Source of the DNA: Octopus vulgaris
Taxonomy: Eukaryota
Length of the DNA stretch: 64,000 bases
Direction of reading: 5' to 3'
NCBI GenBank assembly: GCA_951406725.2
Contig: CATOCA020000018.1
Location: forward strand, 1 to 64,000
The notes beneath the pieces are model-generated. The model made no database searches and was not told where the DNA came from. It saw only the letters and a program-made list of their open reading frames with translations. Shown piece after piece: positions 1 to 64,000 of this stretch (within the stretch, counting starts at the first letter, position 1; each line of letters opens with the position of its first letter). The translations under genes were made by a program, and so were the position numbers.

Positions 1-16331: not shown

Positions 16332-16726
16332 TCTTTATATATAAAAGTGAGGTTGTGTGTCTGTCTCCTACGATTTAGATTCCTAACTACTCCCACATTT
16401 TGCGGTGCAGTTTAACCAAAACCGGGTATCTTATAGTCGTGATTCATATCCAGACCGTCTGGGTATTAGCGCGCGTCTACGATGAGTCTACGATTAAAAA
16501 AAAAATCTACCATCAATTTTTCACATTTTTAATCCATTTTTGACATATATAAGGGAAGTAACTCTCTAAAATTTATTATTAAATCTCAGAACGTAAAAAG
16601 CTACAGTAACACCCCTCCCCCTTTGTGATTAGCCATATTGAGATGGCTATTATACTTTACATCTCTAAAAATGCTTATATAATTATTTCCCTTACAAACC
16701 CGAGTAACGCCGGGCGATACTGCTAG
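16332..16726 (+). mobile_element. Non-autonomous Helitron (395 bp), second family
   Basis: A|TCTTTATATATAAAAGTG start; end cccgagtaacgccgggcgatactgCTAG|T with a cccg/cggg hairpin ~13 nt before the end; no TSD. Confidence 0.88.
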
Positions 16727-16833
16727 TATGTGTATAAATGCATATACATATGCATAGATATATGCTTACACATACAATATATCCGCATATATATAGATTG
16801 ATAGATACATGCATACATACATATATACAGACT

Positions 16834-16865
<32 letters not shown>

Positions 16866-16968
16866 ATCTGTGTGTGTGTGTGTGTGTGTATGTGTATAGA
16901 TAGATATACATATATGCTAACATGTGTATATATACACGTAAATAAATATAAAAATGTATGTATTAATA

Positions 16969-17026
<58 letters not shown>

Positions 17027-17170
17027 TATACATACATATGCGTGCATATTTCTATTGCATATATAAACATATATATTTATGTGTATACATGCACATACAT
17101 GTGTGAGTGTACGGCGTCTCAGCTGTGTTAAATGCAGAAAAATGAATATAGGCGCAGGAGTGGCTGTGTG

Positions 17171-18510
17171 GTATCTCGTGATACTTTTCCGGCATCGGTC
17201 GCGGGTACGTCCACGTGTACTCGGGCGATACCGCGAGCTTAGGTTCGTTCTTTCGATTTCGGGCACGGTAGCGCGGCGGAGCAACGGGCGACTGGTGCAG
17301 GCCCTGCGCAACCCTGCCGCTGGCGGCCCCTACTTTATACTAGCCGCAGTTTCCATCTTTCGGGAATTTACGTAACGGACCACGTTGCTGTATCGACAGC
17401 GTGTATCTCGTGATATCCTTCCAGCATTGGTCGCGGGTACGTCCACGTTTACGTGGGTCACACCATTAGCTTCGAGAATGTCCGGTGTCGTCCGCCGACA
17501 CAGCGGCCTCACTCGAGCTCGATACCGAGAACTCACCCCAGAACTCGCCGCTTCGTGCCTCGTCGATAACTCTGGTACACGGTCGCATTACGTCCACGCT
17601 TACGTGGACGACATCGCGAGCTTCTGTTCGTTCTAACGGGTACATTAGGGCGGCGGAGCTCCGAGAGGCTGCCGCAGGCCTGCCGATGGCGGCCCCCCAC
17701 CTTATTCTAGCCGCAGTTTCCATCTTTCGGGACTTTACGGGAAGGACCACGTCTCTGTATCGACAGCGTGTATCTCATCACATCCTTTCGGCATCGGTCG
17801 CGTGTACGTCCAGGTTTACGTGGCGATACCCCGAGCTTAGGTTCGTTCTTTCGATTTCGGGCACGGTAACGCGGCGGAGCTCCTGGCGATTGGCGCAGGC
17901 CTGGCGCAACCCTGCCGCTGATGGCCTCTACTTTATACTCGCCGCAGTTGCTATCTTTCGGGATTTTACGGGGCGGACTACGTCTCTGTATCGACAGCGT
18001 GTATCTCGTGACATCCTTCCGGCATCGGTCGCGTGTACGTCCAGTTTTACGTGGCGATACCGCGAGCTTAGGTTCGTTCTTTCGATTTCGGGCACGGTAG
18101 GGCGGCGGAGCTCCGGGCGATTGGCGCAGGCCTGGCGCAACCCTGCCGCTGGCGGCCTCTACTTTATACTCGCCGCAGTTGCCATCTTTCGGGATTTTAC
18201 GGGGCGGACTACGTCTCTGTATCGACAGCGTGTATCTCGTGACATCCCTCCGGCATCGGTCGCGTGTACGTCCACGTGTACGAAGGCGATACCGCGAGGT
18301 TCGCATCAGCCTTACTAGATCGGGCACGGTAGGGCGGCGGAGCAACGGGCAGCTAGCGCAACCCTTCTACTGGCGGCCCCTACTTTATACTCGCCGCAGT
18401 TTCCTTCTTTCGGGAATTTACGGGACGGACCACGTCGCAGTACCAACCACGTGTATCTCGTGGCATCCTTCCAGCATTGGTCGTGGGTACGTCCACGTGT
18501 ACGTGGGTGA
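17171..18510. repeat. CpG-rich sub-repeat array A, ~231-bp period, about 5 partly interrupted units
   Basis: cgacagcgtgtatctc recurs at 17394, 17761, 17992 and 18223 (231-bp spacing for the last three); the unit after 17403 carries a B-type insert. Confidence 0.92.
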
Positions 18511-19080
18511 CGACACCATTAGTTTCGAGAAAGTCCGGTGTCGTCCGCCGGCACAGCGGCCCCACTCGTGCTCGATACCGAGAACTCACCTCAGAAATCG
18601 CCGCTTCCTGCCTCGTCGATCACATTCTGACACTCTCGTGCTTCACGTCGACTATAAGTTTGGCTTATCGACCGACCTAAATCACCTGCTACTTAAGCAC
18701 TACGATCTTTCTCCGAGATTCTCCCGCCGCCGTTTCGCTGGGCTTTGTCTTGCTTTGGGATTCGTCCGCCGACACGCCGGCCACAGTCGTGCTCGATACC
18801 GAGAACTCAACCCAGGAGTTGCCGATTCGTGCATCGCCGATATTACACAAACACACACTCGTGCTTCACGTCGACTATAAGTTTGACTTATCGACCGACC
18901 TAAATCACCTGCTACTTAAGCACTGCGATCTTTCTCCGAGATTCTCCCGCCGCCGTTTGGCTGGGCTTTTGTCGTGCTTTGGGATTCGTCCGCCGACACG
19001 CCGGCCCCAGTCGTGCTCGATACCGAGAACTCACCCCAGGAGTTGCCGATTCGTGCCTCGTCCATATCACACGGACACAT
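18510..19080. repeat. CpG-rich sub-repeat array B, ~223-bp period
   Basis: cgtccgccg..gctcgataccgagaactca near 18542, 18763, 18987 (and 17489); ctcgtgcttcacgtcgactataag near 18635 and 18857. Confidence 0.9.
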
Positions 19081-19197
19081 ATACTCATGCGTCGGTCGTA
19101 GTCGCCGCTGCATTTTTCAGTTATTGGCAACGCCGCCGCTAGAGGACCACCGACCGGTTTAGAGACGTTTGTAGAACCAGCTTCGTATGATAAACAC

Positions 19198-22100
19198 TTA
19201 ACGCTACGTGCCGCGAGGCCCTAGCTCATATATCGAACTCGCGAAGGCTACTTTACCAACATAACATCATTGAACACAGCAACGCTACCGAACGAGCGAA
19301 CAAAAATAAGAAAGAAATCTTACGCTTCGGGCCGCGAGGCCCTGACTGATATCGAACTCGTGACGTTTACTTTACCAACATAACATCACTGAACACAGCA
19401 ACGCTACCGAACGAGCGAACAAAAAAAAAATTTTACGCTTCGGGCCGCGAGGCCCTGCCTGATATCGAACTCGCGACGTTTACTTTACCAACATAACATC
19501 ACTGAACACAGCAACGCTACCGAACGAGCGAACAAAAAAAAAAAGTTTTGCGCTTCGGGCCGCGAGGCCCTGACTGATATCGAACTCGTGACGTTTACTT
19601 TACCAACAAAACATCACTGAACACAGCAACGCTACCGAACGAGCGAACAAAAGAAAAAAAAAATTTTACGCTTCGGGCCGCGAGGCCCTGACTGATATCG
19701 AACTCGTGACGTTTACTTTACCAACAAACATCACTGAACACAGCAACGCTACCGAACGAGCGAACAAAAGAAAAAAAAAATTTACGCTTCGGGCCGCGAG
19801 GCCCTGACTGATATCGAACTCGTGACGTTTACTTTACCAACATAACATCACTGAACACAGCAACGCTACCGAACGAGCGAACAAAAAAAAAAGTTTTGCG
19901 CTTCGGGCCGCGAGGCCCTGCCTGATATCGAACTCGTGACGTTTACTTTACCAACAAAACATCACTGAACACAGCAACGCTACCGAACGAGCGAACAAAA
20001 GAAAAAATTTTACGCTTCGGGCCGCGAGGCCCTGACTGATATCGAACTCGTGACGTTTACTTTACCAACAAACATCACTGAACACAGCAACGCTACCGAA
20101 CGAGCGAACAAAAAAAAAAAAAATTTACGCTTCGGGCCGCGAGGCCCTGACTGATATCGAACTCGTGACGTTTACTTTACCAACATAACATCACTGAACA
20201 CAGCAACGCTACCGAACGAGCGAACAAAAAAAAAAAAAGTTTTGCGCTTCGGGCCGCGAGGCCCTGCCTGATATCGAACTCGTGACGTTTACTTTACCAA
20301 CAAAACATCACTGAACACAGCAACGCTACCGAACGAGCGAACAAAAAAAAAAAAAATTTACGCTTCGGGCCGCGAGGCCCTGACTGATATCGAACTCGTG
20401 ACGTTTACTTTACCAACAAACATCACTGAACACAGCAACGCTACCGAACGAGCGAACAAAAAAAAAAAAAAATTTACGCTTCGGGCCGCGAGGCCCTGAC
20501 TGATATCGAACTCGTGACGTTTACTTTACCAACAAACATCACTGAACACAGCAACGCTACCGAACGAGCGAACAAAAGAAAAAAAAAGTTTTGCGCTTCG
20601 GGCCGCGAGGCCCTGACTGATATCGAACTCGTGACGTTTACTTTACCAACATAACATCACTGAACACAGCAACGCTACCGAACGAGCGAACAAAAAAAAA
20701 AAAGTTTTGCGCTTCGGGCCGCGAGGCCCTGCCTGATATCGAACTCGTGACGTTTACTTTACCAACAAAACATCACTGAACACAGCAACGCTACCGAACG
20801 AGCGAACAAAAAAAAAAAAATTTTACGCTTCGGGCCGCGAGGCCCTGACTGATATCGAACTCGTGACGTTTACTTTACCAACATAACATCACTGAACACA
20901 GCAACGCTACCGAACGAGCGAACAAAAAAAAAAAGTTTTGCGCTTCGGGCCGCGAGGCCCTGACTGATATCGAACTCGTGACGTTTACTTTACCAACAAA
21001 ACATCACTGAACACAGCAACGCTACCGAACGAGCGAACAAAAGAAAAAAAAAAATTTACGCTTCGGGCCGCGAGGCCCTGACTGATATCGAACTCGTGAC
21101 GTTTACTTTACCAACAAACATCACTGAACACAGCAACGCTACCGAACGAGCGAACAAAAAAAAGTTTTGCGCTTCGGGCCGCGAGGCCCTGACTGATATC
21201 GAACTCGTGACGTTTACTTTACCAACAAAACATCACTGAACACAGCAACGCTACCGAACGAGCGAACAAAAAAAAAAAGTTTTACGCTTCGGGCCGCGAG
21301 GCCCTGCCTGATATCGAACTCGTGACGTTTACTTTACCAACAAAACATCACTGAACACAGCAACGCTACCGAACGAGCGAACAAAAAAAAAAGTTTTGCG
21401 CTTCGGGCCGCGAGGCCCTGACTGATATCGAACTCGTGACGTTTACTTTACCAACAAAACATCACTGAACACAGCAACGCTACCGAACGAGCGAACAAAA
21501 AAAAAAAAATTTTACGCTTCGGGCCGCGAGGCCCTGACTGATATCGAACTCGTGACGTTTACTTTACCAACAAAACATCACTGAACACAGCAACGCTACC
21601 GAACGAGCGAACAAAAAAAAAAAGTTTTGCGCTTCGGGCCGCGAGGCCCTGACTGATATCGAACTCGTGACGTTTACTTTACCAACAAAACATCACTGAA
21701 CACAGCAACGCTACCGAACGAGCGAACAAAAAAAAAAAAATTTTACGCTTCGGGCCGCGAGGCCCTGACTGATATCGAACTCGTGACGTTTACTTTACCA
21801 ACAAAACATCACTGAACACAGCAACGCTACCGAACGAGCGAACAAAAAAAAATAAAGCTCTACGCTTCGGGCCGCGAGGCCCTGCCTGATATCGAACTCG
21901 TGACGTTTACTTTACCAACAAAACATCACTGAACACAGCAACGCTACCGAACGAGCGAACAAAGAGAAAAAAAAAATTTACGCTTCGGGCCGCGAGGCCC
22001 TGACTGATATCGAACTCGTGACGTTTACTTTACCAACATAACATCACTGAAGACAGCAACGCTACCGAACGAGCGAACAAAAAAAAAAAAAAATTTTACG

Positions 22101-22725
22101 CTTCGGGCCGCGAGGCCCTGACTGATATCGAACTCGTGACGTTTACTTTACCAACATAACATCACTGAACACAGCAACGCTACCGAACGAGCGAACAAAA
22201 AAAAAAAAGTCTTACGCTTCGGGCCGCGAGGCCACGACTGATATCGAACTCGTGACGTTTACTTTACCAACATAACATCACTGAACACAGCAACGCTACC
22301 GAACGAGCGAACATAAAAAAAAAATAATATTACGCTTCGGGCCGCGAGGCCCTGACTGATATCGAACTCGTGACGTTTACTTTACCAACATAACATCACT
22401 GAACACAGCAACGCTACCGATCGAGCCAGCAAAAAAAAAAAAAAAAAATGTTACGCTTCGGGCCGCGAGGCCTGCCTGATATCGAACTCGTGACGTTTAC
22501 TTTACCAACAAAACATCACTGAACACAGCAACGCTACCGAACGAGCGAACAAAAAAAAATTAAAATTTTACGTTTCGGGCCGCGAGGCCCTGCCTGATAT
22601 CGAACTCGTGACGTTTACTTTACCAACATAACATCACAGCAACGCTACCGAACGAACGAACAACAAAATAAATAAATAAAAACGCAAAGCTACGGGCCGC
22701 GACGTCCTGGCTGATATCGAACTCA
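19198..22725. repeat. Tandem array C: about 30 copies of a ~116-bp CpG-rich unit with a variable A-tract
   Basis: Unit: ttacgcttcGGGCCgcgaGGCCCtgactgatatcgaactcgtgacgtttactttaccaaca(t/a)aacatcactgaacacagcaacgctaccgaacgagcgaac(A)n. I counted 29 near-identical hairpin cores from 19329 to 22576, plus degenerate end copies near 19209 and 22693. Confidence 0.98.
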
Positions 22726-23598
22726 CGAACGCGAGAGAAGGAGCGAAGCACAGCGAAAAGCTAACGTACGGGGGCAAGTGCGGACAATTTTTGGCAAAGC
22801 AAACCGTTGTAGGACGATATCGAACTGGGAACAGTATAGCAAGGCGTCCAGAAATTAACTGAGAATACGAATCTTGCCGGCTGGCTAATTTTTGCTTGAT
22901 GTTCACCCCCTAATATTGTCTGGGCCCCCTTGGGGTGCGACGGTCACCTAGAGCGTGACTATCCAGCCGGGGCCGATCCGTTTTCTTGCGGTCTGAGCAC
23001 CTCCTACGACTTACGGGTCGGACCACGTCGCTGTTTTTACCCGATACGTGGACGATATCGCGCGTTTAGTTTCGTGCTTTCGATTTCACGCACAGTACGG
23101 CGGCGGAGACGCAGGCGACCGGCGTGCGACGGTCACCTAGAGCGTGACTATCCAGCGTGGGCCGATCCGTAAGCTTACGGGTCTGATTTTTTTTAATTAC
23201 GGGTCAGTCCACGTATGTGTATTTTCCCGGTGCATATCGTAAGGTGAAGGATAAATTTACCGGATGTTTACGTTTTGATATACGACAACGCGGCGTGACG
23301 CGGTGATCGTATGCGAAACTTTGTATTATCTTCCCGATAGCCACCACGCTAGAGTTTTGTTGACATTGCTTCGTACCGTAACTTGAAGCATAAATTCACC
23401 GGATGTTTACGTTTTGCTATACGAGCACGCGGCCCAAAGGCGTAGCTGGCGGCCCCACGGTGGCACTTTTTGTTTTCTTTACGATTAAAGAAACCACGAC
23501 TTCCCTGTTGTTTTGTTCGTAATGTAGCGTTCGTAATTTCGATATTAGCAATTTCGATTTTACGTGAAAAATAAAATCATTTAACTTGTTATTTTTCG
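22725..23598. repeat. CpG-rich right flank of the island with degenerate A/C-related and local duplicated motifs
   Basis: gcgacggtcacctagagcgtgactatccagc twice (near 22937 and 23127); taaatt[t/c]accggatgtttacgttttg twice (near 23252 and 23391); an A-like segment at 23020-23120. Confidence 0.8.
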
Positions 23599-23864
23599 AC
23601 TGAAATAAGCCCGTCGTATATAAATAAATATATATATATATATGTGTGTGTCTGTTTGTCCCTCCCCCCGAACATCGCTTGACAACCGATGCTGGAGGTG
23701 TTTACATCCCCGTCAATTAGCCGCTTGGCACGAACCTCTAGGCTTAATAAGAATAAGTATTGGGATCGATTTGCTCGACTAAAGACGGTGCTCCAGCATG
23801 GCCACAGTCAAATGACTGAAACAAGGTAAATTAAAACGTATATATATATGTTCTTTTATATATG

Positions 23865-23937
<73 letters not shown>

Positions 23938-23950
23938 GTATATGTTTATG

Positions 23951-23981
<31 letters not shown>

Positions 23982-24473
23982 GTTATTTTATTTTACTTGT
24001 TTCAGTCATTTGGAAGTGGCCATGCTGGAGCACCGACTTTAGTCGAGCAAATCGATCAGGCCGTCAAGAAGGCTATCCATATGCTAGAAATAGCAGCCAA
24101 AGCTAACGAAAGTACGATAAAATAAGTCCAACAATGGTTGTAATTTTTATTCTTGGTTAAGATTTTTAACATTAGTTCACTCGATTAGCTGTGTAGCAAA
24201 TGAATTATTGTCTAACTCTGACAGCCGTAAATGAGCAGGTAATACGACTGGGATAATCACAACTATTATCTAAGTACAAGGGTTAGGTAATCACAGGGTG
24301 ATTTGGTTGCTATTTCTAGGATACTGAGCAACAATGCAGCGGCACTCTCTCTCTGACTTATGTATGTATGTATGTATGTATGTAAGTATGTATGTATGTA
24401 TGTATGTTTCTATGTATGTGTGTATGTATGTATGTGCGTTGTGTGTGTGTCTGTCTGTCTTTGTGTATATGTT

Positions 24474-25180
24474 AATTTATCGACCCCGAAGGATGAAAGG
24501 CAAAGTCGACCTCGGCGGAATTTGAACTCAGACAGTAGCGGCAGACAACGTACCTATTTCTTTATTACCCATAATGAGCTAAACACCCAGAAGACAAACA
24601 AAGACAGACAAAGGTATTAAGTCGATTATATTGACCCCAGTGCGTAACTGGTACTTATATAATCGACCCCGAACGAATGAAAAGCAAGGCCGACCTCGGC
24701 GGAATTTGAACTCAGAGCGGAGCGGCAGACAAAATACCTATTTCTTAACTATCCACAAGGGGCTAAACGCACAGGGGACAAACAATGACAGACATACTGA
24801 TTAAGGCGATTATATCGACCCCAGTGCGTAACTGGTACTTTATTTATCGACCCTGAAATGATGAACGGCAAAGTCGACCTCGGTGGAACTTGAACTCAGA
24901 ACGTAATAGCAGACGAAATACCTATTTCTTTACTACCCACAAGGGGCTACACACAGAGGGGACAAACAAGGACAGACAAAGCGATTAAGTCGATTACATC
25001 GACTCCAGTGCGCAACTGATACTTTATTTATCGACCCTGCAATGACTAGGTAAAGTCGACCTCGGCGAAATTTGAACTCAGAACATAACAGCAGACGAAA
25101 TACCTATTTCTTTACTAGCCACAAGGGGCTACACACAGAGGGGACAAACAAGGACAGACAAAGGGATTAAGTCGATTACA
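24474..25180 (-). repeat. Head-to-tail ~180-bp array of a tRNA-SINE fragment (4 units here)
   Basis: Minus strand gagttcaaattcc (B box) + gccgaggtcgactttgcctttcatccttcggggtcgataaa..gtaccagt, a conserved SINE central-domain-like sequence, repeated in tandem. Confidence 0.8.
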
Positions 25181-25600
25181 GCTGTGTAGTAAATTAATTA
25201 TTGTCTAACTCTGATAGCCGTAAATGAGCAGGTAATACGACTGGGATAATCACAACTATTATCTAAGTACAAGGGTTAGGTAATCACAGGGTGATTTGGT
25301 TGCTATTTCTAGGATACTGAGCAACAATGTAGCGGCACTCTCTCTCTGACTTATGTATGTATGTATGTATGTATGTAAGTATGTATGTATGTATGTATGT
25401 ATGTTTCTATGTATGTATGTATGTATGTATGTGCGTGTGTGTGTGTGTGTGTGTCTGTCTGTCTTTGTGTATATGTTAATTTATCGACCCCGAAGGATGA
25501 AAGGCAAAGTCGACCTCGGCGGAATTTGAACTCAGACAGTAGCGACAGACAACGTACCTATTTCTTTATTACCCACAATGGGCTAAACACCGTACTTATT

Positions 25601-25671
<71 letters not shown>

Positions 25672-26159
25672 GTGTAGGGTAGCGGCAGACGAAATACCTA
25701 TTTCTTTACTACCCACAAGGGGCTAAACACAGGGGGAAAAACAAGGACAGACAAACGGATTAAATCGATTATAATGACCCCAGTGCGTAGTAACTGGTAC
25801 TTAATTTATCGACCCCGAAGGATGGAAGTCAAAGTCGACCTCGGCGGAATTTGAACTCAGACCGTAGTGGCAGACAACATACCAATTTCTTTACTACCCG
25901 CAAGGGGCTAAACACCGAGAAGACAAGCAACGACAGACATAAGTATTCAGTCGATTATATTGACCGCAGTGCGTAATTGGTACTTATTTAATCGACCCTG
26001 AAAGAATGAAAAGCAAGGTCGACCTCGGGGAATTTGAACACAGAGCGTAGCGGCAGACAAAATGCCTATTTCTTTACTACTCACAAGAGGCTAAACACAG
26101 AGGGGACAAACAAGGACAGACATACGGCGATTATATCGACTCCAGTGCGTAACTGGTAC

Positions 26160-26229
<70 letters not shown>

Positions 26230-26790
26230 GTAGATGTATATATATATATATATAACAAGATAAAGATTTTTATTTTTCATGGACTTCAAAATTTGCCAGA
26301 AAATAATGGATCGTGCCAAGATTTTGTTGCTACTTCTAGCATGTAGAGATTACCTGTTAAAGCGTAATTTTTTATTTTGAAATATCTATCTATCTATATA
26401 TTTACTACCCACAAGGGGCTAAACATAGAGGGGACAAACAAGGACAGACAAAGGGATTAAGTCGATTACATCGACCCAAGTGCGAAACTGGTACATATAT
26501 ATATTCTTTTATTCTTTTCTTTTACTTGTTTCAGTCATTTGACTGCGGCCATGCTGAGCACCGCCATTAGTCGAACAACTCGACCGCGGGACTTATTCTT
26601 TTGCAATCCCAGTACTTATTCTATCGGTCTCTCTTGCCGATCGGGGACATAAGCACACCAGCATCGGTTGTCAAGCAATGCTAGGGGACAAACACAGACA
26701 CACAAATACACACTCAGTGGGACTGAACCCGCAACCATGTGGTTGGTAGACAAGCTACTTACCACACAGCCACTCCTGCGCCTATATATA

Positions 26791-26845
<55 letters not shown>

Positions 26846-26854
26846 TTATATATT

Positions 26855-26919
<65 letters not shown>

Positions 26920-27154
26920 ATATCTATATATCTATACATGTGTGTGTGTGTATATATATATATGTAGATGTATATATATATACATATATAAAAAAATAAA
27001 GGTCTTTATTTTTCATGTACTTCAAAATTTGCCAGAAAATAATGGATCGTAGCAATCTTTGCTGCTATTTCTAGCATGTAAAAATTGCCTGTTAAAGGGT
27101 AATTTTCTATTTTGAAATATATATATACATATATTTATTTATATATATATATAC

Positions 27155-27205
<51 letters not shown>

Positions 27206-27465
27206 AATATATATAAATATATCTATATATCTATATATATATATATATATATAACATATATATATACATATATATGTATGTATGTACATATGTATGTCTC
27301 TCTCTCTCTCTCTCTCTGTCTTTTACGCTCTCTCTCTGTCTGTATTTAACTCACTATCTAACATATAAGTTTCTCTCTCTCTCAATATAAAACTATTTTT
27401 CTCTATTATTACCCGTTGCTAAGCAACTCAGGGAAAAGGTGTGTGCGTGTGTGACTGTATTTTCA

Positions 27466-27550
<85 letters not shown>

Positions 27551-27939
27551 TTGTCTGCGTGTATTTTTAAAATCTTCCGATTATCGCTGACTTGAAATAT
27601 ACATTTCATTTCGTTTGCCATTGTAAAGTTAGATTGTATCTGAGACAGAATTGAAAATGCAAAGTTTCTGTTGACAGGATACCTGAATTTTCTGTATCTT
27701 TTGCTGACCCACCCCACTCACGCCATTTAATTTCATCAGTACTTAAGGCCTTCTCTCTCTCTGTCTACCCCTCTCTCTCTGTCTACCTCTCTCTGTCTAC
27801 GCTCTCTCTCTGTCTGTATTTAACTCACTATCTAACATATAAGTTTCTCTCTCTCTCAATATAAAACTATTTTTCTCTATTATTACCCGTTGCTAAGCAA
27901 CTCAGGGAAAAGGTGTGTGCGTGTGTGACTGTATTTTCA

Positions 27940-27972
<33 letters not shown>

Positions 27973-28291
27973 CTTTCGACACCAGTGCGTGCGTGCGTAA
28001 CGATACACACACAAACCTCCACAAACATAAACGCACAAAATTGAAAAGACACAGTTACACACTCAAACACTCGCACACAGAAACGAAAATACACACGCAC
28101 ACTCACACTCACACACGCACACATACATACAGACAAACACCACACACACACACACACACACAAAAATGAAAATACACAGTTACACACTCACACGCACACA
28201 CACACGCACAAACTAGAGCGCACATACACACGCACACGCACAAGCAATGAACTGGAAACGCGCGCACGCAGACACAGAAAGGAAAGCACAC

Positions 28292-28325
<34 letters not shown>

Positions 28326-29176
28326 TTATGAATAGATTTTGTAGATGGAAACTGAAAGAAGCCCATCGTATATAAATGTATACATATATGTGTGTGTGTG
28401 AGTGTGTGTGTCTGTTTGTCCCCCTTCAACATCGCTTGACAACCGATGCTGGGGTGTTTACATCCCCGTCAATTAGCCGCTTGGTAAGAAACGCTAGGCT
28501 TGAAAAGAATAAGTCTTGGGATCGATTTGCTCGACTAAAGGCGTTGCTCCAGCATGGCCACAGTCAGATGACTGAAACAAGGAAAATAAAAACATATATA
28601 TATATATATATGTATATGTTTATGTATATATATGTATATGTTTACGTATATATATATATATATATATATGGATATATATATATATATATAGGCGCAGGAG
28701 TGGCTGTGTGGTAAGTGGCTTGCTAACCAACCACTTGGCTCCGGGTTCAGTCCCACTGCGTGGCATCTTGGGCAAGTGTCTTCTGCTATAGCCCCGGGTC
28801 GACCAATGCCTTGTGAGTGGATTTAGTAGACGGAAACTGAAAGAAACCTGTCGTATATATGTATATAGACTTAGGGGTGGCTGTGTGGTAAGTAGCTTGC
28901 TAACCAGCCACATGGCTCCGGGTTCAGTCCCACTGCGTGACATCTTGGGCAAGTTTCTTCTGCTATAGCCCCGGGCCGACCAATGCCTTGTGAGTGGATT
29001 TTGTAGACGGAAACTGAAAGAAGCCTGTCGTATATATGTATATATATATATGTATATATTTATCTCTTATTATAAAAGGTAGATTTTATCTGCCTCCCTT
29101 TGTCAGTTATAGAAATCTACAATATAGGATTTCTTCAATTACAATTTACCTGAGTATATATATATCTGTATATGTT

Positions 29177-29257
<81 letters not shown>

Positions 29258-30009
29258 GTTATTTTATTTTACTTGTTTCAGTCATTTGGAAGTGGCCATG
29301 CTGGAGCACCGACTTTAGTCGAGCAAATCGATCAGGCCGTCAAGAAGGCTATCCATATGCTAGAAATAGCAGCCAAAGCTAACGAAAGTACGATAAAATA
29401 AGTCCAACAATGGTTGTAATTTTTATTCTTGGTTAAGATTTTTAACATTAGTTCACTCGATTAGCTGTGTAGCAAATGAATTATTGTCTAACTCTGACAG
29501 CCGTAAATGAGCAGGTAATACGACTGGGATAATCACAACTATTATCTAAGTACAAGGGTTAGGTAATCACAGGGTGATTTGGTTGCTATTTCTAGGATAC
29601 TGAGCAACAATGTAGCGGCACTCTCTCTCTGACTTATGTATGTATGTATGTATGTATGTATGTATGTATGTATGTATGTTTGTATGTATGTTTCTATGTA
29701 TGTGTGTATGTATGTATGTGCGTGTGTGTGTGTGTCTATGTATGTGTATATGTATGTATCGACCCCGAAGGATGTGCAAAGTGTGTGTGTGTGTCTGTCT
29801 GTCTTTGTGAAATAACTATAAAGCATTTTAGAGAGTTATAGCCAAAACATATGATGTAAATTTATCGACCCCGAAGGATGAAAGGATTTTTTTCAGAAGT
29901 CGACTTTTCTCGGCGGAATTTGAACTCAGACATTGGGCTAGCGGCAGACAGAATACCTATTTGAAAGCCGTGGTCAGAGTGAGGGGAAAACAGACACACA
30001 GAAACACGA

Positions 30010-31085
30010 ATTATCGACCCCGAAGGATGAAAGGCAAAGTCGACCTCGGCGGAATTTGAACTCAGACAGTAGCGGCAGACAACGTACCTATTTCTTTATT
30101 ACCCACAATGAGCTAAACACCCAGAAGACAAACAAAGACAGACAGACAGACAAAGGTATTAAGTCGATTATATTGACCCCAGTGCGTAACTGGTACTTAT
30201 ATAATCGACCCCGAACGAATGAAAAGCAAGGCCGACCTCGGCGGAATTTGAACTCAGAGCGGAGCGGCAGACAAAATACCTATTTCTTAACTACCCACAA
30301 GGGGCTAAACGCACAGGGGACAAACAATGACAGACATACTGATTAAGGCGATTATATCGACCCCAGTGCGTAACTGGTACTTTATTTATCGACCCTGAAA
30401 TGATGAAAGGCAAAGTCGACCTCGGCGGAATTTGAACTCAGGACGTAACCGCAGACGTAATATACCTATTTCTTTACTACCCACAAGGGGCTAAACACAG
30501 AGGGGACAGACAAACGGATTAAGTCGATTACATCGACCCCAGTGCGTAACTGGTACCCAAATTATCGACCCTGAAATGATGAAAGGTAAAGTCGACCTCG
30601 GCGGAATTTGAACTCAGAACGTAACGACAGACGAAATACCTATTTCTTTACTACCCACAAGTGGCTAAACACAGAGGGGACAAACAAGGACAGACAAAGG
30701 GATTAAGTCGATTACATCGACTCCAGTGCGAAACTGGTACTTTATTTATCGACCCTGAAATGATGAACGGCAAAGTCGACCTCGGTGGAACTTGAACTCA
30801 GAACGTAATAGCAGACGAAATACCTATTTCTTTAATACCCACAAGGGGCTACACACAGAGGGGACAAACAAGGACAGACAAAGGGATTAAGTCGATTACA
30901 TCGACTCCAGTGAGCAACTGGTACTTTATTTATCGACCCTGCAATGACTAGGTAAAGTCGACCTCGGCGAAATTTAAACTCAGAACATAACAGCAGACGA
31001 AATACCTATTTCTTTACTACCCACAAGGGGCTACACACAGAGGGGACAAACAAGGACAGACAAAGGGATTAAGTCGATTACATCG
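30010..31085 (-). repeat. Same ~180-bp SINE-derived array, 6 units (equivalents at about 35790-36860 and 41475-42545)
   Basis: [a/g]g[t/c]cgacctcgg recurs about every 180 bp. Confidence 0.85.
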
Positions 31086-31508
31086 ATTACAGCTGTGTAG
31101 TAAATTAATTATTGTCTAACTCTGACAGCCGTAAATGAGCAGGTAATACGACTGGGATAATCACAACTATCATCTATGTACAAGGGTTAGGTAATCACAG
31201 GGTGATTTGGTTGCTATTTCTAGGATACTGAGCAACAATGTAGCGGCATTCTCTCTGACTTATGATGTATGTATGTATGTATGTAAGTATGTATGTATGT
31301 ATGTATGTTTCTATGTATGTATGTATGTATGTGCGTGTGTGTGTGTGTCTGTCTGTCTTTGTGTATATGTTAATTTATCGACCCCGAAGGATGAAAGGCA
31401 AAGTCGACCTCGGCGGAATTTGAACTCAGACAGTAGCGACAGACAACGTACCTATTTCTTTATTACCCACAATGGGCTAAACACCTTACTTATTTATATA
31501 TATATATA

Positions 31509-31585
<77 letters not shown>

Positions 31586-32073
31586 GTGTAGGGTAGCGGC
31601 AGACGAAATACCTATTTCTTTACTACCCACAAGGGGCTAAACACAGGGGGGAAAACAAGGACAGACAAACGGATTAAATCGATTATAATGACCCCAGTGC
31701 GTAGTAACTGGTACTTAATTTATCGACCCCGAAGGATGGAAGTCAAAGTCGACCTCGGCGGAATTTGAACTCAGACCGTAGTGGCAGACAACATACCAAT
31801 TTCTTTACTACCCGCAAGGGGCTAAACACCGAGAAGACAAGCAACGACAGACATAAGTATTAAGTCGATTATATTGACCGCAGTGCGTAACTGGTACTTA
31901 TTTAATCGACCCCGAAAGAATGAAAAGCAAGGTCGACCTCGGGGAATTTGAACACAGAGCGTAGCGGCAGACAAAATGCCTATTTCTTTACTACTCACAA
32001 GAGGCTAAACACAGAGGGGACAGACAAGGACAGACATACGGCGATTATATCGACTCCAGTGCGTAACTGGTAC

Positions 32074-32125
<52 letters not shown>

Positions 32126-32705
32126 ATATATATATATATGTAGATATATATATATATATATATATATATAACAAGATAAAGATTTTTATTTTTCATGGAC
32201 TTCAAAATTTGCCAGAAAATAATGGATCGTGCCAAGATTTTGTTGCTACTTCTAGCATGTAGAGATTACCTGTTAAAGCGTAATTTTCTATTTTGAAATA
32301 TCTATATATCTATATATTTACTACCCACAAGGGGCTAAACATAGAGGGGACAAACAAGGACAGACAAAGGGATTAAGTCGATTATATCGACCCTAGTGCG
32401 AAACTGGTACATATATATATTCTTTTATTCTTTTCTTTTACTTGTTTCAGTCATTTGACTGCGGCCATGCTGGAGCACCGCCATTAGTCGAGCAACTCGA
32501 CCCCGGGACTTATTCTTTTGCAATCCCAGTACTTATTCTATCGGTCTCTCTTGCCGATCGGGGACATAAGCACACCAGCATCGGTTGTCAAGCAATGCTA
32601 GGGGACAAACACAGACACACAAATACACACTCAGTGGGACTGAACCCGCAACCATGTGGTTGGTAGACAAGCTACTTACCACACAGCCACTCCTGCGCCT
32701 ATATT

Positions 32706-32761
<56 letters not shown>

Positions 32762-32772
32762 ATATATTTATG

Positions 32773-32836
<64 letters not shown>

Positions 32837-33048
32837 ATATATCTATACATATGTGTGTGTGTGTGTATGTATATATGTAGATGTATATATATATACATAT
32901 ATAAAAAAATAAAGGTCTTTATTTTTCATGTACTTCAAAATTTGCCAGAAAATAATGGATCGTAGCAATCTTTGCTGCTATTTCTAGCATGTAAAAATTG
33001 CCTGTTAAAGGGTAATTTTCTATTTTGAAATATATATATACATATATA

Positions 33049-33120
<72 letters not shown>

Positions 33121-35203
33121 TTTAAATATATATATATAAATATGTATATATCTATATATATATATATATAAATATATATATATACATATATATATGTATG
33201 TATGTACATATGTATGTCTCTCTCTCTCTCTCTCTCTCTCTGTCTTTTACGCTCTCTCTCTGTCTGTATTTAACTCACTATCTAACATATAAGTTTCTCT
33301 CTCTCTCAATATAAAACTACTTTTCTCTATTATTACCCGTTGCTAAGCAACTCAGGGAAAAGGTGTGTGCGTGTGTGACTGTATTTTCAATTGTGTGTGT
33401 GTGTGAGTGTGTGTGTGCGTGTGTGCGTGTGTGTGTGTGTGTGTGTGCGTGTGTGTGTGTGTGTTTGTGTTTGTCTGCGTGTATTTTTAAAATCTTCCGA
33501 TTATCGCTGACTTGAAATATACATTTCATTTCGTTTGCCATTGTAAAGTTAGATTGTATCTGAGACAGAATTGAAAATGCAAAGTTTCTGTTGACAGGAT
33601 ACCTGAATTTTCTGTATCTTTTGCTGACCCACCCCACTCACGCCATTTAATTTCATCAGTACTTAAGGCCTTCTTCTCTCTCTCTGTCTACCCCTCTCTC
33701 TCTGTCTACCTCTCTCTGTCTGTCTGTCTGTCTGTATTTAACTCACTATACAACATATAAGTTTCTCTCTCTCTCTCAATATAAAACTATTCTTCTCTAT
33801 TATTACCCGTTGCTAAGCAACTCAGGGAAAAGGTGTGTGCGTGTGTGATTGTGTTTTCAATTGTGTGTGTGTATGTGTGCGTTTGTGCCTTTCGATACCA
33901 GTGCGTGCGTGCGTAACGATACACACACAAACCTCCACAAACATAAACGCACAAAATTGAAAAGACACAGTTACACACTCAAACACTCGCACACAGAAAC
34001 GAAAATACACACGCACACTCACATTCACACACACACACATACATACAGACAAACACCACACACACACACACACACAAAAATGAAAATACACAGTTACACA
34101 CTCACACGCACACACACACGCACACACTAGAGCGCACATACACACGCACACGCACAAGCAATGAACTGGAAACGCGCGCACGCAGACACAGAAAGGAAAG
34201 CACACATATGTGTGTGTGTGTATTTATGAATAGATTTTGTAGATGGAAACTGAAAGAAGCCCATCGTATATAAATGTATACATATATGTGTGTGTGTGAG
34301 TGTGTGTGTCTGTTTGTCCCCCTTCAACATCGCTTGACAACCGATGTTGGGGTGTTTACATCCCCGTCAATTAGCCGCTTGGTAAGAAACGCTAGGCTTG
34401 AAAAGAATAAGTCTTGGGATCGATTTGCTCGACTAAAGGCGTTGCTCCAGCATGGCCACAGTCAGATGACTGAAACAAGGAAAATAAAAACATATATATA
34501 TATATATATGTATATGTTTATGTATATATATGTATATGTTTACGTATATATATATATATATATGGATATATATATATATATAGGCGCAGGAGTGGCTGTG
34601 TGGTAAGTGGCTTGCTAACCAACCACTTGGTTCCGGGTTCAGTCCCACTGCGTGGCATCTTGGGCAAGTGTCTTCTGCTATAACCCCGGGTCGACCAATG
34701 TCTTGTGAGTGGATTTAGTAGACGGAAACTGAAAGAAACCTGTCGTATATATGTATATAGACTTAGGTGTGGCTGTGTGGTAAGTAGCTTGCTAACCAGC
34801 CACATGGCTCCGGGTTCAGTCCCACTGCGTGGCATCTTGGGCAAGTGTCTTCTGCTATAGCCCCGGGCCGACCAATGCCTTGTGAGTGGATTTTGTAGAC
34901 GGAAACTGAAAGAAGCCTGTCGTATATATGTATATATATATATGTATATATTTATGCGTAGCCGTTTTTCGTATTATACAAAAGGTAGATTTTATCTGCC
35001 TCCCTTTGTCAGTCGATAAATTAAGTACCAGTTTCGCACTGGGGTCGATGTAATCGGATTTCTTCAATTACATGTTTACCTGAGAAATATATATATATCC
35101 GTATAAGTATCTATATAAATATTATCTGTCGTTAGTTATAGGATTTCTTCTGCTTTTCTAGGATTCTAAACAATTTACCTGGATATATATATATATATAT
35201 GTT

Positions 35204-35247
<44 letters not shown>

Positions 35248-35669
35248 TATGTATATATATATATATATATATATATGTTATTTTATTTTACTTGTTTCAG
35301 TCATTTGGAAGTGGCCATGCTGGAGCACCGCCTTTAGTCGAGCAAATTGATCAGGCCGTCAAGAAGGCTATCCATATGCTAGAAATAGCAGCCAAAGCTA
35401 ACGAAAGTACGATAAAATAAGTCCAACAATGGTTGTAATTTTTATTCTTGGTTAAGATTTTTAACATTAGTTCACTCGATTAGCTGTGTAGCAAATGAAT
35501 TATTGTCTAACTCTGACAGCCGTAAATGAGCAGGTAATACGACTGGGATAATCACAACTATCATCTATGTACAAGGGTTAGGTAATCACAGGGTGATTTG
35601 GTTGCTATTTCTAGGATACTGAGCAACAATGTAGCGGCACTCTCTCTCTGACTTATGTATGTATGTATG

Positions 35670-35700
<31 letters not shown>

Positions 35701-37271
35701 GTATGTATGTATGTATGTATGTTTCTATGTATGTGTGTATGTATGTATGTGCGTGTGTGTGTGTGTCTGTCTGTCTTTGTGTATATGTTAATTTATCGAC
35801 CCCGAAGGATGAAAGGCAAAGTCGACCTCGGCGGAATTTGAACTCAGACAGTAGCGGCAGACAACGTACCTATTTCTTTATTACCCACAATGAGCTAAAC
35901 ACCCAGAAGACAAACAAAGACAGACAAAGGTATTAAGTCGATTATATTGACCCCAGTGCGTAACTGGTACTTATATAATCGACCCCGAACGAATGAAAAG
36001 CAAGGCCGACCTCGGCGGAATTTGAACTCAGAGCGGAGCGGCAGACAAAATACCTATTTCTTAACTACCCACAAGGGGCTAAACGCACAGGGGACAAACA
36101 ATGACAGACATACTGATTAAGGCGATTATATCGACCCCAGTGCGTAACTGGTACTTTATTTATCGACCCTGAAATGATGAAAGGCAAAGTCGACCTCGGC
36201 GGAATTTGAACTCAGGACGTAACCGCAGACGTAATATACCTATTTCTTTACTACCCACAAGGGGCTAAACACAGAGGGGACAGACAAACGGATTAAGTCG
36301 ATTACATCGACCCCAGTGCGTAACTGGTACCCAAATTATCGACCTGAAATGATGAAAGGTAAAGTCGACCTCGGCGGAATTTGAACTCAGAACGTAACGA
36401 CAGACGAAATACCTATTTCTTTACTACCCACAAGTGGCTAAACACAGAGGGGACAAACAAGGACAGACAAAGGGATTAAGTCGATTACATCGACTCCAGT
36501 GCGAAACTGGTACTTTATTTATCGACCCTGAAATGATGAACGGCAAAGTCGACCTCGGTGGAACTTGAACTCAGAACGTAATAGCAGACGAAATACCTAT
36601 TTCTTTACTACCCACAAGGGGCTACACACAGAGGGGACAAACAAGGACAGACAAAGCGATTAAGTCGATTACATCGACTCCAGTGCGCAACTGGTACTTT
36701 ATTTATCGACCCTGCAATGACTAGGTAAAGTCGACCTCGGCGAAATTTGAACTCAGAACATAACAGCAGACGAAATACCTATTTCTTTACTACCCACAAG
36801 GGGCTACACACAGAGGGGACAAACAAGGACAGACAAAGGGATTAAGTCGATTACATCGATTACAGCTGTGTAGTAAATTAATTATTGTCTAACTCTGACA
36901 GCCGTAAATGAGCAGGTAATACGACTGGGATAATCACAACTATCATCTATGTACAAGGGTTAGGTAATCACAGGGTGATTTGGTTGCTATTTCTAGGATA
37001 CTGAGCAACAATGTAGCGGCACTCTCTCTCTGACTTATGTATGTATGTAAGTATGTATGTATGTATGTATGTATGTTTCTATGTATGTATGTATGTATGT
37101 ATGTGCTGTGTGTGTGTGTGTGTGTCTGTCTGTCTTTGTGTATATGTTAATTTATCGACCCCGAAGGATGAAAGGCAAAGTCGACCTCGGCGGAATTTGA
37201 ACTCAGACAGTAGCGACAGACAACGTACCTATTTCTTTATTACCCACAATGGGCTAAACACCGTACTTATT

Positions 37272-37340
<69 letters not shown>

Positions 37341-37829
37341 GTGTAGGGTAGCGGCAGACGAAATACCTATTTCTTTACTACCCACAAGGGGCTAAACACA
37401 GGGGGGAAAACAAGGACAGACAAACGGATTAAATCGATTATAATGACCCCAGTGCGTAGTAACTGGTACTTAATTTATCGACCCCGAAGGATGGAAGTCA
37501 AAGTCGACCTCGGCTGAATTTGAACTCAGACCGTAGTGGCAGACAACATACCAATTTCTTTACTACCCGCAAGGGGCTAAACACCGAGAAGACAAGAAAC
37601 GACAGACATAAGTATTAAGTCGATTATATTGACCGCAGTGCGTAACTGGTACTTATTTAATCGACCCCGAAAGAATGAAAAGCAAGGTCGACCTCGGGGG
37701 AATTTGAACACAGAGCGTAGCGGCAGACAAAATGCCTATTTCTTTACTACTCACAAGAGGCTAAACACAGAGGGGACAGACAAGGACAGACATACGGCGA
37801 TTATATCGACTCCAGTGCGTAACTGGTAC

Positions 37830-37921
<92 letters not shown>

Positions 37922-38480
37922 GTAGATGTATATATATATATATATAACAAGATAAAGATTTTTATTTTTCATGGACTTCAAAATTTGCCAGAAAATAATG
38001 GATCGTGCCAAGATTTTGTTGCTACTTCTAGCATGTAGAGATTACCTGTTAAAGCGTAATTTTCTATTTTGAAATATCTATATATCTATATATTTACTAC
38101 CCACAAGGGGCTAAACGTAGAGGGGACAAACAAGGACAGACAAAGGGATTAAGTCGATTACATCGACCCTAGTGCGAAACTGGTACATATATATATTCTT
38201 TTATTCTTTTCTTTTACTTGTTTCAGTCATTTGACTGCGGCCATGCTGGAGCACCGCCATTAGTCGAACAACTCGACCGCGGGACTTATTCTTTGCAATC
38301 CCAGTACTTATTCTATCGGTCTCTCTTGCCGATCGGGGACATAAGCACACCAGCATCGGTTGTCAAGCAATGCTAGGGGACAAACACAGACACACAAATA
38401 CACACTCAGTGGGACTGAACCCGCAACCATGTGGTTGGTAGACAAGCTACTTACCACACAGCCACTCCTGCGCCTATATT

Positions 38481-38630
<150 letters not shown>

Positions 38631-38866
38631 ATATATCTATACATATGTGTGTGTGTGTGTATATATATATGTAGATGTATATATATATACATATATAAAA
38701 AAATAAAGGTCTTTATTTTTCATGTACTTCAAAATTTGCCAGAAAATAATGGATCGTAGCAATCTTTGCTGCTATTTCTAGCATGTAAAAATTGCCTGTT
38801 AAAGGGTAATTTTCTATTTTGAAATATATATATACATATATATATTTATATATATTTATATGTGTA

Positions 38867-38900
<34 letters not shown>

Positions 38901-38941
38901 AATATTTAAATATATATATATAAATATCTATATATATATAT

Positions 38942-38973
<32 letters not shown>

Positions 38974-39176
38974 GTATGTATGTATATATGTATGTCTCTC
39001 TCTCTCTCTCTCTCTCTGTCTTTTACGCTCTCTCTCTGTCTGTATTTAACTCACTATCTAACATATAAGTTTCTCTCTCTCTCAATATAAAACTATTTTT
39101 CTCTATTATTACCCGTTGCTAAGCAACTCAGGGAAAAGGTGTGTGCGTGTGTGACTGTATTTTCAATTGTGTGTGT

Positions 39177-39208
<32 letters not shown>

Positions 39209-39989
39209 TTGTGTGTGTGTGCGTGTGTGTGTGTGTTTGTGTTTGTCTGCGTGTATTTTTAAAATCTTCCGATTATCGCTGACTTGAAATATACATTTCA
39301 TTTCGTTTGCCATTGTAAAGTTAGATTGTATCTGAGACAGAATTGAAAATGCAAAGTTTCTGTTGACAGGATACCTGAATTTTCTGTATCTTTTGCTGAC
39401 CCACCCCACTCACGCCATTTAATTTCATCAGTACTTAAGGCCTTCTTCTCTCTCTCTGTCTACCCCTCTCTCTCTGTCTACCTCTCTCTCTGTCTGTCTG
39501 TCTGTCTGTATTTAACTCACTATACAACATATAAGTTTCTCTCTCTCTCTCAATATAAAACTATTCTTCTCTATTATTACCCGTTGCTAAGCAACTCAGG
39601 GAAAAGGTGTGTGCGTGTGTGATTGTGTTTTCAATTGTGTGTGTGTATGTGTGCGTTTGTGCCTTTCGACACCAGTGCGTGCGTGCGTAACGATACACAC
39701 ACAAACCTCCACAAACATAAACGCACAAAATTGAAAAGACACAGTTACACACTCAAACACTCGCACACAGAAACGAAAATACACACGCACACTCACACTC
39801 ACACACGCACATACATACATACAGACAAACACCACACACACACACACACACAAAAATGAAAATACACAGTTACACACTCACACGCACACACACACGCACA
39901 CACTAGAGCGCACACACACACGCACACGCACAAGCAATGAACTGGAAACGCGCGCGCGCGCACGCAGACACAGAAAGGAAAGCACACAT

Positions 39990-40028
<39 letters not shown>

Positions 40029-40875
40029 TTATGAATAGATTTTGTAGATGGAAACTGAAAGAAGCCCATCGTATATAAATGTATACATATATGTGTGTGT
40101 GTGAGTGTGTGTGTCTGTTTGTCCCCCTTCAACATCGCTTGACAACCGATGCTGGGGTGTTTACATCCCCGTCAATTAGCCGCTTGGTAAGAAACGCTAG
40201 GCTTGAAAAGAATAAGTCTTGGGATCGATTTGCTCGACTAAAGGCGTTGCTCCAGCATGGCCACAGTCAGATGACTGAAACAAGGAAAATAAAAACATAT
40301 ATATATATATATATGTATATGTTTATGTATATATATGTATATGTTTACGTATATATATATATATATATATGGATATATATATATATATAGGCGCAGGAGT
40401 GGCTGTGTGGTAAGTGGCTTGCTAACCAACCACTTGGCTCCGGGTTCAGTCCCACTGCGTGGCATCTTGGGCAAGTGTCTTCTGCTATAGCCCCGGGTCG
40501 ACCAGTGCCTTGTGAGTGGATTTAGTAGACGGAAACTGAAAGAAACCTGTCGTATATATGTATATAGACTTAGGGGTGGCTGTGTGGTAAGTAGCTTGCT
40601 AACCAGCCACATGGCTCCGGGTTCAGTCCCACTGCGTGACATCTTGGGCAAGTTTCTTCTGCTATAGCCCCGGGCCGACCAATGCCTTGTGAGTGGATTT
40701 TGTAGACGGAAACTGAAAGAAGCCTGTCGTATATATGTATATATATATATGTATATATTTATCTCTTATTATAAAAGGTAGATTTTATCTGCCTCCCTTT
40801 GTCAGTTATAGAAATCTACAATATAGGATTTCTTCAATTACAATTTACCTGAGTATATATATATCTGTATATGTT

Positions 40876-40923
<48 letters not shown>

Positions 40924-41353
40924 TATGTATATATATATATATATATATATATGTTATTTTATTTTACTTGTTTCAGTCATTTGGAAGTGGCCATGCTGGA
41001 GCACCGACTTTAGTCGAGCAAATCGATCAGGCCGTCAAGAAGGCTATCCATATGCTAGAAATAGCAGCCAAAGCTAACGAAAGTACGATAAAATAAGTCC
41101 AACAATGGTTGTAATTTTTATTCTTGGTTAAGATTTTTAACATTAGTTCACTCGATTAGCTGTGTAGCAAATGAATTATTGTCTAACTCTGACAGCCGTA
41201 AATGAGCAGGTAATACGACTGGGATAATCACAACTATTATCTAAGTACAAGGGTTAGGTAATCACAGGGTGATTTGGTTGCTATTTCTAGGATACTGAGC
41301 AACAATGTAGCGGCACTCTCTCTCTGACTTATGTATGTATGTATGTATGTATG

Positions 41354-41384
<31 letters not shown>

Positions 41385-42720
41385 GTATGTATGTTTGTAT
41401 GTATGTTTCTATGTATGTGTGTATGTATGTATGTGCGTGTGTGTGTGTGTCTGTCTGTCTTTGTGTATATGTGAATTTATCGACCCCGAAGGATGAAAGG
41501 CAAAGTCGACCTCGGCGGAATTTGAACTCAGACAGTAGCGGCAGACAACGTACCTATTTCTTTATTACCCACAATGAGCTAAACACCCAGAAGACAAACA
41601 AAGACAGACAAAGGTATTAAGTCGATTATATTGACCCCAGTGCGTAACTGGTACTTATATAATCGACCCCGAACGAATGAAAAGCAAGGCCGACCTCGGC
41701 GGAATTTGAACTCAGAGCGGAGCGGCAGACAAAATACCTATTTCTTAACTACCCACAAGGGGCTAAACGCACAGGGGACAAACAATGACAGACATACTGA
41801 TTAAGGCGATTATATCGACCCCAGTGCGTAACTGGTACTTTATTTATCGACCCTGAAATGATGAAAGGCAAAGTCGACCTCGGCGGAATTTGAACTCAGG
41901 ACGTAACCGCAGACGTAATATACCTATTTCTTTACTACCCACAAGGGGCTAAACACAGAGGGGACAGACAAACGGATTAAGTCGATTACATCGACCCCAG
42001 TGCGTAACTGGTACCCAGATTATCGACCCTGAAATGATGAAACGTAAAGTCGACCTCGGCGGAATTTGAACTCAGAACGTAACGACAGACGAAATACCTA
42101 TTTCTTTACTACCCACAAGTGGCTAAACACAGAGGGGACAAACAAGGACAGACAAAGGGATTAAGTCGATTACATCGACCCCAGTGCGAAACTGGTACTT
42201 TATTTATCGACCCTGAAATGATGAACGGCAAAGTCGACCTCGGTGGAACTTGAACTCAGAACGTAATAGCAGACGAAATACCTATTTCTTTACTACCCAC
42301 AAGGGGCTACACACAGAGGGGACAAACAAGGACAGACAAAGCGATTAAGTCGATTACATCGACTCCAGTGCGCAACTGGTACTTTATTTATCGACCCTGC
42401 AATGACTAGGTAAAGTCGACCTCGGCGAAATTTGAACTCAGAACATAACAGCAGACGAAATACCTATTTCTTTACTACCCACAAGGGGCTACACACAGAG
42501 GGGACAAACAAGGACAGACAAAGGGATTAAGTCGATTACATCGATTACAGCTGTGTAGTAAATTAATTATTGTCTAACTCTGACAGCCGTAAATGAGCAG
42601 GTAATACGACTGGGATAATCACAACTATCATCTATGTACAAGGGTTAGGTAATCACAGGGTGATTTGGTTGCTATTTCTAGGATACTGAGCAACAATGTA
42701 GCGGCACTCTCTCTCTGACT

Positions 42721-42751
<31 letters not shown>

Positions 42752-42959
42752 GTATGTATGTATGTATGTATGTTTCTATGTATGTATGTATGTATGTGCG
42801 TGTGTGTGTGTGTCTGTCTGTCTTTGTGTATATGTTAATTTATCGACCCCGAAGGATGAAAGGCAAAGTCGACCTCGGCGGAATTTGAACTCAGACAGTA
42901 GCGACAGACAACGTACCTATTTCTTTATTACCCACAATGGGCTAAACACCTTATTTATT

Positions 42960-43030
<71 letters not shown>

Positions 43031-43516
43031 GGTAGCGGCAGACGAAATACCTATTTCTTTACTACCCACAAGGGGCTAAACACTGGGGGGGGAAAACAAG
43101 GACAGACAAACGGATTAAATCGATTATAATGACCCCAGTGCGTAGTAACTGGTACTTAATTTATCGACCCCGAAGGATGGAAGTCAAAGTCGACCTCGGC
43201 GGAATTTGAACTCAGACCGTAGTGGCAGACAACATACCAATTTCTTTACTACCCGCAAGGGGCTAAACACCGAGAAGACAAGCAACGACAGACATAAGTA
43301 TTAAGTCGATTATATTGACTGCAGTGCGTAACTGGTACTTATTTAATCGACCCCGAAAGAATGAAAAGCAAAAGTCGACCTCGGGGGAATTTGAACACAG
43401 AGCGTAGCGGCAGACAAAATGCCTATTTCTTTACTACTCACAAGAGGCTAAACACAGAGGGGACAAACAAGGACAGGCATACGGCGATTATATCGACTCC
43501 AGTGCGTAACTGGTAC

Positions 43517-43550
<34 letters not shown>

Positions 43551-44138
43551 GTGTGTGTCTGTATATATATATATATATGTAGATGTATATATATATATAT
43601 AACAAGATAAAGATTTTTATTTTTCATGGACTTCAAAATTTGCCAGAAAATAATGGATCGTGCCAAGATTTTGTTGCTACTTCTAGCATGTAGAGATTAC
43701 CTGTTAAAGCGTAATTTTCTATTTTGAAATATCTATATATCTATATATTTACTACCCACAAGGGGCTAAACATAGAGGGGACAAACAAGGACAGACAAAG
43801 GGATTAAGTCGATTACATCGACCCTAGTGCGAAACTGGTACATATATATATTCTTTTATTCTTTTCTTTTACTTGTTTCAGTCATTTGACTGCGGCCATG
43901 CTGGAGCACCGCCATTAGTCGAGCAACTCGACCCCGGGACTTATTCTTTTGCAATCCCAGTACTTATTCTATCGGTCTCTCTTGCCGATCGGGGACATAA
44001 GCACACCAGCATCGGTTGTCAAGCAATGCTAGGGGACAAACACAGACACACAAATACACACTCAGTGGGACTGAACCCGCAACCATGTGGTTGGTAGACA
44101 AGCTACTTACCACACAGCCACTCCTGCGCCTATATATA

Positions 44139-44325
<187 letters not shown>

Positions 44326-44510
44326 ATACATATGTGTGTGTGTGTATATATATATATGTAGATGTATATATATATAAATATATAAAAAAATAAAGGTCTT
44401 TATTTTTCATGTACTTCAAAATTTGCCAGAAAATAATGGATCGTAGCAATCTTTGCTGCTATTTCTAGCATGTAAAAATTGCCTGTTAAAGGGTAATTTT
44501 CTATTTTGAA

Positions 44511-44573
<63 letters not shown>

Positions 44574-44637
44574 CATATATATATTTATATATACATATAT
44601 ATATTTAAATATATATAAATATATCTATATATCTATA

Positions 44638-44672
<35 letters not shown>

Positions 44673-44861
44673 GTTTGTATGTACATATGTATGTCTCTCT
44701 CTTTCTCTCTCTCTGTCTTTTACGCTCTCTCTCTGTCTGTATTTAACTCACTATCTAACATATAAGTTTCTCTCTCTCTCAATATAAAACTATTTTTCTC
44801 TATTATTACCCGTTGCTAAGCAACTCAGGGAAAAGGTGTGTGCGTGTGTGACTGTATTTTC

Positions 44862-44897
<36 letters not shown>

Positions 44898-45690
44898 ATG
44901 CGTGTGTGTGTGTGTGTGTGTGAGTGTGTGTGTGTGTGTTTGTGTTTGTCTGCGTGTATTTTTAAAATCTTCCGATTATCGCTGACTTGAAATATACATT
45001 TCATTTCGTTTGCCATTGTAAAGTTAGATTGTATCTGAGACAGAATTGAAAATACAAAGTTTCTGTTGACAGGATACCTGAATTTTCTGTATCTTTTGCT
45101 GACCCACCCCACTCACGCCATTTAATTTCATCAGTACTTAAGGCCTTCTTCTCTCTCTCTGTCTACCCCTCTCTCTCTGTCTACCTCTCTCTGTCTGTCT
45201 GTCTGTCTGTATTTAACTCACTATACAACATATAAGTTTCTCTCTCTCTCTCAATATAAAACTATTCTTCTCTATTATTACCCGTTGCTAAGCAACTCAG
45301 GGAAAAGGTGTGTGCGTGTGTGATTGTGTTTTCAATTGTGTGTGTGTATGTGTGCGTTTGTGCCTTTCGACACCAGTGCGTGCGTGCGTAACGATACACA
45401 CACAAACCTCCACAAACATAAACGCACAAAATTGAAAAAACACAGTTACACACTCAAACACTCGCACACAGAAACGAAAATACACACGCACACTCACACT
45501 CACACACGCACACATACATACATACAGACAAACACCACACACACACACACACACAAAAATGAAAATACACAGTTACACACTCACACGCACACACACACGC
45601 ACACACTAGAGGGCACACACACACGCACACGCACAAGCAATGAACTGGAAACGCGCGCGCGCGCACGCAGACACAGAAAGGAAAGCACAC

Positions 45691-45730
<40 letters not shown>

Positions 45731-46463
45731 TTATGAATAGATTTTGTAGATGGAAACTGAAAGAAGCCCATCGTATATAAATGTATACATATATGTGTGT
45801 GTGTGAGTGTGTGTGTCTGTTTGTCCCCCTTCAACATCGCTTGACAACCGATGCTGGGGTGTTTACATCCCCGTCAATTAGCCGCTTGGTAAGAAACGCT
45901 AGGCTTGAAAAGAATAAGTCTTGGGATCGATTTGCTCGACTAAAGGCGTTGCTCCAGCATGGCCACAGTCAGATGACTGAAACAAGGAAAATAAAAACAT
46001 ATATATATATATATATGTATATGTTTATGTATATATATGTATATGTTTACGTATATATATATATATATATATGGATATATATATATATATAGGCGCAGGA
46101 GTGGCTGTGTGGTAAGTGGCTTGCTAACCAACCACTTGGCTCCGGGTTCAGTCCCACTGCGTGGCATCTTGGGCAAGTGTCTTCTGCTATAGCCCCGGGT
46201 CGACCAATGCCTTGTGAGTGGATTTAGTAGACGGAAACTGAAAGAAACCTGTCGTATATATGTATATAGACTTAGGGGTGGCTGTGTGGTAAGTAGCTTG
46301 CTAACCAGCCACATGGCTCCGAGTTCAGTCCCACTGCGTGGCATCTTGGGCAAGTGTCTTCTGCTATAGCCCCGGGCCGACCAATGCCTTGTGAGTGGAT
46401 TTTGTAGACGGAAACTGAAAGAAGCCTGTCGTATATATGTATATATATATATGTATATATTTA

Positions 46464-46929
46464 TCTCTTATTATAAAAGGTAGATTTTATCTGCCTCCTT
46501 TTGTCAGTTATAGAAATCTACAATATAGGATTTCTTCAATTACAATTTACCTAGCATTTTTAAGAGTAGAATGCATCGGTATTTGCCAGGTCCGGTTTTT
46601 AAAATTTCAACCCCAATTAAGCAAAATTTAGAGAAAACTCACATTCTGGTGTATATGTCAAATGCTTTTCTTAATTTGGGTTACAGCACACGCAAACGCA
46701 CACACACAGTGTGCAACGAATAAACTGAAACTAATTCACTGTGTGTTGACAGGTAGACAATAGAATGCGATGGCGATGTAATATTTGTTTCTGTCTATGA
46801 CGCTGATAGATACATGAGCAAAATGTATGGGAAGCTAACAGATAAGAGTGAGTGAAAATGTTCTTGGAAGAGAGTAAATAGCGAGAGTGTGATTTGAGGA
46901 AGACTTTACATTAAATAACCGTAGTGGCT

Positions 46930-46930
<1 letters not shown>
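46464..46930 (+). mobile_element. Probable 5' portion of a third Helitron family (shorter ~90-bp stubs near 29064 and 40762)
   Basis: A|TCTCTTATTATAAAAGGTAG resembles the other two TC-start termini; no CTRR 3' end found, right boundary uncertain. Confidence 0.45.
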
Positions 46931-46965
<35 letters not shown>

Positions 46966-47550
46966 CATAAGACAGTAAGGTGTGATTTGAGGGAGATGTG
47001 GCTGCTATTTCTACCATGTCTAGCTGCCATGTAGGGGTCTCCCTCATAGGCTCATACATACATATATACATAGATAAGACAGTAAGGTGTGATTTGGGGG
47101 AAATTTGGCTGCTATTTCTACCAGGTCTAGCTACCATGTAGAGGTCCCCCTCATTGGCTCATATATATATACATACATAAGACAATGAGGTGTGATTTGA
47201 GGGAGATTTGGCTGCTGTTTCTACCAGGTCTGTTAGGCCTTCTCATGTAAACTCAAGCTTTCTCATGCCTTGAACATAAGACCAAAGCAGAGAATGTATT
47301 CTTTTATTCTTCTGCTTTTTCAAGCCATTGGTCTGTGGTCATGCTGGGGCAATGCCTTAAAGAATTGTAGTTTAATGAATCAACTCCAGTTTTATTTTTG
47401 TAAGCATTGTACTTATTCTATCTGTTTCCTTTGTCAAACCACTAGGTGACAGGGATGTAAACAAACCAACATTCGTTGTCAAGCAGTGGTGGAGGACAAT
47501 CACAAGCACAGACACGCACACACACACACATACAGCATACACATATACAC

Positions 47551-47581
<31 letters not shown>

Positions 47582-47599
47582 TTTGTGTGTATATATATA

Positions 47600-47860
47600 T
47601 TGCAGCGTGGAAGGTGTTTTGTAAAGCCATTTAAGAAACACACAAAAACCGTTAGATTCACTTCAACATTTAAATTTCATTTGCCAAAATATTTTCCTCG
47701 CTTTGAGACCGCGACCTGTTCACTGAAAAAAATATCGTGCTAACAGGTCGCGGTCTCAAAGCGACGAGAATATTTTGACAAATTAAATTTAAATGTTGAA
47801 GTGAATCTAACGGTTTTTGTGTGTTTCTTAAATGGCTTATAAACACCTTCAACGCTGCAA
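47600..47860. repeat. Second copy of the ~119-bp-arm fold-back
   Basis: Matches 15873-16131 within a larger duplication (about 15380-16726 = 47075-48417). Confidence 0.95.
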
Positions 47861-48018
47861 CTGTTTTCGTTCCAGCACACGATCTCAGATCAAGTCACTT
47901 GCTATGCAAGTACATCTCTGTAACTATATATATATTTATATATATATATGTATATTGGTAAAAACAGTAAGATAACAAAAGAAAGAAAGAGACCTCAATA
48001 TTATGTAAATAGAGGAAA

Positions 48019-48417
48019 TCTTTATATATAAAAGTGAGGTTGTGTGTCTGTCTGTCTCCTACGATTTAGATTCCTAACTACTCCCACATTTTGCGGTGCA
48101 GTTTAACCAAAACCGGGTATCTTATAGTCGTGATTCATATCGAGCCCGTCTGGGTAATAGCGCGCGTCTACGATGAGTCTACGATTTAAAAAAAAATTTA
48201 CCATCAATTTTTCACATTTTTAATCCATTTTTGACATATATAAGGGAAGTAACTCTCTAAAATTTATTATTAAATCTCAGAACGTAAAAAGCTACAGTAA
48301 CACCCCGCCCCCTTTGTGGTTAGCCATATTGAGATGGCTATTATACTTTACATCTCTAAAAATGCTTATATAATTATTTCCCTTACAAACCCGAGCAACG
48401 CCGGGCGATACTGCTAG
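48019..48417 (+). mobile_element. Non-autonomous Helitron, duplicate of 16332-16726
   Basis: Same TC start, hairpin and CTAG|T end, and the same left flank (so duplicated with its surroundings). Confidence 0.88.
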
Positions 48418-48437
48418 TGTATATATATGTATATGTT

Positions 48438-48559
<122 letters not shown>

Positions 48560-48724
48560 GGCGCAGGAGTAGCTGTGTGGTAAGTAGCTTGCTAACCAAC
48601 CACATGGCTCCGGGTTCAGTCCCACTGCGTGGCATCTTGGGCAAGTGTCTTCCGCTATAGCCCCGGGCCGACCAATGCCTTGTGAGTGGATTTGGTAGAC
48701 GGAAACTGAAAGAAGCCTGTCGTA

Positions 48725-48814
<90 letters not shown>

Positions 48815-49017
48815 TGTGTCTGTGTTTGTCCCCCTAGCATTGCTTGACAACCGATGCTAGTGTGTTTACGTCACTTAGCGGTTCGGCAAAGTAGACCGAT
48901 AGAATGAGTACTAAGCTTACAAAGAATAAGTCCCGGGGTCGATTTGATCGACTAAAGGCGGTGCTCCAGCATGGCCGCAGTCAAAATGACTGAAAGAAGT
49001 AAAAGAGTAAAAGAGTA
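48560..49017 (+). mobile_element. Full-length copy of the dominant tRNA-derived SINE (head, internal TA/TG microsatellite, LINE-related tail)
   Basis: ggcgcaggagtagctgtgtggtaag (A box) .. gggttcagtccc (B box) .. cttgggcaagtgtctt .. ggcggtgctccagcatggccgcagtc..gactgaaa .. (gtaaaaga)n tail. Many partial copies across the window. Confidence 0.85.
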
Positions 49018-49048
49018 ATATATACATACATATAGATATGTATTTACG

Positions 49049-49132
<84 letters not shown>

Positions 49133-49233
49133 GATATGTATGAACGTATGTGTGTACATATATATAAACGTGTGTGTATATGTAACATATTTCTAAGAAT
49201 AGATACATTCATACATACATCTACATATACATA

Positions 49234-49271
<38 letters not shown>

Positions 49272-49275
<4 letters not shown>

Positions 49276-52200
49276 TGATTGATTGATTGATTCTAGTTTC
49301 AGCTCATGAGCTGTGGCCATGCTGGGGCACCGCCATTTGGTGTTGCTACTTGGTTTTACTTCACGAAAGCTTTTTAGCAACTGCCATTTGGTGCATGAGA
49401 GAGTTCGATGCAGCTGCCCTCATCTGCACCTCCTGCCGTGAAGTTGGTTCATCTGGGACACCTGACAGGAAGAAATCCAGTTCCATTTTAAAGACATCTG
49501 CATCCACCCCATGCAGGTCTCTCAGGTTCTTCGGGAGGATATTGAAGAGCTGTGGGCCACGGAAGCTCGGGCTATCACAGTATCGTGTCCTACATCTTGA
49601 TGGCAAATTTGGAGTCCTAGGCACCACGTAGTGGCGCCCAGTTCTGGCATTTGTGTAACTCTCGATGCCAAAGTTTGGGACACGTCCCTCCAGGATCTTC
49701 CAGATATATATTATGGCATATCTTCCCCGCCTACGCTCCAAGGAATATAGTTTTAATCTCTTGAGTCTTTCCCAGTAGCTTACATTCTGCATAGAGGCTA
49801 TCTTCTTCGTGTAGCTACGCTGGATCGCCTCGAGCTCTGTGATCAACTTGACACTGGATGTTGACAATAACTAAGAGCAATAGTCAAAGTGGCTTAGGAC
49901 AAGTGTCCTCCAGAGGACCATCATGGTTTCTTGTTCTCTTGTTCTAAAGGTTCTGAGAATCCATCCGGCCAGCCGTCTACATTTCATTGCCAATTTAGCA
50001 AAATGAACACGAAAGGTTGCGTCATCACTCATGTAAATACCCAGGTCACGCACTGATTGTGCCTCTGGGATTGCTATTCCTCCGGGTCCAGTGTATTCAT
50101 TGGGTATTGCATTTAGTTTTGCATGCTGATAGTATAAAGCTTGAAACTTTTCAGCATTGAACTGCATGCTATTCTTTTCAGCCCACTTGTATATTTCGTC
50201 CAGCTCACATTGCAGGTGCTTAGCGTCTTCAGGGTTCTGTATTGCCTGTGAAACTTTTGTATCATCTGCATAACTTGTGATCGTGGCTCTCTGCGTGGCT
50301 GAGGGCATGTCTGAGAGGGCCATTATGAACAGTAGTGGTCCCAAAACAGTGCCCTGCGGAACACCGCTCACTATTTGTGTGTTAATGGAAGTGGCCTCAT
50401 TGGCTGCTACCACCTGACTTCTATTCTTCAGAAAGTCATGAAGCCATTCTCCCAATTTTCCAACTATGCCAAGATCACGCAGTTTGTGACATATCATTCC
50501 ATGATCGACTTTATCAAAGGCCTTTGCAAAGTCGAGATATATGACTTCCACATTTGAGTGGTTGAGCAGTTGTTTCAGCACCCAGTCATAGTGTTGTAGG
50601 AGCTGAGTTAAACAGCTTCTTCCTGGTCGGAAACCATGTTGGGTGTCAGGCAGCAAGTCATTTTCTTCAAGGAAGGTGATTAGTTTCCTTCTGACTATTC
50701 GTTCCATGACCTTGCTGATGTGTGAGGTGAGAGAGATAGGTCTGTAGTTCTTGGCCTCTGCTCTGCTACCACCTTTATGAATAGGACATATTTTACCTTC
50801 CTTCAGTTTTTTTGGAAGTTTGCCAGCTGCTAGGAAGCTCTGAAAGAGGATCTGCAGTGGTCTTGCTAGGACTCTCTTACATACTTTTAGGAGGATTGCC
50901 GGGAATCCATCGGGGCCAATAGCTGATTCTGTTTTCATTTCATCTATGGCCTTTATTACATCGTCTTCCTTTATATCGATGTAATTTATCGTCGCCGCCT
51001 CTGATTTTATATCTGCAGTGGTAAAGAAGTCAGTTGGATTGGTGATTTGGAAATGCCCGAGGGTGGAATGAAAACACTCTTGAATTGCTCATTCAGTATT
51101 TCACTTACCCTCATTGGTTTTCCTGTGAGTGTACCATCCTCTTCAAGGAGTGGCCCTATCCTACAGTGCACCGTAGCTGTTTCTTTGGCATACCTGTAGA
51201 AAGCTCTGGGGTTAGATTTTATGTTGTCTATAGTCCAGGCTTCTTTGTCTGCTCTTTCCTTTTCATGGGAGAGTTGCAGACATTTTTCAATTTCCAACAG
51301 TTTTATTTTCAGGCGGGACTTTTCACTGCTTTCAATCTGTTTGTTTAGGCGATTTGAAATTTTTGTACGCCGTCTCATTAAGATTTTCCTCTTTCTGGGG
51401 ATTTTGTTCTTGTGTACAGTGGCCTTTCTCTCTGGGACACATTTGTAGCATATGGCTTGCGTTACAGACATGAATTGTTGAAGTTTCACGTCGATGTCTG
51501 GCGAGGAGAGACATTTAGGCCAGTTTTGTTTGAGGATCTCTTTCTCAATTTGTTTCCAGTTTGCCTTATGGTAGTTCAAGCTGGAAAGATTCTGAGGGTT
51601 TCTTGTAGGCTGCATGTCCGTGCTTTCTTTTGGCCCGTACATGGTCAGCTCTACCATGTTGTGATCCGAGAGTAGTGTCGGTGTCACTTTCACATTATGG
51701 ATGAGATCCATATTATTTGTGAAGTAGAGATCCAGTGTGTTACCTGCCCTGGTTGGTTGGAGTATTACTTGCTCCATGTACAGGGTGTTGATGAGGTTCA
51801 GGAGGGACCTCGCCTGTCCTCGTTCACATCTTGTCATTCCTGGGAGAGAAAGGCCCTCGGGCCATCTGACATTGGGTAGATTGAAGTCTCCCATAAGAAG
51901 TACACTTATGTGTTGTTCTAATGTGATTAGAACTTCTTCTATTTTTATAAGGCAGTCTTCAAACTTGCCCACATGGCTTGGGGCATCTGGAGGGCGATAT
52001 GTAGCACACACAACTACATCAAGTTGCCTTATATGTACAATTAGTGTGTCACACACCGAGTTTGAGTATGACAAGAGGACCTGGGGTGTGAGGTCCTCAC
52101 GGATGTACATAGCAACTCCTCCATGACTCCTTTCTTTTCTGTCGGTCCGTAGTATAACATACTGTGGTATGTGTAACTCCGCATCTGCTATGTCCGGTTT

Positions 52201-52856
52201 CAGGTGCGTTTCTGTAAGTGCTATGCATAAGGCTTGATTGCATGCAACAAAGTCTCTCAAGAACGGGATCTTTGTCCTGTTACTGAGTGTTTGCAGCCCT
52301 CTGATGTTCAGTAGGAGCATCGAGGTGAGGTGTATGTTGTTGCCGGCGGTGTCCATCCTGGGTCTGTTTGCTGTGGTGGTCTTGTATATAGTGGGTAGTC
52401 CCACCTGCGGGCTTGGGTTTGATGAAGCCAGGTCAGCTGCTGTACAATCTTTTGTGCCATGCACAAAAAAGATTGCTGCTCAGCAGCTGCCCTTTTTAAC
52501 AACATCATGTTTGCGGTTTGTGGCACGCACAACATCTGCGTACCTCCGCTTTGAGGCAGGTGGTGCGTGGACCTTCCCTTTTCCTTGTGTTGATGGCTTG
52601 TCCATCTGCCTCGTGTCTCTGCGGCAGGGTCCCCGATGTGCAAAGCGGCAGCCTGCACCTTCCTTTCCATGCCAGCAGGTACCTCTCAGGTAGAACCTAC
52701 ACACCCGTCGGCGCTGTTTGTTTCCATCCTTTGCAGTTCCACTTCCATTCCTGGTTGTTTCACCCTTTGGTCCTGCTTGAGCTCTTCCTTTAGCTCTTTC
52801 AGTCCTTCTTTTAGTTCTTCTTCCTCCCTCTACCTCTTCCCCGGGTTCTCCGTCTA
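49272..52856 (-). mobile_element. CR1-group non-LTR retrotransposon, 5'-truncated, with (AATC)n tail
   Basis: APE endonuclease and RT domains, 3' UTR, and tandem tail (tgat)n on the plus strand at 49272-49292; inserted in (TA)n. Confidence 0.93.
49361..52704 (-). pseudogene. LINE polyprotein pseudogene: CCCH-like zinc finger + apurinic-like endonuclease + reverse transcriptase
   Basis: CRFYLRGTCWHGKEGAGCRFAH (52480-52704); LNIRGL, LTETHL, YRPP, MGDFN, TLDL, SDH (51007-52464); GPDG, QHGF, YLDFAKAFDKV, GVPQGTVLGP, YADD (49871-50938); LYSLERRR (49361-49867). In-frame stops at 52480 and 49871 and a frameshift near 51050. Confidence 0.93.
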
Positions 52857-52963
52857 CATATATATATATATGTAGATGTATGTATGAATATATCTATTCT
52901 TAGAAATATGTTACATATACACACACGTTTATATATATGTACACACATACGTTCATACATATC

Positions 52964-53009
<46 letters not shown>

Positions 53010-53133
53010 TATACATACATATGCGTGCATATTTCTATTGCATATATAAACATATATATTTATGTGTATATATGCACATACATGTGTGAGTGTACGGCGT
53101 CTCAGCTGTGTTCAATGCAGAAAAATGAATATA

Positions 53134-53304
53134 GTCGCAGGAGTGGCTGTGTGGTAAGTAGCTTGCTAACCAGCCACATGGCTCCGGGTTCAGTCCCACT
53201 GCGTGGCATCTTGGGCAAGTGTCTTCCGCTATAGCCCCGGGCCGACCAATGTCTTGTGAGTGGATTTGGTAGACGGAAACTGAAAGAAGCCTGTCGTATA
53301 TATG

Positions 53305-53335
<31 letters not shown>

Positions 53336-53546
53336 TTGTGTGTCTGTGTTTGTCCCCCTAACATTGCTCGACGACCGATGCTGGTGTGTTTACGTCCCCG
53401 TCACTTAGCGGTTCGGCAAAAGATACCGATAGAATAAGTACTAAGCTTACAAAGAATAAGTCCCGGGGTCGAGTTGCTCGACTAAAGGCGGTGCTCCAGC
53501 TTGGCCGTAGTCAAATGACTGAAACAAGTAAAAGAGTAAAAGAGTA
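53134..53546 (+). mobile_element. Full-length copy of the dominant tRNA-derived SINE
   Basis: Same head, microsatellite and tail organisation as 48560-49017. Confidence 0.85.
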
Positions 53547-53579
53547 ATATATACATACATATAGATATGTATTTACGTA

Positions 53580-53621
<42 letters not shown>

Positions 53622-54101
53622 TATGTATGTACGTATGTGTGTACATATATATAAACGTGTGTGTATATGTAACATATTTCTAAGAATACATACATTCATA
53701 CATACATCTACATACGCCGTGTGTATGAATGTGTTTCTAAATGTGCATTTATACATGTGTGTGTATTATAAATATATATGTGTGTGTATGTATGTGTATG
53801 TGTATGCACATATGTATGTATGCATGTATATATGTTTGTATGTATGTATAAATGTATATATATATATTTGTGTGTTTGTATGTGCGCGTATATGTGTGTG
53901 TATGTATGTATATATATATACATGTGCGTGCATATATATCTGTATAAATGCATATACATGTGCATATATATATGCTTAGACACAAATACATACACGTACA
54001 ATATATCCGCATATATATATATATATATATGGATAGATTGATAGATAGTTAGATAGATAGATACATGCATACATACACACATTCATACATATATACAGAC
54101 T

Positions 54102-54132
<31 letters not shown>

Positions 54133-54227
54133 CTGTGTGTGTGTGTGTGTGTATAGATATATATATATATATGCTAACACGTGTATATATACACGTAAAT
54201 AAGTATAAAAATATATGTATGTATAAA

Positions 54228-54723
54228 TGCCAGAAAATAATGGATCGTGCCAAGATTTTGCTGCTACTTCTAGCATGTAGAAATTACCTGTTAAAGCGTA
54301 ATTTTCTATTTTGAAATATCTATATATCTATATATTTACTACCCACAAGGGGCTAAACGTAGAGGGGACAAACAAGGACAGACAAAGGGATTAAGTCGAT
54401 TACATCGACCCTAGTGCGAAACTGGTACATATATATATTCTTTTATTCTTTTCTTTTACTTGTTTCAGTCATTTGACTGCGGCCATGCTGGAGCACCGCC
54501 ATTAGTCGAGCAACTCAACCCCGGGACTTATTCTTTTGCAATCCCAGTACTTATTCTATCGGTCTCTCTTGCCGATCGGGGACATAAGCACACCAGCATC
54601 GGTTGTCAAGCAATGCTAGGGGACAAACACAGACACACAAATACACACTCAGTGGGACTGAACCCGCAACCATGTGGTTGGTAGACAAGCTACTTACCAC
54701 ACAGCCACTCCTGCGCCTATATA

Positions 54724-54768
<45 letters not shown>

Positions 54769-54816
54769 ATATTTCGGAATGGTCATATTGCCAGTTTAGT
54801 AATAAATATTTAAACG

Positions 54817-54874
<58 letters not shown>

Positions 54875-54929
54875 GTTTAAATATTTATTGGCTAAACTGG
54901 CAATATGACCATTTATTTATATATTTATG

Positions 54930-55005
<76 letters not shown>

Positions 55006-55204
55006 CTATATATCTATATATCTATACATATGTGTGTGTGTATATATATATATGTAGATGTATATATATATACATATATAAAAAAATAAAGGTCTTTATT
55101 TTTCATGTACTTCAAAATTTGCCAGAAAATAATGGATCGTAGTAATCTTTGCTGCTATTTCTAGCATGTAAAAATTGCCTGTTAAAGGGTAATTTTCTAT
55201 TTTG

Positions 55205-55269
<65 letters not shown>

Positions 55270-55280
55270 TATATATATAC

Positions 55281-55332
<52 letters not shown>

Positions 55333-55349
55333 GTATGTATGTACGTAGG

Positions 55350-55390
<41 letters not shown>

Positions 55391-55514
55391 GTATTTAACT
55401 CACTATATAACATATGAGTTTCTCTCTCTCTCAATATAAAACTATTTTTCTCTATTATTACCCGTTGCTAAGCAACTCAGGGAAAAGGTGTGTGCGCGTG
55501 TGACTGTATTTTCA

Positions 55515-55598
<84 letters not shown>

Positions 55599-57060
55599 TC
55601 TGCGTGTATTTTTAAAATCTTCCGATTATCGCTGACTTGAAATATACATTTCATTTCGTTTGCCATTGTAAAGTTAGATTGTATCTGAGACAGAATTGAA
55701 AATGCAAAGTTTCTGTTGACAGGATACCTGAATTTTCTGTATCTTTTGCTGACCCACCCCACTCACGCCATTTAATTTCATCAGTACTTAAGGCCTTCTT
55801 CTCTCTCTCTGTCTACCCCTCTCTCTCTGTCTACCTCTCTCTGTCTGTCTGTCTGTCTGTATTTAACTCACTATACAACATATAAGTTTCTCTCTCTCTC
55901 TCAATATAAAACTATTCTTCTCTATTATTACCCGTTGCTAAGCAACTCAGGGAAAAGGTGTGCGCGTGTGTGATTGTGTTTTCAATTGTGTGTGTGTATG
56001 TGTGCGTTTGTGCCTTTCGACACCAGTGCGTGCGTGCGTAACGATACACACACAAACCTCCACAAACATAAACGCACAAAATTGAAAAAACACAGTTACA
56101 CACTCAAACACTCGCACACAGAAACGAAAATACACACGCACACTCACACTCACACACGCACACATACATATGGACAAACACCACACACACACACACAAAA
56201 ATGAAAATACTCAGTTACACACTCACACGCACACACACGCACACACACTAGAGCGCACACACACACACACACGCACAAGCAATAAACTGGAAACGCGCGC
56301 ACGCAGACACAGAAAGGAAAACACACATATGTGTGTGTGTGTGTGTGTATGTATGAATAGATTTTGTAGATGGAAACTGAAAGAAGCCCATCGTATATAA
56401 ATGTATACATATATGTGTGTGTGTGAGTGTTTGTGTCTGTTTGTCCCCCTTCAACATCGCTTGACAACCGATGCTGGGGTGTTTACATCCCCGTCAATTA
56501 GCCGCTTGGTAAGAAACGCTAGGCTTGAAAAGAATAAGTCTTGGTATCGATTTGCTCGACTAAAGGCGGTGCTCCAGCATGGCCACAGTCAGATGACTGA
56601 AACAAGGAAAATAAAAACATATATATATATATATATATGTATATGTTTATGTATGTATATGTATATGTTTACGTATATATATATATATATGTATATATAT
56701 ATAGGCGCAGGAGTGGCTGTGTGGTAAGTAGCTTGCTAACCAACCACTTGGCTCCGGGTTCAGTCCCACTGCGTGGCATCTTGGGCAAGTGTTTTCTGCT
56801 ATAGCCCCGGGCCGACCAATGCCTTGTGAGTGGATTTGGTGGACGGAAACTGAAAGAAGCCTGTCGTATATATGTATATAGACTTAGGGGTGGCTGTGTG
56901 GTAAGTAGTTTGCTAACCAACCACATGGCTCCGGGTTCAGTCCCACTGCGTGGCATCTTGGGCAAGTATCTTCTGCTATAGCCCAGGGCCGACCAATGCC
57001 TTGTGAGTGGATTTGGTAGACTGAAACTGAAAGAAGCCTGTCGTATATATGTATATATAT
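54228..57060. repeat. Partial fifth copy of the macrosatellite unit (right half)
   Basis: gccagaaaataatggatcgtgcc through the paired SINE heads matches 26294-29040. Confidence 0.92.
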
Positions 57061-57074
57061 ATATATATATATAC

Positions 57075-57115
<41 letters not shown>

Positions 57116-58208
57116 GGCAGTTTGTCTGTGCGTGTTTCTGTGTGTCTGTTTTCTCGTACCCTCACTCTGACCACGGCTTTCAACCGATTCTGATGAAACT
57201 TGACACACACATAGCCCAATGTCATAATTCAAAACTAACGTAGCGAAAATTTTGAAAAGTTCCCACAGTTTTTAAAAATTGATAAATTCGACATGGGGTC
57301 GAGAATCAGAAACACGAACCACAGACTATCTAGGGGACGCAACTCGAGAATCTAAGCTTTTTTTATGCAACGCATTATCTATGGTAGTTTTCACAACTTG
57401 CAATCGATTTTCACCAAACTCATGGTGAAGCTTAATGTTACCCTAAGAAACTCAATTCTGAAGTTAGTTTTCCATGCAATACCTTACCATCAGAAACAGT
57501 CGATAAAATCATGCCATTTTGGGAAATCGCGTTCAAATTCAAGATGACATATTTTCGACAATATCTTTCACAAATTGGCAGGAATTTTTTTTTTTTCACA
57601 ACGAGCATCATGTCTGCTCCAAGGAGCTATATAGCCCTTTTTATTCCAATAGGATACATTATTGGAAAAAATCGGTTAATTTAATCATATGTGGCACACA
57701 TAGCAAACAAATTTGTGTATTAAACACAAACCAGACTGCCTAGGGGACGCAACTTGACCTTTTTAGCTATCGATAATTCGATCCAACCAATTCCTACCAG
57801 GAAGAAATTACATTCGAGACTTTACCCCCAACACCGCCACTTCTGCTAATAGCTGCTGCAGCCGCAAGTTATTCGAATACTTTTTTTGTTTAAACTTTCT
57901 TTATAACTACCACCCCAAACGTTTTACCTTCAATTTTTGACGTACCCTAACGGTCCTCGGACGCTACTTGCAAACTCTTGGTTTATTATAAACCACTTTT
58001 GTCGTGTGCATCAAAAAACTTTTCCTTTCGTTTGTTCAGTTTGATCACTTTTGACTTTTTCGTTGTTGTCACTCACATTGCTACCCGCTTTTTGGCCGTT
58101 TTTGTACATTTTTATACATTTTTATACAGCTCCTTTTTATTTTTCGGATACTTACCCCACGTGTTCCTTTTTATTACACCTTTGCCAAACACATTGCTAT
58201 CCACCAAA

Positions 58209-61200
58209 ATGCCACCCAAGAAGAGAAGGACCCTCCTCAGCCCTCGGACGGCCAAGGCATCGGCTGCTAGGGCTAGAAGGGCACGCGAGACCCACGAGGA
58301 AACCGCCTTGCGCTTCTCGCAAACAGCTTCCCGTTATGCCGCTGCTCGGGCATCTGAAACTACTAGCGACCGTTCTACCCGACTTGCAAGGGTCGCAGCG
58401 TACAGATCTTCCCTCCGCTCGAGGTTGACGAAAGAGCAACAGTCCAGCCAAAACATGCGGGCTTCTTACTGTGCTTCCATCCGCAGAGCTCGCGAGAACC
58501 CCGAACAAAGGGCCATTCGGAATGCGGCTAACGCCACTAGCACCGCCAGGACACGATCTGTCGAAACCTCACAGCAGAGGAGAACTCGCCAAGATGCTGA
58601 CGCCGCAAACAAAGCCATAGCCCAAGCTGCCGAAACACCTCAACAGAGGAGAGCTCGCCAAGCTGCTAACGCCGCAAACACAGCCAGGGCTCGATCTGCC
58701 GAAACTCCACACCAACGAAATATTCGGACATCCAGACAGGCCATTAACACTGCTTCTGCTAGGGCTTCAGAGGGTGCTGAGGCGAGAGCTGAAAGGCTTT
58801 CAAGGGATGCCACTGCTACCGCTGTCGCACGTGCATCTGAATCTGCTGAGGCACGGTGCACTCGACTTGAGAGTATCAACAAACGTCGGGATATCATTCT
58901 TGGTGTACGTACCCCTTCCCCCGCTTTCTGGTTGTCACTAACATTCAACTACGACGCCACAATTAACTTCTCCTTGCGTGACGACATCAAGATAGGGTCA
59001 ATGAGAATTGTATGCCAGTTTTGCAAAGCCAAGAAATGGCCCGGAGAGCCACCTGGTTTGTGCTGCTCTGGTGGCAAAGTGGACCTGCCACCCTACGGGA
59101 ACCACCTCAACCACTGAAGGATCTCGCGGCGGGTTTAACCCCCGAATCGTCACAATTCCTTGAAATAATTCGAAAGTACAACTGCTCATTCCAAATGACC
59201 TCTTTCGGGGCCAAAATTCCTCCCAGAGAAGGCTGGATGCCTACTTTCAAAGTGCAGGGACAGGTCTACCATCTTATTGGGTCACTTCTGCCAGACGAGA
59301 TTCAGCAGTCTTCTTTCCTCCAAATATACTTCATTGCCGACTACAACCACCAGGTTGATGCACGCCTTGGAATAATACCGGGTACAAGCTATGTTCCCCG
59401 CAAAGACATTCTTCTCCGTCTCCAAACCATGCTTCATGATATCAACAGCTACGTCTGCAGCTTCAGATATGTCTTGGACAGTGCTCCATCTCCAAACTTC
59501 ACCGTTGTCATTGGTGCTGATAAACGACCCCACGGGGAGCACGAACGCCGTTTCAACGCACCTGCGTGCAACGAAATTGCCGCAGTCATACACGGAGAGC
59601 GACACAACAGCCGTGACATAATCATCTCCTCCCGTGGTAACAACCTACACAGGATCAGCGAGACTCACAGATCTTATGACGCGCTTCAGTATCCATTGCT
59701 TTTCCCTTATGGGGAAGACGGCTACCACTTCGGAATTCCTTTACGGCAGCCCTCCAATCAAACTACTGCGGCATCAAAGACGGTTTCCTGCAGGGCGTTC
59801 TACTCATATCGGTTCATGGTCAGGGAGGGTGAGTTCAGCTTATTGCCCCGTTGTCGTCAGCTATTCAACCAGTTCGCCGTCGACATGGCCGCAAAAATGG
59901 AATCGGAAAGGCTGCTATACATTAAACTTAATCAGACCAAACTTCGCTCCGACTCCTACATTCATCTCCGTGACGGTTTGCAACAAGAAAATGACCCTCG
60001 CAACATCGGCAAGCCATGCATTCTACCCTCCACCTTCACGGGAGGACCGCGATATATGCGTGAAAGGACCCAAGACGCCTTGACCTACGTGCGCATTTAC
60101 GGCCGGCCGGACCTCTTTATCACCTACACGTGCAATCCCAGCTGCGACGAAATCACTCGCGAACTCCTCCCGGGTCAATCTCACACCCATCGACACGACA
60201 TCGTTGCTAGGGTTTTCCGTCTGAATTTGGGCAAAATTAAGGATTTGATAGTTAAGGGTCAGATTTTCGGGCATGTCAGGTGCCACGTTTTCGGTCGAGT
60301 GGCAAAAGAGGGGCTTGCCACATGCTCACGTCTTAATTTGGCTCACTCATAAAATCGAGACTAATGACATTGACAAATTCATTTCCGCCGAGATTCCTGA
60401 CCCCGATGAGGACCCCGGACTCTACGAAATTGTCCGCACTACCATGGTACACGGGCCCTGTGGACCAAATTACGCCAACACACCATGCTACAAAAACGGA
60501 TTAGCCTGCTCAACGGGATTCCCTAAACGGTTCACTTTGGAGACTCAAACAGGCGGCGATGGGTATCCGCTGTACAAACGAAGGAGTCGAGCCAATGGAG
60601 GCCGCACACGATTACGGTTGGGCGACATCAAGTGGACAACAGCTACATTGTCCCCTACTGTCCTCTCCTGTCGAAGATATTCAAAGCCCACGTCAACGTT
60701 GAGTTCTGCAGCTCCATCAGGTCAAAACAATATGTCTGCAAATATATCAACAAAGGCAGCGATGTTGCCATGTTCAGCATCCAGAGGACCACCAGTCGCG
60801 ACGAAGTGTCCAACTATTTTCAAACAAGATGATGGTCGTGAACCCCCTCCATTTGATAGATCGGTACCTCCAATGCTTCGATTGATCATCACGCGGGACG
60901 AAGTCAAACGTGTTATCCAAGGCATCGATGTCAACAAGGGTCACGGCCCTGATGGCATACACCCACGGGTTATCAAAGCGTTGGCTCCGGTCATCTGCGA
61001 GCCCTTAACACGACTATTCAATATGTCATTGGCGACGGGTGTTATACCTGCAGACTGGAGAACAGCGATAATCTGCCCAATTTTCAAGACCCGCTTAGCT
61101 ACCGACCGGTTTCCCTTACATCAATAATCAGCAAGATGTTCGAAACCATCCTTAAGAAAAGTATGATGCTCCACCTCCTAAACACAGCCTCGATCACTGA

Positions 61201-62418
61201 TTCCCAACACGGCTTCGTGCCGAAGAGATCATGCTTGACCAACTTACTAGTAATGGAAGAATTGGTGACGTGCATCCTCGATGATAGTGATGCTGTTGAC
61301 ATCGTTTTATTGGACTTTGCCAAAGCTTTTGACTCGGTAAACCACCGAGCATATAGTTTCCATCCGGATATTGTACGATGGGTTGGTGCCTTCCTCTCAG
61401 ATCACTCCTTCCAAGTTCAAGTTAATGGTTCGCGGTCCGACGTCTCCAGTGCGAGCAGTGGCGTGCCTCAAGGTTCAGTGCTTGGGCTCTTGTTGTTCTT
61501 AGTCTTCATAAATGACTTGCCCGACGACCTCACGCAACACACCCTTCTATTTGCCGACGATATCAAACTAGTCGCTCCTCGCGGTAGTATAGAGGATCTT
61601 CGTCGATGCCTCCACCAAATTTGGAAGTGGTCTAACGATTGGGACATGTGTCTGAACGTGTCAAAGTGTTGTCATCTGCCTGTCGGCTCTACTCCTGCAA
61701 CTCAACTTGATTTCGAGCCGGGTCGTCTGCTGCTGGAGAGGACCGATCAGGTAAAGGACCTGGGTATCTTGGTGGATTCCTCCTTATCGCCTTCGGCCCA
61801 GTGCGTCCATGCTGCCAACAAAGCGCGCGGAATTCTGTTTTTGATTCGACGGTCATTCGGAATGCTCACAGCAGCCATATTCCTGCCACTCTATGTCACG
61901 CTGGTGAGACCCATATTGGAGTATGGGATTCAAGCCTCTTCTCCTTATCTTCTCAAAGACATACAGCATCTCGAAAGAGTCCAGAGGCTGGCTACCCGCA
62001 TGGTTCATGGTCTCAAAAATTTGTCCTACGAAGAAAGGCTGAGGACGCTCGACCTTTATTCTCTTGAAAAACGCCGCCGCCGCCGTGGTGATCTCATTCT
62101 CGCCCACAACATCATAAGCGGAAAGTGTAACCTCTCGAAAGAGCTGTTCTTCACTCCTGCTCCGGAGCGTCGGCTGCGGGTCATTCCGAAAAGCTCTACC
62201 TGCGACGATTTCATCTCAATCGAAGGAGAGGAGCTTTCTCCGTCCGGGTTGCGGATCCGTGGAACAAGCTGCCAGACGAGATGGTGAAGATGCCGACGAC
62301 CGCTTTGTTCAGAGCCTCCCTGGACCTCAAGTGGCCTGAACTCTTTACATGAACACCACCCTGTACTTAACTCCATGTCCCCCTACATGGCCTTGCTATT
62401 TGCTTTTGAGCCAATTAT

Positions 62419-62456
<38 letters not shown>

Positions 62457-64000
62457 CTTGGCTGGCCGGTACCTCAGCAGCAACGAAGCGTTTTGGCGCA
62501 TTTACGGCAACTTGCTGGTGCAGCTTGCTGTACACTTGGAAAATGGACAGCGGATTTACTTCACAGAGCAAAGTGCTGTGCAGATAGCCACCAGCCCTAA
62601 AGACACAACGTTGACTGGTTTCTTCAAATTATGCCAACGTGATGACTTCGCTCGAACGCTTTTGTACCCACAGGTCCCATCGTACTTCGTGTGGTCTAAA
62701 AACACCTGGGTTCGACGGAAATCCGGCAAAAACGTCGAAGGCTTCCCAGGCGTCAAGTTTGACTTCTGCCTGGGTCGAGTTTACAACATCCCGCCAAACC
62801 AGCAAGAATGCTTCTACCTCCGTCTCCTTCTACATGAGGTCAATGGTCCAACAGGTTTCGCCAATATACGTACCATCAATGGGGTTCTGTGCGACACCTT
62901 CAGGGAAGCATGTATGAGACTTGACCTTCTAGAGGATGACTCCCAGTGGGACGCCACGATGGCAGAGGGCGCTTTACTGCAAACGCATTCGGCCCTACGA
63001 CATCTTTTCGCAATCCTTCTTCAAAAATGTCAGCTTAGTGATCCACTAAGTCTCTGGATGAAATACAGGGATGACATGTCGCACGACTTCTTACGTACGG
63101 CTCAGCAACACTGCCCTTCTGCCGAGATCACGTTCACCAACTTCATTTACAATTTTGCGCTCATTCAACTCGAAGACGCTGTCATCGATATGGGTGGGTC
63201 TGCTTTAACAGAGTACGGCCTTCCACCACCCACACGTGAACACGCCAATGTTATGTCTGCTGAATTGTTACGCGAAACTTCCTACTGCATTGAGGAACTG
63301 CACCAGTACGTCCAAGATAATGAACCACGGCTGCTTCCAGACCAGCGCATAGCCTACAACACCATCGTAGACTCTGTCAGACAGCAACGTGGAGGGATTT
63401 TCTTCCTTGATGCACCCGGCGGCACTGGCAAAACCTTCGTCACTAAACTAATTCTGGCAGAGGTCAGACGCAACACGGACATTGCCCTGGCTGTAGCTTC
63501 CTCTGGTATCGCGGCCACGTTGCTTCCGGGTGGCAGAACCGCCCACTCTGCCTTCGACGAGTGCACTATGGCACACAAAGGCGCCCTTGAGGCACTGGAC
63601 AGGTCCCTGCAAGACATCAGAGACTCTACGGCCCCCATGGGAGGATTAACTTTACTTCTTTCAGGAGACTTCAGGCAGACTCTAACTGTTATTCCAAAAG
63701 GAACCCGTGCCGATGCCGTGTGCGCGTGCCTTAAGTCGTCAGCTCTTTGGGCACATGTGCGGCCCTTGCACCTCCAAACTAACATGCGCGCGCAGTTAAT
63801 TGGTGACAGCGGATCCGCTGCATTCTCCAGGGACCTCTTATCGCTCGGTGAAAATAGGATGCTGTCTGATGCGGATGGCTACGTTCAATTGGACTCACTT
63901 TGCACCATTGTCGACACCCCTGTTAGCCTCCGGGACGCTGTCTTCCACGACCTACAAAACAATTTACGCGACCTAAAATGGCTGGCAGGCAGAGCTATTC
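58209..64000 (+). pseudogene. Helitron RepHel transposase pseudogene (several frameshifts, LINE insertion, internal deletions)
   Basis: MPPKKRR start; ET.QQRR.RQ repeats; CQFCKAKKWPGEPPGLCC; ILPSTFTGGPRYM; YGRPDLFITYTCNP; HUH motif VEWQKRGLPHAH; YVCKYINKG; after the LINE, GRYLSSNEAFWRI; helicase FLDAPGGTGKTF, SSGIAATLLPGGRTAHS, DECTM, GDFRQ. Confidence 0.93.
60817..62451 (+). mobile_element. 5'-truncated CR1-group LINE (RT only) with (TAAC)n tail, nested in the Helitron
   Basis: GPDGIHPRV, QHGF, LDFAKAFDSV, GVPQGSVLG, FADD, LERVQRLATRMV (ORF 61136-62287); tail 62419-62456; the Helitron frame DEVSNY|LAGRY is restored on excision. Confidence 0.93.

What the first reader, a model, noticed from the sequence alone, without database searches (positions are those of the whole stretch)
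17171..23598. Sharply bounded 6.4-kb CpG-rich island made of several related sub-repeat arrays, with no gene or transposase
Seen: composition switches abruptly from AT/microsatellite DNA to CpG-dense sequence with no microsatellites, organised as ~231-bp (A), ~223-bp (B) and ~116-bp (C) arrays plus a degenerate flank. No rRNA, tRNA or protein motif is recognisable. Established: stacked sub-repeat arrays of different periods are typical of rDNA intergenic spacers and of centromeric satellites. Inference: an orphan rDNA spacer, a centromere- or subtelomere-type satellite module, or an undescribed non-coding locus. Dense CpG suggests it has escaped methylation-driven decay or arrived recently. 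This is my best candidate for something undescribed.
Basis: partly seen in the sequence, partly recalled or inferred. Interest (0 to 1): 0.8.

Follow-up and report, generated by a model that had tools for sequence, protein, structure and literature searches.

The report
Stray ribosomal spacer with new repeat
This 6.4-kb CpG-rich patch is built on pieces of the spacer that separates the ribosomal RNA genes elsewhere in the same genome, with a different 116-base repeat expanded between them; it is most likely an inert stray copy of a kind known from plants and flies, although it keeps a predicted ribosomal promoter pointing into the new repeat.

Summary
The island is real, at the stated coordinates. 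It is an orphan piece of ribosomal DNA intergenic spacer (IGS). The same genome holds intact 18.36-kb rDNA units (G000:C20). The island's 231-bp A repeat, the core of its 223-bp B repeat and a promoter-like block match their spacer, covering 1,941 of 6,428 bp. No rRNA gene is attached. The largest part, thirty 116-bp C units, has no spacer match. Its only relative is a 75-bp piece in a small transposon-like element that also carries an A fragment. The island occurs at three places in the assembly, with shared flanks and different repeat counts, and in public runs under three species labels. It is not one per chromosome, and centromere, contaminant and misassembly readings have no support. CpG density is inherited from the spacer. 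One oddity remains: spacer homology stops exactly at the predicted Pol I start motif, so C sits where the rRNA precursor would be. Function is untested. The scan earlier noted relocated whole rDNA units in this genome, but not this island.

The parts
16973..17173 (+). Left flank, ending in the first 24 bases of a SINE-like repeat. It shares 3 bases (17171-17173) with the first A unit.
   Evidence: 97% to the island-free paralogue at window 52956-53156; the match stops at 17173. The SINE label is recalled, not tested.
17171..17472 (-). One full A unit plus the start of the next (rDNA spacer sub-repeat; rRNA sense is the minus strand)
   Evidence: BLASTN to the intact rDNA units; local alignment score 165 against a best of 36 in 30 shuffles
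17492..17570 (-). Core of the 140-bp repeat that follows the 28S gene in the intact units
   Evidence: Up to 91% to the stray 140-bp array at G000:C27; score 48 against a best shuffle of 31 on the intact unit
17580..18510 (-). A array, 231-bp period. The C28 copy has six more units.
18541..19079 (-). B array, 223-bp period: a 90-bp core of the post-28S 140-bp repeat plus a 132-bp part that is probably a more diverged copy of the same repeat
   Evidence: Core. The 132-bp part: z 3.5, 0 of 500 shuffles against the intact unit's repeat and 2 of 500 against the C27 array, lenient scoring only
19080..19200 (.). Linker of unknown origin
   Evidence: Found only in the window and the C28 copy. A 23-base match to a 5' ETS is too short to assign.
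19201..22672 (.). C array: about 30 units of 116 bp, each with an A run; homogeneous inside, diverged at both edges; no match to the rDNA unit
   Evidence: three places in the assembly; 59 of 79 columns match a piece of a dispersed TIR element
22673..22907 (.). D1: begins as a degenerate C unit, the rest unassigned
   Evidence: 22 of 22 bases match the TIR element; weak gapped likeness to promoter-proximal ETS and spacer (z 2.7-2.9); three places only
22908..23043 (-). D2: copy of the block repeated five times per intact spacer, once just upstream of the 5' ETS; predicted Pol I promoter, with the predicted start motif at about 22906-22918
   Evidence: 90.6% to the intact units, 93% to the closest strays; position and duplication pattern. 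Promoter function is inferred.
23045..23239 (-). D3: an 80-bp piece of A joined to a second, truncated promoter-like copy that lacks the start motif
23235..23598 (.). D4: a 60-bp duplication and, at 23440-23550, an inverted, permuted C-like piece; no spacer match
   Evidence: 36 of 39 bases match the TIR element
23599..23840 (+). Right flank: downstream part of a different SINE-like copy; no target-site duplication seen
   Evidence: 75% to the left-flank paralogue, 85-88% to other copies

Best explanation
The island is a gene-less patchwork of ribosomal DNA spacer pieces lying outside the rDNA array, in which a 116-bp unit of other origin was likely multiplied on the spot, and it is most likely inert. 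Shown: homology and orientation of A, the B core, D2 and D3 to the spacer of intact rDNA units; absence of rRNA genes; three assembled copies with shared flanks and different A and C counts. Inferred: spacer DNA, perhaps from excised rDNA circles, was pasted in as filler at a chromosome break that fused two different SINE-like copies. Unequal exchange or slippage then expanded A, B and C locally. The whole block was later duplicated with its flanks, and a Helitron-like element entered the C28 copy.
For: Intact 18.36-kb units with 18S, 5.8S and 28S lie in tandem at G000:C20:23.94-24.08 Mb. Their spacer covers 1,564 bp of the island by BLASTN, and stray arrays of the post-28S repeat cover 377 bp more. 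At a separate locus A repeats lie between an Rfam LSU and an SSU match (L033). The genome is littered with such strays: 240 candidate places for A (40 scored), 156 for an 18S 5' probe (40 scored), and 14 of 20 further loci carry under 1 kb of rDNA in ordinary DNA. The junctions show a 3-base shared end, no target-site duplication and flanks from different SINE-like copies. C units are homogeneous inside, diverged at the edges, and carry locus-specific variants. Counts differ between copies: about 30, 19 and at least 26 C units; 3 against 9 full A cores. The window and C28 copies differ by 35 substitutions in 2,358 non-array island bases (1.5%), against 5 in 318 (1.6%) in the one flank segment measured, so no constraint is visible.
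Against: About 4.2 kb (linker, C, D1, D4; 65%) has no spacer match in 57 fetched loci, so most of the island's length is not explained by the rDNA link. The promoter-like block is better kept (91%) than A (80-83%), and its homology ends at the motif where the intact unit's gene and spacer copies diverge; among 72 such cores only the 3 island copies continue into a third sequence. A random break would rarely fall there. The flank control for constraint is a single 318-bp segment. Contigs from two runs guessed to be RNA cover the C end, D1 and D2 with island-type letters.
Confidence: 0.7

Rival explanations
1. The island is one deleted rDNA unit of an older or second spacer class, in which C, D1 and D4 were native spacer or ETS sub-repeats that today's array has lost by concerted evolution.
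For: The order A, 140-bp-type B, gap, promoter-like block, A piece is what one unit would give if everything from the post-28S repeats to the start site were replaced. Island A units group with old strays, not the present array. A dispersed TIR element carries a C-like piece and, in 15 of 17 copies, an A fragment, as if both came from one source. D1 shows weak collinear likeness to promoter-proximal ETS (z 2.7-2.9).
Against: No C, D1 or D4 sequence was found in any of 57 fetched loci, including old strays that run from A through the 140-bp repeats into 28S (L030). The D1 scores are among 140 tests and do not survive that number. The TIR element also holds telomere-type runs and pieces of another common repeat, so it collects unrelated DNA. 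D2 groups with newer, not older, copies.
Confidence: 0.15
2. The island works as a gene-less Pol I transcription unit: the retained promoter would drive a repeat RNA through D1 and the C array on the minus strand, ending near the B repeats, which sit in the post-28S position where terminators are expected.
For: The promoter-like block is intact up to and including the predicted start motif, and is 91-93% like current copies. An A piece and a second promoter-like copy lie upstream, as in the spacer. Duplicated spacer promoters that make non-coding RNA are known in mammals, Xenopus and Drosophila (PMC12326227, passages). Contigs of runs X10 and X17 (two studies; RNA is only a guess) cover the C end, D1 and D2 with island-type letters.
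Against: Promoter and terminator are inferred from position only. The C28 copy has a 1.86-kb insertion right at the predicted start site, between promoter and C. No constraint is visible between copies. C has no Rfam match (best E 1.2) and no unusual fold (z -0.6 to -1.5). Contigs cannot show strand, start or level.
Confidence: 0.1
3. The island is a centromeric or subtelomeric satellite module.
For: A spacer-derived array is part of a Drosophila centromere (PMC6516634, passages). Two of the three copies are on small unplaced contigs, and one contig begins inside the C array.
Against: An exact 17-base C motif gives 87 matches genome-wide. 69 of them are in the three island copies, 13 coincide with the TIR elements, and 5 are isolated sites with no array. 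Arrays are 2-3.5 kb. The placed copy is at 9.6 of 29.2 Mb, among SINEs and Helitrons.
Confidence: 0.03
4. The island is a misassembly or contaminant.
For: The window is the start of a 78-kb unplaced contig. No listed read contig bridges the right junction by the required 31 bases (best 14), and the left junction was not tested with reads.
Against: It is assembled three times with host flanks and independent differences, once inside a 29-Mb contig. Nine runs in six studies hold half or more of the sampled words, one of them possibly the assembly's source. A 24-base C motif has 0 matches in the metagenome, prokaryote-genome and viral collections.
Confidence: 0.02

Closest known systems
IGS-derived satellite of tomato and related Solanum (Jo et al. 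2009, PMC2679016; abstract and outline read)
   Same: Spacer sub-repeats are kept and amplified while rRNA coding sequence is eliminated; abundance varies among related species.
   Different: There the amplified monomer is itself an IGS sub-repeat and forms FISH-scale blocks. Here the IGS-derived arrays are short, and the most amplified unit (C) has no IGS match.
IGS3cen array in the Drosophila melanogaster centromere-3 island (Chang et al. 2019, PMC6516634; passages read)
   Same: A gene-less spacer array of single origin, diverged from the rDNA array, in an animal genome.
   Different: That array is CENP-A-enriched. Here nothing points to a centromere, and CENP-A was not testable.
Spacer promoters and enhancer repeats of the 5' IGS (PMC12326227; passages read)
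   Same: Duplicated promoter-like blocks separated by short repeats, as in this genome's intact spacer (five copies per unit).
   Different: Known spacer promoters act inside the rDNA array. Here one copy lies outside it, fused at the predicted start to unrelated sequence; activity is untested.
Satellite arrays inside lepidopteran IGS (PMC10257491; passages read)
   Same: A foreign or new satellite of about 2 kb or more embedded in spacer DNA and varying in copy number.
   Different: Those arrays sit in complete rDNA units. C is absent from this genome's intact units.

Membership tests
Orphan rDNA spacer fragment | Sequence homology to the IGS of the genome's own intact rDNA unit | tested here: met
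   1,941 of 6,428 bp, at both ends of the island; 91% for D2, 80-83% for A
Orphan rDNA spacer fragment | Lies outside the rDNA array with no rRNA coding sequence attached | tested here: met
   0 Rfam hits in the window. In the whole of C48 and C42 and 100 kb of C28, only spacer positions of the unit match.
Orphan rDNA spacer fragment | Whole element collinear with one spacer | tested here: not met
   About 4.2 kb has no match, and the promoter-like block lies on the far side of the 140-bp-type repeats
IGS-derived satellite (tomato, Drosophila IGS3cen type) | The amplified monomer is an IGS sub-repeat | tested here: inconclusive
   Met for A and B. Not met for C, the largest array (score 24 against shuffle mean 24.4).
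IGS-derived satellite (tomato, Drosophila IGS3cen type) | Amplified into long homogeneous arrays | tested here: not met
   In this assembly: 3-9 full A cores, 2.4 B units and 19-30 C units, at 3 places
Pol I spacer-promoter transcription unit | Duplicate of the sequence directly upstream of the 5' ETS, ending just after the start site | tested here: met
   The start site itself is inferred from the gene-versus-spacer divergence point and from a recalled plant-type TATA-GGG motif.
Pol I spacer-promoter transcription unit | Pol I initiation and a stranded transcript | not testable with these tools
   Only contigs were available; they give no strand, start or level
Centromeric satellite | About one large array per chromosome | tested here: not met
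Centromeric satellite | CENP-A occupancy | not testable with these tools
   no ChIP data
TIR, MITE or foldback transposon | Terminal inverted repeats at the island's ends | tested here: not met
   Only a 40-base, 80% inverted match between D4 and C. Proximal D4 against reversed C is not significant (49 of 500 shuffles), distal D4 is marginal (14 of 500).
TIR, MITE or foldback transposon | Target-site duplication | tested here: not met
   The flanks come from different SINE-like copies

The most novel reading that the evidence does not exclude
A gene-less mini rDNA unit: it keeps the Pol I promoter, upstream spacer repeats and post-28S repeats, but the whole rRNA precursor has been swapped, exactly at the start site, for a 116-bp tandem array. 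Pol I makes a repeat RNA from it, and the block has been amplified tens of times in a sister species, where it could compete with the true rDNA for Pol I or seed nucleolar contacts.
Probability: 0.1. Interest if true: 0.7.

Novelty: new variant of a known kind. Interest (0 to 1): 0.3.

Why it matters
As an inert relic it matters little: spacer-derived orphans and satellites are known in plants and flies, and this genome has many. It does yield the spacer anatomy of an octopus-type rDNA unit (140-bp post-28S repeats, A repeats of about 200 bp, five promoter-like copies), which my two literature searches did not find described. It also catches a satellite at birth: 19-30 copies at three places, with a dispersed single-unit relative. 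If the promoter fusion is active, it would be a natural case of Pol I transcribing non-ribosomal DNA outside the rDNA array, and a direct test of whether stray rDNA promoters give rise to new non-coding RNAs.

Tried and rejected
RNA families and structure. Rfam at E up to 10 on the B/C and D regions gave only chance-level hits, best E 0.86. C-unit folding was unremarkable. Two sub-threshold Pfam hits on island frames were ignored. The bacterial promoter scan does not apply to this organism.

Origin of C. A 140-bp AT-rich satellite next to a stray rDNA copy looked like C by eye but scored within shuffles. A foldback reading (C arms around a captured promoter) failed. The linker matched neither C (399 of 500 shuffles) nor the 140-bp repeat (140 of 500). 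The C motif resembles a SINE B box (seen at L133); a SINE-head origin for C was not tested.

CpG decay. No CpG-specific decay between the window and C28 copies: 4 transitions at 516 CpG-site positions against 12 at 1,842 others. The script stopped before the last two flank segments.

Sequencing runs. No RNA holder listed. Depth figures are leads only, since the tool states they are neither copy number nor expression. Contigs on D1-D4 have depth 328-413 in X1 (organism A) and 11,415-13,966 for three contigs in X6 (organism B), with similar summed depth on the flanking SINE (41.8 and 42.5 million); other listed X6 contigs there are at 13-987. In X10 the C bin sums to 50,737, D1 to 85 and the promoter-like bin to 117, whereas that bin sums to 561,616 and 738,369 in the two DNA runs. 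X17 looks closer to DNA proportions (972, 25, 366). X10 has no cover at 23420-23634. The A runs in C could also enrich DNA or RNA on oligo-dT. Reads were laid only on 22560-23830, so the left junction and a silent control stretch are untested.

Other searches. Window 930-1500 has no close allele elsewhere (best 87%), so the contig is not simply a haplotig of a placed region. Literature searches for an octopus rDNA spacer or satellite (listings only) returned nothing relevant. Subscription journals are largely absent from the library, and no supplements were opened; repeat libraries in genome-paper supplements could already hold these units.
Full report
Observation. The island is as described. 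TRF finds the 231-, 223- and 116-bp arrays. CpG density is 101.7/kb inside against 29.2/kb outside. Rfam and ARAGORN find nothing in the window, and none of 11 island frames scanned reaches a Pfam cut-off. The window is bases 1-64000 of a 78-kb contig, G000:C48, in a 2.8-Gb assembly.

The A repeat is rDNA spacer. A search with one A unit gave 240 candidate places, of which 40 were scored. At L033 the A repeats lie between an Rfam LSU match and an SSU match. An 18S 5' probe then located a tandem array on C20 with nine hits between 23.94 and 24.08 Mb. Rfam found complete 18S, 5.8S and 28S there, and the unit is 18,360 bp. Read on the window's plus strand, which is antisense to the rRNA, its spacer runs: 5' ETS, a 136-bp block (D2), A repeats in four further blocks each headed by another D2 copy, about eight 140-bp repeats, then the 28S end. 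The unit covers 1,564 bp of the island: 17171-17472, 17580-18510, 22908-23043 and 23045-23239. Stray arrays of the 140-bp repeat cover 377 bp more. Direct alignments of those pieces to the intact 140-bp repeat score 48, 51 and 36 against a best of 31 in 30 shuffles. The remaining 132 bp of B is probably a more diverged copy of the same repeat (0 of 500 shuffles, lenient scoring). So 30% of the island is spacer with confidence, and 34% probably.

What is not spacer. The linker, the C array, D1 and D4, about 4.2 kb, score within shuffles against the unit. They have no convincing match in 37 plus 20 fetched loci, apart from the island's own C42 copy and the flanks beside it. Genome searches place C, D1 and the full D4 at three places only: the window, C28:9.62 Mb and the start of C42. 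An exact 17-base motif gives 87 matches: 69 in these arrays, 13 in the TIR elements below, and 5 isolated sites. The one relative of C is a 1.2-1.5-kb dispersed element found at 17 loci. It has inverted ends of about 210-235 bp, and 8-bp target duplications in all 10 copies whose two ends were found, 9 of them perfect, of 12 examined. Just inside one end it carries a piece matching C at 59 of 79 columns, D4 at 36 of 39 and D1 at 22 of 22. In 15 of 17 copies it also carries a 30-bp A fragment between telomere-type runs. Which way the C-like piece moved is not settled.

Three copies. C42:964-58683 matches C48:20523-78000 at 97-99% and could be the other allele; the C28 copy matches at 92-98% in pieces. 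The C28 copy has nine full A cores against three, about 19 C units against 30, and a 1.86-kb insertion with Helitron-like ends between D1 and D2. C units are near-identical inside each array, carry locus-specific variants and are diverged at the edges, as expected from unequal exchange (established knowledge). Non-array island sequence differs between the window and C28 by 35 of 2,358 bases, like the one flank segment measured (5 of 318), with no CpG excess. The left flank is 97% like an island-free paralogue at 52956-53156 and breaks inside a SINE-like head, sharing three bases with the first A unit. The right flank belongs to a different copy, and no target duplication is seen. This reads as filler at a rearrangement break (inference). 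Small spacer fragments in ordinary DNA are common here: 14 of 20 loci carry under 1 kb of rDNA.

Age and CpG. Island A cores are at most 83% like the present array and 87-89% like older strays, and group with those strays in a quick tree without support values. D2 is 91% like the array, 93% like its closest strays, and groups with newer copies. The island is therefore not a fresh copy of today's spacer and may be a mixture. Its CpG richness needs no special explanation: the spacer has 153 CpG/kb, and methylation is reported as very low on octopus transposons and most repeats, with satellites the exception (PMC9476566, passages).

The oddity. In the intact unit the D2 copy before the 5' ETS and the four spacer copies agree up to one short motif and then diverge. 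That is the pattern of duplicated Pol I promoters (PMC12326227, passages). The island's D2 agrees up to the same motif and then switches to D1. Of 72 such cores in the fetched loci, 57 were classed as continuing into spacer sequence, 11 into ETS and 4 as other; one of the four is a diverged spacer copy, and the other three are the island's copies, a single event. On the rRNA-sense strand the island therefore reads: A piece and truncated promoter copy, predicted promoter, D1 and C array, repeats of the post-28S type, A repeats. C occupies the place of the rRNA precursor. This could be chance, a break at an active start site, or a kept promoter. Against function, the C28 copy is interrupted exactly there, no constraint is visible between copies, and C has no RNA family or unusual fold.

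Other samples. Twenty of 24 listed runs hold part of 22330-23600. Nine hold half or more of the words, in six studies and two species labels; a third label holds 0.46; the best run may be the assembly's source. Contigs of four runs cover the C end, D1 and D2. Those of X1 match D1-D4 with no differences, and those of organism B differ at a few percent. None of the listed pieces bridges the right junction by 31 bases. Two of the four runs are guessed to be RNA, which does not show transcription. Depth contrasts that suggest more copies in one sample of organism B, and C-rich content in X10, are leads only and are given under Tried and rejected. A 24-base C motif is absent from the metagenome, prokaryote and viral collections.

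Comparison and verdict. Spacer-derived repeats outside the rDNA array are known in tomato (PMC2679016, abstract and outline), at a Drosophila centromere (PMC6516634, passages), and satellites inside spacers in Lepidoptera (PMC10257491, passages). The island qualifies as an orphan spacer fragment. It does not fully qualify as an IGS-derived satellite, since its main array is not from the spacer. It fails the centromere distribution and transposon end tests. Searches for an octopus rDNA spacer in print found nothing relevant (listings only; supplements not opened). Earlier scan notes describe relocated whole rDNA units on other pieces of this genome but nothing near or like this island. Verdict: real, largely explained, a new variant of a known kind; interest 0.3, with about a one-in-ten chance of an active Pol I-driven repeat unit.

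Noticed in passing
L093-L109, e.g. L094:1270-2679 (G000:C10:100.046 Mb): A 1.2-1.5-kb non-coding element at 17 loci, with 210-235-bp inverted ends and 8-bp target duplications. It carries a patchwork cargo: a C-like piece, a 30-bp rDNA spacer fragment between inverted telomere-type runs (found in both orientations among copies), and pieces of a common 184-bp repeat. Pack-MULE-like by architecture (recalled label).
   Followed up: partly
G000:C20:23.94-24.08 Mb (L041-L050): Intact tandem rDNA units of 18.36 kb; the 18S spans about 2.65 kb and the 28S about 4.9 kb by Rfam; the spacer has five promoter-like copies. One unit has a 4.7-kb insertion in 28S with a 1,225-aa reverse-transcriptase frame (L048:6322-9999), R2-like by position.
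   Followed up: partly
genome-wide: Many scrambled rDNA and spacer fragments of 150 bp to over 10 kb lie outside the array, of several ages; they preserve older spacer variants (e.g. L028, L030, L031, L112, L115).
   Followed up: partly
L022:844-2710 (G000:C28:9.619-9.621 Mb): A 1.86-kb insertion with Helitron-like ends, containing a nested fragment that looks mariner-like by eye, sits right at the predicted Pol I start motif of the C28 island copy.
   Followed up: no
window 57951-63999: Helitron Rep/helicase gene in pieces (STPRs, Helitron_like_N, PIF1) with a reverse-transcriptase LINE fragment nested at about 60820-62450.
   Followed up: partly
window 49300-52850 (minus strand): LINE with endonuclease and reverse-transcriptase frames, CpG o/e 0.35-0.57, inside a paralogue of the island's left flank.
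   Followed up: partly
window 24000-46550 and 5950-13700: Tandem units of about 5.8 kb (four copies, 94-97%) and about 2.8 kb made of SINE-like pieces, a 184-bp repeat and microsatellites; the 5.8-kb unit is shared with C42 and C28.
   Followed up: no
window 930-1500: CpG-poor sequence (o/e 0.13-0.27 over 1-2000) with many 74-87% relatives clustered on C29 and C31, conserved in blocks like exons; no close allele in the assembly. Gene family not identified.
   Followed up: partly
window 22700-23630, runs X1 and X6: Contig depth on the island's unique part and adjoining flank is tens of times higher in one organism B run than in one organism A run, at similar SINE depth. A lead for amplification of the block; depth here is not a copy number.
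   Followed up: no
L036:5500-7000 (G000:C3:181.416 Mb): An AT-rich satellite of roughly 140-bp period abuts a stray rDNA fragment; unrelated to C by shuffle test.
   Followed up: partly

What the first reader, a model, noticed from the sequence alone, without database searches (positions are those of the whole stretch)
19198..22725. About 30 near-identical 116-bp units shaped like small structured RNA cassettes
Seen: each unit carries a GGGCC-GCGA-GGCCC hairpin (GNRA tetraloop on the plus strand), ends that could pair (CGCTTCG with CGAGCG, one bulge) and an A-tract separating units. On the minus strand each ~105-nt unit contains GAGTTCGATATC (close to a Pol III B box), has a weak A-box-like TAGCGTTGCTG about 14 nt in, and ends in a long T run (Pol III terminator-like). 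The stems stay almost invariant while changes cluster around the A-tract and two other sites. Inference: a tandem array of Pol III small-RNA genes, or a concatemer of a short A-tailed RNA. It may equally be a plain satellite, since homogenisation alone gives invariance.
Basis: partly seen in the sequence, partly recalled or inferred. Interest (0 to 1): 0.75.

Follow-up and report, generated by a model that had tools for sequence, protein, structure and literature searches.

The report
Repeat array behind an rRNA promoter
Thirty copies of a 116-base repeat sit where the ribosomal RNA genes would be in a displaced copy of the ribosomal-DNA control region, right behind a copy of the predicted ribosomal RNA promoter, so the ribosomal RNA polymerase likely copies them into one long repeat RNA rather than into many separate small RNAs.

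Summary
The array is real: 29.9 copies of 116 bp at 19201-22672, plus a degenerate copy to 22728. The small-RNA cassette reading is weak. There is no Rfam match, the A/B boxes are no better than in shuffles, single units do not fold better than shuffles, and 70 scored hairpins show no compensatory change. The context is what stands out. On the minus strand the array lies about 180 bp behind a ~90% identical copy of the 136-bp module that precedes this genome's 5'ETS/18S and recurs as spacer promoters; the homology stops at the TATA-GGG initiator. Behind the array come relatives of the post-28S repeats and of the spacer repeats. This is the rDNA order with the 45S region replaced. The unit occurs at three assembled places (two loci) and in runs of four organism labels. 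Contig depths hint at more copies and at multi-unit RNA, but run type, strand and start site are unknown. Best reading (0.45): a satellite in an rDNA-like unit, read by Pol I as one long repeat RNA, like human PNCTR. Main rival (0.35): a passive satellite in an orphan spacer. I found no description in print.

The parts
19201..22728 (-). Tandem array of about 30 units of 116 bp (T tract, B-box-like motif, GC hairpin); edge copies degenerate; traces of a 349-bp trimer period
22729..22905 (-). Leader between the predicted initiator and the array; found only at the three island copies; holds one more B-box-like motif at 22816
   Evidence: likeness to the unit is only marginal (41 and 14 of 500 shuffles)
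22906..23043 (-). Copy of the rDNA promoter module (predicted Pol I promoter), about 90% identical to gene and spacer promoters; homology ends at the TATA-GGG initiator (predicted start near 22911)
   Evidence: function inferred from position, not tested
23045..23240 (-). rDNA spacer-like piece with a partial second copy of the promoter module (23121-23229) that lacks the initiator
23241..23598 (+). CpG-rich upstream stretch with degenerate relatives of the unit in the opposite orientation (23450-23548); pieces match the cargo of a dispersed DNA transposon
   Evidence: 0 of 1000 shuffles for 23495-23570; 27 of 1000 for 23380-23500
19081..19200 (-). Junction after the array; the part most diverged between the window and the C28 copy (about 7%)
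18520..19080 (-). 223-bp repeats; part of each is about 72% identical to the 141-bp repeats that follow 28S in the true rDNA, and 71-86% to dispersed 140-bp orphans
17173..18510 (-). 231-bp repeats homologous (about 67-88%) to the rDNA spacer repeats that lie between spacer promoters; no promoter module among them here

Best explanation
The array is a 116-bp satellite that stands between a copy of the predicted rDNA promoter and copies of the rDNA spacer repeats, in the place of the rRNA genes, and it is likely transcribed by RNA polymerase I as one long multi-unit RNA. Shown: the order of parts, their homology to the genome's own rDNA, the orientation of the promoter into the array, and the absence of rRNA sequence. 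Inferred: an old rDNA unit lost its 45S region from just after the start site to the 3' spacer; a local repeat family, whose older relatives lie inverted upstream of the promoter, expanded there by slippage and unequal exchange; Pol I would start near 22911, read the minus strand through a ~180-nt leader and ~3.5 kb of units, and end in the spacer-like repeats. The product would be a multivalent RNA with a U tract every 116 nt. A role as a protein-binding nucleolar scaffold, as for PNCTR, is a guess.
For: (1) True rDNA, mapped with Rfam 18S/5.8S/28S, runs promoter module - 5'ETS - 45S - 141-bp repeats - spacer repeats with spacer promoters. The window's minus strand has promoter module - leader - array - 141-bp-type repeats - spacer-type repeats. 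(2) Identity to 6 gene-type and 31 spacer-type promoters peaks at 94-96% just upstream of the initiator and falls to 42-57% right after it, where gene and spacer promoters also part. A TATA plus GGGG core is described as general for rDNA promoters (PMC6730533, passage). (3) Promoter region window vs C28: 2 differences in 329 bp, against 134 in 4793 in the flanks (p=0.012); after masking simple repeats 0 of 235 vs 58 of 2559 (p=0.013); weak, one of six parts tested. (4) The real 5'ETS holds sense-strand T runs of 9-15, so such runs need not stop Pol I. (5) Promoter, leader and array sequence are present in runs of organism labels A, C and D, and array plus left flank in B. (6) Hints only, since the tool warns that contig depth is neither copy number nor expression: summed array-to-flank depth is 3230-3813 in X1 and 276-724 in X16, against 44-54 in X5 and X7 and 77-192 in X15 and X17; the rDNA allele of the promoter outweighs the island allele in X15 and X17 (12x, 37x) but not in X1 and X16 (0.55x, 0.18x); the bin with the tract between units is covered as in the DNA-like runs (0.36, 0.25 vs 0.43, 0.31). 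(7) Single contigs in X1 and X16 bridge promoter, leader and the last unit with no gap.
Against: No run is on record as RNA; X1 is a guess and X16 is unlabelled. Strand and start are unknown from contigs. There is no sharp fall at the predicted start: X1 has contigs of depth 165, then 67 wholly upstream; X16 has 69, then 65; both leader contigs run about 50 bases past the initiator. An excess of array over leader is not predicted by plain read-through; it needs a trimmed leader or selective capture. Plus-strand A tracts would be caught by oligo-dT (established knowledge), and one X1 loose end that looks like the second-read adapter (recalled) lies on the plus strand, which in a dUTP library would mean plus-strand RNA (one contig, library unknown). 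X5 and X7 show no excess. The island as a whole is not better conserved than its flanks (28 of 1645 vs 58 of 2559, p=0.22). The C28 copy has a 1.87-kb insertion just after the initiator. rDNA fragments are scattered widely in this genome, so a promoter can end up beside a satellite by chance. The spacer order is only broadly collinear: no spacer promoters lie among the 231-bp repeats.
Confidence: 0.45

Rival explanations
1. A passive satellite in an orphaned rDNA spacer fragment. The promoter copy is inactive or incidental; any RNA is pervasive or plus-strand transcription that oligo-dT enriches through the A tracts.
For: Many rDNA spacer orphans across chromosomes. Unit copy number differs between copies: 19 in C28, 31 in C48, 29 or more in C42. 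Hairpin variants never compensate. Contig cover falls off on both sides of the array in X1 and X16 instead of starting at the promoter. One copy is interrupted at the start site.
Against: The promoter homology ends exactly at the initiator and faces the array, and the downstream parts follow rDNA order. The promoter is the least diverged part between paralogs. Flank contigs have depths near 1000 in X17 and several thousand in X15, hinting at many copies of the whole unit (single-copy depth not measured).
Confidence: 0.35
2. A tandem array of Pol III type-2 genes, each making a ~105-nt vault- or VA-like RNA that ends at the T run.
For: A-box-like and B-box-like motifs 48-49 nt apart, each with one mismatch to a recalled consensus, followed by a T run. 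The B-box-like motif survives in degenerate edge copies at 22713 and 22816. Standard libraries would miss such monomers.
Against: The box pair is matched in 23-32% of shuffles. No Rfam family: gathering threshold on the window and on 10 related loci gave 0; E<10 on 501 bp gave two chance hits. ARAGORN finds no tRNA. Fold z is not significant. The tract is bridged like DNA. The same motif lies in a transposon cargo segment.
Confidence: 0.1
3. The unit works as DNA: a natural pseudo-NOR-like element whose promoter and spacer repeats bind Pol I factors and tether the locus to the nucleolus, with the array acting as a binding-site or spacer array.
For: It keeps rDNA promoter and spacer repeats without rRNA genes, like engineered pseudo-NORs and neo-NORs (PMC4973289, passages). 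It is CpG-rich like the true spacer (observed/expected 1.3-2.0 vs 0.85-0.88 in the flanks).
Against: No binding or localisation data. Only 6.4 kb per copy, against megabase arrays in pseudo-NORs. The unit shows no significant homology to the present spacer (18 and 66 of 300 shuffles).
Confidence: 0.1

Closest known systems
PNCTR, human Pol I repeat lncRNA (PMC6224606, passages read)
   Same: Repeat-rich RNA from rDNA spacer context, made by Pol I as a long, non-polyadenylated, pyrimidine-rich multimer.
   Different: PNCTR lies inside the spacer of true rDNA units and has short (UC)n-type repeats (repeat type recalled). Here a 116-bp unit has its own promoter copy, replaces the 45S region and lies away from rRNA genes. 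Pol I dependence is shown for PNCTR and only inferred here.
PpNATR76, moss IGS-related transcribed tandem repeat (PMC6302065, passages read)
   Same: Short-monomer tandem repeat tied to rDNA spacer sequence and found in transcripts.
   Different: Most PpNATR76 copies are within the 45S spacer. This unit was not found in the 29 rDNA-related loci searched and is not demonstrably homologous to the spacer.
Pseudo-NORs and neo-NORs (PMC4973289, passages read)
   Same: rDNA control elements without, or with foreign, transcribed sequence, placed outside the NOR.
   Different: Those are engineered megabase arrays; pseudo-NORs lack promoters and neo-NORs drive pre-rRNA. This is natural, has a promoter copy and a non-rRNA cargo.
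Vault RNA, adenovirus VA RNA and other Pol III type-2 genes (recalled)
   Same: About 100 nt, internal A/B-like motifs, terminal T run.
   Different: Boxes at chance level, no stable terminal stem, no Rfam match, no sign of monomer ends.
Self-cleaving satellites such as newt satellite 2 and schistosome Sm-alpha (recalled)
   Same: Tandem repeat possibly transcribed as a multimer.
   Different: No hammerhead core on either strand of a trimer and no ribozyme family in Rfam.

Membership tests
Pol III type-2 small RNA gene | A box and B box above chance, at 25-70 nt spacing | tested here: not met
   One mismatch each to the looser recalled consensus, two each to the stricter; 231 and 324 of 1000 shuffles do as well
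Pol III type-2 small RNA gene | Run of 4 or more T after the B box | tested here: met
   T tract after every unit on the minus strand
Pol III type-2 small RNA gene | Discrete monomer transcript | tested here: inconclusive
   Contigs cover the tract as in DNA-like runs, but contigs cannot show ends and short RNAs are lost
Pol III type-2 small RNA gene | TFIIIC/Pol III occupancy | not testable with these tools
   needs ChIP
Known structured RNA family (Rfam 15) | Covariance-model match | tested here: not met
   0 at gathering threshold; two chance hits at E 0.44 and 4.7
Structured RNA under selection | Compensatory base changes | tested here: not met
   70 units scored (30 window, 19 C28, 21 of about 29 in C42): 56 perfect, 5 keep a G-U, 9 break a pair, 0 change both sides; power is low because copies are near-identical
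Hammerhead satellite | CUGANGA and GAAA core with three stems | tested here: not met
   No exact CUGANGA on either strand of a trimer (motif recalled)
Spliced-leader RNA | Sm site and leader joined to many mRNAs | tested here: not met
   No RAU4-6GR match; share of laid contigs running on into unlike sequence 0 to 0.02
45S rDNA unit | Promoter module upstream of the transcribed region | tested here: met
   About 90% identity over 136 bp, ending at the initiator; activity untested
45S rDNA unit | Post-28S and spacer repeats downstream | tested here: met
   72% and 67-88% identity in rDNA order
45S rDNA unit | 18S, 5.8S and 28S genes | tested here: not met
   No Rfam rRNA hit in the window or in L011-L020
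PNCTR-type Pol I repeat lncRNA | Long multimeric transcript | tested here: inconclusive
   Depth hints in X1 and X16, none in X5 and X7; run type guessed
PNCTR-type Pol I repeat lncRNA | Dependence on Pol I; perinucleolar location; bound protein | not testable with these tools
   needs inhibitors, FISH, pull-down
IGS-derived satellite | Monomer homologous to a spacer sub-repeat | tested here: inconclusive
   8 shuffle tests against spacer, post-28S repeats, 5'ETS and 45S body; best 1 of 100 and 7 of 300, not convincing after 8 tests
Transposon-derived satellite | Monomer homologous to a transposon segment | tested here: met
   73-75% over 75-78 nt to a segment of a 1.2-1.5-kb element with ~210-bp terminal inverted repeats and 8-bp target duplications; 0 of 1000 shuffles
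Transposon-derived satellite | Direction: transposon is the donor | tested here: inconclusive
   The segment is in 15 of 40 scored candidates (639 in all, the rest mostly terminal repeat only), matches the island's upstream part better (87-92%) than the unit, and travels with a spacer-like piece closer to the island than to rDNA: capture from an island-like source is more parsimonious

The most novel reading that the evidence does not exclude
Octopods carry a second, multi-copy class of rDNA-like transcription unit in which the 45S region is replaced by a 116-bp repeat array: a natural, selected, non-ribosomal Pol I gene whose abundant multivalent repeat RNA has its own nucleolar or regulatory role.
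Probability: 0.25. Interest if true: 0.8.

Novelty: new variant of a known kind. Interest (0 to 1): 0.55.

Why it matters
In animals Pol I is thought to serve rDNA almost alone; the known extra products (PNCTR, pRNA, spacer RNAs) come from inside rDNA units (PMC10730139, passage). A natural unit that keeps the promoter and spacer but swaps the rRNA for a repeat array would show that a Pol I promoter can be reused for a new RNA outside the NOR. It would also be a natural test of whether nucleolar association needs pre-rRNA or only Pol I transcription. The C28 copy, interrupted at the start site, offers a built-in comparison. If the rival holds, it is still a clear case of how a satellite grows in a displaced rDNA spacer.

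Tried and rejected
Rfam and ARAGORN: nothing in the window or neighbouring loci. Single-unit folding: not significant. Vault RNA, SL RNA, C/D snoRNA boxes, hammerhead core and telomerase template: no match (motifs recalled). Origin of the unit from 45S or from the present spacer: not shown. The array as part of ordinary rDNA spacers: not found in 29 rDNA-related loci, and the genome search gave 3 of 3 candidate places, none with rRNA nearby. LTR-retroelement origin of the island, suggested by L025: dropped once the repeats proved to be rDNA spacer sequence. Run search: no RNA holder on record; 6 of 24 listed runs were laid (X1, X5, X7, X15, X16, X17). X1 has no cover at 23415-23650 and gaps on the left; a hole proves nothing. 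X1 and X16 contigs both stop at 22964, but this is where the duplicated promoter piece begins and further contigs overlap it, so it is no start-site hint. Earlier findings near this place or like this sequence: none. Literature: 8 searches listed nothing on this element or on an octopus rDNA spacer; the library lacks most subscription papers, and no supplements were opened. Pfam found no family for the two long ORFs near the C28 copy.

Full report
Observation. The array is as described: 116-bp period, 29.9 copies at 19201-22672, 94% matches, with a degenerate copy to 22728. Units differ mainly in the A/T tract and at two sites. The genome has 2.8 Gb in 227 contigs. It is probably an octopus: I recall the flanking SINEs as octopus families, and earlier notes on this genome say so; I did not test this. 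A search with one unit gave 79 matches at 3 of 3 candidate places: C48 (the window, 31), C42 (29, contig starts inside the array) and C28 (19). C48 and C42 match over their whole shared length at 94-99%; C28 shares only about 15.4-29.3 kb, so there are two loci.

Test of the cassette idea. Rfam and ARAGORN find nothing. Single units fold no better than shuffles. The A/B box pair is matched by 23-32% of shuffles; the GNRA-type hairpin by 1%. Among 70 scored units, 56 have the perfect hairpin, 5 keep a G-U pair, 9 break a pair and none changes both sides. There is no hammerhead core, Sm site or telomerase template. The T run is real, but nothing else marks a Pol III gene.

Context. The array lies in a CpG-rich island at 17.2-23.6 kb. 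Searches with its flanks hit many chromosomes, and those loci contain 18S, 5.8S and 28S. In the true rDNA, read in the sense direction, a 136-bp module ending in a TATA-GGG motif stands about 1.6 kb before 18S and recurs as spacer promoters; 28S is followed by seven 141-bp repeats and then ~230-bp repeats with spacer promoters. The window's minus strand reads: partial promoter copy, promoter module (23043 to 22908, about 90%), 180-bp leader, array, 223-bp repeats (72% to the 141-bp repeats over 81 bp), 231-bp repeats (67-88% to spacer repeats). Identity to 6 gene-type and 31 spacer-type promoters is 94-96% just before the initiator and 42-57% just after. That the module is the Pol I promoter is inferred from its position and from the TATA plus GGGG core described for rDNA (PMC6730533, passages). 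So the array takes the place of the 45S region in an rDNA-like unit.

Origin of the unit. A 14-mer from the unit occurs 107 times, 38 of them outside the arrays, against 7 for the reversed control. Four of 11 loci inspected belong to a 1.2-1.5-kb element with ~210-bp terminal inverted repeats and 8-bp target duplications (exact in 6 of 8 copies tested). One segment of it matches the unit at 73-75% over 75-78 nt, including the motif, the hairpin region and the T run, and matches the island's upstream part (23450-23548, opposite strand) at 87-92%. The segment is in 15 of 40 scored candidates out of 639 and travels with a spacer-like piece closer to the island than to rDNA. Capture from an island-like source is the simpler reading, but direction is unresolved. 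Homology of the unit to present rDNA is not shown.

Sequencing runs. No holder is on record as RNA, all are contigs, and the tool warns that their depth is neither copy number nor expression; what follows is a hint. Runs of four organism labels hold island sequence. X15 and X17, which I take as whole-genome DNA from their size, have flank contigs at depths of several thousand and about 760-1035, while their rDNA promoter contigs are only 1.6 and 4.6 times deeper per contig; this suggests many more copies than the three assembled. Summed array-to-flank depth is 3230-3813 in X1 and 276-724 in X16, against 44-54 in X5 and X7 and 77-192 in X15 and X17. The island promoter allele outweighs the rDNA allele in X1 and X16, the reverse of X15 and X17. 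The profile over units in X1 follows X17 (r=0.995 over 10 bins; largely set by how contigs are placed), and the tract between units is covered alike, which fits multimers. Against the Pol I reading: no sharp fall at the predicted start, contigs running 50 bases past it, cover fading on both sides, and one adapter loose end that may point to plus-strand RNA. The C28 copy carries 15 of 18 alleles common in the runs but has a 1.87-kb Helitron-like insertion just after the initiator; the X1 and X16 contigs cross this site without it, and the X1 contig carries a variant at 22917 that gives a TATA start like the spacer promoters.

Constraint. Between window and C28 the promoter region differs at 2 of 329 bases, the flanks at 134 of 4793 (p=0.012; masked 0 of 235 vs 58 of 2559, p=0.013). 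The whole island does not differ from the flanks (p=0.22). This is weak and chosen after the fact.

Mechanism and rivals. Most likely (0.45) Pol I starts near 22911 and reads the array as one long U-tract RNA; the true 5'ETS holds T runs of 9-15, so these need not stop it. Next (0.35) a passive satellite in an orphan spacer, with any RNA caught through A tracts. Pol III monomers (0.10) and a DNA-level nucleolar role (0.10) remain open.

Comparison with what is known. It would work like PNCTR, a Pol I repeat RNA from the human spacer (PMC6224606, passages), and resembles moss PpNATR76 (PMC6302065, passages) and engineered neo-NORs (PMC4973289, passages). It is not a member of any of them: it lies outside true rDNA and has its own promoter copy. 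A review lists spacer-derived nucleolar RNAs (PMC10730139, passages). A Pol III gene inside a spacer is known for turtle 5S (PMC8789306, search listing only). Eight searches found no description of this element. Earlier notes report relocated rDNA units and an R2 parasite in this genome; I did not test them, and the first raises the prior for chance orphans.

Verdict. Real, more interesting for its context than for its internal motifs, and new as a variant. Interest 0.55.

Noticed in passing
G000:C28 9,618,844-9,620,710 (equivalent to window 22905/22906): A 1.87-kb insertion with a Helitron-like end (hairpin plus CTAG) separates the promoter from the array in the C28 copy, just after the initiator.
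   Followed up: partly
L033-L035 (G000:C33 175,001-205,000): 30 kb of continuous rDNA spacer repeats with 30 promoter modules and no 18S landmark: a promoter-and-spacer-only array. Not confirmed with Rfam.
   Followed up: partly
L093, L096, L097, L102, L105-L109: Non-autonomous DNA transposon, 1.2-1.5 kb, ~210-bp terminal inverted repeats, 8-bp target duplication, carrying island-like cargo, a spacer-like piece and telomere-like repeats.
   Followed up: partly
window about 23600-46550 and 54800-57100: Tandem 5.7-kb SINE-rich segment in about four full copies plus partial ones here, about one in C28.
   Followed up: partly
window 58209-64000: Broken Helitron-like Rep/helicase region (Pfam STPRs and PIF1) interrupted at about 60.8-62.4 kb by a LINE-like reverse transcriptase piece (RT read by eye).
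   Followed up: partly
L025 880-2050 (G000:C27): 140-bp post-28S-type repeats sit inside what looks like the 5' region of an LTR retroelement; described only.
   Followed up: no
L015 4457-9959 (G000:C28): Two long intronless ORFs (1191 and 677 aa) 8-13 kb from the C28 island, with no Pfam family.
   Followed up: partly
L050 317-9679: The rRNA genes are long: 18S spans about 2.6 kb and 28S about 4.9 kb.
   Followed up: no
window 17330, 17928, 18159, 18380: The island's 231-bp repeats carry a TATA-like motif on the minus strand that was absent from 5 rDNA spacer loci checked.
   Followed up: no
window 47072-48560: A second copy (91%) of the island's left flank (15379-16865) with no island beside it.
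   Followed up: no
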